A DNA stretch of 64,000 nucleotides from a virus. The DNA is taken from IMG/VR virus record IMGVR_UViG_3300025102_007089, positions 16,614 to 80,613 of that record; one strand, written 5' to 3'. Below the pieces are notes generated by a model. The model made no database searches. It worked only from the letters and a program-made list of their open reading frames with translations, and was not told the DNA's origin. The position numbers were made by a program, and so were the translations under genes. Below, in pieces: positions 1 to 64,000 of the stretch (position 1 is the first letter of the stretch; each line of letters opens with the position of its first letter).

Positions 1-690
1 AGTGGCTATGTATGTGAGTTTGGAGCTTGGGATGGCATTCATTGCAGTAATACATACAACCTTTATTCAGATGATTCTGATTTTATACCTATACTAATAG
101 AGAGTGATAAGGAAAAATATAAAGATCTAGAAGTTAATTTACAAGATATAAAACAAAAATATATAGCTAATAAGTTTTTAAATAAAGAATCTAATCATAA
201 AGATTCACTTAGTAATATAATTAAAGATTTTAAGATAAATGATATAAACAATAATAACTTTGTACTTTTAAGTATCGATGTTGATGGACCTGATTATGAG
301 ATTTGGAAAAATTTTACTGATTATAGGCCACGCGTAGTAGTTATAGAAGCTTCGAAGTTATTACACCCTGAAGAATTAGTTTACCCTACTGAAGATGGTG
401 GTGCTTCAGCAGGTATACTAGTACAATTAGGAAAAGAAAAGGGGTATGAATTAGTTTGTCATACAGGATCAAATTGTATTTTTGTACTTAATGAAGATTT
501 TCCAAAATTTAAAATAGAAGATAATTCCTTATCAAAATTATACATTTATACACAAAGTACAGCAGTATTAAGATTGGTTGAAAAGGGTGTTTATACTGAA
601 GAGCAGGGAGAGTATTGGATTGAATATATGTCAGCTATGGGCCAGGTGATACAACACTCAGATGGTTTTACACCTACTAAAATTTTCTAG
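1..690 (+). CDS. FkbM-family SAM-dependent methyltransferase (5' truncated by the window; not in ORF track)
   Basis: Frame 1 is open from base 1 to TAG at 688-690. Translation SGYVCEFGAWDGIHCSNTYNL...LLSIDVDGPDYEIW...PRVVVIE matches FkbM motifs. Confidence 0.75.
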   Translation, partial: SGYVCEFGAWDGIHCSNTYNLYSDDSDFIPILIESDKEKYKDLEVNLQDIKQKYIANKFLNKESNHKDSLSNIIKDFKINDINNNNFVLLSIDVDGPDYEIWKNFTDYRPRVVVIEASKLLHPEELVYPTEDGGASAGILVQLGKEKGYELVCHTGSNCIFVLNEDFPKFKIEDNSLSKLYIYTQSTAVLRLVEKGVYTEEQGEYWIEYMSAMGQVIQHSDGFTPTKIF

Positions 691-721
691 CATTTAGGAA
701 CTTCATTATTATAATAAGACG

Positions 722-3289
722 ATGTCTTATAGAAATGTAGTATATGATGGCCGGAGAGGCTGCGTTAATTTGTTTACTTGGGATGGTGAAGGTAAGCGAG
801 TTATGCATGAGTGTTCTTTCGAGCCTTATCTATACGTTGAAGATAATAGAGGGGATAAGACGTCAATATTTGGAACTAAAGTTAAAAAGAAGTCATTTCA
901 CAATGCTTATAATAGATCTAGATTTGTAAATGATGCAGGTATAAAACGAGTTTTTGAAAACTGTCCTCCTGCACAGCAATTTTTGCTAGATATGTATTGG
1001 CAGCAAAATGAAAATGAAGAATTTTCGAGTAAGCCTCTTAAGTATTGTTTTTTAGATATTGAGACTTATAGCGTTGATCATTTTCCTGATATTGAAAATC
1101 CTACTCATGTTGTTAATGTTATAACTTGTTGGGATAATTTTAGTAAGAAGTTTCATACGTTTGGTATCAAGCCGTATACTGGTAAAGGAAGAGACGATCT
1201 TAATTATGTTTATTGTAAAGATGAAAGAGAGATGTTTATTAAGTTTCTTGAATATCTTGAAAATGACTTCCCGGATATCTTAAGTGGTTGGAACTCCGAA
1301 TTTTTCGATATACCTTATATTGTAAATAGAATGGAAAGGGTGTTAGGTCAAGAATTTGTAAATAGACTCTCCCCGCTTAAAAGAGTTCATTTTAGAGTTA
1401 TTAAAGGTAAGTTCGGTAGAGAACAAAAACGCTATTATATTGATGGTGTTGCATGTTTAGACTACCTCGATGTTTATAAACGATTTTGTTTGAAGTTAAG
1501 AGAGTCGTATAAGTTAGATGCTATTGGTCAAGTAGAACTAGGGGATAGAAAAATTGATTACGGAGGGGTAAGCTTAGCTACTCTATCAGATGAAGATTGG
1601 AATACCTTTATTGATTATAATATTCAAGACGTTAATTTGTTAGTACGTCTAGAAGAAAAATTACAGTATATACCTTTACTAAGAACCCTATCTTACGTAG
1701 GGTTAACTACTCTTGAAGGTGCAATGGGTACTATTCAAGTTATTAATGGTGCTCTAACTATTAGAGCTCGTAAGCGTAATGAGATTATTTCGACGTTTAT
1801 TCGTAATGCTGATACTGGTAAAAATCCTGGAGCGTATGTAGCTGAACCTAAAAGAGGGTTTAAGAAAAATGTAGTCTCTTTTGATGCTAACTCTCTATAC
1901 CCGAATGTGATGATCTCTTTGAATACTTCACCGGAAACTAAAGTGGGTAAAATAGAGAGAACCACTGATAAAAATGTAACGATACAGCATGTTACCGGTA
2001 AATTATTCGAACTTAGTAAACCTGACTTTGTAAAGTTTCTAAAAAATGAGCAATGCTCTATATCTAAAGCTGGATTTCTATTCAGTCAAAAGAAGAAGGG
2101 TATCATACCTGAATTCTTGGAATACTATTATAATAAACGGGTTGAGATAAAGAAAAAACTATTTAAGACTAAGCAAAAATTTAAGAAAGAACCTAATAAT
2201 TTAGATCTTAAATATGAAGTTGAGAGGCTTAATACTTCGCAGATGGTTATTAAGATTCTTATTAACTCTTGTTATGGATATATGGGCAATAAAAATGCCC
2301 CTATTGGTGATGATGATATTGCATCTTCAGTAACGTTAACCGGTCAAGCTGTAATTAAGTATTCGAATGAATTAATTAAAGAGTTTCTTAAGAAAGAAGT
2401 AGCAGATATATCTGATAGAGAGCTTGAAGAATGTGTTATTTATAATGATACTGATTCGTCATATATTTCGATCTCTCCTCTAGTAGATAAAGGTATTGTA
2501 AAATTTTGGGATAATGATATGGTCCACGAGGAGACGTATAGCAAGATTCAAGAGATTGAAGACTATCTAAATGAGGGTATAAGTAAATGGGCTGAAAAAG
2601 CTATTCTTACTAATAATAGTAGGTTTGTATTTAAGCGTGAATGTATAGCTGATATCGGTGTTTTCTTACAGAAAAAACGTTATGTTATGCATATACTTGA
2701 CGATGAGGGTATTAAGGAAAATAAATTTAAGTATACTGGTGTTGAAGTAGTTCGAACTACTATGCCTAATGCTATTAAACCTTATGCTAAAAAGATAATT
2801 GAAACTATGCTTTCAACTCAGTCTTTGAAAGAAACTAATAGTATACTTAATGAAACTTATGAGGTCTTTAAGAGCTTATCACCGGAAGAACTTGCTTTTG
2901 TAATGGGTGTAAAGGGATACGAAAAATACGCTTCGCAGAGTAATGAGTTTAATACTTGTAAGGGTATGCCTATACATGTAAAATCTGCTTATTACTATAA
3001 TGAGCTTCTAGATAAATTAAATACTGGTAACAAATATGAATCGATTAGTACGGGAGATAAAGTCCGTTATATGTATGTTGAGCAGCCTAATAAGTTTGGT
3101 CTGGATAGTATTGGCTTTAAATATGAGTATCCTGAGGAGTTTAATAGTATCTTTAAACCGGATTATGATAAGATGTTTCAAAAAATCTTATTTCAAGCTA
3201 TCGAACGTTTTTACGAAAATGTAAATTGGACTATTCGTAAGCCTTCAGAAAATGTTCAAGTTGAACTCTTTGACCTATTTGCTAAATAA
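722..3289 (+). CDS. gp43: Family B DNA polymerase (T4 gp43-like)
   Basis: Exonuclease motifs DIET, GWNSEFFD, YNIQD; polymerase motifs DANSLYP, KILINSCYG, YNDTDS, KKRY. Confidence 0.97.
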   Translation: MSYRNVVYDGRRGCVNLFTWDGEGKRVMHECSFEPYLYVEDNRGDKTSIFGTKVKKKSFHNAYNRSRFVNDAGIKRVFENCPPAQQFLLDMYWQQNENEEFSSKPLKYCFLDIETYSVDHFPDIENPTHVVNVITCWDNFSKKFHTFGIKPYTGKGRDDLNYVYCKDEREMFIKFLEYLENDFPDILSGWNSEFFDIPYIVNRMERVLGQEFVNRLSPLKRVHFRVIKGKFGREQKRYYIDGVACLDYLDVYKRFCLKLRESYKLDAIGQVELGDRKIDYGGVSLATLSDEDWNTFIDYNIQDVNLLVRLEEKLQYIPLLRTLSYVGLTTLEGAMGTIQVINGALTIRARKRNEIISTFIRNADTGKNPGAYVAEPKRGFKKNVVSFDANSLYPNVMISLNTSPETKVGKIERTTDKNVTIQHVTGKLFELSKPDFVKFLKNEQCSISKAGFLFSQKKKGIIPEFLEYYYNKRVEIKKKLFKTKQKFKKEPNNLDLKYEVERLNTSQMVIKILINSCYGYMGNKNAPIGDDDIASSVTLTGQAVIKYSNELIKEFLKKEVADISDRELEECVIYNDTDSSYISISPLVDKGIVKFWDNDMVHEETYSKIQEIEDYLNEGISKWAEKAILTNNSRFVFKRECIADIGVFLQKKRYVMHILDDEGIKENKFKYTGVEVVRTTMPNAIKPYAKKIIETMLSTQSLKETNSILNETYEVFKSLSPEELAFVMGVKGYEKYASQSNEFNTCKGMPIHVKSAYYYNELLDKLNTGNKYESISTGDKVRYMYVEQPNKFGLDSIGFKYEYPEEFNSIFKPDYDKMFQKILFQAIERFYENVNWTIRKPSENVQVELFDLFAK

Positions 3290-3293
3290 AAAC

Positions 3294-3605
3294 ATGGCAG
3301 TACAACCAGGTGGTTACTTAGATAAACCAGAAGATGATAATACCTCTAAAGCGCACCCAGCTTTTAATAGAGGTAAAATAAAAGGAATCCTTGAAACGTT
3401 AGCAATCTTACGTAAGGTAATTAACGGGGAGGATGACGGATCTGGTGTGATTAATTCACCAGAAATTGAAAAAATACGAAAATCTGTTTTTGTTATGAGA
3501 GACACTTTAGAGCATGCATCTGATAAATCTACTTATCTATCAAAACAGGCCAAAGAAGCTCTCGATACAGCTATTGAACATGCCAACTCTTTGAGATATC
3601 AGTAG
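3294..3605 (+). CDS. Hypothetical protein
   Basis: ORF; the ATG at 3294 (MAVQPGG) avoids overlap with the polymerase. Confidence 0.7.
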   Translation: MAVQPGGYLDKPEDDNTSKAHPAFNRGKIKGILETLAILRKVINGEDDGSGVINSPEIEKIRKSVFVMRDTLEHASDKSTYLSKQAKEALDTAIEHANSLRYQ

Positions 3606-3633
3606 TTGCTTTTTAAAATTTTTTACTTAATAT
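3606..3633 (+). promoter_or_regulatory. Sigma70-like early/middle promoter TTGCTT-N16-TAATAT
   Basis: Same architecture recurs at 5029, 9861, 13014 and 41267(-); lies 7 nt before ATG 3641. Confidence 0.55.
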
Positions 3634-3640
3634 TATTATT

Positions 3641-3991
3641 ATGTCAGACATTAAAACTATCTCAGATCACATCGGTCGTACTGTTGTAGGCGTTGTAACA
3701 AAAGAAGATGACGAGACTATTACTATTAATAATCCTGTTATTATTCACGTGCAACCTAACCCGCAAAACGGTCAACTCCAAGTTCAGTCCTTTCCATACT
3801 TGTTTATGGAATTTATTAAAGGAGACAAAACACAAAATAATTGGACTTTTAATAAATCAGTTATCTCTATCTCTGATGTAGAGTTAGATGATAGAATTGT
3901 ACAGCAATACGAGAATATTAATTCTCCACAAGCTGCTGAAGGGGAAGCTGCTGAAGAAGATCCAGAAGTAATTAAGTTGTTCGATGATTAA
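3641..3991 (+). CDS. Hypothetical protein, possibly Sm-like fold
   Basis: Small beta-rich ORF with acidic tail (ITINNPVII...FPY...V.QQY) resembling small T4-like phage proteins. Confidence 0.55.
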   Translation: MSDIKTISDHIGRTVVGVVTKEDDETITINNPVIIHVQPNPQNGQLQVQSFPYLFMEFIKGDKTQNNWTFNKSVISISDVELDDRIVQQYENINSPQAAEGEAAEEDPEVIKLFDD

Positions 3992-4014
3992 AATCGACGA
4001 TAAGCAAAAATAGT

Positions 4015-4049
4015 AAAAACTCCCCTTCGGAAGTTGGGGAGTTTTTTTT
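4015..4049 (+). terminator. Rho-independent terminator
   Basis: AAAACTCCCC-loop-GGGGAGTTTT stem ending in a T8 run. Confidence 0.85.
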
Positions 4050-4068
4050 GGTTTTTTTAACACTATAC

Positions 4069-4076
4069 TATAAATA
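4069..4076 (+). promoter_or_regulatory. T4-type late promoter TATAAATA
   Basis: Exact T4 gp55 consensus 8 nt before the hsp20 ATG. Confidence 0.65.
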
Positions 4077-4084
4077 CTATTACT

Positions 4085-4495
4085 ATGAAACTAACTAAAT
4101 ATACACATAACCCAATTGCTGAAATCGAAAGAGCCTTTGATGGCTTCTTTAACCTAACACCTGTCTTTCATCAATTGGAAGAAGTTTACAAGACAGGTGA
4201 TCAAGTTCGTTTTTCGCAAGATGAAAACACGCTAAGCGTGCAAATTGACCTACCAGGTGTTGCAAAAGATGATCTAGATCTTTCTACAGATACAGATCAA
4301 CGTGAAGTTTATATAAAAGCTAAGCGAAAAATTAAAACTAATGACGGAGAAAAAGAACAGACTTACAATAGATCATTCTCCGTAGGTAGAGAGTTTGATT
4401 TGAATAAAATTAAGTTTACTTATATTAACGGGGTACTAGAGGTAGATGTACCAAGAAGAAAAAAGGAAGAATATATAAAAACATATACAGTCTAA
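4085..4495 (+). CDS. hsp20: Small heat shock protein (Hsp20, alpha-crystallin domain)
   Basis: IDLPGV..DDL, YNRSFSV and YINGVLEVDVP motifs. Confidence 0.9.
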   Translation: MKLTKYTHNPIAEIERAFDGFFNLTPVFHQLEEVYKTGDQVRFSQDENTLSVQIDLPGVAKDDLDLSTDTDQREVYIKAKRKIKTNDGEKEQTYNRSFSVGREFDLNKIKFTYINGVLEVDVPRRKKEEYIKTYTV

Positions 4496-4525
4496 AATTT
4501 AAATGGGCCTAGCTAGCCCAAACCC

Positions 4526-4695
4526 GGGTGTGCCTGAATAAACATTTTAAGCAAGAGTGTTAAAGGGACTGCTGACTTACATGGAGGGTCGACTGACTAT
4601 TAAATGTATAATGCGGGGTACAAGTAGGTAAAAAGATGAAACTGCATCTTGCCTAACTGAAAGTTGGAGGTAACCAGAAAATCCTCTCACCCACC
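4526..4695 (+). ncRNA. Candidate structured ncRNA (multi-stem, tRNA-like 3' end)
   Basis: GC-enriched non-coding gap. Closing helix GGGTG(4526-30)/CACCC(4688-92) encloses several hairpins with G-U pairs and is followed by a terminator. Confidence 0.6.
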
Positions 4696-4697
4696 TT

Positions 4698-4723
4698 AAA
4701 GCCCCCGAAAGGGGGCTTTTTTT
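4698..4723 (+). terminator. Rho-independent terminator
   Basis: AAAGCCCCC-GAAA-GGGGGCTTT followed by a T run. Confidence 0.92.
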
Positions 4724-4737
4724 ATCTAAATAATTAG

Positions 4738-5055
4738 GTGAATATAATTGTTATAGCTGATTTAACTACTAATGAAGGGCTATACTTTAGATATCTATCA
4801 ATGATGGTTCAAGCTGATGTTGTAGTGGAAACAAGCAAACCTTTAATTGATTATCATTATAGAAATCTTAAAAGCCAAGGTCTCTATGACTGTGTGTATG
4901 ATATGGTTACACCAGAATGTGGTGTAGAGGGTATTCGAATTGATACTGAATTGAATTACCCTATGACAATACAAACTGATACAATTAAAGGGGCTAATGT
5001 TTTGCATCTACTTAAACAAATAGAACAGTTGAAAAGTATAAAGAACTCTATATAA
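4738..5055 (+). CDS. Hypothetical protein
   Basis: ORF with GTG start just after TAAATA. Confidence 0.6.
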   Translation: MNIIVIADLTTNEGLYFRYLSMMVQADVVVETSKPLIDYHYRNLKSQGLYDCVYDMVTPECGVEGIRIDTELNYPMTIQTDTIKGANVLHLLKQIEQLKSIKNSI

Positions 5056-5056
5056 T
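5029..5056 (+). promoter_or_regulatory. Sigma70-like promoter TTGAAA-N16-TATAAT
   Basis: Near-consensus -35/-10, 7 nt before the uvsX ATG. Confidence 0.6.
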
Positions 5057-5063
5057 TGTTTAT

Positions 5064-6173
5064 ATGGATAAAGATGTTTTAAAAGCTTTAGATGATATTG
5101 ATAAGGTTAATCCTTTTGCTACGTATCTAAGTGATAGTACTTTAAGTAGAGTTGGTACTTGGATTGATACCGGATCCTACGTATTAAATGCTATTATTTC
5201 TGGATCAATTCACGGTGGTATACCTAAAGGTCGTGTAACTATGCTAGCAGGAGAATCTATGACGGGTAAGTCGTTATTCGTTCAAAAGATTCTAGCTAAA
5301 GCTCAAGAAGAAGGTTTAATTCCAGTAATTTTTGATACTGAAAATGCTATCGACCCTGAAGGTGCTGAAAGACTTGGCTTAGATATTAGTAAAGTAAAGT
5401 ATGTACCTTGTACTAGTATCGAGCAAGCTAGAAACTCTCTATATAAGTTCCTTATGTCTGTTAAAGAAAAGGGTCTTGAAGGTAAATTTATTGTAGCTAT
5501 TGATTCTTTAGCTAACTTGCAATCTGAATTGGAACTTTCTCGTATGAGCAAAGATAGTACTTCATCAGATATGGGTACTAAAGCTCGAGCTATGAAAACA
5601 TTAATGCAAACTTGTACTAATTTAGGTTCAGTAACTCAAACAACTATTCTTTGTACTAATCATGTTTATGATGATCCTACTGCTCTCTTTCCTTCTATTG
5701 AAAAGAATATGCCTGGTGGAAAGTCATGTATCTATTTACCTTCTGTAACTGTTCAACTAGCTCGTAAGCCTATTAAAGATGACGGAGGTAAAACTGTAGA
5801 TGGCGAACTAGCTGTAGGTCAGAAAAAGTACTCAGGTATTATTATTAGAGCCTTAACTCGTAAGAATAGATTTATTAAGCAATATTTAGAAGGTGAAATG
5901 TACTTATCATTTTCTTCTGGTCTAGATAGGTATTATGGATTAGTTGATTTAGCTGTTGGTGTTGGTGCTGTAATTCAAACTGGAGCTACTTATCAGCTTG
6001 AAGATGGTACTAAGTTAGGCTATTATAAGAATTGGAGAAAAGATACTAAGCTTTGGGAAGAGACTATCTTACCTAAAGTAGAAGAACGTATTAAAAATGA
6101 ATGGTCTTATAGTAATAACGAAGATGAAATCCCCGAAGAAGTAGAAGATGAAGAAATTAGTATTGACGCTTAG
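5064..6173 (+). CDS. uvsX: RecA-like recombinase UvsX
   Basis: DTGSYVLNAIISG, Walker A GESMTGKS, FDTE, IDSL, NHVY and GG motifs. Confidence 0.95.
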   Translation: MDKDVLKALDDIDKVNPFATYLSDSTLSRVGTWIDTGSYVLNAIISGSIHGGIPKGRVTMLAGESMTGKSLFVQKILAKAQEEGLIPVIFDTENAIDPEGAERLGLDISKVKYVPCTSIEQARNSLYKFLMSVKEKGLEGKFIVAIDSLANLQSELELSRMSKDSTSSDMGTKARAMKTLMQTCTNLGSVTQTTILCTNHVYDDPTALFPSIEKNMPGGKSCIYLPSVTVQLARKPIKDDGGKTVDGELAVGQKKYSGIIIRALTRKNRFIKQYLEGEMYLSFSSGLDRYYGLVDLAVGVGAVIQTGATYQLEDGTKLGYYKNWRKDTKLWEETILPKVEERIKNEWSYSNNEDEIPEEVEDEEISIDA

Positions 6174-6903
6174 TGGCGGAATGGACTCGTCTGTGCTGTT
6201 GTATATGGCGCAGGATAGAGGTTTTGAAGAAGTACATACAGTAACTTTTGATTATGGTCAAAGGCATAAACGTGAACTTAGTTGTGTTGATAAACAACTA
6301 CATAACTTTGCTGAACGTTATGGTGATTGGGTAAACTTGAAAGTAACTAATAAAGTACTTGATGTAAAATATATTAAAGATATTGCACCTACTTCTTCTT
6401 TAACTAATAAGGATATAGATAATCCTGATATTAGTAAAATGGCAGGAGATGCGCAGCCCGTCTCATATGTACCGTTTAGAAACTTAATGTTTCTATCTAT
6501 TTGCTCTGCTTATGCAGAAAGCGTTGGTGCAGATACAGTATGGTATGGAGCTGCTCTGGTAGATTCTCTAGCTGGTTACTGGGATGGGAGTGAAGAGTTT
6601 GTTGATATGGTAAACAAAGTAACCGATCTTAATAGAGAGAATAGGATCAACATAGAAGCTCCTTTACTTGAAATGACAAAACCTGATATTATTAAAGAAG
6701 GTATTAGACTTGGTGTTAAGTATAAAGATACTTGGACTTGTTACTCTGATAGAGAGGATGGTTTAGCTGATGCTACTACACCTTCAAGTAGTATGAGAGT
6801 AAAAGGATTTGTAGACGCAGGTTATAAAGATCCTATTACTTACATTCAACAAGATAAGTTGAATAAGCTCTATGACGAGAATAATTGCAGAGAATGTGCT
6901 TAA
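6148..6903 (+). CDS. queC: QueC-like ATP pyrophosphatase (7-cyano-7-deazaguanine synthase family)
   Basis: SGGMDS PP-loop, FDYGQRH..E, YVPFRN, APL...K..I, TWTCY; most downstream Zn cysteines are missing. Confidence 0.85.
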   Translation: MKKLVLTLSGGMDSSVLLYMAQDRGFEEVHTVTFDYGQRHKRELSCVDKQLHNFAERYGDWVNLKVTNKVLDVKYIKDIAPTSSLTNKDIDNPDISKMAGDAQPVSYVPFRNLMFLSICSAYAESVGADTVWYGAALVDSLAGYWDGSEEFVDMVNKVTDLNRENRINIEAPLLEMTKPDIIKEGIRLGVKYKDTWTCYSDREDGLADATTPSSSMRVKGFVDAGYKDPITYIQQDKLNKLYDENNCRECA

Positions 6904-8063
6904 AGACCGTAACGTCTAAGTTCCTCTAACTGCCATTGAGTTTTAGGCTTATATCTTTCTTTAAAGGATTGATTTTTGACTTCAGTCTTTTTATTTCTTT
7001 TGTCTGAAGCTGTCTGCTCAGTCAAATAAGCAGCAGTTGAGGTTTCGGAAACTTCTAAATGGGGTTGAGCTACGTACTCTTTACTTTCTTTATTCATAGC
7101 TTGTTTAATTTTCTTTCTCCTATTTAAAAGGTATTCATCAGTCTTATCTTCATCTCCATCATTATCAATATCTCCGTCTTCTTTACCTACAGGATCCATT
7201 TCATCTTCTGCTACCGCGGCAGCAGCTAAAGCTTTTTGCTGCTCTTCATAATCATCACCCGTCACATCACTAGCATCTCTTGCCATGGCGGCAATATGTG
7301 GATCTTCTTGATCAGACTTTACAGCAACTTGCGCTTTTGCTGGTTTGATGATAGTTGATAAATAAGCTGCAATTTTTTCATAACCTGGCTCATTTGCTAT
7401 TTGTCTTACAAAACTCTCAAGCTGTTTAACTGTGTTAATTTTTTCTGCGTAATCAACAACTTGATCTAAAGCTTGATCACTAATATCAAATCCTTCATCT
7501 CCTAAGTTTTGCTTAATATCATTTAAAACTCTATTCATTAATCCCTTAACAAGCATTACTTCATCTATATCAGCACCAATTTCATCTGATAACTTATCCG
7601 CAAGTTCATCAGGATCAGCTGCTTTAATTTGCTCTACTTCTTGTGGAGTAAACTCCCCTCTCTTTTGATCGTTTTTTAATGCAAAGGCAATTAGAGCATC
7701 GCTTTCAGCTTCAATATACTTATCAAGCTTTTCAGCTCTATCATCTAAAAAATAATCCGGATCCTTATCACTTAAATATTTTATAATTTGAGTAGAAGAA
7801 GTACTCATACGATATAATTTTTCTGCTTCTGCATCATTTATAACATCTAAATTATATAACGCTCTAATCATCATACGATTTTTTAATCTTGACTGTGAAG
7901 GAGCTGGTCTACCCTCAGGGTCACGGTATGCTTTTAATTTAGGGCCTAACCCTTTACGCACCATTTGCTTATATCGAGAAAGAGCATCTTTTTCTTCGAG
8001 AATTTCTGCTCTGTTGATTAAATCATTAAAGCTATTAATATTAGTTATATCAAAGGAACTCAT
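6900..8063 (-). CDS. Hypothetical late protein, probable internal head protein with DxDxDG motif
   Basis: Acidic 387 aa ORF containing MDPVGKEDGDIDNDGDEDKTDEYL.NRR; own TATAAATA at 8070-8077(-). Confidence 0.65.
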   Translation of the reverse strand: MSSFDITNINSFNDLINRAEILEEKDALSRYKQMVRKGLGPKLKAYRDPEGRPAPSQSRLKNRMMIRALYNLDVINDAEAEKLYRMSTSSTQIIKYLSDKDPDYFLDDRAEKLDKYIEAESDALIAFALKNDQKRGEFTPQEVEQIKAADPDELADKLSDEIGADIDEVMLVKGLMNRVLNDIKQNLGDEGFDISDQALDQVVDYAEKINTVKQLESFVRQIANEPGYEKIAAYLSTIIKPAKAQVAVKSDQEDPHIAAMARDASDVTGDDYEEQQKALAAAAVAEDEMDPVGKEDGDIDNDGDEDKTDEYLLNRRKKIKQAMNKESKEYVAQPHLEVSETSTAAYLTEQTASDKRNKKTEVKNQSFKERYKPKTQWQLEELRRYGL

Positions 8064-8069
8064 ATAATA

Positions 8070-8077
8070 TATTTATA
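8070..8077 (-). promoter_or_regulatory. T4-type late promoter TATAAATA
   Basis: TATTTATA on the + strand, 6 nt before the minus-strand ATG at 8063. Confidence 0.65.
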
Positions 8078-8080
8078 CCT

Positions 8081-8533
8081 ATGAAGCTGAATTATAAGGA
8101 TTTTAATAAAATGACTGATAGGGAGTTGTTCAAACTTCCTGGAGTTGGTAGAACTACAGCTAAACGGATTATTGGTTTTAGACCGTTTAGAAATAATAAC
8201 GATTTATTCAAGGTTAAGGGGTTGGGTAAGAAGACCTTAAAGCAATTAGGTATTGAAAAAGCTAAGAAAAAGCAGAAAAAGTGGTATACAATTGATGGGG
8301 TTGAATATCCAGATAATGCTTTAGCTAAAGATAAAAGATTTGGAACTATTGATTTATTTTGGCGCATCCCTAAAGCTCATAGAGAGAGTATTAGTGAGCC
8401 ATCTCCTTGGATATTACGTATGCGAAGAATTAGTGAACGTATCAGAGATGAAGGACCTGAAGGTACTATGAGTAGATATGTTGATAATTCGTATATGTGG
8501 GAGCCAGGTTTCAAGTTTCCGTGGGAAGATTGA
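8081..8533 (+). CDS. Helix-hairpin-helix DNA-binding protein (ComEA-like N-terminus)
   Basis: Tandem HhH motifs LPGVGRTTAKRII and VKGLGKKTL. Confidence 0.8.
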   Translation: MKLNYKDFNKMTDRELFKLPGVGRTTAKRIIGFRPFRNNNDLFKVKGLGKKTLKQLGIEKAKKKQKKWYTIDGVEYPDNALAKDKRFGTIDLFWRIPKAHRESISEPSPWILRMRRISERIRDEGPEGTMSRYVDNSYMWEPGFKFPWED

Positions 8534-8562
8534 AAAAGTAAAACCTTACTATAATTATTTTT

Positions 8563-9231
8563 ATGTGTGCAATTTTCGGATCTCCTGATACTACAATGGT
8601 AGAAATACTGTATCAAGCTAATAAAGAACGAGGCAATTTTGCTAGTAGTATAGTTCAATTAACAGATTTCGAGCAACATGTACTTAAGAAAGAAGGTGAT
8701 ATAGACTTTGAACAGGTTACATTAGATGAAAAAAATAATTATTATCTAGGACATGTCCAGGCTCCTACTTCATCACAAAGAAAATGGCATTACGATACGT
8801 CGCATCCGTTTGAGACTATGTCATGGATGGTATTTCATAATGGAGTTATAACAAATGAAGAATCTATTAGAAATAAAAAACTATCTCATATCTTAAATCC
8901 TGTAGATACTGCTTTAATAGTAAATCTTATACAACAATATATGGAAAGAGATAAGTCAAGTAAACCTAACCCTATAAAATATATTAAAAAAGCGCTTGAG
9001 GATCTCGATGGATCATTTGCATTATCAATATTAGATTGTGATACTAATGAACTATACTTAGCAAGAGTAGGCTCAGCTCTACACTATAATAATGATGGTT
9101 GTTTTTCTACTATGCCGGGTAATAATTATAAAGAAGTACCTGAGGGAGTTATTTTAAGACTCAATAGAAAGACTAACAACTTTAATAAAGTAGGTACGTT
9201 TAAACATACTTCACCCTTTTTGTTTATATGA
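8563..9231 (+). CDS. Class II (Ntn) glutamine amidotransferase, standalone
   Basis: N-terminal nucleophile MCAIFG, RG, GHVQAPT, SHPF, HNGVI, DT, GSFA. Confidence 0.88.
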   Translation: MCAIFGSPDTTMVEILYQANKERGNFASSIVQLTDFEQHVLKKEGDIDFEQVTLDEKNNYYLGHVQAPTSSQRKWHYDTSHPFETMSWMVFHNGVITNEESIRNKKLSHILNPVDTALIVNLIQQYMERDKSSKPNPIKYIKKALEDLDGSFALSILDCDTNELYLARVGSALHYNNDGCFSTMPGNNYKEVPEGVILRLNRKTNNFNKVGTFKHTSPFLFI

Positions 9232-9881
9232 GCGATTTATTTATATTTTCTGCTACTAAAGGTAAAAAAGAAGACACTCTACTATATCAAACATCTGATT
9301 ATAGAGATGAAATTTTCTTTAAGGAACATAATACAGATTCTTTACAATCTCTTTATAACAAAGCTATAGAATTTTCTATAAAAGAAAATATCGAATATAT
9401 AGTACTTGCTCACGACGATGTAATTTTAGAAAACTTTTCACATGAAAGAATGCTTGAAAATTTTGAGAATTATGATGTACTTGGTGTAGCAGGAGCTGCA
9501 GAAGTTAAACTTCAAGAACCCGCTCTTTGGCACTTAATGGGAGGAGGATTAGGTAGCGATAAACTACATGGGGCAGTTGCTCATCTACACGGCAAAGAAA
9601 AATTTATGACAAGTTTTGGCTCTTACCCTCATAGAGCTATTTTACTTGATGGTGTTTTCTTAGCTATAAAGAGAGAAGTATTTAAAAAGGTAAGATTTGA
9701 TGAAAAATGCCCTTCTAAATTTCACTTTTATGATTTAGATTATACTATATCTTCTCATAAAGCGGGGTTTAGAAATGGAGTTTCCGATATATACGTTACT
9801 CATGCTTCACCTGGTTTAACTAATTTTTCCGAAGAGTTTAAAGAGGGTCAAAAATGGTTCTTGAATAAGTGGAAGAAGTAA
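9228..9881 (+). CDS. GT-A fold glycosyltransferase
   Basis: YNKAI, LAHDDV, GVAG, LDGVFLA, RFDE, FHFYDLD motifs. Confidence 0.85.
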   Translation: MSDLFIFSATKGKKEDTLLYQTSDYRDEIFFKEHNTDSLQSLYNKAIEFSIKENIEYIVLAHDDVILENFSHERMLENFENYDVLGVAGAAEVKLQEPALWHLMGGGLGSDKLHGAVAHLHGKEKFMTSFGSYPHRAILLDGVFLAIKREVFKKVRFDEKCPSKFHFYDLDYTISSHKAGFRNGVSDIYVTHASPGLTNFSEEFKEGQKWFLNKWKK

Positions 9882-9894
9882 CTATACTACAGTT

Positions 9895-11202
9895 GTGAGT
9901 AAATTAGACTTAGATTATTTCGAAAATATTCTAATCTTTAAGTCTCTTACTGATAGTGGGTATCTAGCGAGTATAGCAGATATAGTACAACCGGCTTACT
10001 TTAAAAATAAAGCTATAGCTGATGTATTTTCTATTATTAAAGACTTTAGTGAGAAGCGAAATAAATTACCTACTACGACTGAGCTAAAGTCTTATTTAGT
10101 TACAGATGATCAAAAAGATTCATTTAAAGAGTTAGTTGGCTCTTTTTCTGATATAGATAAAAATTTAGATAAAGATGAGCTTTATGATAATACTGAGCAG
10201 TTCTTAAAAGAGAAAGCAGTATATCATACTATGCTTGATGTAGCAGAAGATGTTGCGAAAGGTACTGTAGATACTTCGATAGTATTAGATAAGTTTGAAA
10301 AATCTTGTAATATTAACTTAGTAACCGATTTAGGGTTAGATGTACAACAAGATATTGATAGTATTATTAATGATATTACATCTGTACAGAGACATATTCC
10401 TAGTAACTGGGAATGGTTAGATAATAACTTAGATGGTGGCTTCTTAGAAGCGGGTAAATCCTTATATGTATTTGCTGGTGAAACTAATATTGGTAAGTCA
10501 ATATTTTTAGGTAATATAGCGAGAAATATAGCAAGTCAAGGTAAGAATGTTCTTTTAGTAACTTTAGAGATGTCAGAGTTATTATATGCTCGACGTATAT
10601 GTACTAATATATCAAAGATTCCTATTAAAGAGATGAGTACTAATACTGCTTTGTTAAAGCAGGCTGTTGAAGAAGAACCAGGTAAAATCTTTATTAAAGA
10701 GTTTCCGCCTTCTACTATTACAGCTAATCAACTTAAAGCTTTTGTAAAGAAGTTTTCCGAGAAAGGTATTAAACTTGATGCTATAGTATTAGACTATCTT
10801 AATTTAATGCATTCTTCTATAGGTAATAATTCATATGAAAGAATAAAGCATGTAACGGAGCAAGTAAGAGCTATGAGTTATCTTTTTGAATGTCCTATTA
10901 TATCAGCAACGCAACTTAATAGAGCCGGATTCGATCAAGATAATCCTGACCTTGCTACTATATCTGAATCTATTGGTCTAGCTGCTACTGCTGATGTAAT
11001 TGCTTCTATATATCAAAATGAAGAAGATAGAGAGCTAGGTATTATTCGATTAGGTATGATGAAAAATCGTTATGGTCCTCGAGGTACTACTCAAGCTATG
11101 AGAATTGATTATTCTACTCTAACTATTGAGCAAGCAGATGATATAGAGCTAGAAGATGAAAGTAGCGAGACTCTAGGGGCTTTAGCCGCTCTTGCAAATT
11201 AA
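9895..11202 (+). CDS. gp41: Replicative DnaB-like helicase (gp41)
   Basis: Walker A GETNIGKS, TLEMSE, LDYLNL, SATQLNR, SES, KNRYG. Confidence 0.95.
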   Translation: MSKLDLDYFENILIFKSLTDSGYLASIADIVQPAYFKNKAIADVFSIIKDFSEKRNKLPTTTELKSYLVTDDQKDSFKELVGSFSDIDKNLDKDELYDNTEQFLKEKAVYHTMLDVAEDVAKGTVDTSIVLDKFEKSCNINLVTDLGLDVQQDIDSIINDITSVQRHIPSNWEWLDNNLDGGFLEAGKSLYVFAGETNIGKSIFLGNIARNIASQGKNVLLVTLEMSELLYARRICTNISKIPIKEMSTNTALLKQAVEEEPGKIFIKEFPPSTITANQLKAFVKKFSEKGIKLDAIVLDYLNLMHSSIGNNSYERIKHVTEQVRAMSYLFECPIISATQLNRAGFDQDNPDLATISESIGLAATADVIASIYQNEEDRELGIIRLGMMKNRYGPRGTTQAMRIDYSTLTIEQADDIELEDESSETLGALAALAN

Positions 11203-11224
11203 CAAAAGGAACTAAATAGTTTGA

Positions 11225-12094
11225 GTGAATGTACTTATATACACTGATAGTGATCTAGATGGAGCTGGCTCTGCACTGTTGTTAAAGTGGTATTTTAAAG
11301 ATGCAAAAGACATAGTTATTGTTGAAACTGGAGAGTCTATTTTAACTTCTAATTTTAAAAGTAGAGAAGGTACGTTTGATCATTTTGATAAAATTTTTAT
11401 TTTAGATCTCTCTCTAACTAAAGATATAATTCCTTATATAGATAGAGAAAAAGTAATAGTTATAGACCATCACGCTGATCACTATGATTTAAAAGATTAT
11501 TATAAGAATGCTAAAGCTATTATCGAGCCAGGTTCTTCATGTGTAAAACTAATTAGTAAGATATTTAGTAAAAAACTTAATCTGACTGAAGATCAACAGA
11601 CTTTAATAGATCATATTGATAGCTACGATAGTTTTAATTTTAAAAGCAAAGACCCTCTTAAACTCAATGCGATTTTTAACTGTTATAACAGACCTAAGGT
11701 TGAGCAGTTTATAACTGCATTTTATGATGGGTTTAGAGAATATAGTATATATGAAAAAAATGCTATTAATTTACACTTTAAAAAATTAAAAGAACAAATA
11801 AAAAATGCTGAAATTTTTAAAGGTAAAATAAAGGAGTATGATGTGATAGCAACTTTTGCTGATTATGCTATAAATGAAGTAGCGCGTTATTTCATCAACA
11901 TACATAAAGCTGAGATTGGTATTGTTGTTAATAAAAAGGCTAAAGTAGTATCGTTTAGAAGAGCTAAAGAATCGAAAGTAGATGTAAGTATATTAGCTAA
12001 AACTTTATGTGAAGGAGGGGGATCGGTTGCAGCAGCTGGTGGCAAGCTCACAGAAAAATTCGGAGAACTAACCAAACAATTTAAACCATGCTAA
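11225..12094 (+). CDS. DHH/DHHA1 phosphoesterase
   Basis: DSDLDGAGS, ILDL, IDHH, SFR and C-terminal GGGS..AAG. Confidence 0.85.
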   Translation: MNVLIYTDSDLDGAGSALLLKWYFKDAKDIVIVETGESILTSNFKSREGTFDHFDKIFILDLSLTKDIIPYIDREKVIVIDHHADHYDLKDYYKNAKAIIEPGSSCVKLISKIFSKKLNLTEDQQTLIDHIDSYDSFNFKSKDPLKLNAIFNCYNRPKVEQFITAFYDGFREYSIYEKNAINLHFKKLKEQIKNAEIFKGKIKEYDVIATFADYAINEVARYFINIHKAEIGIVVNKKAKVVSFRRAKESKVDVSILAKTLCEGGGSVAAAGGKLTEKFGELTKQFKPC

Positions 12095-12384
12095 AACCAG
12101 GAGGCGAATTAGGGCCATTTCATACAATACAAGGCAAAGAAACAGAACATCTTTTATTATGTTTTTGCACCTTTTGCTCACTTTTAAAAGGAAAGAAGCT
12201 ATCATATCAGAATATATTCTTACTGCTATTGAAAGAAAAAAGATTAAGGGAGTTATTTAAAGATCTTTTAACAGTTGATACTAATTTTGAAATGGTTAAA
12301 ATGTTTATAGATTTTGACCCGTTAATTACTAAATCAAAATACGTAACAAAGTTCCTTAACAATAATAAAAATTTAAAATTATGA
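12088..12384 (+). CDS. Hypothetical protein
   Basis: ORF overlapping both neighbours in an operon-like arrangement. Confidence 0.65.
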   Translation: MLKPGGELGPFHTIQGKETEHLLLCFCTFCSLLKGKKLSYQNIFLLLLKEKRLRELFKDLLTVDTNFEMVKMFIDFDPLITKSKYVTKFLNNNKNLKL

Positions 12385-13034
12385 TTACAGAAAAAGAGAA
12401 GCAAATTTACAATAGTTATTTGTATGCTTCTCGATCTGTTAAAAATCAACCGGTTAAGTTAAGGCAAAATTTTGATAAAATAGATAGCAAGACTGAAGTA
12501 GCTCTTAAAAAATTATCTATATTCTTATCAAAATATAATTATATTAATTATAACGATTATTTTATATCTCCATATAAAGTGTATGGATCGGATAACTATT
12601 TCGATTTACAATTCTTTAATACCAGAAAAGCAATAAAATGCTATTCATTATATTGCAAAGAAAGGGAAGTTCAAAATCCTGATAGTGAAAATAGTATTGA
12701 AGCTCTTAAGGAGTGTTTAAGATTTGTATACAACTATTGTTGTGAACATAAGATAACTTTAAGTAAATACAAATCAAATATTGATACAGAGACTATACCT
12801 GTAGTATTCAAGCATCTTAAAAATCATAAGGTTAATTTCTATACCCTGCATGCTCTAAAGATGGATTCTATAATTAAAGAGCAAGATAAAGAGGTTATAG
12901 ACTGGCTTATAAACGATTTTACTCAACTCTATTCGAATACCCGTTTAAAGTATATCGCTTCAAAAGTGTTGAAGGATAAAGCTAGAAAGGGAATTAAATT
13001 AATAGAAGAACAGTTGAATAATAGATATCAGTAA
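12381..13034 (+). CDS. Hypothetical protein (possible gp59-like helicase loader)
   Basis: Basic/aromatic 217 aa ORF directly upstream of gp32, the position of gene 59 in T4; no motif proof. Confidence 0.4.
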   Translation: MITEKEKQIYNSYLYASRSVKNQPVKLRQNFDKIDSKTEVALKKLSIFLSKYNYINYNDYFISPYKVYGSDNYFDLQFFNTRKAIKCYSLYCKEREVQNPDSENSIEALKECLRFVYNYCCEHKITLSKYKSNIDTETIPVVFKHLKNHKVNFYTLHALKMDSIIKEQDKEVIDWLINDFTQLYSNTRLKYIASKVLKDKARKGIKLIEEQLNNRYQ

Positions 13035-13049
13035 CTAATATAAAGATAT

Positions 13050-13895
13050 ATGAGTACATTTAATTCATCGATGTTTCAATCAATAAAAGACGCTCTAGTA
13101 AGCGATACACAAAAAAGTAATACAAGTTACAATGAAATCATGTCTTGCCGACCTGGCAATACATATACGGTAAGGCTTTTGCCTTATGGTCCCGAACCGT
13201 CTAAGACGTTCTTCCATTATTATAATCACGGATGGACTTCTTTTGCGACTGGTCAGTATGTTCAAGCTCTTAGTCCTCAAACTTTCGGGGAACGAGATCC
13301 TATTGCTGAGGAACGATATAAAGTTCTAAGAACTGGAAATCAAGAAGAGAAAGAGAAGATGCAAGCTGTAAAGCGCTTAGAGAAATGGCTCGTTAATGTT
13401 TATGTTATTGACGATCCTACTAATCCAGATAATAATGGTAAAGTAAAAATGCTTAGATATGGTAAGCAGCTTCATAAGATTGTTACCGAAGCTATTGAAG
13501 GTGAGGATGCTGAAGAGTTTGGTCCTCGTATCTTTGATTTAGGTTCCGATGGAGCTAGTTTAAAGATTAAAGTAGAAGATCAAGGTGGATATCCTACTTA
13601 CGTATCTTCTAGATTTACTACTGTAGGTGCTCTTGATCTAAATGAAGACGAGCAGAAAGATATTTACGATAACGTATTTAAACTTGACGAAGTATTTACT
13701 CTTAAATCTAATGATGATTTAAAAGCTATGCTTAATGAGCATTACTATTGTAAAACTGAAGAAGATGCTGCTGAGGTAGTTAATACACAATCTGTAACTA
13801 ATGTAGTAGCTGAGCCTGCTACTGCTTCTGTTAGTACTGCTACGGAAGAGACTACTACAGAAGATGATATTGACGAACTCTTAAAAGATCTCTAA
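13050..13895 (+). CDS. gp32: Single-stranded DNA-binding protein (gp32)
   Basis: VRLLP, NVYVIDDPTNPDNNGKV...YGK, FD...GA.LKIK, YVSSRF, acidic tail. Confidence 0.92.
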   Translation: MSTFNSSMFQSIKDALVSDTQKSNTSYNEIMSCRPGNTYTVRLLPYGPEPSKTFFHYYNHGWTSFATGQYVQALSPQTFGERDPIAEERYKVLRTGNQEEKEKMQAVKRLEKWLVNVYVIDDPTNPDNNGKVKMLRYGKQLHKIVTEAIEGEDAEEFGPRIFDLGSDGASLKIKVEDQGGYPTYVSSRFTTVGALDLNEDEQKDIYDNVFKLDEVFTLKSNDDLKAMLNEHYYCKTEEDAAEVVNTQSVTNVVAEPATASVSTATEETTTEDDIDELLKDL

Positions 13896-13896
13896 A

Positions 13897-14361
13897 ATGA
13901 CTGAAGAGGAAAAAGCATTAATTATGAATTTTGTGGGACAGACTTATGGTCAATCCCACAAAAATGATCAAATGATAGTTGGTCAATCAAATAGCTTAGC
14001 TCCGCAATCTGAGGCAGTAAAACAACAGTTTGAAAATATAGCTCGAGCCCCTACACGACAGCAAATGCAGCATATGCAGCAACAACCGCCTGCTCCACCG
14101 CAAGAGCCGCAACCACAACCTGTACAAGAAGCTCCGCCTGTCTCTTATGAGCAAGCGGTAAAAGAATTACAAGAAGTAGAGCCGGCTCCTGCTGTTGTAG
14201 AGCAGGATAATAATCAGCTAGAATTTAATTTAAAAGATCCAGAAAAAATTGATATGCTTATTGATGCTATCAAGAGTAATGGGTTGCTATTAAAAGAAAT
14301 TATATTACTCTTAGAAAAGAATGGAAGAAGAAAGAAGCCTTCAGATAAAAAACCGGGATGA
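13897..14361 (+). CDS. Hypothetical Q/P-rich protein
   Basis: ORF with low-complexity central linker. Confidence 0.65.
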   Translation: MTEEEKALIMNFVGQTYGQSHKNDQMIVGQSNSLAPQSEAVKQQFENIARAPTRQQMQHMQQQPPAPPQEPQPQPVQEAPPVSYEQAVKELQEVEPAPAVVEQDNNQLEFNLKDPEKIDMLIDAIKSNGLLLKEIILLLEKNGRRKKPSDKKPG

Positions 14362-15046
14362 ATTTTTAAAGTACTTAGATTCTTTATCAAAGATTAACGA
14401 AAGTGCTATTCTAACTATTAAAAAAGATAAGATTGAGAGTCTGGTAGCAAGCCCGGATAATACTCTTATATTATATTCCGAATATAATTCTAAATCAGAT
14501 TTTGAAGATAGTATCAATATCCCGGACTTAAAAAAGTTAGCTAGAGTAATAGATACTATTCCAACTAATGATATTAAGTTTAAAGTTAACTCTAATAATT
14601 TAGAATATAAGGGTAACGGTATTAAGTTTAAATACCATTTATTTGAAGAGGGGTTTCTAACTAAACCTAATCTTAATTTAGATAAAATTAATTCCTTTGA
14701 GTTTGATATTAAATTTAATTTAGATAAAAATCTTTTAAATCAAATTTTTAAAGGTAGTACTTTTGCTTCAGAAACTAATAAGATATATTTTTATACAGAA
14801 AATGATCAATTAATGGCTGAACTTACTGATAGAGCAAGACATAATACAGATAATTTTGCTCTTACATTGCAACCAGCTAAATTTGAGTTAAAGCCTACCC
14901 CTGTTAACTTTGATAATATAAGACTTCTTACTAATGTAAGTGATAGCTTTGCTGTAAAGATTAATACTCAATTTGGTGTTGTGGTATTTGATAATTCTTT
15001 AAACAATATTAAATTAAAGTATATTATATCTTCTTTAACGCAATGA
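14321..15046 (+). CDS. gp45: Sliding clamp (gp45-like)
   Basis: LSKINES..., INIPDLKKL, 241 aa, within the replication cluster. Confidence 0.7.
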   Translation: MEEERSLQIKNRDEFLKYLDSLSKINESAILTIKKDKIESLVASPDNTLILYSEYNSKSDFEDSINIPDLKKLARVIDTIPTNDIKFKVNSNNLEYKGNGIKFKYHLFEEGFLTKPNLNLDKINSFEFDIKFNLDKNLLNQIFKGSTFASETNKIYFYTENDQLMAELTDRARHNTDNFALTLQPAKFELKPTPVNFDNIRLLTNVSDSFAVKINTQFGVVVFDNSLNNIKLKYIISSLTQ

Positions 15047-15378
15047 ACAAACAAACTAAGAACAAATTACAGACAGCTAGTTATTTTATTAAACGTCTTA
15101 AAGATTCAGGCTTCGAAACATGGAAAATTTATAATGGGTACGAGGAACATGATCCAAGAAAATGGACTGTATTAGTAGATCCAGGTGGTAAGTCAGTTTT
15201 TATTACATGTTTCGAAAATACACCATTCAAAGGCGAGTATTTATTTTCCTTTGATGATGGTAACCGTGATTTTAGACCAGGTTTTAGTTTAAAGACCTTC
15301 TCTATCGAGGTTGTAGTTAGAAAATTAATCGAAAACGGTGTCAAACAAAGAGAAGATAAAGTAGATTTACATAAATAA
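15043..15378 (+). CDS. Hypothetical protein
   Basis: ORF in ATGA overlap with the upstream gene. Confidence 0.7.
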   Translation: MNKQTKNKLQTASYFIKRLKDSGFETWKIYNGYEEHDPRKWTVLVDPGGKSVFITCFENTPFKGEYLFSFDDGNRDFRPGFSLKTFSIEVVVRKLIENGVKQREDKVDLHK

Positions 15379-15382
15379 CGTT

Positions 15383-15658
15383 ATGGATGCTGAAGACCCT
15401 AGAGATAAAGAACTAAGAGAGCTAATTGAAGAAGCTCTTAAGCTTAATGTAGGGGAAAGAAAGAAAATTAAAGGTCAGCGTGATATTGCAGATAGAGTTG
15501 TAGCTATATTACAGGAATATCTAGATAGTTTTATATTATTAGGGTATGATATGGAAGGTAACGCATTGCAACTTAAATCAGCTAGCTCATCACAACAGCA
15601 CGAAGCTTTAAACTCCATACTTATTAAGTACTTTTCTTCCGAAATAGGGAGAATGTAA
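15383..15658 (+). CDS. Hypothetical protein
   Basis: ORF 5 nt after CATAAATA. Confidence 0.7.
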   Translation: MDAEDPRDKELRELIEEALKLNVGERKKIKGQRDIADRVVAILQEYLDSFILLGYDMEGNALQLKSASSSQQHEALNSILIKYFSSEIGRM

Positions 15659-15921
15659 TGATTCGTAAAAAAATTCAAAAAAGAGACGTATACGCGTGCA
15701 AAACCGGTGATTACGCCGGACAAATGTTCATAATTATTAAAGAATCTAAGAATTCTATTGAATGTTTAAGTATTCCAGAAGTTAAAAACATTAAAATACC
15801 TATAGATTCGTTTGAAACCGGAAGGAACAGTAATATAATTGAATATGTAGAGACTATTCCTAAGTCTGTATATAAAATTAGTAAAGCGCAATACGAAAAA
15901 AATGAAAACTCTAATAATTGA
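15658..15921 (+). CDS. Hypothetical protein
   Basis: ORF in TAATG overlap. Confidence 0.65.
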   Translation: MIRKKIQKRDVYACKTGDYAGQMFIIIKESKNSIECLSIPEVKNIKIPIDSFETGRNSNIIEYVETIPKSVYKISKAQYEKNENSNN

Positions 15922-16765
15922 TGGTAATAATCTTATTCACCGTACTTTTCATACTGCTAATTTACAAAAAAAGCGATACGAAAATGCAGATGTAGCCGGT
16001 CTTCATATATATTTTAGTATAAATGCTATATATTCTTATGTAAAGCGTTTTTTACCTGAGAAAACTATCATTGTTTGGGATGAGAAGATAGATTATCAAA
16101 AGAATAAACGAAAAGAACTATCTAGTGAGTATAAAGGTAATAGATCAAGTGATAGTACCCCGCATCAAAATAATGAAGATATAAAGCTTATATGTAAAAC
16201 TCTTGGTATACCTTCTATATTCCCTAGAGAGCTGGAAGCTGATGATATAGTTGCTTATATTTGTAGAGAAACTAAGGGTAAAAAGGTAATTGTATCTGTA
16301 GATAGAGATTTTCTTCAACTAATTAATGAAGATACTATTTTATTTGATCCTATTAGAAAAAAATACTTTGAAAAAGAAAATTTCGAAGAAAATACCGGGT
16401 TTAAAGATATATATGATTGGTTTACAGCAAAATGCTTAACCGGAGATAAGTCAGATAATGTATCTGGTATACCTGGATTCGGTAAAGTCAAAGTTAAAAA
16501 GTTTCTTAGCGGAGAACTTAAACTTACTACTGAGCAGGAAGAGAAATACTTTAGTAATCGCGATTTATTTAGATTAGATCTATATGAAGACTTTATTAAT
16601 GAAAAAACTTATTATAAAAATCAATTAGATAGTACTGAACCCGGGGATTATAAGCTTTTTTTGAGTCTAGTTGAAAAATATAATATGGTTAATATTATAA
16701 AACGTAAAGATCATTGGTATGAAACGTTCTTTTTAAATACCTTTTTAGATTCTATAAATGATTAA
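15902..16765 (+). CDS. rnh: 5'-3' exonuclease / T4 RNase H (FEN-like)
   Basis: IIDGNN, YKGNR, EADD, SVDRDFLQL, GDKSDNVSGIPGFG. Confidence 0.93.
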   Translation: MKTLIIDGNNLIHRTFHTANLQKKRYENADVAGLHIYFSINAIYSYVKRFLPEKTIIVWDEKIDYQKNKRKELSSEYKGNRSSDSTPHQNNEDIKLICKTLGIPSIFPRELEADDIVAYICRETKGKKVIVSVDRDFLQLINEDTILFDPIRKKYFEKENFEENTGFKDIYDWFTAKCLTGDKSDNVSGIPGFGKVKVKKFLSGELKLTTEQEEKYFSNRDLFRLDLYEDFINEKTYYKNQLDSTEPGDYKLFLSLVEKYNMVNIIKRKDHWYETFFLNTFLDSIND

Positions 16766-17807
16766 TCTACCTAGAGAATACGTTATACAAAAGTTTTATG
16801 AATATTCATTTAGCCCATTGTATAACAAGTTTAATAATGTATATCAAGGTGGGTGTTTTATTTGTAAAGAAGGTGGGTCATTTGGTAAAAAGCGACGGTT
16901 TTACTATATACCTGAAAATGATAACCTGTTTTGTCATAACTGCGGCTGGTCTAGTAGACCGTTAAAGTGGGTTAAGAAGGTTACCGGGTGTTCCGATACT
17001 GAAATAATTGAAGAGCTTAAAAATTACTCGGTTGAAGTAAAGATTGAAGATGAGGAAGCTAAGCCAACTATTAAAGTCGAGACCTTACCTACAGATAGTA
17101 TTAATCTGTTTGATGAGCTTCAGCGCGACTTTTATAATAGCAATGATATTGTTAGATCTGTTAGACATCTTATTAAAGAACGTAGATTAGACACTGCTGT
17201 AAATAGACCTGATAGTTTATATTTGTCTTTAACTGATAGAGTACATAAAAATAGATTGGTAATACCTTTTGTTAACGAGAAAAATAGTATAGAATTCTAT
17301 CAAACGAGAACTGTACTTAATCGTGATAATAAAATAAAGCCTAAGTATCTCGGTAAGGTTGGTTCAGAAAAAACTTTATTTAATATTGATAGAGTAACTA
17401 ATGATCATGATAAAGTTTATGTATTTGAAGGCCCTATCAACGCTTTCTTTACTAAAAATTCAATAGCCGTAGCAGGTATTACTGAAAGAGGTAAGTCTTT
17501 TACTCAACGACAGCAACAACAGTTTGATAATGTCTTAAAATTCTTTGAAAGAGTATGGATATTAGACTCTCAATGGATTGATAGAGCTTCTCTGATAAAA
17601 TCCGAAGTATTGCTTAAACAAATGGAGAAAGTCTTTATATGGCCGGAAAAATTTGGTAAAAGATTTAAAGACTTCAATGATATTGTTATGGCATGTAAGC
17701 TTGACGAGATAAAATGGGACTTTATACAAAATAATACCTTCGAGGGTATCGAAGGTATTATTAAATTGACAGAGATAAAAAAATACTCTAATCTTAAACG
17801 TACTTAA
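16758..17807 (+). CDS. gp61: DNA primase (gp61-like)
   Basis: Zn finger CFIC...CHNC, RLVIPF, YQTR, PKY, TOPRIM FEGPINA, KDFND. Confidence 0.92.
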   Translation: MINLPREYVIQKFYEYSFSPLYNKFNNVYQGGCFICKEGGSFGKKRRFYYIPENDNLFCHNCGWSSRPLKWVKKVTGCSDTEIIEELKNYSVEVKIEDEEAKPTIKVETLPTDSINLFDELQRDFYNSNDIVRSVRHLIKERRLDTAVNRPDSLYLSLTDRVHKNRLVIPFVNEKNSIEFYQTRTVLNRDNKIKPKYLGKVGSEKTLFNIDRVTNDHDKVYVFEGPINAFFTKNSIAVAGITERGKSFTQRQQQQFDNVLKFFERVWILDSQWIDRASLIKSEVLLKQMEKVFIWPEKFGKRFKDFNDIVMACKLDEIKWDFIQNNTFEGIEGIIKLTEIKKYSNLKRT

Positions 17808-18225
17808 ATTGAGGATTACCTGTCTGTGCTAAATACCCCTTAAAAGATTCTGTAACACCTGCAAGTTCAGTAGCTACCCTTGAAATTTTTCTCTGTTCTG
17901 ATTGTTTCATTCTATCAAAGACAGTATCTGGCTCTGCATTAGCTAATTTCTGTTGAATTGAATCAGGCTCTTCACCATTAAGATAATCTAAGAATTCTTC
18001 CATCTTACCAATCCATCCTCTCAATTCGTCCTTCATAGCCTCATTTCTCTCAGCTACAGCTGATGCTGCTCTTACAGAAGGATCATCTTCACTTACCTCT
18101 ACATCTAGATCAACGTCAAATTCTTCAGGGTTAGTATCCTGATCTAACGAATTTTCAAAAGCTTCTTTTTCATCATCATCTTGTTCTTTTAGTACAGTAA
18201 AAAATCTCTTTTCAAATTTAGTCAT
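17794..18225 (-). CDS. Hypothetical late protein (acidic)
   Basis: ORF just after CATAAATA on the minus strand. Confidence 0.7.
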   Translation of the reverse strand: MTKFEKRFFTVLKEQDDDEKEAFENSLDQDTNPEEFDVDLDVEVSEDDPSVRAASAVAERNEAMKDELRGWIGKMEEFLDYLNGEEPDSIQQKLANAEPDTVFDRMKQSEQRKISRVATELAGVTESFKGYLAQTGNPQFKYV

Positions 18226-18229
18226 ACAT

Positions 18230-18253
18230 TTATTTATGCTCGAGCATAAATAA
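18230..18253. promoter_or_regulatory. 24-bp perfect palindrome forming divergent late promoters
   Basis: TTATTTATGCTCGAGCATAAATAA; each arm contains CATAAATA facing a gene start. Confidence 0.75.
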
Positions 18254-18258
18254 TTTAT

Positions 18259-18591
18259 GTGGCTAACAACGGATATTACCCTTATTTTACAGGAATTGCT
18301 GATAAACAGTATTCACCTAACTTAAACACTGATGCACAAGTAAACAAGTATAAGGAGGATGAAGCTAATCAAAAAGCACCGCCCATACTTCCTTATGAAT
18401 TACAGCAGATACAGCAACTCATAGGAGATACCTTTGTCTCCCTAGCGGAACTAAGGGCTATGCTTACAGCAGCGTCTGATAAAAACGGTATAGATAGCAG
18501 TGTTATTGATAGTATTAATCAGAAAATAGATAAAGTTAATGAAATATTAACACTTGAAATTCCTGAAGATCTATCTAAAATATCTATATGA
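18259..18591 (+). CDS. Hypothetical protein
   Basis: ORF with GTG start after the late promoter. Confidence 0.65.
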   Translation: MANNGYYPYFTGIADKQYSPNLNTDAQVNKYKEDEANQKAPPILPYELQQIQQLIGDTFVSLAELRAMLTAASDKNGIDSSVIDSINQKIDKVNEILTLEIPEDLSKISI

Positions 18592-18995
18592 GAATAGGTA
18601 TCTCTCTTTTAATAGTTTTAATAATATCAGCAGCATTAGGCTATGCTTTTAGAAACGTACTAGGATTTTTTGAAACTGCTATATTAGCAGCATTTTTACA
18701 ACTAATAGCTCCTTCAGTCTGGAATGCTATTTTTAAGCATAAAGAAAAAGTACTTCAATTAGAGAGTGAAATTAATTACTTGGTAGAACTTAACACAGCA
18801 GAAGTCGACTGTCCTTGCGGTAATTACAAATTTAATGAAATTGTAGTTATAACAGATAGTACAGTTGAAAGTAAATGTCCTAAATGCGGAGGAGTTTATA
18901 GATTAGTACCTTCAGTTAAAGCAATACTTACTACTGAAGTGGTAGATGTAAATAAAAAGCCTTTCGATGATATAAAAATTGGAAAGGAAATATAA
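18588..18995 (+). CDS. Membrane protein with C-terminal Zn ribbon
   Basis: Two hydrophobic N-terminal segments, then CPCG and CPKCG. Confidence 0.65.
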   Translation: MRIGISLLIVLIISAALGYAFRNVLGFFETAILAAFLQLIAPSVWNAIFKHKEKVLQLESEINYLVELNTAEVDCPCGNYKFNEIVVITDSTVESKCPKCGGVYRLVPSVKAILTTEVVDVNKKPFDDIKIGKEI

Positions 18996-19007
18996 TATAA
19001 TATATAT

Positions 19008-19253
19008 ATGGAACGAGAATTTACTTTTAACTTAAAAGATGGTACTACTAAAAAAATGTTATTTAATGAGTTCGTTAGATGGGCTTGTTTGATAGAAGGC
19101 GTTGAAAAAGTTTCTGAGAAACTTGAAGAGGCTGGTGTTGATATGAATAAGAATGATTGGGTAAAACCTTTAGCTTTTCAAAAATATGTTGAAGAACGAT
19201 ATCATTCAATGAGGCATGATCTTACTGTTGAAGCTGGCTTAGGTAATATATAA
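19008..19253 (+). CDS. Hypothetical protein
   Basis: ORF only. Confidence 0.65.
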   Translation: MEREFTFNLKDGTTKKMLFNEFVRWACLIEGVEKVSEKLEEAGVDMNKNDWVKPLAFQKYVEERYHSMRHDLTVEAGLGNI

Positions 19254-19254
19254 G

Positions 19255-20094
19255 ATGAAAAAGCTTACCATAGGGTTATGTGTATACGATGATTTTGATG
19301 GTATATATTTTACATTACAATCTCTAAGACTTCATCATTCAGAGGTAATGAATGAGGTTGAATTTATTATTATAAATAATAATCCTAAATCTCATCAAGG
19401 GGGTGAAATTCAAAAGTATACTAGACATATTACTGAGCCTTTAACCTATGTTGAGTACAGCTCTTACAGTTCAACTGCATTAAGAGATAAAATTTTTACC
19501 TTAGCTAACACACCTTATGTACTGGTAATGGACTGTCATGTTCTGCTAGAAGGTGGTATTTTAAAAAAGCTTATTGAATTTTATGATCAAGAAGAAGATA
19601 AAGGTAATCTATTACAAGGTCCTTTAATTTATGATGATTTGAATAATTTAAGCACTCATTATGATCTAGATACTTGGGGAGCCTATATGTGGGGTACCTG
19701 GGGCACTGATAAAAGAGGAGAAAAAAGAGAAAATAAACCTTTTGAGATTCCAGCGCAAGGACTCGGTTTATTTAGTTGTCGTAAAGATGCTTGGTTAGGT
19801 TTTAACAATCAATTTAGAGGCTTTGGTGGGGAAGAAGGTTACATTCACGAAAAATTTAGACAAAATGGTAAAGTTACATTGTGCCTACCCTGGCTTAGAT
19901 GGTTACATCGGTTCCAACGACCGCATGGAGTACCATATAACTGCGATTTAAAAGATAGATTTAGAAATTATATGATAGGCTTTACTGAACTTAAGTTAGA
20001 TACTAGTGAAGTAATCAAACAATTTCAAGAAGTTATCTCTTCTAAGTATATAGCTCAAGTTAAAAAGGAGCTTGGTATTACTAAGAAAAAATAG
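19255..20094 (+). CDS. GT2-family glycosyltransferase
   Basis: LTIGLCVYD, EFIIINN, VLVMDCH, GLFSCRKDAW.GFN..FRGFGGEE, WLH. Confidence 0.85.
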   Translation: MKKLTIGLCVYDDFDGIYFTLQSLRLHHSEVMNEVEFIIINNNPKSHQGGEIQKYTRHITEPLTYVEYSSYSSTALRDKIFTLANTPYVLVMDCHVLLEGGILKKLIEFYDQEEDKGNLLQGPLIYDDLNNLSTHYDLDTWGAYMWGTWGTDKRGEKRENKPFEIPAQGLGLFSCRKDAWLGFNNQFRGFGGEEGYIHEKFRQNGKVTLCLPWLRWLHRFQRPHGVPYNCDLKDRFRNYMIGFTELKLDTSEVIKQFQEVISSKYIAQVKKELGITKKK

Positions 20095-21211
20095 ATAGGC
20101 TATTATCAGGTATTAAGAAAGGAAGGCCTCTATAGTCCCCTTCTATAGTAATATTATTATCGATAGCAAAATCATCCGCTCTTTCTTTAGGTATAATACC
20201 AATAGTTTGAATATTTAACCCTGTATCAACTAATATACCTTTAAATCTTATTGGTGTATCAACAGAAATATTGTTATCAGTTCTAAATATGGTAATATTT
20301 TGTTTAGCTGTTTCTAATAAACTAATATTAGCTTGATCAGCAATTGCTGAAATACCTACCGCGGTAGTAATGTTACTATTAGGGTTGAAACTATTACCTC
20401 TTGTAGTTAGAGTTTCAGTTATCACACTATCAGTAACTAAACCTTCAATATGTGGGTCTTTTAAGAAGAATTTACCTACTGATAAGGCGGGGCTTGATGT
20501 TGAGACTGGTGTAGTAAACGAATAACCTACAAAAACGTCTAAATTATCAAAGTTATCTAATTCTAAAGGTAAACTAACAGTAGTAAGTGTTTCAAATTTA
20601 GAGTTTACATTTCTATCTATAGATATTTTAGTACCTAAATTAGCGTATCTAAACCTTAAAGTTGTAAAATCGTCCGAAGTTAAAGGTATAGTAGGTGAAA
20701 AAGTAGATAACTCTTCATAAAAAACTAAGCTCTTATTAAAATCTCTAATACAGAGGGAATTTCTTCTTACTTCATGAGGTTTAACCCCGTCTCTACCATC
20801 TCTACCTGATAAACCATAAAGTCCAGTAGTATCAAAAACTATTTTAACTAGTTGACCGCTTAAGCTAGTAGAATCAATTACTAAATTTTCACTACTTTCA
20901 GTAAGAAGAGGTAAAGCTGCTTCAGAAAGCAATGAAACAGCTGATAAAGCAACACTAGGGTCTTGATCTCCGACATATTGACCCGGTAAAGAAGAAATTT
21001 CTGAGGTTAATGTAGTTAAGAACGTACCAAAAGCGTATTCAACAGCAGATTCAGGAGCTTGCCATGAATTACCTTCTAGACCTAGATCTCCAGGTACTTT
21101 AAAATCAAACGACCATACAATATCATAATTAGAATTATATCTAAAATCTTTTTCTACAAATTGATACGACCTCTCACCGGGTGGTAGCTTTATTTCGTTA
21201 GGTAGAGCCAT
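20081..21211 (-). CDS. Hypothetical virion protein (beta-rich)
   Basis: Late-promoter-linked ORF at the end of the tail fibre cluster. Confidence 0.6.
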   Translation of the reverse strand: MALPNEIKLPPGERSYQFVEKDFRYNSNYDIVWSFDFKVPGDLGLEGNSWQAPESAVEYAFGTFLTTLTSEISSLPGQYVGDQDPSVALSAVSLLSEAALPLLTESSENLVIDSTSLSGQLVKIVFDTTGLYGLSGRDGRDGVKPHEVRRNSLCIRDFNKSLVFYEELSTFSPTIPLTSDDFTTLRFRYANLGTKISIDRNVNSKFETLTTVSLPLELDNFDNLDVFVGYSFTTPVSTSSPALSVGKFFLKDPHIEGLVTDSVITETLTTRGNSFNPNSNITTAVGISAIADQANISLLETAKQNITIFRTDNNISVDTPIRFKGILVDTGLNIQTIGIIPKERADDFAIDNNITIEGDYRGLPFLIPDNSLSIFS

Positions 21212-21236
21212 TATACATATTTATTCCTGTATAATG

Positions 21237-21395
21237 TTAATCAAAAGCTTTTAAAATTTCATTTACCTTCTCAATTAAAATTTTACAGCTTCTGAAATCT
21301 TTTTCTTCTCCAGGTTTAAAAGAGGATTGCTCAGCTAGCTTTTTTATAAAGACAAAATCTTGGTAATCTAATCCCTCTACAACAATTTCTTTCAT
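21237..21395 (-). CDS. Small hypothetical protein, 52 aa (not in ORF track)
   Basis: MKEIVVEGLDYQDFVFIKKLAEQSSFKPGEEKDFRSCKILIEKVNEILKAFD fills the gap after the tail fibre gene. Confidence 0.6.
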   Translation of the reverse strand: MKEIVVEGLDYQDFVFIKKLAEQSSFKPGEEKDFRSCKILIEKVNEILKAFD

Positions 21396-21403
21396 ATATT
21401 TAA

Positions 21404-22954
21404 TTATTCGCCGTAACCAATTATATCAACAAATACATTTGGTTGTAACCCAGGAGCTGTTCTATTTCCGTCGAGAGCAACAAATAGCTTTCTGGAAGTT
21501 CTGTTAAATCTAGCTGTAAATTGGCCTCCGTCTCCTTGTTGCGATCTACCTTGTACTGTACCACCACCGGCATCACCTAAAACAAACTTTTTAGAAGTAG
21601 CTGCAGGTAAGGCTGAATTATCAAAAGTAAAGTAGAAAGCAGCTCTATTAGGTATAGTATACTGACAATGAATAACCTTAGCAGCTACTGGTACTATGGT
21701 AGGTAAGTCAAAACCAGTCCATGAATTAACAACAAAATCAGTACCATCATTAATTAACTCTACCGGGGAGTCAAGGTAAACGTTTTTATAAATAGTAGCT
21801 TTAGAATCTGCGGGATATCCATCGTTATTTGATGAAAGACCTACCTCAATAGTACCACTTAAGAATTGAGTAGCTGTATTGTCTATACGTACTCCATTTT
21901 TAGCAGCAGAAAGTGGTGTATTAAATGATATAGTTGGAGCGCTTACCTTATCATCAACAGCTTTTATAATAAACGTGGTTGCTAAGGCAGATAATGGACT
22001 TGAACTTAAAGCACCACTAACACTAGCATTACCTTGCCCTAATCCTGAAACTACGTGGTACTCAGTACCTAAAAACGGGTCAGCTACTGCTGATCCGTAT
22101 AAAGTAGCTCTCGTAAAATCTGGAAGCACAAAATTATCACCAGTACCTCCATATCTATTTCCTATAACACCAGATAAATCAGGATAATTAGTACCTGTTA
22201 CAGTTGAACCATCACATTTTAACCACCCATATGGTACATCAGCAACTGCAGATATAAATGGTACTATTGATCCTACTGGTACTGCTCCAGCAGATGTATT
22301 TGGTACGATAGTTTCTACCACAGTAGGTAAAGCCCACCTTAATTGACCTGTAGGATCAGAAATTAATTGACTGTTATTAACTGAAGGCTTTACCGACGGA
22401 AAGTCATAATCAATTGCATTTATCTTTAACTTACTTGGTATCTCTAAATAACTTCCTGCATCTACTGTTCTTTGAGAAATACCATCTATATTAATAAAAC
22501 TACTTAATGCTACTTTTTGCGAACCATCAAGCTCTATACTACTACCTAAAGCATTTAAATCTATATTGCCAGCTGATAACTTACCTATAGTTATTCTTTG
22601 TGATGCATCAATGCTAATAGTATTATCTCCAGCTGAAGCTAAATTAGAAATAGTAACCCAGTCGTTAATACTACCACCGTTATTTTCGTTAATAAACTGT
22701 AATATATTATTGTCACTATCAAAAGCAATATCACCTATTACTCCTGTTTTATCAGTAATAGTTTCTGCTGTACCTAAAAACTTATTACCAACTAAAGTAC
22801 CACCTGGTGTAGTACCATCTCCAATAAAAACTCTTTTTGTATCTGTTGTATATCCAAATTCACCCTCATCAAGAGTTACTTCTTTTCTTTCTATATCAGT
22901 ACCTCTCCTTACAAGAAGTTTTAAAAGAGTATTTTCTAAAATTTCAATGGACAT
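21404..22954 (-). CDS. Tail fibre protein (Mtd-like N-terminal domain plus tail collar domain)
   Basis: LLVRRGT...L.EGEFGYTTDTKRVFIGDG; collar VPVGSIVPF...PYGWLKCDGS...YPDL..VIG..YGG...F.LPD. Confidence 0.85.
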   Translation of the reverse strand: MSIEILENTLLKLLVRRGTDIERKEVTLDEGEFGYTTDTKRVFIGDGTTPGGTLVGNKFLGTAETITDKTGVIGDIAFDSDNNILQFINENNGGSINDWVTISNLASAGDNTISIDASQRITIGKLSAGNIDLNALGSSIELDGSQKVALSSFINIDGISQRTVDAGSYLEIPSKLKINAIDYDFPSVKPSVNNSQLISDPTGQLRWALPTVVETIVPNTSAGAVPVGSIVPFISAVADVPYGWLKCDGSTVTGTNYPDLSGVIGNRYGGTGDNFVLPDFTRATLYGSAVADPFLGTEYHVVSGLGQGNASVSGALSSSPLSALATTFIIKAVDDKVSAPTISFNTPLSAAKNGVRIDNTATQFLSGTIEVGLSSNNDGYPADSKATIYKNVYLDSPVELINDGTDFVVNSWTGFDLPTIVPVAAKVIHCQYTIPNRAAFYFTFDNSALPAATSKKFVLGDAGGGTVQGRSQQGDGGQFTARFNRTSRKLFVALDGNRTAPGLQPNVFVDIIGYGE

Positions 22955-22962
22955 ATTTTTAT

Positions 22963-24405
22963 TTAATAGTTAAAAATAGGTATGGCGTACCTATCGAATG
23001 TTTGTGAATTATTTCTCGTTGTACCAGATAAAGCTAAAGTTAAAAATCCTGCTGAACTAAGTGTATTTATATTTCCGCTTGAATCTTTTGCTGTATATGT
23101 ACTGCCATCGTGTTGATAACTGTTACTAACTTGATTAGGCGCACCAGTAAATACACCTTTTACAACGCTAGTAGCTTTAATAATGAAAGTAGTATCAACT
23201 GCACTTAAATTAACAAATGCTGAATCATGTTGTCTAGCAGATAAGTAGTAGACTTTAGAACCAGCAGTACCAAAATCAGGATTCTGATTATTACCATATA
23301 AAAACTGCCCTCCGGTTAAATTAGGTACTCTAAAGTCTGTACCTCCCTCACCACCAGTATTATAATTAGTACCTATAGCATTATATAGATCACTATATTG
23401 ACCTGTTTGTGAATAAACAGCGCCATCACATAAAACAAACCCGTGGGGAACAGCTCCAATAGCCCGAGCATGAGGTAGTATCGTACCAACTGGTACAAAA
23501 TCAGCTCCAGTTAAGGATGTAGCTGTCATAGTATCAAAGAAAGTAGATTGAACATTTTCAACTATACCTTTACCATTAAGAGATAAAAATGGTGCTTCAT
23601 AATTACCAGATACAGGTTTATTAACTAAAGAAATAGTACTATTATTAACATTGAAACTCTCCCCATCTACTGAGCATAGAGTTGTATTAATTGTTTGTGT
23701 TTCTAAATTAACATTTAAACCGTCGCCAAATATATTTAAATCTAACGCACTAAATAAAACTGAAGAAGAATCAGCAGGGCCTGCAGCTAAACGATTCCCT
23801 TCAAATATTAATCCGGAGCCAATATTTACTTGAATTGGCTCTCCATTACCACCCGATAACCCAGCTGATAAAGCTGTATTTTTAATCTCTCTTTCAGTAA
23901 TTGAGTTACTTACAGGTGTTAAAAATCCTCCCGATAGTTCAAAATAATCAGTACTAAAATTAACATCTATAGCTTGCCCGTTTCTTACTAAAGCTTTACC
24001 AAAAGCTTCATTCATTAAATCATTACCATCTATAGAACTGAGTTTTATTGTAAGATGGTTACTACCATTAAATTCAATATTAGCATCATCAGGCACGGCA
24101 CCTATATAAGACCAACCAGAAAGAGCATTAGTATATTGTTCAGCTGATAAAGCATATAATTTATTATTTGCATAGCCAAAATCACCTATTTGTGCACCAA
24201 CATTACCACCTAATCCAGATTCAACATTAAAAGATCCAAAGTTTTTACTTCCTACAACATTACCACCTGAAAGAGCGCCATCCCCTACAAATAGTCTCTT
24301 TGTATCAATAGTATAACCTACTTCTCCTTGATCTAAAACTACACGCTCTCTTTCAGAGTCGGTTCCTCGTCTTACTTTAAATTTTACTATAGTAATATCT
24401 GCCAT
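22963..24405 (-). CDS. Tail fibre protein (Mtd-like N-terminal domain plus tail collar domain), paralog of 21404
   Basis: FKVRRGTD.ER..VVLDQGEVGYTIDTKRLFVGDG; collar VPVGTILP...PHGFVLCDG...YSDLYNAIGT.Y...FRVPNL. Confidence 0.85.
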   Translation of the reverse strand: MADITIVKFKVRRGTDSERERVVLDQGEVGYTIDTKRLFVGDGALSGGNVVGSKNFGSFNVESGLGGNVGAQIGDFGYANNKLYALSAEQYTNALSGWSYIGAVPDDANIEFNGSNHLTIKLSSIDGNDLMNEAFGKALVRNGQAIDVNFSTDYFELSGGFLTPVSNSITEREIKNTALSAGLSGGNGEPIQVNIGSGLIFEGNRLAAGPADSSSVLFSALDLNIFGDGLNVNLETQTINTTLCSVDGESFNVNNSTISLVNKPVSGNYEAPFLSLNGKGIVENVQSTFFDTMTATSLTGADFVPVGTILPHARAIGAVPHGFVLCDGAVYSQTGQYSDLYNAIGTNYNTGGEGGTDFRVPNLTGGQFLYGNNQNPDFGTAGSKVYYLSARQHDSAFVNLSAVDTTFIIKATSVVKGVFTGAPNQVSNSYQHDGSTYTAKDSSGNINTLSSAGFLTLALSGTTRNNSQTFDRYAIPIFNY

Positions 24406-24412
24406 AATTTAA

Positions 24413-25039
24413 TTAACTTATTCGTTTCCATACATATACCCCATAATATGGAGGTATATTATTATGTGCTTGGTTATCACCAACAAATGTTGTATCAGCT
24501 CTCAATTCTCTTGATGTATCAAAACCTGCACTATCTTTATTCGCACCATTCGTTCGTCCAAATCTATTTTTTCTTCCATGTACGTCATGCTGGTGGCTAG
24601 GCATTTCATCTATTGTTAATTCATGCTTATACTCACCTTCAGTACCTACATTTTCAGCTTCAATAATTTGAACATTGCCGTTTTTATCTGTACCAGTTCC
24701 AGCTCCTGCAAGAAAAAGTCCCTCAGAAACTAATTCCCATTCTGATCCAACCAATCTAGTACCAGGATTAACATTTTCAATTGATAAGAAAATACTATTA
24801 ATTGGATATATTAAATCTAACAGTGTAGTATCTGTCGAAGATTTAAGCATAGTTACATTATGAATTGAAACATCGCTTGTCGAAATTTCTATACCTGTAT
24901 AATTACCTTTACCGTCATATACACCATCAAAATCTTCAGTGAGATTATTACCACTTAAATGTATTAACGAAGTATACCTATCAGAAATAAACTGATTAGT
25001 AAAATCAGCGCCTGTTGAGGTAGAAGGTGGTGTCGACAT
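24413..25039 (-). CDS. Baseplate/tail protein with gp10 C-terminal-like domain
   Basis: IYPINSIFLS...NPG...W; H.LTIDEMPSHQH; HNNIPPYYGVYVWKRIS. Confidence 0.75.
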   Translation of the reverse strand: MSTPPSTSTGADFTNQFISDRYTSLIHLSGNNLTEDFDGVYDGKGNYTGIEISTSDVSIHNVTMLKSSTDTTLLDLIYPINSIFLSIENVNPGTRLVGSEWELVSEGLFLAGAGTGTDKNGNVQIIEAENVGTEGEYKHELTIDEMPSHQHDVHGRKNRFGRTNGANKDSAGFDTSRELRADTTFVGDNQAHNNIPPYYGVYVWKRIS

Positions 25040-25053
25040 ATAATATATTTAGT

Positions 25054-27102
25054 TTAGGATGTTAAAATGCTATCATAAATTGCTTTCTGTAATTCAAATA
25101 ATTTAGAAAATACTCTATTTATTGAAAGATAATTAACACTTTCATTACTATGAAAGTAAAAATCACGTACATTAACGTCAATACTTTCAGGAAGCTTAGA
25201 ATCTAATAATAACTCTGTACCGTAAAACTTTTTACCCTTAGGTATCTTAGTGAAACCGTTATATATATTGAGAGTATCTCTTAGGATATCCTGTATAAGG
25301 GTGTTTAAATTAATACCTATTCCAGTTTCACATATATTATCAAATAAAGTTTCATCAAAAAGACATTCTAAATCCTTTTTTACTAAACTATCTGTTTTAT
25401 CTTTTAATTTTGTGTAATATAATCTACCCACATTATGAAGATATAGTATCACTTCATTTTTTATTGAATCAACTAATACATTTTTATATGCTACTCTATT
25501 AGATTCAAGTAAATTTGTATTCCACTTCCATTGATTATTATCAAATAGATACTCTGTATTATCAAATAGTAAATCCGGAGGTAGATTTAAATCATTTCTA
25601 TTTAAAACTGAAATAGTTGGATCAGGATTAGATAGTAAGCGTTGGGAAATATTAGAATTATCATTAATAGTAAATAAATTACTATCAAACTCTGAAAATA
25701 TTACATCTAAATCAACTGTAGTATCAGTATCTCTATATATAAAGTAACCTACAGGTCTATTTTCTTTAAAAAATAGGTAATCAGGAGTAAAATAAAAAAC
25801 AGTATTAGGAAATTCTGGAAAAGTAAGCGTACTTATAGCTCCACTTTTACTTATTTTTTGAGCATCATCTTTTTCTTTAAAAAGTGGGTAAAAGAACCCT
25901 GTTCTGTTATTATTTGTACCAAAAACTGTATAAGATGAATTAGTTTTTTTAGGTGATTTATATCTAAATTGATTATCGTAATTTATTCTAGTACTTTTTT
26001 GAGGATCAGGTATAATATTAGTTTCAAAATAATTTTCTAAATCAATTTTATAAATTAAAAATTCAGATACATTACTTACTGGCTTAGTTACTATTAAAAG
26101 TAAGTCGTCATGACCTCTTAATGCAATTTTTACATACTCTGGCTCATTTAAATCAGATAATTGTATAGTTTTCAACACCTCAGTCTCATTTTTTAAGGAT
26201 AACTCAATTAATATATCACCTGCATTATTAGAAACTAATGCTCCTTTATATTTTTTACTATAACCTATATTATTATTAACTAATTTATTATCTGATACTT
26301 TTATTCTATCAATTAATTTAAGAGTTTGGCATGATCGGTATATACTTTCATCAAATATATTAACAAATGGTACAGAACTTTCTATATCTAAAGAATATAT
26401 TAAATGATTTGCTTTATCTACATAAATGTCTAAAAGTCTATTGTTGTTATCAAAAGTAACTAAGCTTAAATTTTTAATATCACTACCAAATGCACCTGAA
26501 AATGCTAGAGTTTTTGAATCTGTACTTATAGTATATATAAATCCATCTTCGTAAGTTTCAACAAAACTCTCCGTAGTGTTATCTAATTCAAAAAGTTCAG
26601 GAAATGTATTTTTATCTGCACCAGCAAATGGATCAATTTGATAGGGCTCTTGTAAGTTCTTTATAGTAACCCTATCATCATTACGACTATCTATTGTTGT
26701 TGATGATAATCCAAAAAATGCACATGAGCTTAAGTTATCACTACTAGTAGCCGAATTATATAAAGAAGGATTATATACTTGACTTAAACTAAAAAGAGAT
26801 AAATTATTTTCAAATAATGTTCTAAAGTTTCTCTTTAAAAAATCATTACTTAATATATTTCTAGGTGAATAATTTAAACTGCTAACTAAATTTGTAGTTG
26901 TTGATGTAACATTATTGTCGAATTCTCTCTTATCTAAAAAAGCAAAAGTAATAAAATTATTTTTAGCGCTTAGCGCTTGCGAGGTTTCAGTTTTAGTTCT
27001 ACCGGTATACGCTTCACCTTCTTCTACATTAAAAAAGCCTTCATAATCTTTTCCATCTAATGTAAAAGCATTACCGTCAGTAAATTTATAATAGGATATC
27101 AT
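25054..27102 (-). CDS. Hypothetical virion/baseplate protein
   Basis: 682 aa ORF in the baseplate cluster with TAAATA upstream. Confidence 0.6.
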   Translation of the reverse strand: MISYYKFTDGNAFTLDGKDYEGFFNVEEGEAYTGRTKTETSQALSAKNNFITFAFLDKREFDNNVTSTTTNLVSSLNYSPRNILSNDFLKRNFRTLFENNLSLFSLSQVYNPSLYNSATSSDNLSSCAFFGLSSTTIDSRNDDRVTIKNLQEPYQIDPFAGADKNTFPELFELDNTTESFVETYEDGFIYTISTDSKTLAFSGAFGSDIKNLSLVTFDNNNRLLDIYVDKANHLIYSLDIESSVPFVNIFDESIYRSCQTLKLIDRIKVSDNKLVNNNIGYSKKYKGALVSNNAGDILIELSLKNETEVLKTIQLSDLNEPEYVKIALRGHDDLLLIVTKPVSNVSEFLIYKIDLENYFETNIIPDPQKSTRINYDNQFRYKSPKKTNSSYTVFGTNNNRTGFFYPLFKEKDDAQKISKSGAISTLTFPEFPNTVFYFTPDYLFFKENRPVGYFIYRDTDTTVDLDVIFSEFDSNLFTINDNSNISQRLLSNPDPTISVLNRNDLNLPPDLLFDNTEYLFDNNQWKWNTNLLESNRVAYKNVLVDSIKNEVILYLHNVGRLYYTKLKDKTDSLVKKDLECLFDETLFDNICETGIGINLNTLIQDILRDTLNIYNGFTKIPKGKKFYGTELLLDSKLPESIDVNVRDFYFHSNESVNYLSINRVFSKLFELQKAIYDSILTS

Positions 27103-29417
27103 AGGTAGTTCTTAAAGTTTAGCTTGTTAATTACAGTAGTAGCGGGTAAGTCTTTTGATAACACGGCTATTAAATTATCTTTAACATCATTTAAAATATC
27201 AGTGTTACTTATATTTAAATTATTAACATTTATATCAACTACATTTGATTTTGACTTTAAGTTTGTAGCGAGTGTATTAAGCACCTCAATATTATCAGTA
27301 TAATTCTTCATACCGCAAGGTAAACTTACAATTAAATCGTCAATCTTAGTTATAGCTCTACTAAAAACAGTTAGTAGTTCATCTTCTTGTGAAAGAGGCT
27401 TAAGAGATAAAAATATATTAGTAAGAGTATCAAGTCTATCTAAAGAAGCTCTTAATATATCACCTTTAAATTCACTGCTTTCTAACTTTATATTACCAAA
27501 AATAATTTGTTTATTCGAATATCTAAAGCTGTTAGTATTAAAAGAAAATATTTTTACTGAATTTAAATATACATTACCCTTACCTATTTGATTATTAAAT
27601 GAAACTACTAAATCATTATCATTAGTTTCAGTCAAGGTATGGTCTGTATTAAAAAATTCGTATGTTTCATTAGCATTATCAAAAAAAGTAAAGTTTAACG
27701 ATAAATTATTTTTACTTTTAACTATACTAAAACCTGCTTCAATTTCATTAAAATGTGAAAAAACTTTAAAATCTTTATCAAAAAACTTAAACGCGATGGC
27801 GTAACCACCATTATTATTAATATCTTTATAATATGTAGGTGTTTCTCTTTCCGCTTTAGGTAAATCGCAAAATCTTACCCGTATATCTTCTTTTACTTTA
27901 TCTATATCTATTCTCTCGTAAGTATATTCTTTTTTAGGTTCGAAGGTTAAGTCACTTTTTTTATCAAAGAAGAATTCTTTTTTAACATCATTTTTTAGAG
28001 CAGTATTATCGTTAATAAGTTTTTCAATAGCATCTAAGTAGGTAACTTGATATATCGGCTTACCGTTTAGCGCATCTTCTTTAGTAGTGTAATCAGGATA
28101 ATAATATCTATCAACCCATAATCCCTCTTCTCCTGGAGCTCCTGATAACCAAGTACACAAATATTGCTCTTCTGTATCAGGCATATTTTTTATTTTTTTA
28201 TAAACACGATCAGAAAAATATGGATATGGGTAAGCAAATGACCCACTCTCTGTAAACTTTGTATCATTAATGTTAAGCTTTGTAAATGGATCTAATGATG
28301 ATGGTGCTGTAAAAATATTTGTACCTGGGGTAAATTTATAATTTATATTATAAGTTACATAGTTAAGCTCTAATGTAGAATCTCTTTCAGATGGAATATC
28401 GTTAAATATACTAGTATAGTTTCTAATTTTTCTAGCAAAAACAGCATTATCTTCTGAACTAATTAAACTATTAGATGAAGTAAAGGTGTCAAAGTTATCA
28501 CTTATGTTTTTAAGATTTAATATATTAAAGCTATTTTGTGATAAATTACCAGACTTGTAAAATAGATAATTAGAATCTAAATTAAAGGCGCTTCTATCAT
28601 TATTAATAAGATAATCTGTATCAGTATACTCTACAAACGATGTGTCTAGAGGATCTGATATAGTAGTAGAAAGATTAAACGTAATTTTAGCTGATATAGA
28701 GTTTATAAAAAACTCATTTGTATTTTTATCTGAAATATCTTCACCTATTAATTTAGTATCTTCAGGTTTTATAGCATACTTTTTATTATTCTTTCTAGTA
28801 AAAAAAGCTAAAAACTGATTATTGCTATGCTTAGTTAATATGTACTCTATTTTTTTACCTTCCTCGGTTAAAGTATTTTCTGCTGCAAAAAATACTTCTA
28901 TCTTACCATCCACTTCTTCGTTATCTGAACCTACTAAATAATATCTTATGTTATTATCTACGTAAGATAAAGTACAGTAAAAATCATCTATAAACTCAAC
29001 TAAAAATAATTCCTTAGAAGAGGTTTGAAAGTTAGTAATACCAGTAGCTCCATAATTTTGATAGTTGTTATAGTTAAGTGTATCCTTAAAAAACTCTCTC
29101 TTAATCTCTTTTACAAATTTTAAAAAAGTACCCTTCTTTCCTGGTAGGCGTGAAAAATTTAGCGATGTATAAATACTCGGTGGTTTTATATTTGTAGAGT
29201 TAAATTTAACAATTTTAGTTAAATCTGTTCTTTTTGTAAGATAAAAATTACTAAAGTTTTTATTTTTAAAATCTCTTGAACCAGATAGAGCATCAATAAA
29301 GTTAAACGAATAACCACCTGCGTATGTTCTAGAAAATTGTTCTAGATTTAAAGAATCTATGCATAAAGAACCCTCATTGAATTTAAGGGTACTTAAACTA
29401 GGAATACGACTACTCAT
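27099..29417 (-). CDS. Hypothetical virion/baseplate protein
   Basis: 772 aa ORF in the baseplate cluster. Confidence 0.6.
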   Translation of the reverse strand: MSSRIPSLSTLKFNEGSLCIDSLNLEQFSRTYAGGYSFNFIDALSGSRDFKNKNFSNFYLTKRTDLTKIVKFNSTNIKPPSIYTSLNFSRLPGKKGTFLKFVKEIKREFFKDTLNYNNYQNYGATGITNFQTSSKELFLVEFIDDFYCTLSYVDNNIRYYLVGSDNEEVDGKIEVFFAAENTLTEEGKKIEYILTKHSNNQFLAFFTRKNNKKYAIKPEDTKLIGEDISDKNTNEFFINSISAKITFNLSTTISDPLDTSFVEYTDTDYLINNDRSAFNLDSNYLFYKSGNLSQNSFNILNLKNISDNFDTFTSSNSLISSEDNAVFARKIRNYTSIFNDIPSERDSTLELNYVTYNINYKFTPGTNIFTAPSSLDPFTKLNINDTKFTESGSFAYPYPYFSDRVYKKIKNMPDTEEQYLCTWLSGAPGEEGLWVDRYYYPDYTTKEDALNGKPIYQVTYLDAIEKLINDNTALKNDVKKEFFFDKKSDLTFEPKKEYTYERIDIDKVKEDIRVRFCDLPKAERETPTYYKDINNNGGYAIAFKFFDKDFKVFSHFNEIEAGFSIVKSKNNLSLNFTFFDNANETYEFFNTDHTLTETNDNDLVVSFNNQIGKGNVYLNSVKIFSFNTNSFRYSNKQIIFGNIKLESSEFKGDILRASLDRLDTLTNIFLSLKPLSQEDELLTVFSRAITKIDDLIVSLPCGMKNYTDNIEVLNTLATNLKSKSNVVDINVNNLNISNTDILNDVKDNLIAVLSKDLPATTVINKLNFKNYL

Positions 29418-29447
29418 TTACATATATATTTAAGCTGTAAATTAAAT

Positions 29448-30086
29448 TCACTTTACAATTTTTATAATATCATCTTCCTTATCAATAATTACATCACCAC
29501 CACCTTCTTCTGCTTTTTCGAAGTTTTTACCTACATCATTTACAATAAAAGATATTTCTTCATCTCCTTCTGTTTGGTTATTAACTTCTAAAACATAATC
29601 ATCAACCTCACCTCTAAATACAAAATTTGAAGAGTAATTTACATCTTGTAATATATTACTGTCTATTAATTCTAAGTCACCAATATTTTCATAGTAACCT
29701 TCAGTTCTTACTTTTATAGGGTATGTTATTTCGGTAATATTCCCATTTATATACTGAATACCTATTTTTAAATCCATGGATTTTATTAACGCAGTAGCAG
29801 AAGGTTTGTAGACATGTTTGTATGTTTTAGATAAAAATACTGGTGCTAACCCTTTAGTAATTTCATCAAAAATACTATCAGTTCTATAAGTTCTAAAGGT
29901 AGTCAATTCAGGTTCTTCAATATCAGTACCATCACCCCAATCAATACTTATATACGAGGGAAAAATATTTTTATAGATGTTTACAATATCTAAACTTACT
30001 TCAGTTAAATCAAATAAATTTAACTGCTCACCTGTTGCAGTTAGTGCAGATTGCGATGTAGATAATGCAAGAGAAAACGTATTCAT
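29448..30086 (-). CDS. Hypothetical virion protein (PKD-like IDWGDG motif)
   Basis: IDWGDGT...HVY motif. Confidence 0.55.
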   Translation of the reverse strand: MNTFSLALSTSQSALTATGEQLNLFDLTEVSLDIVNIYKNIFPSYISIDWGDGTDIEEPELTTFRTYRTDSIFDEITKGLAPVFLSKTYKHVYKPSATALIKSMDLKIGIQYINGNITEITYPIKVRTEGYYENIGDLELIDSNILQDVNYSSNFVFRGEVDDYVLEVNNQTEGDEEISFIVNDVGKNFEKAEEGGGDVIIDKEDDIIKIVK

Positions 30087-32893
30087 AATATAAGTGAGTT
30101 GCTTTCACTTCCCGGAGGAACTGAACTAATGTTAAAGTTAAAAGATGTTAAGGTTCTAGATATGTTTTCAAAGGTATAAGTCTTATTATCATATACAGCT
30201 CGTAAATTTTCATCTCTCATAAACAATACATTATCGTTAGAGTCTATATTAACTATATAATTTACTAGCAGTGGCGACTTATTTTGATCTTTTAACAGGT
30301 AACTAATATTAAACATATCAATATCACTACGATATGAAATAACAGGTGTATCTGCTTCATTGTATCTAATATCTATTCCCGATAAAACAAAAAGATTTCT
30401 TCGTTCAACTAATTCAGAAGTACTTTTTGGAAATATTTTATTTGTCTTTTTATCAGTATAGCTATATTTGTAAATTTCTGGATATACAGATAACGCTTTT
30501 GTATCTGTACTGTTTGATAAAGATTTTAATTGATAGTAGTATACGCTATTATTAGTTGAATATCTATTACTAATCTTATCAAAACTATCAGTATTAATTG
30601 AAAGTGAAATATTATTAGTAAACGGGTCAACATATTTATTGTTTTCAAATCTTAAAGGCTCAATAACAAAAAATGAACTAGTCTCAATAAACAATGTATC
30701 ATATAATAGATCAAAATTAACAACTCTACTACTTAAATCATTTTTAATATTAGGCGAATGCTTTGAACTTAAGTAGTTAACAGCAGTAAATAAATGGGAA
30801 CCAACATTTGTTGATTTGTTATTAACAAATATTTGACCTGATAATTTTTCTGCATTATATCTACCTTCTTTAGATGATATGTCTGATAAAAGAATTGAAG
30901 GTTCTAGAACTGTACTATCATAAAAATATTCTTCTTTTTGTGGTGAATAATCAAACAATAATGTATCAGTAAATTTACCTCCTTCCATTCTAGTAAAGTC
31001 ATCTTGTATACCAGATAAAAAGTAGTTAACAAAAAACGTACCTGATGTTGTAGGTACAGCACTATCGCAGAGTGCTCGCTGCAGCGTGTTCCAGTTTGTA
31101 GGGTTATATCGACCGCTTACCCCAGCTATACCAGCATCAATTAACTCAGAATAATAATATTGTAATCCACTATCAAAAGCAGCGCTTAAATCCGATGATC
31201 TCGGTTCCGGTAAAAACTCATCACACCTTTTCATGAAAAAGGCACCATCTTTAACGCTAGCTGTCTCTACATTATTATCGATTATATCAGTATTATTAGT
31301 AGTAGGCTTTATTAGTTCTTCATAGGGGGCAAAATATCTAAAGAATATATTATAAGCTGAACTTGGTAACTGTGGTGAGTTGTCGCCTATAGTAGTTAAT
31401 CCATTTGTAAAAGAAGTAATCCCTGACCTCTTTGTTTCTAAAAATGTTGTTTTATCAGTTACTGAATAATCAAAACTAAATTCAGAATCAAAAAGAGAAT
31501 CATAGAATTGATAACCATTTAAAACTAAATTAAGAATTTTTTTAGTTTCAATAGTAGTTAGATTTTCTCTAAATAAATTATCGTCTTTTACTAGTCCAAA
31601 AGTATTACTATATATGTCAGTTTTGCTATCAAAAATATATCCTTTATTAAAAAGAAACGACATGTCTGCATCTTCATCTCTCTCAAAAAAAGTTGAACTA
31701 TATCCAAGATAAGAAGTATCGTCTTTATCAGTTAGTGGCTGTAATTTAGCTAATCCACTAGTAAGATTTTTTACAAATTCTGCTGGTTCAATATTAAAGA
31801 CAAGAATATTTTGATTATTGGTATATATACTTGGATCGGGAAAAATATATAAACTATCTGGCTCATATGATTCTTTAAACCCAAACTCTATAGCGTTGGC
31901 TTGTATTACATTAATTCCAGTTTTAGTAGGTTTAAAGAAGCCGGCCTCTCTTTCAGTTTCAATAGAGTTAGCAAACACCGACGCAGTAGTAGGGTAATCT
32001 TGATTTAAAAAATTACGGTAAGGCGCTTCTGCTTCTATTAATTTTTCATATACAAACTCACCTGTACTATTAGAAGATATATAGTAAAAATCTGTACCAA
32101 TATATTTTTCAGTTAAATCTTTTTTATTTTTAAAAAGTTCATTTACTTCTAATATATCTCTTAACTCATCTCCTAACCCTTGAAAAACTTCTTCTATTAA
32201 TTTTGTATTATTACTTAGAAATATATTATCAGTAGGGAGCTCACTAGGATCATAGCTTTTAAAATGCTTACCATACTCTTCTACATCTGGCTCTTGATTA
32301 AAATAAGAAGTAAAAGTATCAAAATACTCAGTTAGATCGACTTGTATATTACTTTTTATAGTTTCTATATCGTAAGTAAATTTAGCATCTTCTCTATTTT
32401 CTAAAAAATCTAATATTATCTCAGTAGATCTTTTTTTAATGTTAAAATTACTACCCTTAGTCTTATACTTAATAGCTACATTTTGTAAATTTTCTCTTTC
32501 ACCTTTATAGTAACTAGCTACTTCTCTAAGTTTTTTACTATAGAACGAAATAGCAATAGATAAATCATTCGGATCATTAAAATCAATTACTGATAAAAAC
32601 TTTTTCTCTGTTTCATTACTATAAAAAATTGAAAGTTCTTTTAAGAAGTCTCTATATCTATCTATAATTATTTTTTTATTATCTGCACTCTTATCGTTAG
32701 TGGCTCTATTCCAATTATTAAGATAATGCGTATAGTAATTCTGTAAGGTATCCGGTTCAAACGAAACCTTAACAACTTTCATAAAATCTATAAAAGATAA
32801 AGCTTGATTTCTATCTAACGCATTTTCCCTCTCAACATTAGGATTAGTAATAGATTGAGGTACTGGCGGAAATCCTTTCTGAACACTTTCCAT
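30083..32893 (-). CDS. Hypothetical virion/baseplate protein
   Basis: 936 aa ORF in the baseplate cluster. Confidence 0.6.
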   Translation of the reverse strand: MESVQKGFPPVPQSITNPNVERENALDRNQALSFIDFMKVVKVSFEPDTLQNYYTHYLNNWNRATNDKSADNKKIIIDRYRDFLKELSIFYSNETEKKFLSVIDFNDPNDLSIAISFYSKKLREVASYYKGERENLQNVAIKYKTKGSNFNIKKRSTEIILDFLENREDAKFTYDIETIKSNIQVDLTEYFDTFTSYFNQEPDVEEYGKHFKSYDPSELPTDNIFLSNNTKLIEEVFQGLGDELRDILEVNELFKNKKDLTEKYIGTDFYYISSNSTGEFVYEKLIEAEAPYRNFLNQDYPTTASVFANSIETEREAGFFKPTKTGINVIQANAIEFGFKESYEPDSLYIFPDPSIYTNNQNILVFNIEPAEFVKNLTSGLAKLQPLTDKDDTSYLGYSSTFFERDEDADMSFLFNKGYIFDSKTDIYSNTFGLVKDDNLFRENLTTIETKKILNLVLNGYQFYDSLFDSEFSFDYSVTDKTTFLETKRSGITSFTNGLTTIGDNSPQLPSSAYNIFFRYFAPYEELIKPTTNNTDIIDNNVETASVKDGAFFMKRCDEFLPEPRSSDLSAAFDSGLQYYYSELIDAGIAGVSGRYNPTNWNTLQRALCDSAVPTTSGTFFVNYFLSGIQDDFTRMEGGKFTDTLLFDYSPQKEEYFYDSTVLEPSILLSDISSKEGRYNAEKLSGQIFVNNKSTNVGSHLFTAVNYLSSKHSPNIKNDLSSRVVNFDLLYDTLFIETSSFFVIEPLRFENNKYVDPFTNNISLSINTDSFDKISNRYSTNNSVYYYQLKSLSNSTDTKALSVYPEIYKYSYTDKKTNKIFPKSTSELVERRNLFVLSGIDIRYNEADTPVISYRSDIDMFNISYLLKDQNKSPLLVNYIVNIDSNDNVLFMRDENLRAVYDNKTYTFENISRTLTSFNFNISSVPPGSESNSLIL

Positions 32894-32905
32894 TTAATAT
32901 ATTTA

Positions 32906-35032
32906 TTAGTCAAACAGAGATAGACTACTAAATAAAGAATTACGAAATACTATATCTTCTATTTTATTATCTCCAGAGAACGCACTTAACGGGGTATCAA
33001 AATCAAACGTGTTTTTAGGATCAGTAAAGTCAAGTAATCCGTCAGTTACAGAACCTTCTACACCTGATGTATAGCTATAAAAAGTATAAAAACTAGTTAA
33101 ATCTTCAGTAGAAAAACTTTCAGGTAATACTAAAGGCCAAGCCCAATTAGTACTATAGGTACTTAAACTATATTCAGTAGTAGTACCATTTAAAAATGAT
33201 ACAGCGCACAATGGTTGAAAGGAATTTAAAAGTATACACTGCTTACTAAATTTTTCTTTAGCAACTATATCTGTACCAGCTGTAACTATATATGAAAGTG
33301 TATCAATTTTATCACCAAGATTAGTACCATATACTGTTGGATTACCACCTCCTTTATCATCTAAATTTTGACTAAATTTATTTCTTGTACCCTTTAATTT
33401 ATTATATTCAGTAGAGAATAAAGAAATAAATCTAGCTACACTAGGTGGAAAATTAAAAAGTGATTGATCGTATATATTAGCTTCTTCATTAACTAACTTA
33501 CTTAAAGATATAATTGATCTTATATCACATGAATCAAGATCAATTTTATTATCTACAAAATTAAAAATTTTAGAATTGATAGTTTTGCCTAATGAAGAAG
33601 AAGAACTACTTAAATCACCAAAAATAGAACCTATAAAATCATCAAATAAAACATTTTTATCTAATAAAATTTCTTGAAATCTTAAACTTTTAAAAATATC
33701 TGTATAATCAACATTTTCGTTTTGCTTTGAAAATCCATAAAAATCTTTAGGAAATGCAGTCAGTGGGACTGCATTACTTGTCAAAGCTAAGTTAACAGAG
33801 CCATTAGTAAATAAACTGCTTACTGTAAGGGTTAAAGAAGTTGTTTCAGTAGAAAGACTGTCATTAAAAGTAAGACCCCCATAATACCAAAAATTAGTAT
33901 CTACACCATCAATAGATCCTGATAAGCTTTCAATAGTAAAGTTACTACTACTTACATTTACACCGTCTTTTTGTAAGGTAAATGTTGGGGTTCCTATAGC
34001 AGATAAATTTTTAACTGTAAAATTTTGTATACTTTTAGGTTTTACTAAAAATGGTATCTGAACACCTTTGAATTGAACTGGGCTTATACCAAATATAGTT
34101 GCTTCTTCTAATCCTTCACTATCTAATCCATTTGAAGTAGCATTTAAACTTGATATTTTAAATGTTGATGAAGCTACGGCATCTACATTAGCAGTTAAAG
34201 TTATACCTAAATTATTATTATTATCGTTTACTGAAAAATTACCAGACTTATCTCTACTAAAAATCTTTTTTCTATCTTTAAATAATTCTATACTTATAGG
34301 GCTACTTACTGAATTATCAGTACTAAAATAAAAATTATTAATACCGGATGAACCTACATATAAACTACCTTTATCAGTACTTTTAGCTGGTACTATTATA
34401 GGAGGATTTACTCCAGAAAGTTTAACATAAACATTTTCCGAGCTTAATGTTAATTTAGATACTTCATTGTATTCATGAGCACTTAAATTATCAATAAAGG
34501 CTCTTTCATAAAAAGAATGATACCGTTTTAAGTGATTAAATTTATATGGTAGTAAGTCAAAATAGTTAGGTAGTCCTGTTCCGGAAATACTAAAAAATAT
34601 ATCATTGTTAGTATTATAAAAAGGAGAATTATTTGTAATAGTAATAGCTTCTGAAAAATGACCTGCAGATAGAGTTAAAGTATTGTTTGGTATACTTATA
34701 GAAAAAGTATTTTCTATATAATCTTTAATATCAACGTTAGCAGAGTAGGAACCTAATACATTGTTATTTTGACAATCTCTTAATACCATTCTCACCTTAT
34801 ACCTACCAGGTAGTTCATAAGTATGAACAGCAGTAGTTGAATGAATTATTGTACCATCTCCTAAATCAAAAGTAGCAGTAGTGTTATTTAGATCTTGTAA
34901 AATTGTACAACCTGCTGGAATGTCTGCTACAAATGTTAAAGGAGTAAGAGATAGATTATAGGAAGATAAAACGTTATCTTGTTTATAATCTTCTACTCTA
35001 AATAAGGCATAGGTTGTATTAATATTACTCAT
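32906..35032 (-). CDS. Virion protein with PKD domain
   Basis: FDLGDGT...AVHTYELPGRYKV motif; directly follows gp6. Confidence 0.65.
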   Translation of the reverse strand: MSNINTTYALFRVEDYKQDNVLSSYNLSLTPLTFVADIPAGCTILQDLNNTTATFDLGDGTIIHSTTAVHTYELPGRYKVRMVLRDCQNNNVLGSYSANVDIKDYIENTFSISIPNNTLTLSAGHFSEAITITNNSPFYNTNNDIFFSISGTGLPNYFDLLPYKFNHLKRYHSFYERAFIDNLSAHEYNEVSKLTLSSENVYVKLSGVNPPIIVPAKSTDKGSLYVGSSGINNFYFSTDNSVSSPISIELFKDRKKIFSRDKSGNFSVNDNNNNLGITLTANVDAVASSTFKISSLNATSNGLDSEGLEEATIFGISPVQFKGVQIPFLVKPKSIQNFTVKNLSAIGTPTFTLQKDGVNVSSSNFTIESLSGSIDGVDTNFWYYGGLTFNDSLSTETTSLTLTVSSLFTNGSVNLALTSNAVPLTAFPKDFYGFSKQNENVDYTDIFKSLRFQEILLDKNVLFDDFIGSIFGDLSSSSSSLGKTINSKIFNFVDNKIDLDSCDIRSIISLSKLVNEEANIYDQSLFNFPPSVARFISLFSTEYNKLKGTRNKFSQNLDDKGGGNPTVYGTNLGDKIDTLSYIVTAGTDIVAKEKFSKQCILLNSFQPLCAVSFLNGTTTEYSLSTYSTNWAWPLVLPESFSTEDLTSFYTFYSYTSGVEGSVTDGLLDFTDPKNTFDFDTPLSAFSGDNKIEDIVFRNSLFSSLSLFD

Positions 35033-36857
35033 CTATTACTGTTAATTTAGCAGCTAACGAATTAGGGTTTATTAAGAACGGAAATTTAAAAAATGGTAAA
35101 GATACGTCTTGGTTAACTAAACTTATATCAGCAGATGGATAAAGAGGATTATAAGATATAAATGATATGCCACTAAAAGATATATTTTCGTTATTATTTC
35201 TAGTTTCTATTCTTTTTACACCTTCAACACTTAGTATTTCAGATACAAGAGTAGAGAGAGATAATTGCTGACCTAAGTTATTATTAGTAGGACCAAAAAA
35301 CTTTGTTATAATAGCTAAAATTCTTGATTTTAAAATTTCTTTATTAATTTTATTATTAGATTCTCTAACTATAACTAACTTTGTATTTTTAGATACTTCA
35401 GGTTCTAAGTCAACTTGATTAGAAAATCCTAAATCAAAAGCCATATAAATAGGGTCTCTTGGAACTACTTCATGACTAATAGTTTTTCTTTCTAAAGAAG
35501 AATCAACTATAAGCTTTTTAATTGAATTACTTAAAAATGGAGGATAGTCACCGTCTTTAGCTATATTAAATCTAGGTACTGTAAATATATTAATATTATT
35601 AAAATCACAACTATCAGAAAAGTTGACTTGATTAAGTAATACTCGATTTGATTTATCAGGATCTACACATATATTATAAAAATACTGTATATAATCATTA
35701 ATAAAGGTCTGATTACTAACAACTTTATTATCTATTAATATATTAGAGAAATTTTTACTTATAAAACCTTCGTAATCAGTTACACTAACAAGTCTTTGTT
35801 GAGAGCTAAATAATTTAGGTGCGTTTTCTCTTATTTCATCTACTGTTTCTTCTGTAGTTATAGGAGAAGACGGTTGTGGATTTTTAAAAGTTAAATTAGA
35901 ATTATTTGCTGATGATATAAATGTCGTAGAATCTTTGTTGGTATATGTATCATCAAATATTTCTCTTTGTCTAGAGCTATCATAAACGAAAAGCTTATTA
36001 CCGTTTATAGCATTTGTACTTACTATACCCCTTTGCCCGTCTGATAAAATATAATTTATAGATACAACGTCGCCCTTTGAAAGCTTTCTACCTGAAGTAC
36101 CATCACCAAATTTTATTTCAAAGTGACCATTTTCGTTCAACCGTTTTTCATAACACCTTGAATTATTATCTTTAATATATAAACTATCTACTTCGCTATA
36201 TTCATAATATAAACCAGAACTAGCTTCTTTAACATAAACACTAACAGTATCATCTGCTATAAATCTCCCACTATCTCCAGGGTCTAGAATATTATCAACA
36301 ACAAGAGTAACCTTTTCAAAATCAGTACCCTGTGCAGTATAATCAGGATATTCACTTACAGATCCTTGATATAGTATTACATTGTTATCAAGTTCAGTTA
36401 ATTTTTGCTCTTTTTGATCAGCTATAGTAAAGCTATAATCACTATTAAAGGTAAAAGGAATACTATCTACTAAGAAGAAAGAATATTTTTTAATAGTATA
36501 ATTACCTACTGCTAAGTCTGCATTTGCAGTAGCGTTTATTGAAGCGAGAGAAGTTTTTTTTCCAACAGGTTTATATCCTATAACCTTAACAATTTTATTC
36601 ATGTTTTCGTATAAGGTCGCCTGGTCGAAAGTAGATTCGGAAGCTGTATTATTTAAATAAAATAACAAAACATGATATGAATAAGCAATTATATCTATAA
36701 TAGCAGCTAAATTACTACCTTCAAAATTTTGATCAGTAAATTTTTCATTTTCATTTAAACGTTGAATAATGAAATCTTTCAAACTTACCGCGTCAAATGC
36801 TGCATATGCATCTTGCGGTAAGTTAAAATCTAAAAAATTATTGTTTTTATCAGCCAT
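35025..36857 (-). CDS. gp6: Baseplate wedge subunit gp6
   Basis: FTDQNFEGSNLAAIIDIIAY, FEIKFGDG..G.K, ETVDEIRENAP..FSSQQRLVS..DY. Confidence 0.92.
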   Translation of the reverse strand: MADKNNNFLDFNLPQDAYAAFDAVSLKDFIIQRLNENEKFTDQNFEGSNLAAIIDIIAYSYHVLLFYLNNTASESTFDQATLYENMNKIVKVIGYKPVGKKTSLASINATANADLAVGNYTIKKYSFFLVDSIPFTFNSDYSFTIADQKEQKLTELDNNVILYQGSVSEYPDYTAQGTDFEKVTLVVDNILDPGDSGRFIADDTVSVYVKEASSGLYYEYSEVDSLYIKDNNSRCYEKRLNENGHFEIKFGDGTSGRKLSKGDVVSINYILSDGQRGIVSTNAINGNKLFVYDSSRQREIFDDTYTNKDSTTFISSANNSNLTFKNPQPSSPITTEETVDEIRENAPKLFSSQQRLVSVTDYEGFISKNFSNILIDNKVVSNQTFINDYIQYFYNICVDPDKSNRVLLNQVNFSDSCDFNNINIFTVPRFNIAKDGDYPPFLSNSIKKLIVDSSLERKTISHEVVPRDPIYMAFDLGFSNQVDLEPEVSKNTKLVIVRESNNKINKEILKSRILAIITKFFGPTNNNLGQQLSLSTLVSEILSVEGVKRIETRNNNENISFSGISFISYNPLYPSADISLVNQDVSLPFFKFPFLINPNSLAAKLTVIDE

Positions 36858-36859
36858 TT

Positions 36860-37348
36860 TTATATAAAGTTATATCCATTACTATTTAATACAGATCTAA
36901 GTGATAGTCCATATACATTAAGAGACGGTACGTTTATTTGTAGTGTAATATTATATTCCTGTTGATCCTCATTAGCACTTACTTCTACTTTTTCTAATTC
37001 TATTCGTGGTTCGAAGTTAGGTAAATTTTCTTCTATATCAGATTGTATCTCTAATTCAGTAAAAGGACTTACAGGATCGAAAATAAATCTTCTTAAATCT
37101 ATTCCAAATTCAGGGTTTAGAATTTTTTCTCCTGGTGATGTAAGTAAAGCATTTGCTATACTATTTTGTATTGACTCTATATCGTATAAACCTTGTACGT
37201 CTTTAAGCTCCTCTTTACGATTTAACTGACGATTAAAGGAGACTCTATTCTCAATATCAAGAAATAAGTCTTTATATAGATATTGCTGCTTAAGAGCTGC
37301 GTCTTCTGCCTCAGTAACTGATACTGAATCTATCTTAATTAAAGCCAT
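36860..37348 (-). CDS. gp25: Baseplate wedge subunit gp25
   Basis: SIQNSI.N.LLTSPGEK..NPEFG..L...FEPRI. Confidence 0.92.
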   Translation of the reverse strand: MALIKIDSVSVTEAEDAALKQQYLYKDLFLDIENRVSFNRQLNRKEELKDVQGLYDIESIQNSIANALLTSPGEKILNPEFGIDLRRFIFDPVSPFTELEIQSDIEENLPNFEPRIELEKVEVSANEDQQEYNITLQINVPSLNVYGLSLRSVLNSNGYNFI

Positions 37349-37376
37349 TACTTATATATTTAATAAGAAACCTCTT

Positions 37377-37607
37377 TTAGACTTCCTCTTCATATTTTAA
37401 CTCTCTCTCACTATCATCTTGATATATATTTTTTAATATTTCAGCAGCTAAATCATCAAAGCTTTCTTCTTCCTCTTCCTTATCTGCTATATGTAATGCT
37501 GCAAGATATTTATTTTTAGCATCCTTTGTACCTTTTGTGCACCCAACCTTCTTTGTACCCTTATATACACAATACTTATTACCTTCTTTTTTAGCTTTAT
37601 ATGGCAT
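37377..37607 (-). CDS. Small hypothetical late protein
   Basis: Basic N-half, acidic C-half; TATAAATA at 37620-37627(-). Confidence 0.65.
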   Translation of the reverse strand: MPYKAKKEGNKYCVYKGTKKVGCTKGTKDAKNKYLAALHIADKEEEEESFDDLAAEILKNIYQDDSERELKYEEEV

Positions 37608-37645
37608 TTTTACTGTAAATATTTATAGATTTAATAAATAATTAT

Positions 37646-38176
37646 ATGTCTAAACAACACAGAAATTTCGGTAAAGATATTCACCAACTAAACGAGACGT
37701 ACAACGAGATGTTGAACGGAGCGCATATGTTTCAAAATACAGGTAATCCTCAAGCTGCAGCTGATAGTATGAAGGAAGAAGATAGACCATTTTCTCCTAG
37801 TCACGGTGCACAAGATAAGATTCCATTTGAAGATAACGAAGATGATAAAGGTATTGATCATCTTAAGCATGCTTTAAAGATGCTCGGTAAGGCTAAGCTT
37901 ATGAAGCATCTCGAAGAGATGGAAGAGGATATCGAAGATGAAGAGTTTAATTTTAAAGGTGGTGATATTGAACACGACTGAGCTTCTCACATTAAACATC
38001 CTCAGTTTGGGGAGTCAGTCAAGAAAGTCCTTCACCATAGCTTAACTTCAGCAGGCGTTATTGAAGAATATTATGTTGAACATAACGGTAAATTAGCAAA
38101 AGTACTTGCTGAAGAAGTTACAGTAGTTCAATTAAATGAGCATGGTGGTAGCGGTAAGAAGAAGAAAAAGAAATAG
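37646..38176 (+). CDS. Putative selenoprotein / UGA-readthrough late protein, 176 aa (ORF track stops at TGA 37979-37981)
   Basis: In-frame TGA at codon 112 (IEHD*ASHIKHPQFG) is followed by 64 sense codons to TAG 38174-38176, with no in-frame ATG/GTG/TTG. A hairpin overlaps or follows the TGA. Confidence 0.7.
37976..38028 (+). promoter_or_regulatory. Candidate bacterial-type SECIS / recoding hairpin
   Basis: GACTGA(37976-81)/TCAGTC(38015-20) plus CTTCTC/GGGGAG. Alternative apical hairpin TCCTCA-GTT-TGGGGA has its loop G 24 nt after the TGA. Confidence 0.6.
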
Positions 38177-38209
38177 CGCAATTACGGCCGATCTGGCATA
38201 AATAAATAT

Positions 38210-38788
38210 ATGGCTAAAGAAAAGAAGTTTGTAAAGCTCTTTGAAAATTATATGCGTAGATTTGAACGCGGCGGCTTTTTAGTAGGCGACGTTTTTAAGT
38301 TTAATGATGACTTTAAGAGTCATGACGCATATAAAGGTTTAGGAGATAACATTAAAGAGCTTATAGATGACATGATTGAATCAGGTCTTCATATTAGAGT
38401 TGTTAATATAAAAGATACAGACCCAGCTCGTTATCCTTCAAATGATCAAACTTCTTCTCTTAAAACAGTTTTAGACATAGCCTTAGATACCGGTGGAGGT
38501 CGTTTTTCTCATTATTGTTCTGTACCCTGTGGGTTAGGTCAACCTGTTCAATATGCTCCAAATTTATTACCTATTCCTGACGCTATGAGACGTAAGGATA
38601 ATGTTAATATTAAACCTGAAGAAGCAGAAGAGGATAAAGATAATATTCAAAATAAGACAGACAGGGGTAATGGTGAGCTGAGTAATACTGAAAGATCTTT
38701 ACCTAAGGACAATACCCAAATTCCATCACAGCCAGCTACCCCATCTCAAGAAGTAAATTCTTATACTAAGCAGTATATCCCTAGTTAG
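38210..38788 (+). CDS. Hypothetical late protein
   Basis: ORF 5 nt after CATAAATA. Confidence 0.7.
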   Translation: MAKEKKFVKLFENYMRRFERGGFLVGDVFKFNDDFKSHDAYKGLGDNIKELIDDMIESGLHIRVVNIKDTDPARYPSNDQTSSLKTVLDIALDTGGGRFSHYCSVPCGLGQPVQYAPNLLPIPDAMRRKDNVNIKPEEAEEDKDNIQNKTDRGNGELSNTERSLPKDNTQIPSQPATPSQEVNSYTKQYIPS

Positions 38789-39878
38789 ACCAGTTAGAGG
38801 TAACTCTAGCTACTCCCCATGGTAGATTATTAACTACAGCATAATTAAAGAGTAATTCTGGACCTCCTGTCCCTTCTCTAGTTGCTAAGACATTCCAGCC
38901 AGTGAATGTATCATAATACTCAGATGTATAGCTTATACCGGCTTTACCAGGCCATGTAATTACAAAATAGAGATTATTTAGATTTTGCCCAAATCCCCAT
39001 TCAAGCATATTGTTGACCATAGCTGCTGGAGGTTCATTAGGATCAGTCGCTTTTTTAATTCTCTTAAATCCCGCAGGAGGCCAGGTAGTTATTATGCGCT
39101 GCGCCGGTAGCATATTGTTTGTAACAGACCATTTAGGAGCTTGTAAAAAGATAGCAGAAGATGATATTAACGTATAGCTATGATCTGTATTACCATCGCC
39201 TACCTTCTTCCACCCTTCAGTTAAAGGAGGAAATTGTTGCTTTAAAGTATAATAATATCCTTCCCATTTGCCTTCTCTTTGTATCCAAAATATATCACCC
39301 CTCGACTCATCTCCTTTTAACAGACCAGGTGAACTACTAATGTTAGCTTCAGCAAATGAAATCGGCACAGGTGTTCCTCTGTTTATAAGAGTCCAACTCT
39401 TATTTGAAATAATATTATTGTTTGCTCTATTTACGAAGCCTCCTATAGCTAATCCCCAATCTTCATTTCTTTTTGATTCATAAAAGAATCCTCGTTTTAC
39501 CATTGTTCCAGAGACGTCTTGGTCGCCATAACCTACAGCTCTCCAACCTCGAGTTATAGGAGGAAATACATCTCCTCCCGGACTCCAAAAAATTTGTAAC
39601 CATGTACCGTCTTCATTTGGCACCCATATAATGTCAGCATTTGCTGGGTTAGTATTACCTAGTACATAAGCAGCAGAAGATGGTCCAAATATTTTACCTA
39701 TTGATCTAGATACACTTCCATTAGGATTGACTGATGTGTTAAGGCCTATAAGTGTTAAAGAGTTAGCTCTTATTCTCTCAACTTCAAAACCTGATAAGTT
39801 AGAGACAGTCTGGGCTCCTAAAGGGGATACTATTGCTAATAATAATATTAAGAGCCTTATTAATAATAAAGGCTTCAT
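38781..39878 (-). CDS. Exported protein with signal peptide and two internal repeats
   Basis: MKPLLLIRLLILLLAIVSPLGA-Q signal; repeated D(I)xW...W......FPP.T.GW..VG.G..D.S.T unit. Confidence 0.7.
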   Translation of the reverse strand: MKPLLLIRLLILLLAIVSPLGAQTVSNLSGFEVERIRANSLTLIGLNTSVNPNGSVSRSIGKIFGPSSAAYVLGNTNPANADIIWVPNEDGTWLQIFWSPGGDVFPPITRGWRAVGYGDQDVSGTMVKRGFFYESKRNEDWGLAIGGFVNRANNNIISNKSWTLINRGTPVPISFAEANISSSPGLLKGDESRGDIFWIQREGKWEGYYYTLKQQFPPLTEGWKKVGDGNTDHSYTLISSSAIFLQAPKWSVTNNMLPAQRIITTWPPAGFKRIKKATDPNEPPAAMVNNMLEWGFGQNLNNLYFVITWPGKAGISYTSEYYDTFTGWNVLATREGTGGPELLFNYAVVNNLPWGVARVTSNWSN

Positions 39879-39887
39879 ATATTATAT

Positions 39888-40808
39888 TTATGCTTTTTCT
39901 AAATTTATTAAACAGGCAAATGCATTAATTTCTTTATCTACAACGAAAGCGCTCTTATAAAGATGATCTGCTATAGTAGCTATCATAGCTTTCTTTTTAA
40001 TATCTTCCATTTTTTGATCATAGATATAATCTAAAAGATTCGCTAACAACGTATCATAATCACCTTGAAATCTATCTTCATTTTCTATCAAGTACTTTCT
40101 TAATTCGAGAGACTTACCCGCGGCTAGTCCTTCGAAGCACTTAGATAACAACTCGTTATCAGACACGTTACTATCAATAGAGAGGACTGAATCAATAACG
40201 CTTTTTTGAAGCTCGTTAATCGTTTTCCGTAGATCGGGGAAGTAACGCTTGACGAGTTGTATAAACTTTTTCTTTTGCTCATCACTTATATTTACATTTT
40301 CTTGTTTTAGAATACTATAACATCTTTTAACAGCTTGCTCAAGAACAGGTTTAAGATCTAATGACTGACATCTTGATTGTATAGCAGGTATAATTTTATG
40401 CTTATAATTAGCTGTAATAATGAATCTACAATACTTAGCATACGTTTCCATAGTATTACGTAACGCAGCTTGTGCTTGTGCTGTTAATCCATCTCCCTCA
40501 TCTAATATAACTACTTTTACACCACCATCAAATGACTTAGTTTGAGCAAAATTAGTGATATTATGTCTAATAGTATCGATACCAGACTCATCAGAAGCAT
40601 TAATATAAAGGTAATTACATCCGAGAATATCGTTAACAATAACTCTAGCAAGGGTGGTCTTACCAGTACCAGGATTACCAACAAAAAGAAGATTAGGTAT
40701 TTCATTTTTAAACCCTTTAATAATATTAAGAGTACGCTCATCTAGAATAATATCATCTAGCTTAGAAGGTCGATATTTTTCGACCCATATTTTATCAAAT
40801 TCAATCAT
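39888..40808 (-). CDS. gp44: Clamp loader ATPase subunit (gp44/RFC-like)
   Basis: WVEKYRP, GNPGTGKT, INASD, ILDEGD, AQAALR, SRC. Confidence 0.95.
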   Translation of the reverse strand: MIEFDKIWVEKYRPSKLDDIILDERTLNIIKGFKNEIPNLLFVGNPGTGKTTLARVIVNDILGCNYLYINASDESGIDTIRHNITNFAQTKSFDGGVKVVILDEGDGLTAQAQAALRNTMETYAKYCRFIITANYKHKIIPAIQSRCQSLDLKPVLEQAVKRCYSILKQENVNISDEQKKKFIQLVKRYFPDLRKTINELQKSVIDSVLSIDSNVSDNELLSKCFEGLAAGKSLELRKYLIENEDRFQGDYDTLLANLLDYIYDQKMEDIKKKAMIATIADHLYKSAFVVDKEINAFACLINLEKA

Positions 40809-40810
40809 AA

Positions 40811-41233
40811 TTAACGACCAGATGAACCAAATCCTTTTTCACCTCTCTGACTTTCAATAATTTCACTTTCACTAGTCTCTACAGTATAGTTTCTATACAC
40901 AACAAATTGAGCAATACGATCACCTGCCTTAACCTCATAATCTTTATCAGTAAAATTATATAATTTAATTCCAGCATCTCCACGGTAGCCTTGATCTATA
41001 ATACCGGGATGAGGAAAGATACCATGCTTAAATCCTAAACCCGATCTACCTTCAACCTTTACCCAAAATCCAAAAGATATATAAGCAAATTTTAAACCTA
41101 CATCTACTACAGCAGAGCCTTTAGCAGGAATAGTAATATCCACTACCGAAGAAACATCTAATCCAGTATCGTTATCATGATTCTTACGGGGTAGAACTGC
41201 TTTATCGTTCGTTTTCTTAAACTTAAGTTCCAT
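40811..41233 (-). CDS. dut: dUTPase (trimeric)
   Basis: GLD, RSG, GIIDQGYRG, GDRIAQ, RGEKGFGSSG. Start set at the second ATG (41233), 6 nt after TTGATA-N16-TATAAT. Confidence 0.93.
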   Translation of the reverse strand: MELKFKKTNDKAVLPRKNHDNDTGLDVSSVVDITIPAKGSAVVDVGLKFAYISFGFWVKVEGRSGLGFKHGIFPHPGIIDQGYRGDAGIKLYNFTDKDYEVKAGDRIAQFVVYRNYTVETSESEIIESQRGEKGFGSSGR

Positions 41234-41283
41234 ACTCATATTATATAAATACTAAAAAATATATCAACTGAATAAATATATAC

Positions 41284-41727
41284 GTGGACGAAGATCTTAA
41301 TGATGCTGTTGATGATATTATTACCCAGTTAAAGGGTAATAAAAAGGTATCTCATAAGATTGAGGAGGAAGTTTTAAGTAAAGAAGATTTAGAGGATTTT
41401 TTAATTGAAAAGAGTAGTAAACTTATTAATAAATCTCTTAATATAGTGGATAATGTAAACGATTATATTAGTTCTGCTCCAGAAAATCGTGATGTTGCAG
41501 CTATGGCTGAACTTATTAAAGCTACTTCTTCTTCTATAGAAACATTAAACAAGTTACATACTGCTAAAGAGCGAAATGAGACTCAATTAGAAGTTAAAAA
41601 GATAGATGTTCAGAGTAAAGAACGAATTAGTATAGCAGACAATCAAACTAAAGTTCTACTTTCTAGAGAAGATATTATGTCAGCTCTAATAGAGGGCGAT
41701 GATAAGAGCGATGTTATAGATGTTTAA
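41284..41727 (+). CDS. Hypothetical protein, possible terminase small subunit (gp16-like)
   Basis: Helical 147 aa late ORF; R.V..MAELIKA.S..IE.L..L pattern is reminiscent of gp16. Confidence 0.4.
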   Translation: MDEDLNDAVDDIITQLKGNKKVSHKIEEEVLSKEDLEDFLIEKSSKLINKSLNIVDNVNDYISSAPENRDVAAMAELIKATSSSIETLNKLHTAKERNETQLEVKKIDVQSKERISIADNQTKVLLSREDIMSALIEGDDKSDVIDV

Positions 41728-42749
41728 TCGGTAATAGGTTCTTCTTTAACTTCTTCCCCACTACCTAATTGACCTTCAACAGTGTTAACTGTAAATATCT
41801 TATCATCATCACCTTCTATCTTAAACGTAAACTCCTTACGCTTATCTGATTCATATTGATTACCTATAAGATCAGTCTCTATTTCTGTTTCTTTAATTTC
41901 AATCTCTTCTATACCCTCTTCAGTATAAGATCTAGACATATAAATTAATTTTTTATCTACTGCAGCTCTTCTTGATTTAGCTTTATTCTTTTCGCTATCA
42001 AAATAATTTATTAAGCGATAAAACTTATAAACTTCAAAATCTTCTTCTCCTAAAAATTCTTTAACCTTATCAAAAATATCCTCACTTATTTCTTGGGCTA
42101 CTTTAAAGAATTCTACATCTGCTACCCCATAACACCCATGTGATCTAGTATTAAAACCATCAACTTGTTCTTCTTCTTTTCTTAAATCTTGAGATTTATC
42201 AATAAATGGTAAAGTATTATCAATATCAGTTAAATGTAAAGATGCATTATTAACTACATCTGATGTACTAGCAGTAGCAATACTTATTAAACCGTTTATA
42301 AAGGAAGTAGATTTATTAGAAGTTAAAAGGGCGTTATTAAAAGCTACCCCACCATCTTTAAAAAGTGGAACTGTAGTATTAGATCTTGCAAGATTACCAT
42401 TAGTACCTAAGGTATCGCTGTTTACCTTAAAGAACCTTTTTACTTCTCCAGGAGGCCTAGCTAACGAAATAGCATTAGCTGCTAAAGGTCCTGTAAAGAG
42501 TAATGATTTGTAATATTCAATAGATTCTATACTTATTTCTTTACCCTCTTTATCTATTTTATTAATAAATTTTTCTAATTGACTAATACCTATGTGATAG
42601 ATTTTTTTAAACTCTTCCATGAATTCCTTATCTTTATCTGAAAAAGCTTCTACTACTTCTTTCTCAATAAGTTCATCAAATTGTTCCTTAGTTCTTAATA
42701 AAGCTCTAAGAATTTCTACATTTTTAGTTATTTGTGGTTCGTCAGCCAT
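41724..42749 (-). CDS. Hypothetical baseplate-region protein
   Basis: Coupled to the upstream hub gene. Confidence 0.6.
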   Translation of the reverse strand: MADEPQITKNVEILRALLRTKEQFDELIEKEVVEAFSDKDKEFMEEFKKIYHIGISQLEKFINKIDKEGKEISIESIEYYKSLLFTGPLAANAISLARPPGEVKRFFKVNSDTLGTNGNLARSNTTVPLFKDGGVAFNNALLTSNKSTSFINGLISIATASTSDVVNNASLHLTDIDNTLPFIDKSQDLRKEEEQVDGFNTRSHGCYGVADVEFFKVAQEISEDIFDKVKEFLGEEDFEVYKFYRLINYFDSEKNKAKSRRAAVDKKLIYMSRSYTEEGIEEIEIKETEIETDLIGNQYESDKRKEFTFKIEGDDDKIFTVNTVEGQLGSGEEVKEEPITD

Positions 42750-44074
42750 TAGTCTATATCATCATCTATTTCAGTTCCAGGTCCTACATAAGTCTTTACA
42801 CATTGTATACTATTATGATATGTATCTCCTAAAAATTTATGCCTACACTTAGTAACTAGCCACCGACCAAGTAATTTTTTATCTACATCTACAGGATCAT
42901 CTGTTCTATAAATATCAATAAATTTACCAGCCGATCTATCAGTATCACCTAAAACTCCTATATTAAGAGTTAAATTATAAAATACTAAATTTGAAGTCAT
43001 TTCTGCTTCTGAAAGATTAGAAGTTTTTTGAAGAGAAAAAGGAGTACTTATAGTTCTAAACATTTCTTCTTTCTTATGCTTGTTTAAAGGTAAGAAAGGT
43101 TTGGGCTTACCACCTGTACTCTTAAAAACATCTACAAAGCTCTTAGTCCATTTCTCTTTTACCTCTTTTATTCTTTTTTCTCTCATTCCATGTTCTCCTA
43201 AAATTGGATCATAGCCTACAGATAAAAAATTCATAAAAAATTCATTGCTATAATCAAGCATAGGTGTAGTAAAATTTGTTTGAGGTAACTGAGTTTTATA
43301 TACATTTACCTCTGCGTCTGGAGGGGGATTATTCTTGTTAGGTTTTATCTTATCAACTAAGTCATTAGCTGCAAACCCTTCTAAAATATTGTCTTTATTT
43401 TCTTTAAATATTTTCGTTAACGGAGTTAAATTATATTTTTTAGCTTCTCTATCGAATCGTAAAAAAGATCTTGTAACTATATCTTCATCTTCAAAGTAAT
43501 AAATTTGAAGAAGATATTTTATAAGATCTGAATATCTAAAAGATGTAGGGGGTAAAATATGCTCAGGGAATATATCAATAGAATGAGAGCCTGGTTCAAA
43601 GTTTTCTTCATCTATTATATCTTCCCCTAAAATATCTTTTAATATTTGTTTAATTATATCACCTACCAATCCTCTAAATCTAGTACCATAAGGTATAACT
43701 TCATTTAGTTTAAAATACTTATCATCTAACAAGCTATATATTTTATAATTACCACCTCTATCTCTCTTAGCTGGGCTATTAACTTCATCGTTTAAAACAA
43801 AATTATATTCGAGCTTTTTACCACCCTGTTTATTTTTGAGTGAAAATGTAAACGTATCACGCCCATCACCTCTTGTTACTATATTATTATCAATAAAATC
43901 GTAAGGATTATTAATCATAATTTGAGCATTTTGAAAAGGCTCAAGTAAATTCTCACTCAAATCAAGAAGCTTTATCGCTGATTTAGTAAAACTTTGCTTA
44001 GTTTCTCCTTCAGCATCCTTTAAAAGAAACTCACACTCATAATCAGCTCCATTAATTTTAAAAACTTCACTCAT
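42749..44074 (-). CDS. Baseplate hub/tail protein (gp27-like)
   Basis: C-terminal GDT.R.AGKFI.I...LLGRWLVTKCRHKF typical of hub proteins. Confidence 0.6.
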   Translation of the reverse strand: MSEVFKINGADYECEFLLKDAEGETKQSFTKSAIKLLDLSENLLEPFQNAQIMINNPYDFIDNNIVTRGDGRDTFTFSLKNKQGGKKLEYNFVLNDEVNSPAKRDRGGNYKIYSLLDDKYFKLNEVIPYGTRFRGLVGDIIKQILKDILGEDIIDEENFEPGSHSIDIFPEHILPPTSFRYSDLIKYLLQIYYFEDEDIVTRSFLRFDREAKKYNLTPLTKIFKENKDNILEGFAANDLVDKIKPNKNNPPPDAEVNVYKTQLPQTNFTTPMLDYSNEFFMNFLSVGYDPILGEHGMREKRIKEVKEKWTKSFVDVFKSTGGKPKPFLPLNKHKKEEMFRTISTPFSLQKTSNLSEAEMTSNLVFYNLTLNIGVLGDTDRSAGKFIDIYRTDDPVDVDKKLLGRWLVTKCRHKFLGDTYHNSIQCVKTYVGPGTEIDDDID

Positions 44075-44484
44075 TAGAAATGTCTATTATCGAAGACAGT
44101 ACTTTCAGTAATATTATTATACACTAGTGTTCTGAATTCTGGTTTAATAAATGATACTTGTGTACCTCCTTTTAGAAAGAAACTCTTACCTATAGTTTTC
44201 TTATTCACGAGATATATTAACCACCAGCTATCTATATCACCGTAAATATTAAAGGAAGCAGTAGTAAGAGGTTCATTAGACTTAGCTGTATAAAGATCGA
44301 GTAAATCAGCTTGAAGATTTTCAGGAAATTCTATCTTATTTAAAATATTATAAAAATAAAATTGTTTATCTTTTGAAGCAGCAGTATGAACTTTGAATAT
44401 ACGCTCGTACCTTTCGATTGGTAAGCTAGATAAAGCTGGTATATCTTCTTGATACTCTCCTAATTTTCCAGTTAATTTTTTCAT
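44074..44484 (-). CDS. gp53: Baseplate wedge protein (gp53/LysM-like)
   Basis: E.LTTASFNIYGD..SWWLIYLVN motif. Confidence 0.7.
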   Translation of the reverse strand: MKKLTGKLGEYQEDIPALSSLPIERYERIFKVHTAASKDKQFYFYNILNKIEFPENLQADLLDLYTAKSNEPLTTASFNIYGDIDSWWLIYLVNKKTIGKSFFLKGGTQVSFIKPEFRTLVYNNITESTVFDNRHF

Positions 44485-45269
44485 ACTTTTTCTAAGAAGT
44501 TTGCAACTTCCACGGTTAGTGATCTAAATGTCATGCTACAATTAAAACCTTCAGGTACTATTTCATCTCCTATTTTTCTTCTAGTACCCAATAAATCAAA
44601 TGATAAATCTTGTAAATAAGCCCATTCTATGAATCTTAACCCTGGTACTTTTATTTTATAAATAGCTGGAAAACTCATAGCAATAGCATTTTCTCTCTCA
44701 GGTCTATTTATTTCTATAAATTTTTTAATAAACTCTATATTCTTATCTTTATCTCCTTCATCTATAGTATTAAGTAAGGGGAATTGAATTTGAAGTGGTG
44801 CATCAGTATTAGCGTACTGGTAAAATTTAGGCGTTTCAATATACGAGCCCGGTGTTTCAGACTGTCCTCCTTCAAGTGTACCTTGAAGCTCTCTTATAGT
44901 AGCTGCTACACCCATTATGTTTTCCGCTACATCCTTAAGTTTTTCTAGAGCGGCTCTTCCAACAGTAGCTTGCCCTCTATCAGTAACGTTAGATAATGTA
45001 TCAGCGTACTCATTACTAAAAGATCTAAAATTATCATTAAAGTAAGGGAAGTGATAGTCTTCTAATTTTTCTCCTTTGTATAAATTTTTATAAAACTCAT
45101 CAGCACTACCACCTTTCTTTACAACATTCATATAACCATCTACAGTTTGTTTGAGCTGTGAAGTTTTAAGTTTGTAAGCCCTAACATAAGCTAACGGGGC
45201 TTCATTACGAAGCTGTGAACCTTTAGGTGACGAGGTCCACGAGTAATCCTTTACTATATTAACGGCCAT
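44481..45269 (-). CDS. Baseplate/tail tube cap protein (gp48-like)
   Basis: Between tape measure and gp53; tube-like pattern QFPLLNT...FPAIY.I...SMTF. Confidence 0.5.
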   Translation of the reverse strand: MAVNIVKDYSWTSSPKGSQLRNEAPLAYVRAYKLKTSQLKQTVDGYMNVVKKGGSADEFYKNLYKGEKLEDYHFPYFNDNFRSFSNEYADTLSNVTDRGQATVGRAALEKLKDVAENIMGVAATIRELQGTLEGGQSETPGSYIETPKFYQYANTDAPLQIQFPLLNTIDEGDKDKNIEFIKKFIEINRPERENAIAMSFPAIYKIKVPGLRFIEWAYLQDLSFDLLGTRRKIGDEIVPEGFNCSMTFRSLTVEVANFLEKV

Positions 45270-45280
45270 ATATATATTTA

Positions 45281-47098
45281 TTACGCGACGCTAATACTAT
45301 ACGGAGATAAACTGTAATCTGCTCGAGAATCAGGTATTTCTCCATCGTTATTAATAGGTGATCTATTATTACCCGAATTCATAGTCATCGGCGAAGAGGA
45401 TTGTGTTTGTTTTTTAGCTGTTTCTAAATTTAAAATTTTCATTTCTGAATGAATAGCTTTTAAAAATGAGGCTTGCTGCTTATTAACTGACAACATTAGT
45501 TCATTAACGTGAACTAGTTTTTCCATTAACTTAGTTGAAAAATCAGGTAAAGTAATCTCTCGCGTTATATTAATATCCTTACCTTCTATTTCTACTGCAT
45601 CACTCTCATCATCATCTCCCTTAAAGAAATCAACTATACCACCTATAAACTTCTTTGCTCCACCTGCTATACCTTTTGCTATATCTAGAATTTTTCCAGG
45701 TATACCAAAAAGCATATCTTTAACAAAACCAAATATATTTTTTATTGTATCGAACGACGGAAAAGGTATATTTTCTCCTAGCCACGAACCTAAGTTTTTT
45801 ACAGCATTAAATACACCGTCAATGACACTTGTTATAGCGTTACCTACAAAACTAAAAGCATTTTTAGCAGTTTCTAGTATTTTTTCAAAACTAAAATTAC
45901 TAAACCATTCTTCAAAGAATTCAAAGATTGAATCTTTTATATTAATAAAAAACTGACCTATTTTGGATCCTATATCACTAATAAATTTCTTGATAGTACC
46001 AAAGCTTGGAAAGCTTATATTTGGTGGTTTTTCTACACCCTTTAAAAAATCAATTATAAATCCTACGCCATTAATCACCATATCAGCGCCTTTAGCTCCT
46101 AACCCGTATGCTAAAATAGATCTACCGAATAAAGTAAATCCTTCCTTAAAGTCACCTCTAAAAAAGGCTTGTAAAGACTCGTAACCTAATACTAAACCTC
46201 CAAATATTGGTAAGTTTCTTAAATTTTTGCTTATAAAGCCCCCTATCTTACTCGCTATATCTTTTAAGAACCCGCCTACCCCTTTTATTTTATTATCGAA
46301 TTTTTTACTACCATCTTCTTCAGTACCCATCAAATCTCTTGCAAGAATAATACCTTCTAGAGCCATACCTATTAAGAAGAATGGTGGTGGTAATATTCCC
46401 CCTAATCCTGCAAGTATCTCTAAAATACCTCCAAAGATATCACCCTCTTTAAACCGCATTATTGCAAAACCAAAGTTTATTAAAGAGCCTATAAAAGGAA
46501 TAAATTTTAAAACTTTAAATATTTTACCACCAACTTTACCAGCTATACCCATTAAAAATTTAGCTCCAGGCATTTTAGCTATTAATTTAGCTATTTTACC
46601 TTTACTAAAAAACTTGACTATATCATCTCCAACTTTAAACAGAAAATCAAAAACCGGTCCTAAAAATTTAAATGCTGCTAAAAGACGTTCTTGTAAAGGA
46701 GATAATTTATCTTTTAAGAACATAGCTAATGCTATAACTCCTGCTATTATTAATCCTATAGTACCTATTAAACCTAAACTAGCCTTTTTACCTGCTTTAG
46801 TCTGAGCTGCAGCTTTACCTGCAGGTGTGGAAGCATCTTGTTGAACATCTGTCTTTAAAGCGGTATCATCTTCATTAGCTTCTTTTACCTTCTGAAAAGT
46901 TTCGGCAAATATAGTAGCTACTTTTGTATAAAAAATCTTGTTAGTACCGGAATTTGGATCAGGTCTTTTTTGCCTTTTCCCGAAAGTAGATGCTTCACTT
47001 CTTATAACTTTTTCGCTAGTTTCCTCACCACTAACTTTAGCTGCGTCGTTTAAAGCACCTATTGCATCTCCTAAAAGCTCGTCATCGATTTCTGCCAT
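45281..47098 (-). CDS. Tape measure-like protein
   Basis: Long amphipathic G/F/I/K-rich repeats (KFIPFIGSLI, GDIFGGILE) in the tail cluster. Confidence 0.7.
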   Translation of the reverse strand: MAEIDDELLGDAIGALNDAAKVSGEETSEKVIRSEASTFGKRQKRPDPNSGTNKIFYTKVATIFAETFQKVKEANEDDTALKTDVQQDASTPAGKAAAQTKAGKKASLGLIGTIGLIIAGVIALAMFLKDKLSPLQERLLAAFKFLGPVFDFLFKVGDDIVKFFSKGKIAKLIAKMPGAKFLMGIAGKVGGKIFKVLKFIPFIGSLINFGFAIMRFKEGDIFGGILEILAGLGGILPPPFFLIGMALEGIILARDLMGTEEDGSKKFDNKIKGVGGFLKDIASKIGGFISKNLRNLPIFGGLVLGYESLQAFFRGDFKEGFTLFGRSILAYGLGAKGADMVINGVGFIIDFLKGVEKPPNISFPSFGTIKKFISDIGSKIGQFFINIKDSIFEFFEEWFSNFSFEKILETAKNAFSFVGNAITSVIDGVFNAVKNLGSWLGENIPFPSFDTIKNIFGFVKDMLFGIPGKILDIAKGIAGGAKKFIGGIVDFFKGDDDESDAVEIEGKDINITREITLPDFSTKLMEKLVHVNELMLSVNKQQASFLKAIHSEMKILNLETAKKQTQSSSPMTMNSGNNRSPINNDGEIPDSRADYSLSPYSISVA

Positions 47099-47112
47099 TT
47101 ACCTACATATAT

Positions 47113-47850
47113 TTAGGTAGTAGCATCGAAAAAGGAGGGGTCTAAGGTAATAGTTTTATCGTTAACAGTTAATACACTCTTAATGTAGCTATCGATACTG
47201 TTAAAAAATTTAGATAATTCTTTATAAACTGAAAGGGGTAAATTTTCCACCACTTTAGTTCTATCAGCTATTTTTAAATCTTCAAATTTTAATGAATAGT
47301 CTTCTCCAATATCTACTTCTTCAATATACTTTATAAGTTCAAAGAGATAAATTATACCGAAACTATCACTAGTAGAGGCGGTTTTTTTCTTTTCAACATC
47401 TGCAATACATTTTGCTAAGATAGTTGATTCTTCTTTAAGGGTAGGTATTTTAAGCTTTAAGACAATATTACCATTTTTAACTACATGTTTAGTTTTAAAA
47501 TTAACTTTAACTTTTTTTATGTTATCTATAAAATCATTTATATTCAACTTTTCCTCTTCAACTACTATATCATCACCGAGAGATAACTGACGCAGTTTAA
47601 GCAGGATTGCTGGTTTATCAACTATAGAAAGGTTTTTCTTATCAGAGTTTGCAAGAATAATATCATTTATAATTTTAGCAAACTCTACTGCACCCTTAAT
47701 TCCATCAACTGCAGTAGATAAGATATCTTTTTGTTGTTTAAGGGTAAGTTGTTTTACTGTTACTTTACCGTCTTTAAAACTATCGTAACTAATAGTATCA
47801 ATATTATCCTCTTTTAACTTATTTAAAAACCCCTCTGGTAAGCTTGACAT
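47113..47850 (-). CDS. Baseplate hub assembly protein (gp26-like)
   Basis: VKQLTLKQQK.IL...LSIVDK..ILLKLR..SLG, LK.PTL, DPSFF. Confidence 0.65.
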   Translation of the reverse strand: MSSLPEGFLNKLKEDNIDTISYDSFKDGKVTVKQLTLKQQKDILSTAVDGIKGAVEFAKIINDIILANSDKKNLSIVDKPAILLKLRQLSLGDDIVVEEEKLNINDFIDNIKKVKVNFKTKHVVKNGNIVLKLKIPTLKEESTILAKCIADVEKKKTASTSDSFGIIYLFELIKYIEEVDIGEDYSLKFEDLKIADRTKVVENLPLSVYKELSKFFNSIDSYIKSVLTVNDKTITLDPSFFDATT

Positions 47851-47872
47851 GTCTATATTTACTTAGTAAATT

Positions 47873-48640
47873 TTAAAATCCATCTAAAGTAGGATCATTA
47901 GCACCCTTACTTTCTTCTGTTTCTTTAACATATAAATTAATATAGTCTTCAATATCGACTAATGTACATTGCGTAGTAATGTATGATATATCGTGCATTC
48001 GTTTACTTAATGTAAAAACATGCTGTCGATAAGTATGGGGAGTTAAAACTGTAAAAATATTTTTTAAAAACATTATAAGATCTGTAGATAGATATCTAAC
48101 GATGTTATTATTTCCCTTAGCTAGAAAGCTGATCTGTAAGTTATTTTGATTACTTGTTCTAAAGTTTTTAACTTCTTTTAATATATTTTGAGGTATATAA
48201 TTAAGTAAAACATCTTTTGAATTTTTATCTAAACTATCTAAGATAACCTTTTCTGAATCTATTTGAATACTTTTAATTAAAGATGTTTCATCATTATCAT
48301 AGTAACAAAAATTAGTAGGGTAGTCTAATTCAATTATTAAATCATTTTTTACAATTTGCTTTTCAATATCTATAACTTCTTCAAGCTCAGATAGAAATAT
48401 ATTAATATCTAAAGCATAATCTGATAAATTTATTAAGCTACCTAAGCATGTCTCCCTAAGATAGAAAAGCGAATAAAGCTTTTCAATTAAATTTAAATTT
48501 TTTGTAATAATAAAACTTTCAAGTTTTTTAACTATAGTTTTTAAATCATTACCTAAATGATAAAAGTCTAAAGTATCTTTTAAAGTAACAGGTTTAAGTT
48601 CTACTATTTTTTTATTAAAAGGTAAAACTAAATGATACAT
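47873..48640 (-). CDS. gp26/gp51-like hub assembly protein
   Basis: LKPVTLK...LNLIEK..SLFYLR..CLG, LDYP; paralog-like to the neighbouring gene. Confidence 0.5.
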   Translation of the reverse strand: MYHLVLPFNKKIVELKPVTLKDTLDFYHLGNDLKTIVKKLESFIITKNLNLIEKLYSLFYLRETCLGSLINLSDYALDINIFLSELEEVIDIEKQIVKNDLIIELDYPTNFCYYDNDETSLIKSIQIDSEKVILDSLDKNSKDVLLNYIPQNILKEVKNFRTSNQNNLQISFLAKGNNNIVRYLSTDLIMFLKNIFTVLTPHTYRQHVFTLSKRMHDISYITTQCTLVDIEDYINLYVKETEESKGANDPTLDGF

Positions 48641-48649
48641 CTAAAATAA

Positions 48650-49240
48650 TTATAATTGTTTATAATTTTTACAAGCAAACGTTACCGACTTTTCAATGAA
48701 GTCATCACTATCATGACTAACTGTATAGCCCTCTACAGCTGTAGGAAAAGCATCTTCAAATATATAACCTTTCCTCATAGAACCCTGATTATTATATTGT
48801 TTGACTACTATATTAGTTTTTAAGCCAAAGTTAATTAACCCATCTATTCCTAATGCAATCATCCATGGTCTCATAAAACCATGTTCAATATCATCTTCAG
48901 TTTCTAAAAAATTTATACTAAATGATCTAGTTAAAAAATCGTTTCTTTCAATTAATGAATACCCCGGTAAAAAACCTCCTCTATTGTTTACACTTTGTGG
49001 AGCAAATACACTTGATTCTTGAGGAGTAGTTACCGATCTTGCTACTAATATAGCTCCTCCTTTTGTTAGTAAGCTTGGTTGAACGTTAGCTGACCAATTT
49101 TCATTACCCTTTTGTAGAGCAGAATTAATAGCTCCAGATAAATCACCATCTATAGATACTTTCCATAGAAAGGGGTTAGATACGAAATATCGACTTTCAG
49201 AACTAAATGCCTGAAGAAAGTCTGAAGAGCCATTTGCCAT
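48650..49240 (-). CDS. Tail tube-like protein (gp54/gp19 family)
   Basis: FSINFLET...FMRPW...YIFEDAFPT...SVTF. Confidence 0.65.
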   Translation of the reverse strand: MANGSSDFLQAFSSESRYFVSNPFLWKVSIDGDLSGAINSALQKGNENWSANVQPSLLTKGGAILVARSVTTPQESSVFAPQSVNNRGGFLPGYSLIERNDFLTRSFSINFLETEDDIEHGFMRPWMIALGIDGLINFGLKTNIVVKQYNNQGSMRKGYIFEDAFPTAVEGYTVSHDSDDFIEKSVTFACKNYKQL

Positions 49241-49271
49241 AATAATATTTATGGCTAAAAGCTAAGAACGT

Positions 49272-49805
49272 TTAGCTAAAGTTTCTATAGAAGTGATAAG
49301 CGAATGTTACTGAGAAGTTTAAAATCTCTCCAGTACCTTCAGCGATAGAATAATCAACAGCATTAATATCTCTTAAAGATGCTCCAACTAATTCAATTGA
49401 TTGGATTACGTTTAACTCTTTGTTAATTACATCAAGGTTAATAACTGACTCATCACCGGGCATACCATACTGACCTGTAGAAGTCTCGTTATCAAATACA
49501 TTTCGCGACGCTAGTTCGAACTTAGATCTAAGATCAATTCCTTCATCATGATAAAACTCTATAGAATAAGCTTCTGATCCCGGGTAAGTTGATTTACCAG
49601 GAATATTAAATGCTTGACCATAATAATTAACAACTTTATTTTCAATGTTTCTACCTGGGAGTTGAGCTGATCTAGCATAAACTAAATCAGTATCTCCGTC
49701 AAATGTTACACCTTCAATATTAATTTGTTTTACTCTAAATAGAAAATCTCGAGCAAATTGCTTATCTGCTGCCCTTGAAAAGAAGTTTTGAATTGTTGTC
49801 GCCAT
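49272..49805 (-). CDS. gp19: Tail tube protein gp19
   Basis: ARDFLFRV, RSAQLPG, Y.G...IPG, FSVTFAY; directly downstream of the sheath gene. Confidence 0.85.
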   Translation of the reverse strand: MATTIQNFFSRAADKQFARDFLFRVKQINIEGVTFDGDTDLVYARSAQLPGRNIENKVVNYYGQAFNIPGKSTYPGSEAYSIEFYHDEGIDLRSKFELASRNVFDNETSTGQYGMPGDESVINLDVINKELNVIQSIELVGASLRDINAVDYSIAEGTGEILNFSVTFAYHFYRNFS

Positions 49806-49828
49806 AATAGTATTTAATTAAAAAAGTG

Positions 49829-52318
49829 TTAAGCACCTATAATTTCTTCAAAATTAGCATCAGTGCGAGTTGCAATGAAGTTAACTAAGATAAATTCTGC
49901 TGTTCGTGTCGGCTTAAGGTAAATATCAACCACTAACTCGTTAGCATCTATAACTTCCGGGGTGTTGTTTCTTTCGTCACAAACTATCAGATAGTCGAAT
50001 AGACCCTCGTTATTTTTAGCTCTCTCAAACAATGGCGTAAGAACGTTAATAAGTCTCTGTCTAGTAAACTCAGTATTTTGTTCAAATACAAAGAATCTAG
50101 AAGCTTTCTTAGTAGGTCGCTCAAGTGATAAAAACAACCTTCTAACGTTAATTCTATCAAACGCACTAGGTTTCTTACTTAAAGTTTTCTGACCGAATAT
50201 AACTTGGCCTTGACTTGGGAAGAATGCTACTGGGTTAATATTAGCTTTATAAAGCTCGTCTCTCTGTTTTTGGTTAGGATTAATAGCTAGATCATTAGCA
50301 AAGCGAACTAACCCTCTCGTAAAGCCTGCTGGGGCAAACCATGGGAAGAAGTTAGCATCTGTCTGTGCCATAGCAGCTCCAGCAAATCCAGAGAACGGTA
50401 CAAATACATTTCTACCAGAGTATTCATCATATATTTCTGGCCACTGTGCATATACTGCAGCGTATGAAGTATTTTCATTCTCAAACTGGTGTCTGATTGG
50501 CCAGTAAATATCCTTTTGGAAGTTTCTACTCTTGTTATCAAGAGTTCTACTCTTTTCACCTGAAACTAGGATCTGACGTAAGACATCTGCAATAAACAGA
50601 CAGTCTCCTCTATCCCCGCCTAAGAATGGTGGAGTGCAGAACTTCTCAAATCTATTAAAGATAGTTGAGTAATCATTTCGCAAAGTCCTAGCAGAATCAA
50701 CAATATCATTTGATGTTCTTAACCCATTAACAGCAGTAACTAAATTGCCATCCATTGCATATTCATCATAATATGTAGTACCTGAAGCATTAGAAGCAGC
50801 GTGTATTGTTCCTAAGCCACCTTCTACAACAACATCTATATCATAGATTTCATCGTTCTTTATTCTTTCTAACGCTCTATCAATCTTAAGAGGTATATCA
50901 CCTAAAATTTTCTCTTTAACTTGTTGATCATTAAATGCTCCTAGAGGGTAAAGAGCATCTGCTCTTTCAGGTGCCGAAGCACTTCCGCCTAACGCTAGAC
51001 CTAATTTCTCTACCATTTGCTTACCACCTCCTGAAAGACCTAACTTAGCAGATGTCAGACCACCATCCGTACCTGCGCCACCTGAAAGGCTCTCTAATTC
51101 TGTAGCAAGATTTTTAGTAAATACTCTGATTTTCTTACTTGCTACCTTATCCCCTATAGTTTCCGGATTAGGATTATCAATCTGACCATCTGTACCTTTA
51201 AAGTAGTTAGAAATATAAGGATTAACAAGTACTTCAACGTTTCTAGATTTAGTATCTTGATTTTCAATGAAGAAGTTAACTTCAGGTCCTCCTGTAGGAT
51301 TAAGCTGCTTTCTATAGTAGTTAATAGAACCAACAACTGCATCTTCAAGCAAGTAATCTAACTTAAATGCTTCAGAAGCATATGTTGATTTACGCAATTT
51401 AAACACTCCGATGTTAAGCACATCATCATCTTCTCTACCATCAATATCGTAATCAGTAAGATTTTCTAATATCTCAGAAATACTACCATTTTCCCCTCTA
51501 GGTTCTGCAGAAAGAGAAAACTGTCTTATACCATCAGGTACTGTTGTATAAGCAGTACCAGATCCTTGCCCTCTACCATCACCAGCAGTTCCACCACTAT
51601 TAACAGTTTTTAATCTTGTTACTGCATTAAAGTTTGAATCGGGATTAAGGTTAGTATTGTCAGCAACACCAACATAATAACCTTCAAAATCATCATTAAT
51701 AGTAGTTTGACCTTTGTTTAAAATAACCATTCCAGCTCCTGCAAAGCTTGATACAGTACCAAAATCTGTACCGGTAAGCGACTGGGAGTGGAAAGTAAAT
51801 CCTGAACCATCTAAGCAACTTAAATATTGCTCATTAGTAAGTATTTGTTGTTGAGGCTCTCCTAACACGTACGTTGCGTCAATTGTCAAATCGGGTACTT
51901 TTTGGTCAAGTTGGTTAGTTACATAGTTTCTGTTAGAAAGGGCATCAACAGCAGTGGTGACCCCGCTACCTGTGAGTGTAGAATTTACTGCAACTACAGG
52001 GTATACCAATGCTGTATAAACTGAACCAAATCCATCTCCTTTAGCAGCACCGTAAGGTAATCTGGATGCATAAACCGTTCCTGGAGAATTAAGTAACTCG
52101 CTGATAGAATGGTAAAAATAACGTTCAGCTGAGTTAGTAGGCGTACCAAAAGTATTATCTAATTCTTGTTTAGAAGAAATAAGTAAAACCTCGTCAAGAG
52201 GTCCTTCCTGAGCAAACCCAGTAATATAAAAATTTGTACCTACGTTTTGTGGTGCGATGAGAGATAAGTCTGATTCTCTGATTTCAACACCTGGAGAATT
52301 AATAGTTCGTTGAGCCAT
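49829..52318 (-). CDS. gp18: Tail sheath protein gp18
   Basis: SPGVEIRESDLS, FG.P, PWFAPAGFTRG, RDELYKANINPV, FDRINVRRLF, CDERNNTPEVID. Confidence 0.96.
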   Translation of the reverse strand: MAQRTINSPGVEIRESDLSLIAPQNVGTNFYITGFAQEGPLDEVLLISSKQELDNTFGTPTNSAERYFYHSISELLNSPGTVYASRLPYGAAKGDGFGSVYTALVYPVVAVNSTLTGSGVTTAVDALSNRNYVTNQLDQKVPDLTIDATYVLGEPQQQILTNEQYLSCLDGSGFTFHSQSLTGTDFGTVSSFAGAGMVILNKGQTTINDDFEGYYVGVADNTNLNPDSNFNAVTRLKTVNSGGTAGDGRGQGSGTAYTTVPDGIRQFSLSAEPRGENGSISEILENLTDYDIDGREDDDVLNIGVFKLRKSTYASEAFKLDYLLEDAVVGSINYYRKQLNPTGGPEVNFFIENQDTKSRNVEVLVNPYISNYFKGTDGQIDNPNPETIGDKVASKKIRVFTKNLATELESLSGGAGTDGGLTSAKLGLSGGGKQMVEKLGLALGGSASAPERADALYPLGAFNDQQVKEKILGDIPLKIDRALERIKNDEIYDIDVVVEGGLGTIHAASNASGTTYYDEYAMDGNLVTAVNGLRTSNDIVDSARTLRNDYSTIFNRFEKFCTPPFLGGDRGDCLFIADVLRQILVSGEKSRTLDNKSRNFQKDIYWPIRHQFENENTSYAAVYAQWPEIYDEYSGRNVFVPFSGFAGAAMAQTDANFFPWFAPAGFTRGLVRFANDLAINPNQKQRDELYKANINPVAFFPSQGQVIFGQKTLSKKPSAFDRINVRRLFLSLERPTKKASRFFVFEQNTEFTRQRLINVLTPLFERAKNNEGLFDYLIVCDERNNTPEVIDANELVVDIYLKPTRTAEFILVNFIATRTDANFEEIIGA

Positions 52319-52349
52319 AAAATTATTTATTTAATTCCGACCTAAAAAG

Positions 52350-52928
52350 TCAAAAATCGACAACTTCTGTATGAAGTTGCGAGTAAACGAACGTAAACCC
52401 TGAAATAATCTCGTCTGTATTTTGATAATCGTAGTCTATCGTATCAATTGATACAGGAAACGCCTTAGTATATGTAAATTTTATTCGACTATTATTAAAC
52501 TCATCTTTACCAAAAATAGTAAGATTTACCTGGTAATCTTGAAAATTTTTATCGATTTGAATTTCTCTTGCATTATACTTACCCTCACGCTGATCATGAA
52601 GTAAGTTGAGCCAGTTATACATCACCCAGTAGTTTTTATATTCATTATCGATTTTAAATTTTACACTTACCGGAGGGTATGAGTTTTTAGAATGAGAACT
52701 TACATAGAGCGTATTACCAGCGTATCTATTTTCAATAGCAGGTACTGTAATCTCAGGTACCGCAGTACCAAAAATAGAAAATTGAACAGAATCAGGTATA
52801 ATATGCTTATTATCTTGATTAAACTTTTTACTAAACTCTTTTAATATAGGCGGTACATCAAAAACTAGTAAAAACTTATCAGCTCTAGATTTATTAAGAA
52901 CTGATTGCTGTAAATTGTTACGTGCCAT
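52350..52928 (-). CDS. gp3: Tail completion/terminator protein (gp3-like)
   Basis: VPEIT, Y.PVSVKFKIDNEYKNYW.MYNWL, AFPVSI...F.Y. Confidence 0.7.
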   Translation of the reverse strand: MARNNLQQSVLNKSRADKFLLVFDVPPILKEFSKKFNQDNKHIIPDSVQFSIFGTAVPEITVPAIENRYAGNTLYVSSHSKNSYPPVSVKFKIDNEYKNYWVMYNWLNLLHDQREGKYNAREIQIDKNFQDYQVNLTIFGKDEFNNSRIKFTYTKAFPVSIDTIDYDYQNTDEIISGFTFVYSQLHTEVVDF

Positions 52929-52937
52929 TATCTATAT

Positions 52938-54635
52938 TTATTGCAAAGGCATAAAGCCATTGTCTAATAATTCACCCATATCTTCTTCAACCTCATCCCC
53001 CATACCCCAAACTATAGGATTTAAGTTATAATTACCTTCACCAACAACAGTGTTATCCAGATATATTGACGTGTTATCTTCAAATAAAGTTACACCGAAA
53101 TCCATAGGTTCAATCACTAGAGGTTGACCGGTAGAATCAAACTCTACAATATCAAAATATCTTTGAGCTAATTCTTGATCTAATATATACAATGCATATA
53201 AAAGAGACATAACCCTATCATCATGCTCTCCGCTTCTTGCCTTCCAGGTACCATTAGGGTAACGAACAAAGTCTTTCAACTCTTTTAAGGTATCGATATC
53301 TCTCAAAGTAACAACTCTTAAATCATTGAGCCAGTATCTCATATTCAATACACCTTTATGTTTAGTATTTGTATGAGCTATCATACCTAACATTATATTT
53401 TTTCTATGAGCTTTTTGATTACCATATGATACTATTTTTTCATAACCTAAATCATTAGCTAATCTATCTACTACCTGAGCTCCACAATTATTTCGTTCAA
53501 TTAACGCTAAAGGTGATCCATAATTTCTTAAAATAGAATGAACCTTGTTAGTGTACTCTAAAGGAGGCATCTTATTATTGTGGTAAGTAGCTACTTGCCG
53601 TATATCAGTTGGATCAGTTATATCTAAAATTTGCATTACAGCTGCATCTTTCCCCACCCCTTCAGATGTATCAACCCCTGCAACATATATTCTAGATGGA
53701 TCTGGTTCTTCCCATATTTTATAATGCCCATCCTCTAAAACAATTTTGGGTTCTATAATTTTAGAGCTTAGCAATTCATATAATTCTTCATCAATAGAAG
53801 ATTCACCAAAATTTACAAACTCACATTCAAACTCTTGTATCCAAGCATCGTATGATCCTATAGCGTGTCTAGTAGCTTTAGCCCACTCTTCGTCTCTTCC
53901 TGGTACTTCATTCCACATTATCTTATCATGAGCCCAGTTATTAATACCGTCAACTGCTCCTGAATATATTTTATGAAAAAGATTACCTGTACCATTTGCA
54001 GTAGAACATACAAACACTTTAGAATTTTTAGAAGAAGTAATGATCGGAAAGACCGACTTCCAAAACTCTTCAACTAAATGAGGTTCAATAAATGCCATCT
54101 CATCAATAACTAAACAGTTAACAGATTGACCACGTGCAGCTGTACCGGTCGTAGTTGTAATACCTATACGGCTACCATTTTCTAAGGTCATTGACGTTTT
54201 AGCATATTCCTTAACCGGTGGCTTTAACCAGTTAGGTAATTCCTCATAAGCCATTCTTACTCTTTGAAATATTTCAATAGCGGTAGCTTCTTTGTTAGCT
54301 ACAAGGAGTATACGTTGATCACTATTGAAGCATGCTTGCCACAAAATATAGATAGTCATCATAGTGGACTTACCAATCTGTCTAGAAGCTAATAGACAAA
54401 AAAATCTATTATCTCTCATTTTTCTTAAAGCGCCTTTTTGAGCTTTATAAAGCTTTATTTTTTCTTTACCTCTATCTAGATTAATGATATGAAAGAAGTT
54501 TTCAGCAAAAAATAATATATTTTGCGAAGCTTTTTTTAACTGTTTAACTTGATCTTTTGTGTATTCTCCACGCCATTTAGTGTTGGGTAAATTTTTATTA
54601 CCCATGTAATACATGTTATTATTATTGTCAGGCAT
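52938..54635 (-). CDS. gp17: Terminase large subunit gp17
   Basis: YMGNKNL, Walker A SRQIGKS, Walker B IDEMAF, STANG, QEFECEF, GVDTSEGVGKD, HDDRV. Confidence 0.97.
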   Translation of the reverse strand: MPDNNNNMYYMGNKNLPNTKWRGEYTKDQVKQLKKASQNILFFAENFFHIINLDRGKEKIKLYKAQKGALRKMRDNRFFCLLASRQIGKSTMMTIYILWQACFNSDQRILLVANKEATAIEIFQRVRMAYEELPNWLKPPVKEYAKTSMTLENGSRIGITTTTGTAARGQSVNCLVIDEMAFIEPHLVEEFWKSVFPIITSSKNSKVFVCSTANGTGNLFHKIYSGAVDGINNWAHDKIMWNEVPGRDEEWAKATRHAIGSYDAWIQEFECEFVNFGESSIDEELYELLSSKIIEPKIVLEDGHYKIWEEPDPSRIYVAGVDTSEGVGKDAAVMQILDITDPTDIRQVATYHNNKMPPLEYTNKVHSILRNYGSPLALIERNNCGAQVVDRLANDLGYEKIVSYGNQKAHRKNIMLGMIAHTNTKHKGVLNMRYWLNDLRVVTLRDIDTLKELKDFVRYPNGTWKARSGEHDDRVMSLLYALYILDQELAQRYFDIVEFDSTGQPLVIEPMDFGVTLFEDNTSIYLDNTVVGEGNYNLNPIVWGMGDEVEEDMGELLDNGFMPLQ

Positions 54636-54641
54636 CGAAAA

Positions 54642-54662
54642 TATTTATCAATAGTATAAATA
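54642..54662. promoter_or_regulatory. Divergent late promoters (ATAAATA minus strand; TATAAATA plus strand)
   Basis: 54642-48(-) lies 6 nt before the gp17 ATG; 54655-62(+) lies 5 nt before ATG 54668. Confidence 0.7.
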
Positions 54663-54667
54663 ATTAC

Positions 54668-55567
54668 ATGTCTAAAAAGAACGACTTGTATAGCCTAGGA
54701 GAAGCATACGGAAATATCCTAGATGGTGTTAATGTAGTTGAAGAGCAGGTACCTGTTGGTGAAATCGGAGAAGCTGATTTAGTAACCAAGGATACCGGTC
54801 CAACAGAAAAGGGAGGGTTCAAAGAAGCGGAAGTGGATATAACCAAAGCGGGCGATAAAGAAAACAAGTATAATATTAAAGGTCTTTCTTATGGAGATAA
54901 AAACGATCCTGGTACAGAATATGAAGGTCCAGAGCCTACAGGGAAAGGTAATGCTTATTCTGGTATTGTAGGTAAATCCGAAGAAGATGAGGAAGAGTTA
55001 GAAGAAAATGAAGAAAATTCTGAAGAAACAGAGAAAATTGCTCATGAGAGCCTAAATAATTTTATGGCTAAAAAATCTGTATTTGATCGACTTTATGATA
55101 AAGTAATGGTTAACGAAACTTATGAAATGGAAGAAGGTGATGATTCCATGGAAGAACTTGATGCTCTTGGATTAGATGATGCTGATCCTGATGGAGCTGA
55201 AGGTGAAGTTACTATTACACTAGACAAGGACACCGCTAAAACGTTACATGATATGATTGCTCAGCAATTAGAAGATGATGTTGAAGACGTTGAAGACGGG
55301 GAAATGGAAGAATTTGAAGATGAGGAGGCACCAGATAGTGAAGAAGCTCTTCCTGAAGAAGATGAAGAGGGCTACACTCCAATGAATACTCATTACAACG
55401 ATGGTAAGAATAACAAAGTTGGTAATTTGAAAGCTAAAGGAGGTGCCTCTGAAAAAGGTGCAGGTAAAAAGGGAGTTGATCCTGGCTCACCTATGAACAC
55501 TCATTACAACGACGGTAAGAATAACAAAGTCGGTAATCTCAAGACCGGTCAAAGCGCATACGAGTAA
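54668..55567 (+). CDS. Acidic hypothetical late protein (probable prohead core/internal protein)
   Basis: Very acidic; duplicated C-terminal 18-mer; late promoter upstream and terminator downstream. Confidence 0.7.
   Translation: MSKKNDLYSLGEAYGNILDGVNVVEEQVPVGEIGEADLVTKDTGPTEKGGFKEAEVDITKAGDKENKYNIKGLSYGDKNDPGTEYEGPEPTGKGNAYSGIVGKSEEDEEELEENEENSEETEKIAHESLNNFMAKKSVFDRLYDKVMVNETYEMEEGDDSMEELDALGLDDADPDGAEGEVTITLDKDTAKTLHDMIAQQLEDDVEDVEDGEMEEFEDEEAPDSEEALPEEDEEGYTPMNTHYNDGKNNKVGNLKAKGGASEKGAGKKGVDPGSPMNTHYNDGKNNKVGNLKTGQSAYE
55379..55543 (+). repeat. Two 54-nt intragenic repeats encoding identical PMNTHYNDGKNNKVGNLK
   Basis: Copies at 55379-55432 and 55490-55543 differ only at synonymous sites. 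Confidence 0.9.
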
Positions 55568-55586
55568 GATTAAAATTAAAGCTAAG

Positions 55587-55621
55587 AAAAGCCTGTTGAC
55601 TTAGGTCATCAGGCTTTTTTT
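55587..55621 (+). terminator. Rho-independent terminator
   Basis: AAAAGCCTG-t-TGAC-ttag-GTCA-t-CAGGCTTTTTTT. Confidence 0.85.
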
Positions 55622-55638
55622 ATATAAATATAATTGCT

Positions 55639-56679
55639 GTGAAGTTCTATAACAAAACTCTAAATAAAAAGTTTTGGTCTGAGGATAAAAAATTTGACCC
55701 AGACATACGAAAAAAGCTTTTAGCCATTACAGATGATTTTTTAGATAAGCTTAATTTAGAAGATGTAAATATATATGATATTACCTTAACTGGTAGTAAT
55801 AGTAATTATAATTATAATAAATTTTCAGATCTTGATGTTCATGTACTAATTGATTATAAAGATATTAATGATGATGAAGAATTAGTTAAAAAGGCATTAG
55901 ATGGTCAAAGATTTATGTGGAATCTAAGACATAATATAAGTCTGAAGGATCATGGTGTAGAAATGTATATGCAAGATAAGGATGAGCCTCATGTTGCATC
56001 AGGACTATACTCATTAAAAGATAATAAATGGATAACCGAGCCTAGTTATAATCCTCCAACTATAGATAAAAGAGATGTCTATAAAAAAGCTGAAACATTT
56101 GAAAACGATGTAAAGATATTAAAAGAAAGAGTTGATAAAGTTAAAGGAGTATCAGCTAAAGATTTACATGAAAAAGCTAATAACTTAAAAAAGAAAATTT
56201 CTAAGATGCGAAGAAGTGGCTTAGATAGAGAGGGTGAATTTAGTATTGAAAATCTAGCTTTTAAAATTTTACGTAATAAAGATGTTATAGGTGATCTTAT
56301 AGATATAATAGCTAGATCTTATGATAAAATTTATACCGAGAACTTTAAAACTTATTTTGAATATTTTCAAGGTGACAAATATTTAAAATTTAATGTTGGT
56401 AATAAGAATCCTAACAGAGTGGGATTAACTAAAAAACATCTAACTACAACACGAAAAGATTACAAGCATAAAAATCAACATGTTAAGAACTTAATGAACG
56501 GGGCTGCAGCTCAAATAAAGCTTATGGGTATGCCTATGTTTAATATGCTTAAAGATTATAATATGGCTTTTGAGCCTGGAAAGTCTAAAATGTTAGGTAA
56601 TTCAGATGTTGAATGTAAAATGTATGAAGATGAAGAAGGTAACAAATGTGCAAATATAAGTAGGAGAAATGGGATGTAA
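55639..56679 (+). CDS. Pol-beta superfamily nucleotidyltransferase-like late protein
   Basis: LTGSNSNYNY...SDLDVHV (GS..DxD) plus downstream VEMY; TATAAATA at 55623-30. Confidence 0.75.
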   Translation: MKFYNKTLNKKFWSEDKKFDPDIRKKLLAITDDFLDKLNLEDVNIYDITLTGSNSNYNYNKFSDLDVHVLIDYKDINDDEELVKKALDGQRFMWNLRHNISLKDHGVEMYMQDKDEPHVASGLYSLKDNKWITEPSYNPPTIDKRDVYKKAETFENDVKILKERVDKVKGVSAKDLHEKANNLKKKISKMRRSGLDREGEFSIENLAFKILRNKDVIGDLIDIIARSYDKIYTENFKTYFEYFQGDKYLKFNVGNKNPNRVGLTKKHLTTTRKDYKHKNQHVKNLMNGAAAQIKLMGMPMFNMLKDYNMAFEPGKSKMLGNSDVECKMYEDEEGNKCANISRRNGM

Positions 56680-57508
56680 TGAAAATAGATTGAATTGTAC
56701 TCCAGATGAAGTACTAGCTGCAACTGCTATAAAACAATGTAGCAAGTTAGTAGACCCTTCTGTTCTTCAAGCTGAACAATTAGTTTTTGATAAAGCTTAT
56801 GAAGATATAATTAACAGTTTTGGAGTAGAAATAGACTATTACGTTAATTCATTTTCATTATTATCAGCTGATTTACTATATGGTGAGCAACCAGCATCTG
56901 TATTTTTAGGTCCTACTAATTTAATGATGTATATCGAGTTATCTCAAGATGCTCTACAATTATCTAAATTTGGTTTTGATCCCGGAGATGAATTTACTGG
57001 TTATGTACATATTGATACATTCTCTGACGTGCTTTCTGCTAATACGTATTATGTACCAACTAATCAGGGTCTATTAAGTTCAGCTTTATCAGGTAGTGGA
57101 TTTGATAGTTCAGTAATATCTGAACTTAGTTCTATTGAACCTAAAGCAGGTGACTTAGTACAAGTAACTCCTCTAGGTTGTGATAGACCTGGACAAAGAG
57201 GGGCTAAAGTATACGAAATAACTGAAAAAATGGATGAAGATGTTTCAGCCCTTAACCCAGTTTTAGGACACTATGTTTTTAGAATAAGAGCTAAGCGCTT
57301 TGATTTCTCTTTCCAGGCTGAAGCTCCGCGTGAAAGAGTAGATAGTAATATATTTGAAAATTCATTCTCTGGTACTCTTTCAACTCAATTGTCGGGCGAT
57401 GAAGTATCAAGAGATAAAGGTTACACTTGGGATATAGATGACGAGAGCAAAGAGACTGTTTTCGATATGAGTACTAATAATACCGACATTTACGGTGATT
57501 ATTACTAA
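56669..57508 (+). CDS. gp14: Neck/head closure protein (gp14-like)
   Basis: I..FGVEIDY, LYGE, LSKFG....DE, EPKAGDLV, YEIT motifs. Confidence 0.75.
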   Translation: MGCNENRLNCTPDEVLAATAIKQCSKLVDPSVLQAEQLVFDKAYEDIINSFGVEIDYYVNSFSLLSADLLYGEQPASVFLGPTNLMMYIELSQDALQLSKFGFDPGDEFTGYVHIDTFSDVLSANTYYVPTNQGLLSSALSGSGFDSSVISELSSIEPKAGDLVQVTPLGCDRPGQRGAKVYEITEKMDEDVSALNPVLGHYVFRIRAKRFDFSFQAEAPRERVDSNIFENSFSGTLSTQLSGDEVSRDKGYTWDIDDESKETVFDMSTNNTDIYGDYY

Positions 57509-57528
57509 AAGGTAAATAAATATGTATA

Positions 57529-59304
57529 ATGGCTGATCAAAATAAATCGTATGTGTCAAACGATGGAAGAGCATCTACGTTTGGTAGAAGTTTAGTTCAA
57601 TACATACAGAATAGATTACCCTATGCTGCAGGTGGGGAAGATGACTCGTTAAATCCAAAGTATAAAATTTTTAGAAATACGGGTATGAGAAGAGCTGATG
57701 CTCTTGCTAAAACTTCTGTTTCATCATCTAACCCTTATAATGCTACTCCTATAGGAGATTTTGGTAAAGATAATTCATTTGGTGATGTAATGTATGCAGC
57801 TTTATCACCTGATAAACCTGGTCGCTTAAAAGATTATAGAATTATGGCTGCAGCATCTGAAGTAGCTGATGCTTTAGATGAAATATGCGATGAGGTAATA
57901 AATGTTGATGATAATGGAGATGTATGCAAATTATCATACGATAATATAGATCTATCTGTAGATGAAAAAACTGAACTAGATAGAGAGTTCGGTAAATTTA
58001 CTGACTTTTTCGATCTTAAAAATAAAGGCTGGACATTTTTTAGACAGCTATTAGTTGAAGGTGAAGTATACTTTGAACTTATAGTACATGAAAGTTATAC
58101 TAATGAAGGTATATTAGGTGTTATTAATATACCTTCGGATATTATAGATCCTGTTTATAATAATATTCAAAATATGCTAGTTAAAGGATTTATTTATAAA
58201 AAACCTATTTTTAGTCCTTCTAATCCAGCAAAAGTTGAAAAAACTGAAATGATTCCTATGGAAGAGAATCAAATAGTTTACGTAAATTCTGGGGTTTATA
58301 ATGAAACTAAAAACTTTGTAATACCATTTTTAGAAAATGCTAGAAGACCTTATAGACAGCTGTCATTAATTGAAGATGCTATAGTAATTTATAGGTTGGT
58401 AAGAGCGCCTGAACGATTAGTATTTAACGTCGATGTAGGTAATATGGCACCTCCTAAAGCTGAAGCTTATCTACGTAAACTTATTCAAAATTATTGGTCA
58501 AGAAAAACTTTTGATAATAATCAAACTGATATAGTTAAAAAGTTTGAGCCACAATCTATGCTTGATGCTTTTTGGTTTGCTAAGCGCCAAGGATCTGAAG
58601 GTACTTCTGTTACACAATTGCCCGGTGGAGCTAATTTAGGTGAGTTGGCAGATCTAATGTATTTTATAAAGAAACTATATAGAGCTTTAAAAGTGCCTGG
58701 TGCTAGATTAGATCCACAAGATCAAGCTTCTGCAGACGGTTCAACTATGCTTAGAGAAGAACTTAAATTTGCTAAATTTGTTATTAGACAGCAACAGAGA
58801 TTTGCAGCAGGTATAAAGAGGGGATTCTTTACTCATCTTAAGATGAAGGGTCTTATAGACAAGTATGATATAAAAGAAAATAATTTAGAAGTTACTTTTA
58901 ATGTTCCTACTAATTTTTATGAGCTAAGAGAAAATCAAAAATTAGAAATTAAAGCTTCTAACTATAATAATCTAGCAGGAAATGAGTTTGTTTCTGCAAC
59001 ATACGCGCAGAAAAAATACTTAGGTTGGAAAGATAGAGATATTCTTGCAAATAGAGAGTTCTTAAGAAAGGATGCAGAGATGCAATGGGAGCTAGCTCAG
59101 ATTCAAAATGCTGGTCCTTCATGGAAAGAACAAGCAGCTATAGGTGAGCTACAAGCTGATGCAGCTGGCGGGGAAGGTGCTGGTGTAGGAGATGTAGGCG
59201 GCGGAGCTATACCAGAATTTGGAGGCGGTGAAGCTCAAGTAGATGAACCTGCAGACGCAGAAGCACCAGCTGGTGCAGAAGCTGAAGCAGATGTAACTAC
59301 TTAG
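57529..59304 (+). CDS. gp20: Portal protein gp20
   Basis: YRIMA...EVADALDEI, EDAIVIYRLVRAPERLVFNVDVGNM...KAEAY, LPGG.NLG, REELKFAKF. Confidence 0.97.
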   Translation: MADQNKSYVSNDGRASTFGRSLVQYIQNRLPYAAGGEDDSLNPKYKIFRNTGMRRADALAKTSVSSSNPYNATPIGDFGKDNSFGDVMYAALSPDKPGRLKDYRIMAAASEVADALDEICDEVINVDDNGDVCKLSYDNIDLSVDEKTELDREFGKFTDFFDLKNKGWTFFRQLLVEGEVYFELIVHESYTNEGILGVINIPSDIIDPVYNNIQNMLVKGFIYKKPIFSPSNPAKVEKTEMIPMEENQIVYVNSGVYNETKNFVIPFLENARRPYRQLSLIEDAIVIYRLVRAPERLVFNVDVGNMAPPKAEAYLRKLIQNYWSRKTFDNNQTDIVKKFEPQSMLDAFWFAKRQGSEGTSVTQLPGGANLGELADLMYFIKKLYRALKVPGARLDPQDQASADGSTMLREELKFAKFVIRQQQRFAAGIKRGFFTHLKMKGLIDKYDIKENNLEVTFNVPTNFYELRENQKLEIKASNYNNLAGNEFVSATYAQKKYLGWKDRDILANREFLRKDAEMQWELAQIQNAGPSWKEQAAIGELQADAAGGEGAGVGDVGGGAIPEFGGGEAQVDEPADAEAPAGAEAEADVTT

Positions 59305-59710
59305 ACGGGTTATTACTAAAGAATTGAGTTCTATAATATATCATAGAACCAGCAGAACCATTAGCTGCTTTTTTAGCTGATACTTGATCACTGTTAGTCA
59401 ATCCTCTAATAGTTATTTCATGTAAATGATCAGCAGTTGACTTGAGTAATAATACACCTCTTGCTGCGTCAGAATACTTTGCAAACTCCCCGGTAACATT
59501 AATTGCAGCATTATCGCCTGGTCCTACAAAAATTAACACGCTTTGATCAGCATGATTCCATATAGTAACCTCAGAACATGGTTGGGAGCTTAACTGAACT
59601 AGTGCCTGACTACCAGGCATATGTGAATTAAAAGAAAAGCATTGGTTGGTGTTAAAGTATTGACTAGTACCATTTTCATTACTAGTAGGTATATTATAGT
59701 TTGAAGCCAT
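59297..59710 (-). CDS. Hypothetical late protein
   Basis: Likely start is ATG 59710 (MASNYNIP), 5 nt after ATAAATA at 59716-22(-). Confidence 0.65.
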   Translation of the reverse strand: MASNYNIPTSNENGTSQYFNTNQCFSFNSHMPGSQALVQLSSQPCSEVTIWNHADQSVLIFVGPGDNAAINVTGEFAKYSDAARGVLLLKSTADHLHEITIRGLTNSDQVSAKKAANGSAGSMIYYRTQFFSNNPSK

Positions 59711-59741
59711 GTAATTATTTATTAGAAGAATAAATATTTTC

Positions 59742-60944
59742 ATGGCCTTAGCATGTGAAATTTCTCCATTATCAGCATTCCTTTCAACAAATCTTAATAA
59801 TAAGATTGAAACATATGATAGATTGGGTGATAGAATTAAGAGAGCGTTAGGATATCCATTAGTATCTTTAGAAATACATACTGATCAGTTAAGAGAAAAT
59901 ATTCAGATAGCTGCAGAATATTTTACAAAATACGCCGGCTTTACAAGAGAGTTTTTAATCTTTGACTCTAATATGTATGAAACAAATAAAGGTATAAGAT
60001 TAGATTTTTTATATACTTTAGCTAATCAAGATCTAGATTCAAATGAGAAAAAGCAGGCTGGTACTAATCCATCAGGACCTGGTCCAGAGTTTTATGGTGA
60101 AGCACCAGATAGCGTTTTTGTTGCAACTTCTACTCTTAGTTCTAGTGTTTTCGAAAATATATCATTTGCTACTGAACCTTCTTTATCAGGATCATTATCA
60201 GCTGACTTTGGTACTGATATTGTTAAGGGGGAGATAATTGATCAAACAATTTATTCAGCTATAACATCTTTAAGCTCAGCAACAGGAGCTAATTACGGTA
60301 CCTCGCTTAGTGGTCATTTCGATAATACAATAAAGCATACATATACAATTAAAGGGGCAGAAACTGAAACTACAATATTTCAGAATGCATTTGATTATGA
60401 TGTAATGGATTATAGAAAAGTAGTTGATGTAGTCGACTTCGAAGAAGGTTCATCTGAAGGTATTAATACTTTATTTACACTAGAACAAACTCTAGCTCAG
60501 CAAACTTATTTCAGTTACGCTCTAGGAAACTATGGATTTGATTTACTTTCATGGTATACTATGAAGGAGTTTCTAGATATGAGAGAAAAATTATTAGCTA
60601 TTCATAGAGATGTACAATTTGATCCAAGAACCCAGTACTTGAGAATGTATCCGCAGCCAGGTACTGATAGATTTTATGGGGTAGTTTCATGTTACTTAGA
60701 ACGGCCATTAAGAGATGTAATAAAAGAGCAATGGGTATATGAATATGCATTAGCATTATCTATGATTACTATAGGAAGAGTTAGAGGTAAGTTTGGCAAT
60801 GTAAATTTATTAGGTGGAGGATCTTTAAATTATGATATGATACAAGAAGGTACTACAAAGAAGGAAGAGCTAGAGAAAAAATTAATGGAAGGAGCTGCTC
60901 CAGGATTAGGTGACGGTGAACCTTCTATGTTCTTTGTAGGCTAA
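59742..60944 (+). CDS. gp13: Neck protein gp13
   Basis: IKRALGYPLV.LEI..DQ, WVYEYALAL....GRVRGKF..V.L.GG..LN, FFVG. Confidence 0.88.
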   Translation: MALACEISPLSAFLSTNLNNKIETYDRLGDRIKRALGYPLVSLEIHTDQLRENIQIAAEYFTKYAGFTREFLIFDSNMYETNKGIRLDFLYTLANQDLDSNEKKQAGTNPSGPGPEFYGEAPDSVFVATSTLSSSVFENISFATEPSLSGSLSADFGTDIVKGEIIDQTIYSAITSLSSATGANYGTSLSGHFDNTIKHTYTIKGAETETTIFQNAFDYDVMDYRKVVDVVDFEEGSSEGINTLFTLEQTLAQQTYFSYALGNYGFDLLSWYTMKEFLDMREKLLAIHRDVQFDPRTQYLRMYPQPGTDRFYGVVSCYLERPLRDVIKEQWVYEYALALSMITIGRVRGKFGNVNLLGGGSLNYDMIQEGTTKKEELEKKLMEGAAPGLGDGEPSMFFVG

Positions 60945-61387
60945 TGAGAAGAAAGAAAAAATGGAGGCAGGGAGTATTTGTTCCACAAAACCAAAAAAAA
61001 TTTATAGGGGAGAGAGCAGTTTATAGATCAGGTCTTGAATTAAAGTTTTTTAGATTTTGCGATCAAAATAAAAATATAGTCCGGTGGGGTAGTGAGAATA
61101 TAATTATACCATATCGTAGTCCTCTTGATGATAGAATGCATAGATACTACGTTGATAATTATGTAGTTATCAAAGAAAAGAACGTCTTAAAAAAATACTG
61201 TGTTGAAATAAAACCATCAGCTCAAACTAAAAAACCACAAACAAAATACCGTAAAAAGCAACATCTTATTTACGAGCAAAAAATGTACGTTACTAACGTT
61301 GCTAAGTGGAAAGCAGCTAGAGAGTATTGTAAAAAAAGGGGTTATACCTTTCTTATTTTAACTGAGAAGGAGCTTTTTAGTCGCTAG
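60944..61387 (+). CDS. gp4: Head completion nuclease gp4 (TnsA-like)
   Basis: YRSGLE.KF..FCD, WGSE...IPY.SP.D...HRYYVD, VEIKP..QT, KWKAA, F.ILTE. Confidence 0.92.
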   Translation: MRRKKKWRQGVFVPQNQKKFIGERAVYRSGLELKFFRFCDQNKNIVRWGSENIIIPYRSPLDDRMHRYYVDNYVVIKEKNVLKKYCVEIKPSAQTKKPQTKYRKKQHLIYEQKMYVTNVAKWKAAREYCKKRGYTFLILTEKELFSR

Positions 61388-61403
61388 CGCATAAATAACT
61401 TAT

Positions 61404-62069
61404 ATGGCTTTAAAATTGAATCTTGTAGTAGAGAACCCAGATGTAGCTGATGAGTTTGAGTACATTGAAGAAGAGACTAATAGAAATGAACCATCTAACC
61501 TTTACATTAAAGGTCCTTACATGATGGCTGAAGGGGTAAATAGAAATAATCGATTATATCCTCTAAACGAGCTTAAAAGAGAAGTTAAGCGCTATAATGA
61601 AGAAATGGTTATACCGGGTAGAGCCATGGGTGAGTTAAATCACCCTACTAGTGCTGATGTAGACCTTGAAAGAGCTTGTCATATGGTAACTGAAATAACG
61701 CAAGACGGTAATATTTTTTACGGTAAATCAAAAGTTTTAACAACACCATGTGGACAAATTGTACGTTCATTAATAAATGACGGTGTTAAAGTTGGTATGT
61801 CCTCTAGAGCATTAGGTACATTAGAAGAAGGAGCTGAGCATAATACTGTTAAAAATATGAAATTGGTTGCTGTAGATTGTGTAGCTGATCCTTCATATCC
61901 CAAAGCTTTTGTAAATGGAATTTTAGAATCTAAGCAATGGGTGTTAGCTGAAGACGGCAAATATGAGGAACATTACGATAATTTTGCAGCTAGTTTAGTT
62001 AATTTACCAAAAAAAGATGTAGAATCTTTTTTAACTAGTAGAATTTTAAGCTTTATCAAAAATTTGTAA
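61404..62069 (+). CDS. gp21: Prohead protease gp21
   Basis: NRNNRLYP, GELNHP, GMSSRALG, DCVADPS...AFVNGILE. Confidence 0.96.
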   Translation: MALKLNLVVENPDVADEFEYIEEETNRNEPSNLYIKGPYMMAEGVNRNNRLYPLNELKREVKRYNEEMVIPGRAMGELNHPTSADVDLERACHMVTEITQDGNIFYGKSKVLTTPCGQIVRSLINDGVKVGMSSRALGTLEEGAEHNTVKNMKLVAVDCVADPSYPKAFVNGILESKQWVLAEDGKYEEHYDNFAASLVNLPKKDVESFLTSRILSFIKNL

Positions 62070-62080
62070 TAAATAATAAT

Positions 62081-62227
62081 ATGTCAGAAGAAAAAAAGAA
62101 CATTACTAAGTTTATAGAACGACTTTCTTCTAAAAATTATGCCAAGGCGCATAAATATTTAAAGCAGGTTGTTGAAGATAAAATCTTAAAAAGAATTAAC
62201 AAAGCAACCGAAAAACCACTCTTTTAA
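62081..62227 (+). CDS. Small prohead core-like protein, 48 aa (not in ORF track)
   Basis: MSEEKKNITKFIERLSSKNYAKAHKYLKQVVEDKILKRINKATEKPLF, 5 nt after ATAAATA, between gp21 and gp22. Confidence 0.65.
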   Translation: MSEEKKNITKFIERLSSKNYAKAHKYLKQVVEDKILKRINKATEKPLF

Positions 62228-62229
62228 TT

Positions 62230-63075
62230 ATGAACCAAGAATTATTACCTGAAAGCTTAAAAGAAGTATTAACAGAAGAAAATGTTAGTGCTATTGAAAC
62301 AGCTATTAAACAAAAAGTTGAATTAACAGTTGAAGCGGCATTAGCTAATCAAGACGAATTATATTCGGAGAAGCTTGAAACATTAGTTGCTGCTATTGAT
62401 AAAGATCATACTTCTAAATTAAAAAGAGTGGTAGAAGCTGTTGATACTAATAACGCCAATAAGCTTATTAAGGTAGTTAAAAAATATGAAAAGGATTTAA
62501 ACGAAAGTGCTAGTGATTTTAAAGAGACATTAGTTGAATCTATTTCAGATTACCTTGAAGAGTATATTGATGAGAGTATTCCTCAGCAAGCTATTGAAGA
62601 GGCAACACAAAACAGAACTGCTACCGAAGTATTAAGTAATTTAAGAAAGGTTCTTGCAGTTGATTCTTCTTTAATGTCAGAATCAGTTAAAGCTGCAGTA
62701 GTTGACGGTAAGACACAAATTGATAATCTTACAGAGCAACTTAACGAGCTTAAGAAAGAGAATGAAGTTCTTAAAGAAGGATTTATGGAAACTAAAGCTA
62801 ACTTGTTCTTAGAGCAAAAAACAGCTAAACTTCCAGCACAAAAAAGAGACTATCTAGTCAAAGTTTTAGGTGATAAGTCACCTTCATTCATTGAAGAGAA
62901 CTTTGAATATACGGCTAGACTTTTTGATAAAAAGGAGCAAGAGAGGTTAGAGGTTATAAAAGAGGAAGCTTTTGATAATCGTCAAGTAAAAGCAGATGCT
63001 CCTGTTGAAACAATTTCGGAAGAAAAAAGTGAAGTACGTAATCCTTATTTAGAGGAATTACATCGTATGAAATAA
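62230..63075 (+). CDS. gp22: Prohead scaffolding/core protein gp22
   Basis: Acidic coiled coil with LVESISDYLE, located between gp21 and gp23. Confidence 0.85.
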   Translation: MNQELLPESLKEVLTEENVSAIETAIKQKVELTVEAALANQDELYSEKLETLVAAIDKDHTSKLKRVVEAVDTNNANKLIKVVKKYEKDLNESASDFKETLVESISDYLEEYIDESIPQQAIEEATQNRTATEVLSNLRKVLAVDSSLMSESVKAAVVDGKTQIDNLTEQLNELKKENEVLKEGFMETKANLFLEQKTAKLPAQKRDYLVKVLGDKSPSFIEENFEYTARLFDKKEQERLEVIKEEAFDNRQVKADAPVETISEEKSEVRNPYLEELHRMK

Positions 63076-63094
63076 TTTATCGCCCCGAACAATG

Positions 63095-63154
63095 AGGTGC
63101 TAGCCACCTGAGTAGCATGGGATATATCCCATGAGGTTACAATAAGAAAGGAAA
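63095..63154 (+). promoter_or_regulatory. Structured gp23 leader with Shine-Dalgarno-like sequence
   Basis: Hairpin AGGTG/CACCT (63095-63109), 18-bp palindrome CATGGGATATATCCCATG (63116-63133), then AAAGGAAA before ATG 63160. Confidence 0.6.
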
Positions 63155-63159
63155 CGATT

Positions 63160-64000
63160 ATGAACAAACCACAATCATTTATCGATAGAGATAGAGCCGA
63201 TGCACTACTTGAAAAGTGGGCACCTGTTCTTGACTACACTTCTGATAGTATTAAGCCTATTGAAGACGATCACACTCGTTTAAATACAGCAGTTCTCTTG
63301 GAAAACCAGGAGAGATGGTGTATTGAGGAAGATAACTCTGGCGGCGCTGGCGGCGGCGGAGCTTTCGGTGGTGGTGCTACTGTTGGAGGGGTTTATAACC
63401 CTAACCACGGTGGAGGAAATGCAGGAGACACTCTTGTAAATTCTCAAGACACCTACGCTACTGGTGATGCACGTCTTCCAAAAGTGCTTATTCCGATGAT
63501 TCGTCGTACGTTCCCTGAGCTTATCACCAATGAAATCGTTGGTGTCCAGCCTATGTCAGGTCCTGTTGGACTTGCATTTGCGCTTCGTTATGCCTACCAG
63601 TCCTCTGCCTTAGGTACAGGAACTGATGGTACTTCGGATCGCAATACTAACACTGGTCCTGGTAACATTCCTGCTCCTGATGGTGCAGCGGGTGCTGTCG
63701 GACAAGTGTACAATGGTGCTACTGGACTCAACGACGACGAGCTTGGTTATCAATTACTTGATACCAGGTTCACTGGTTCATCCTCCCAGAGACTCTCTGG
63801 AAGTTCTGACTGGTCATTTGCCGATCAGGACAGAGGTGTTGCTCAGATTCTTTCTGCTTTTGAGATTACTGGAAACATTCCTCAGGTTGAGGTTAAGTTC
63901 GAGAAGACCGCTGTTGAGGCCGGCACACGCCGCCTTGGCGCACGTTGGTCCGTCGAGCTTGAGCAAGACCTTAAGAACATGAACGGTATCGATATTGATG
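63160..64000 (+). CDS. gp23: Major capsid protein gp23 (3' truncated by the window; not in ORF track)
   Basis: LLEKWAPVLD, TAVLLENQ, LIPMIRRTFPEL...IVGVQPMSGPVGLAFALRY, EKTAVEAGTRRL.ARWSVELEQDLK. Confidence 0.97.
   Translation, partial: MNKPQSFIDRDRADALLEKWAPVLDYTSDSIKPIEDDHTRLNTAVLLENQERWCIEEDNSGGAGGGGAFGGGATVGGVYNPNHGGGNAGDTLVNSQDTYATGDARLPKVLIPMIRRTFPELITNEIVGVQPMSGPVGLAFALRYAYQSSALGTGTDGTSDRNTNTGPGNIPAPDGAAGAVGQVYNGATGLNDDELGYQLLDTRFTGSSSQRLSGSSDWSFADQDRGVAQILSAFEITGNIPQVEVKFEKTAVEAGTRRLGARWSVELEQDLKNMNGIDID

What the first reader, a model, noticed from the sequence alone, without database searches (positions are those of the whole stretch)
37646..38176. Candidate phage-encoded selenoprotein: in-frame UGA in an H-D-U-A-S-H motif with a SECIS-like hairpin
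Seen in sequence: the ORF called as 111 aa ends at TGA 37979-81, but the same frame stays open for 64 more codons (ASHIKHPQFGESVKKVLHHSLTSAGVIEEYYVEHNGKLAKVLAEEVTVVQLNEHGGSGKKKKKK) to TAG 38176. This fills an otherwise unexplained ~200-nt gap in a tightly packed genome. The extension has no in-frame start codon and looks like a globular His-rich domain. The genome uses TGG for Trp and TGA as stop elsewhere, so this is site-specific and not genome-wide recoding. Established knowledge: bacterial Sec insertion needs UGA plus an immediately downstream SECIS read by SelB. From memory (unverified), related T4-like phage domains read H-D-C-A-x-H-V-x-H-x-x-(W/F)-G, i.e. Cys at this position, which is the classic Sec/Cys pair. 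Inference: a 176-aa late selenoprotein that borrows the host SelABCD machinery (no sel genes or tRNA-Sec in this window), with a possible His/Sec metal or redox site. Its N-terminus resembles the probable internal head proteins, so it may be packaged in the virion.
Basis: partly seen in the sequence, partly recalled or inferred. Interest (0 to 1): 0.92.

Follow-up and report, generated by a model that had tools for sequence, protein, structure and literature searches.

The report
Phage gene that encodes selenocysteine
A small late gene of this uncultured marine T4-like phage is read through an internal UGA "stop" that every related phage copy keeps exactly where cyanophage relatives have cysteine, and an RNA hairpin of the bacterial selenocysteine-insertion type always follows, so it most likely encodes a selenoprotein, which I found reported for no virus of bacteria.

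Summary

- **The site.** The ORF 37646-37981 stops at TGA 37979-81. The frame then stays open for 64 codons, with no ATG, GTG or TTG, to TAG 38174-76.
- **Conservation.** All 36 related viral loci I inspected and 76 of 76 marine metagenome loci keep TGA at this column. They fall into seven subfamilies. In some, only 23-30 codons precede the TGA.
- **Normal stop elsewhere.** TGA ends 19 of 90 ORFs in this genome, and it ends the same gene in one subfamily. Two relatives that are at least 93% complete carry no suppressor tRNA, tRNA-Sec or selD.
- **Translated downstream.** The codons after the TGA are under purifying selection (dN/dS 0-0.24).
- **Sec/Cys pair.** Every homologue without TGA has Cys there (H-D-C-A-T-H), including cyanophage copies. 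None has Trp.
- **Hairpin.** A hairpin with GU in its loop, meeting the published bacterial SECIS consensus, follows 41 of 42 distinct UGA sites. The background rate is 2.4%. Stem sequences differ between subfamilies. Cys forms and true TGA terminators lack it.
- **Fold.** The domain is a small SH3-like barrel with invariant His-x-Sec…His…His.

Selenium incorporation, the host and the host's Sec machinery are all untested. Earlier reports of this scan describe the same kind of gene on other DNA.

The parts
37634..37640 (+). ATAAATA box, like a T4 late promoter, 5 nt before the ATG, with no Shine-Dalgarno sequence
   Evidence: Read. The same box lies 4-7 nt before the start codon in subfamilies A, B, D and E. 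Promoter function is inferred, not tested.
37646..37978 (+). Codons 1-111: acidic, variable N-terminal part of the gene
   Evidence: This part is not conserved across subfamilies, where it is 23 to 115 codons long. No Pfam or PHROG family matches.
37979..37981 (+). In-frame UGA, codon 112: the proposed selenocysteine codon in the motif H-D-U-A-S-H
   Evidence: TGA at this column in all 36 viral and 76 of 76 metagenome loci. Cys (TGT/TGC) in distant homologues. Unchanged in independent contigs.
37996..38015 (+). SECIS-like hairpin: A18-U37 and C19-G36, bulged A20, stem UCCUCA/UGGGGA (37999-38004 / 38008-38013), apical loop G-U-U (38005-38007)
   Evidence: A hairpin of this class is present at 41 of 42 distinct UGA sites of the family, against 2.4% of codon positions in the background. 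It meets the bSECIS consensus quoted in PMC13188914.
37982..38173 (+). Codons 113-176: the translated continuation after the UGA
   Evidence: dN/dS is 0-0.24 in every subfamily. All five differences in contig X17 after the UGA are at third codon positions.
37973..38143 (+). Conserved small beta-barrel domain (SH3/KOW/Tudor-like) that spans the UGA. His(-2), Sec, Ala(+1), His133, Leu135, Gly139 and His168 (numbered on the 176-aa product) are invariant in the 13-row alignment of the Sec family (A2).
   Evidence: Alignments A2 and A3. AlphaFold2 model, mean pLDDT 77.7, five strands. Only generic small-barrel matches in the PDB.
38156..38173 (+). C-terminal run of six lysines
   Evidence: Lys-rich tails recur in subfamilies A, C and E and in several Cys forms. 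A nucleic-acid-binding role is inferred only.
38174..38176 (+). True terminator, TAG

Best explanation
The gene 37646-38176 encodes one 176-residue protein in which UGA-112 is decoded as selenocysteine.

Proposed mechanism: the gene is transcribed late in infection. When a ribosome reaches the UGA, the hairpin 18-37 nt downstream, with a G-U in its apical loop, recruits the host's SelB-GTP-Sec-tRNA(Sec). Sec is inserted and translation continues to the TAG.

The product carries a small SH3-like barrel. His(-2), Sec and two further invariant His residues probably form a redox or metal site, and a poly-lysine tail follows. The phage supplies only the gene and the SECIS. The tRNA, SelA, SelB and SelD must come from the host.

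Shown here: the conserved UGA, translation-type conservation beyond it, the Sec/Cys pairing, the SECIS-like hairpin, and normal use of TGA as a stop elsewhere.

Inferred: that the inserted residue is Sec, dependence on SelB, the chemistry of the site, and any virion location.
For: 1. TGA is kept at one alignment column in every relative: viral loci in subfamilies A-F and 76 of 76 marine metagenome loci, which add a seventh variant. Amino-acid identity across these falls to about 25-50%.

2. In subfamilies C and D only 23-30 codons precede the UGA. The invariant His(-2) lies upstream of it, so the domain spans the codon.

3. dN/dS after the UGA is 0-0.24.

4. Homologues without TGA all carry Cys. 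P0028 is 39% identical to the window's domain, with U aligned to C. L041 is 37% identical to L036. Cyanophages S-H38, P-SSM7, P-HM1 and ACG-2014d carry the Cys form. The codons are TGT or TGC. The 'W' shown at this site in database proteins comes from gene calls made with table 4: P0012's tail reads through L016's TGA terminator, and viral relatives of P0017 and P0042 have TGA there, while TGG encodes a real Trp in the same gene.

5. A hairpin of at least 5 bp, with a 3-5-nt loop holding GU and the G at +22 to +27, follows 41 of 42 distinct UGA sites. The same pattern follows 2.3-2.5% of codon positions in ORFs of three of these phages. Stem sequences differ completely between subfamilies: UCCUCA/UGGGGA, CAYCCA/UGGGUG, GCRCC/GGUGC and AGUGGAA/UUCCACU. 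Amino-acid changes such as FGE to FEG, Gly to Asp and Thr to Ala keep the pairing. Resampling synonymous codons gives P of 0.003-0.26 per sequence tested.

6. Controls lack the hairpin: Cys forms, the TGA terminators of subfamily C genes, and 27 of the 28 other TGA-ended ORFs of this genome.

7. The hairpin meets all four published bSECIS criteria (PMC13188914; MFE -7.7 to -11.6 kcal/mol).

8. TGA is an ordinary stop (19 of 90 ORFs). No UGA-suppressor tRNA or tRNA-Sec occurs in G000, in the 93%-complete G005 or in the 95%-complete G006.

9. A contig from a marine RNA library spans the whole ORF across the UGA.
Against: - No experiment shows selenium in the product.
- The host is unknown, so whether it has SelA/B/C/D and tRNA-Sec could not be checked. 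The family has no relative in 185,579 species-representative genomes.
- The hairpin is short (5-7 bp) and overlaps conserved Pro and Gly codons, which favour CC/GG pairing. The synonymous-codon test is only modest for subfamilies A-E (P 0.04-0.26).
- All close relatives carry TGA and the Cys forms are fairly distant (E 1e-7 to 1e-3 in the profile search).
- The family occurs in two T4-like lineages whose large terminases are only 31% identical. Several different hosts would therefore all need Sec machinery.
Confidence: 0.82

Rival explanations
1. Programmed UGA readthrough without selenium. A near-cognate tRNA (Trp, Cys or Arg) occasionally reads the UGA, perhaps helped by the downstream hairpin. 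The full-length protein is made at a low, regulated level and the short product is discarded.
For: The UGA is conserved and the downstream part is translated, which any recoding mechanism would explain. No Sec machinery was found in the phage and the host is unknown. A leaky stop is known in phage Qbeta, where the A1 protein is made by UGA readthrough (my own knowledge, not checked here).
Against: No homologue has TGG. The only sense codon ever found at this column is Cys. The hairpin has the specific features of a bacterial SECIS: G-U in a small apical loop at the right distance, in subfamilies with unrelated stems. I know of no hairpin-stimulated UGA readthrough signal in bacteria. A sense Cys codon with a weak start signal would lower expression more simply, yet no close relative uses one.
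Confidence: 0.11
2. Two separate products. Translation stops at the UGA and the downstream domain is made on its own by reinitiation or from a non-canonical start.
For: Gene callers in public databases sometimes start ORFs just after the UGA (fragments P0015, P0018, P0019, P0022, P0025, P0029).
Against: This window has no ATG, GTG or TTG in the extension. The invariant His two codons before the UGA and the predicted first beta-strand span the stop. In Cys forms the same stretch is one continuous sequence. In subfamilies C and D the upstream piece would be a peptide of 23-30 residues.
Confidence: 0.03
3. Artefact, pseudogene, or genome-wide reassignment of TGA (code 4 or 25, or a phage suppressor tRNA).
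For: Public protein databases show W at the site, as a table-4 translation would.
Against: The TGA is present in more than 100 independent assemblies, under purifying selection. TGA ends 19 of 90 ORFs here and ends the same gene in subfamily C. TGG encodes Trp 190 times. No suppressor tRNA is present in two genomes that are at least 93% complete.
Confidence: 0.01

Closest known systems
Bacterial selenoprotein genes with an in-ORF SECIS read by SelB (prototype E. coli fdhF; consensus bSECIS model as summarised in PMC13188914)
   Same: In-frame UGA, followed within the coding sequence by a small hairpin. A G followed by G or U lies in the first two loop positions, 16-37 nt from the UGA. Cys-containing homologues exist. 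TGA is otherwise a stop. Subfamilies D and E have the loop GGUC, which I recall, unverified, is also the fdhF loop.
   Different: The gene is carried by a virus of bacteria that has no tRNA-Sec, selA, selB or selD of its own. The protein family is not among described selenoprotein families. The stems are short (5-7 bp).
Cys-form domain of T4-like cyanophages and other marine phages (H-D-C-A-T-H-V-x-H ... H-[ST]-[LI] ... G ... Y-D-V ... E-H-x-H; e.g. Synechococcus phage S-H38, Prochlorococcus phages P-SSM7 and P-HM1, all annotated hypothetical)
   Same: Homologous small barrel with the same invariant His residues. It often ends in a Lys-rich tail and is also phage-borne.
   Different: It has Cys (TGT/TGC) where this family has UGA, and no conserved hairpin at that place. 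It is often the C-terminal module of much larger proteins.
Selenoproteins of eukaryotic viruses (poxvirus glutathione peroxidase homologues; the abstract of PMC1802603, seen, reports functional SECIS elements inside coding regions in higher eukaryotes)
   Same: A virus encodes a selenoprotein and relies on the host's Sec machinery.
   Different: Those use the eukaryotic SECIS/SBP2 system and are captured host enzymes. Here the signal is of the bacterial type and the protein has no cellular counterpart that I could find.
Genome-wide stop-codon recoding in phages (TAG to Gln code 15, TGA to Trp code 4; e.g. PMC9523058)
   Same: A phage reads a standard stop codon as sense.
   Different: There the reassignment affects many late genes and often comes with a suppressor tRNA. 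Here it is a single codon in a single gene, TGA is otherwise a terminator, and there is no suppressor tRNA.
T4 internal head proteins with an N-terminal capsid targeting sequence (PMC9026906; the sequence MKTYQEFIAE is from my memory)
   Same: Small, basic, late-expressed and poorly conserved proteins. Subfamily C starts with MKT[FY].E[FM]. In subfamily C the next gene overlaps the stop (ATGA) and starts MK[TNS]FK.[FY].
   Different: This window's own N-terminus (MSKQHRNFGK) shows no such motif. Cleavage and packaging are untested.

Membership tests
Bacterial-type selenoprotein gene (UGA + in-ORF SECIS) | In-frame UGA conserved among orthologues, with a translated, conserved sequence on both sides | tested here: met
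   All 36 viral loci and 76 of 76 metagenome loci keep TGA. dN/dS downstream is 0-0.24. The invariant His lies upstream.
Bacterial-type selenoprotein gene (UGA + in-ORF SECIS) | Homologues with Cys at the aligned position | tested here: met
   P0028, P0031, P0034, P0035, P0039, P0045, P0049 and L041-L049 carry H-x-C-A with TGT or TGC. None has Trp from TGG.
Bacterial-type selenoprotein gene (UGA + in-ORF SECIS) | bSECIS consensus (PMC13188914, Fig. 2 legend): apical loop 3-9 nt and upper stem 4-16 bp; G in the first two loop positions; 16-37 nt between UGA and loop; MFE at or below -7.5 kcal/mol | tested here: met
   Loops are 3-5 nt (GUU, CGUUU, AGUU, GGUC, GUC) and stems 5-7 bp. The loop starts 17-23 nt after the UGA. 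The MFE of the 51 nt from the UGA is -7.7 (window) to -11.6 kcal/mol. 41 of 42 distinct sites pass a strict version, against 2.4% background.
Bacterial-type selenoprotein gene (UGA + in-ORF SECIS) | The decoding organism has tRNA-Sec, SelA, SelB and SelD | not testable with these tools
   The host is unknown. The phage records have no tRNA-Sec or selD. selA and selB were not searched for. Scans of bacterial genomes gave no handle.
Bacterial-type selenoprotein gene (UGA + in-ORF SECIS) | Selenium demonstrably incorporated at the UGA | not testable with these tools
   This needs 75Se labelling, mass spectrometry or a selB-dependent reporter.
Genome-wide TGA reassignment (codes 4/25 or suppressor-tRNA recoding in phages) | TGA not used as a terminator; many in-frame TGAs; a matching tRNA | tested here: not met
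   TGA ends 19 of 90 ORFs. This is the only TGA-ended ORF with a long extension that no other ORF covers. No tRNA with anticodon UCA was found.
Programmed stop-codon readthrough (Qbeta A1 type) | Relatives carry a sense codon for the near-cognate residue (Trp), and both the short and the long product are functional | tested here: not met
   No TGG relative was found, only Cys. The short product would be 23-30 residues in subfamilies C and D. The mechanism itself cannot be excluded without an experiment.
T4-type internal head protein with capsid targeting sequence | N-terminal 10-residue targeting peptide cleaved by the prohead protease | tested here: inconclusive
   There is a CTS-like MKTY.EF in subfamily C and in the neighbouring genes, but not in the window's protein. 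The reference sequence is from memory. The concept is confirmed in PMC9026906.
SH3/KOW/Tudor-like small beta-barrel | Five-stranded barrel fold | tested here: inconclusive
   The AF2 model has five strands and pLDDT 77.7. The best PDB matches are generic: Foldseek E of 0.1 or worse, VIA Z of 4.6 or lower.

The most novel reading that the evidence does not exclude
This is a widespread, previously undescribed family of selenoproteins encoded by viruses of bacteria. The Sec/Cys state has switched at least twice, in two T4-like lineages that probably infect different bacterial phyla. Sec sits in a His-rich site of a lysine-tailed small barrel that is packaged with the DNA and injected. Production of infective phage would then draw on the host's selenium and SelB machinery in the selenium-poor ocean.
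Probability: 0.3. Interest if true: 0.92.

Novelty: new variant of a known kind. Interest (0 to 1): 0.82.

Why it matters
Selenocysteine decoding is known in bacteria, archaea, eukaryotes and a few eukaryotic viruses. I found no paper reporting a selenoprotein encoded by a bacteriophage. Three full-text searches found none. A 2026 review of the prokaryotic selenoproteome does not mention phages or viruses at all. A survey of marine trace-element use found few or no viral sequences among selenoprotein families.

If the reading is right, four things follow.

- A virus makes its own fitness depend on the host's Sec machinery and on selenium supply. That gives a new link between a trace element and viral production in the sea.
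- The SECIS of a phage gene becomes a host-range marker, because only Sec-decoding hosts can make the full protein.
- Standard gene callers systematically truncate or miss these genes, or mistranslate them with table 4 as 'W'. Phage selenoproteomes are therefore invisible in current databases.
- The H-x-Sec/Cys...His...His barrel is a new candidate redox or metal module, shared with cyanophages.

Tried and rejected
- **No family or cultured-phage match.** Pfam and PHROGs gave nothing meaningful for the 176-aa product. tblastn against 50,697 cultured or deposited phage records found no match to the Sec form.
- The codon behind 'W' in P0002-P0004 could not be read directly, so it was settled through viral relatives.
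- **tRNA near the gene.** The tRNA next to the gene in subfamily D is an ordinary tRNA-Arg(TCT), not tRNA-Sec. The sub-threshold RF01852 hit that I mapped (G002) is the tRNA-Leu(TAA) of L026. The others are 72-74 nt long and lie in the same tRNA cluster.
- **No phage selD.**
- **Rfam.** It has no usable bacterial SECIS model, and only noise matched.
- **Host search failed.** The neighbouring secreted protein (38781-39878) looks like Verrucomicrobiota proteins in the ESM Atlas (score 0.91). It has no relative found in GTDB genomes. The selenoprotein family has none either. psbA is absent from the Sec-form and the Cys-form contigs tested, so this says nothing decisive about hosts.
- **Fold searches.** They gave only generic small barrels.
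- **A labelling slip of mine.** In the tree I labelled four rows (P0014, P0019, P0025, P0029) as Cys forms. They are really fragments or variants of Sec-family genes, so that call's 'one clade' test and change counts should be ignored. Only the topology is used: A-E form one clade and F sits among true Cys forms.
- **An unresolved variant.** P0014 reads IEH-RTLKAP without the D-U-A-S-H-I stretch. Without its DNA I could not tell whether it is a real variant or a miscall.
- **A false alarm.** I suspected a second readthrough at 18588-18995 (TAA followed by 85 open codons). It is simply a separate small ORF with its own ATG five codons on.
- **Not done.** I did not make a formal covariation count on a structural alignment, because the hairpin sits in different registers in different subfamilies. 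The background-frequency test was used instead.
Full report
**1. The observation**

The window is bases 16614-80613 of an 80.6-kb IMG/VR record, estimated 38% complete. It has 32% G+C. It carries T4-type genes: baseplate wedge subunits directly upstream on the other strand, a clamp loader and a large terminase.

The ORF that starts at ATG 37646 ends at TGA 37979-81. The same frame continues for 64 codons to TAG 38174-76. The extension holds no ATG, GTG or TTG, and no other ORF of 60 aa or more covers 37982-38209.

Across the whole record, 90 ORFs cover 96.5% of the DNA. They end in TAA 59 times, TGA 19 times and TAG 12 times. TGG is used 190 times, and there is no tRNA gene.

Among 29 TGA-ended ORFs of at least 60 aa, this one is unique. 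It alone has both a long in-frame extension that no other ORF covers and a SECIS-like hairpin.

**2. Not an error and not private to this genome**

- Four near-identical viral contigs (93-96% amino-acid identity) keep the TGA.
- Distant relatives at about 50% identity keep it too.
- A profile-guided scan of IMG/VR gave 24 loci. Scans seeded with two database proteins gave seven more. Together with the loci that makes 36, and every one has TGA at the same column.
- A scan of metagenome contigs returned 80 marine loci. The motif could be located in 76 of them, and all 76 have TGA, in 41 distinct 75-mers. The other four are cut off at a contig end.
- The stretch occurs in marine metagenome runs from at least eleven studies.
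- Independent DNA contigs (X7, X11) and a contig from a metatranscriptome library (X17, about 95% identical, spanning 37646-38195) show no change at 37979-81.

I distinguish seven subfamilies by the sequence around the site:

| Subfamily | Motif around the site | Example loci |
|---|---|---|
| A | EHD-U-ASHIKHPQFGE | this window |
| A' | APQFEG variant | L083, L086 |
| B | EHD-U-ASHIKAPPFGE | L012, L013 |
| C | QHD-U-ATHIKHPSLGE | L014-L023, L028 |
| D | QH[TQRH]-U-AKTIAHPGLGEEDEEF | L024-L031 |
| E | EHN-U-ATHVAPVGAE | L034, L035 |
| F | AHN-U-ATHMEWKSSTDKEKYGD | L036-L040 |

**3. The sequence after the UGA is translated, as one protein with the part before it**

Pairwise dN/dS over the 48-60 codons after the UGA is 0 to 0.24 in every subfamily. 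All five differences between the window and contig X17 downstream of the UGA fall on third codon positions.

In subfamilies C and D only 23 or 30 codons precede the UGA, so the 'called' ORF would be a tiny peptide.

In the 13-row alignment of the Sec family, the invariant residues are the His two codons before the UGA, the UGA itself, the Ala after it, and further on a His, a Leu, a Gly and a His (A2). In the wider alignment with Cys forms and fragments, a His, a Gly and a His stay invariant (A3).

AlphaFold2 on this alignment gives a five-stranded small barrel (mean pLDDT 77.7) whose first strand runs across the UGA position. This excludes two independent products.

**4. TGA is otherwise a stop, so the event is site-specific**

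Besides the counts above, subfamily C genes end with KKKKK-TGA. That TGA overlaps the ATG of the next gene (ATGA) and has no hairpin after it. In subfamily F the same gene encodes a real Trp with TGG, three codons from the recoded TGA.

Two relatives are nearly complete: G005 (196.9 kb, 93%) and G006 (168.8 kb, 95%). They contain only ordinary tRNAs (Leu-TAA, Met, Arg-TCT; Ala, Pro) and one tmRNA. Neither has a tRNA with anticodon UCA, a tRNA-Sec above Rfam's threshold, or selD. The same holds for G000-G004.

Genome-wide recoding and a phage suppressor tRNA are therefore rejected.

**5. The Sec/Cys pair**

A profile search of 1.84 billion representative proteins found 44 hits. The sequences I read fall into three kinds.

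- **Full-length proteins with 'W' at the site.** These are gene calls made with table 4. P0012 continues through the TGA terminator of L016 and shows 'W' again there. The viral relatives of P0004, P0009/P0010, P0017/P0023 and P0042 all have TGA.
- **Fragments** that start just after the UGA.
- **True Cys forms,** at E of 1e-7 to 1e-3: H-S-C-A-S-H-V-K (P0028), H-D-C-A-T-H-V-K (P0031, P0035), H-D-C-A-N-H (P0045), H-D-C-A-E/T (P0039, P0049), and a two-domain protein (P0034).

Viral contigs with Cys forms use TGT or TGC. tblastn places Cys forms in cultured T4-like cyanophages (S-H38, P-SSM7, P-HM1, S-ShM2, ACG-2014d) and in viral contigs associated with single amplified genomes.

Direct pairwise alignments put the UGA opposite Cys. 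The window domain against P0028 is 39% identical over 71 residues. L036 against L041 is 37% identical over 78 residues. My substitution of C for U adds a little to these scores.

No homologue with TGG or any other sense codon was found.

In a maximum-likelihood tree of the domain, subfamilies A-E form one clade (support 99/96). Subfamily F sits among true Cys forms (90/88). This suggests at least two Sec/Cys switches. Four rows in that call were mislabelled by me, so only the topology should be used.

**6. The hairpin**

Counting the U of UGA as nucleotide 1, each subfamily has a hairpin. The three-part sequences are 5' arm, loop and 3' arm.

| Subfamily | Hairpin | Position |
|---|---|---|
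| A | UCCUCA-GUU-UGGGGA, extended by two pairs over a bulged A | 21-35 (18-37 with the extension) |
| A' | CCUCA-GUU-UGAGG | G of loop at +27 |
| B | GCUCCUC-CGUUU-GGGGAGU | G of loop at +27 |
| C | CAUCCA-AGUU-UGGGUG | 19-34 |
| D | CA[CU]CCA-GGUC-UGGGUG | 19-34 |
| E | AGCGCC-GGUC-GGUGCU, or GCACC-GGUC-GGUGC | loop at 21-24 |
| F | AGUGGAA-GUC-UUCCACU | 17-33 |

Every loop has G followed by U or G in its first two positions, with the G of the GU at +22 to +27.

The stems of A-D, E and F are unrelated in sequence and lie over different peptides (HP..G, APVG, EWKSST). Several amino-acid replacements keep the pairing:
- FGE to FEG turns a U·G pair into U-A.
- Gly to Asp in L114 turns U·G into U-A.
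- Thr to Ala in L040 turns U-A into U·G.
- The Gly codon is GGU where its third base pairs with A, and GGG where it pairs with C.

I defined a strict pattern: at least 5 contiguous pairs, a loop of 3-5 nt, GU starting at loop position 1 or 2, and the G at +21 to +28. It is met by 41 of 42 distinct sites. The exception has 4 pairs plus an extension. The same pattern is met at 2.47% of 16,553 codon positions in this window's ORFs and at 2.27% of 89,875 positions in G005 and G006. Even counting only three independent designs, chance gives about 1e-5.

A more conservative test keeps the protein sequence and resamples synonymous codons. It gives P of about 0.07 (A), 0.06 (B), 0.04-0.26 (C), 0.09-0.10 (D), 0.13-0.26 (E) and 0.003-0.006 (F). 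The Pro and Gly codons already favour pairing, so this null is harsh.

Cys forms show no consistent structure at the equivalent place.

The hairpins satisfy the four constraints of the published bacterial SECIS model: loop 3-9 nt and stem 4-16 bp; G in the first two loop positions; 16-37 nt from the UGA; MFE at or below -7.5 kcal/mol (PMC13188914). The MFE values run from -7.7 to -11.6 kcal/mol.

The loop GGUC and the bulge-plus-stem layout resemble what I remember of E. coli fdhF. That recollection was not checked.

**7. What it most likely is and how it works**

The best reading (confidence 0.82) is a phage-encoded selenoprotein. The phage supplies the UGA and the SECIS. The host supplies Sec-tRNA(Sec), SelB, SelA and SelD.

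The gene is probably a late gene. An ATAAATA box lies 4-7 nt before the ATG, without a Shine-Dalgarno sequence, in subfamilies A, B, D and E. C and F have ordinary ribosome-binding sites.

The conserved unit is the barrel, with His-x-Sec on strand 1, a His on strand 2 and a His at the end of strand 5, usually followed by a lysine-rich tail. This suggests a metal or redox site on a nucleic-acid-associated protein, but that is inference. PDB searches give only generic SH3, KOW and Tudor barrels.

Subfamily C proteins begin MKT[FY].E[FM]. In those loci the next genes begin MK[TNS]FK.[FY]. This resembles the T4 capsid targeting sequence (concept in PMC9026906; the sequence is from memory). Some members may therefore be internal head proteins. 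The window's own N-terminus does not show this.

**8. Rivals**

- Selenium-independent readthrough (0.11) explains the conservation and the translation. It does not explain the exclusive Cys pairing or the SECIS-specific loop.
- Separate products (0.03), and error, pseudogene or genome-wide recoding (0.01), are contradicted as set out above.

**9. Phage lineages and hosts**

The large terminases of G000, G001 (subfamily D) and G005 (E) are 76-77% identical. Their nearest cultured relatives are only 39% identical (Sinorhizobium phage phiM9; Pseudoalteromonas phage XG4 at 37%).

G006 and G007 (subfamily F) are 31-32% identical to these. Their nearest cultured relatives are Flavobacterium phage 'immuto' and Microcystis phage Mel-JY01, at 55-56%.

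The Sec form thus occurs in two distant T4-like lineages. None of the five Sec-form records tested has psbA.

The host is unknown. The only lead is that the neighbouring secreted protein resembles Verrucomicrobiota proteins. Whether the hosts decode Sec is the main untested link.

**10. Novelty**

Three full-text searches for phage selenoproteins returned nothing relevant. A 2026 review of prokaryotic selenoproteomes contains no mention of phages or viruses. A marine survey states that selenoprotein families have few or no viral sequences.

The mechanism is the known bacterial one. The carrier (a bacteriophage) and the protein family are new, so I class it as a new variant of a known kind.

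Earlier follow-up reports of this scan describe what appears to be the same H-D-U family, and similar families, in other phage genomes. Those are AI notes, and I do not count them as evidence.

Noticed in passing
L055:15777-16193 (G005, a 196.9-kb relative): ARAGORN calls a phage-encoded tmRNA with the tag peptide AANKVVDFVLPQAEPQFALAA, in a T4-like phage that also carries the selenoprotein gene. Its tag might help identify the host lineage.
   Followed up: no
window 38781-39878 (-): A 365-aa protein with a signal peptide lies two genes downstream of the selenoprotein gene. Its nearest ESM Atlas clusters are Verrucomicrobiota hypothetical proteins (score 0.91; 27 of 30 hits in that unnamed set of clusters). 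No relative was found in GTDB genomes by pattern scan. It is a possible host clue.
   Followed up: partly
L014:708, L015:2705, L016:2711, L020:2705, L023:2711, L028:2705: In subfamily C the selenoprotein gene ends in an ATGA overlap with a following gene. That gene's product starts MKTYREF, MKNFKQF, MKSFKEY, MKSFKSY or MKNFKQY. This looks like an operon of proteins with N-termini like the T4 capsid targeting sequence.
   Followed up: partly
window 37634-37640 and 38197-38203; relatives: An ATAAATA box (like the T4 late promoter) lies 4-7 nt before the ATG with no Shine-Dalgarno sequence, which suggests leaderless late mRNAs. The only contig from an RNA library that was laid begins exactly at the ATG (37646) and ends at 38195, just before the next such box. 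Contigs cannot prove transcript ends.
   Followed up: partly
G005:18499-18867 (-): A 122-aa ORF ending in TGA is followed by 55 open codons that no other ORF of at least 60 aa covers, but no SECIS-like hairpin follows it. It could be a small unannotated gene or another recoding site.
   Followed up: no
L041:910-1980 and L042:841-2250: In some phages the Cys form of the domain is the C-terminal module of a larger protein whose N-terminal part carries an H-E-L-V-H-H (HExxH-like) motif. This is a possible metallopeptidase-like fusion partner.
   Followed up: no
public protein databases (P0002-P0004, P0009-P0013, P0016, P0017, P0020, P0021, P0023, P0026, P0042): Gene callers have translated these short contigs with table 4. 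The Sec codon appears as 'W', and some proteins run on through true TGA terminators, as P0012 does. This is a systematic annotation artefact that hides the family.
   Followed up: yes
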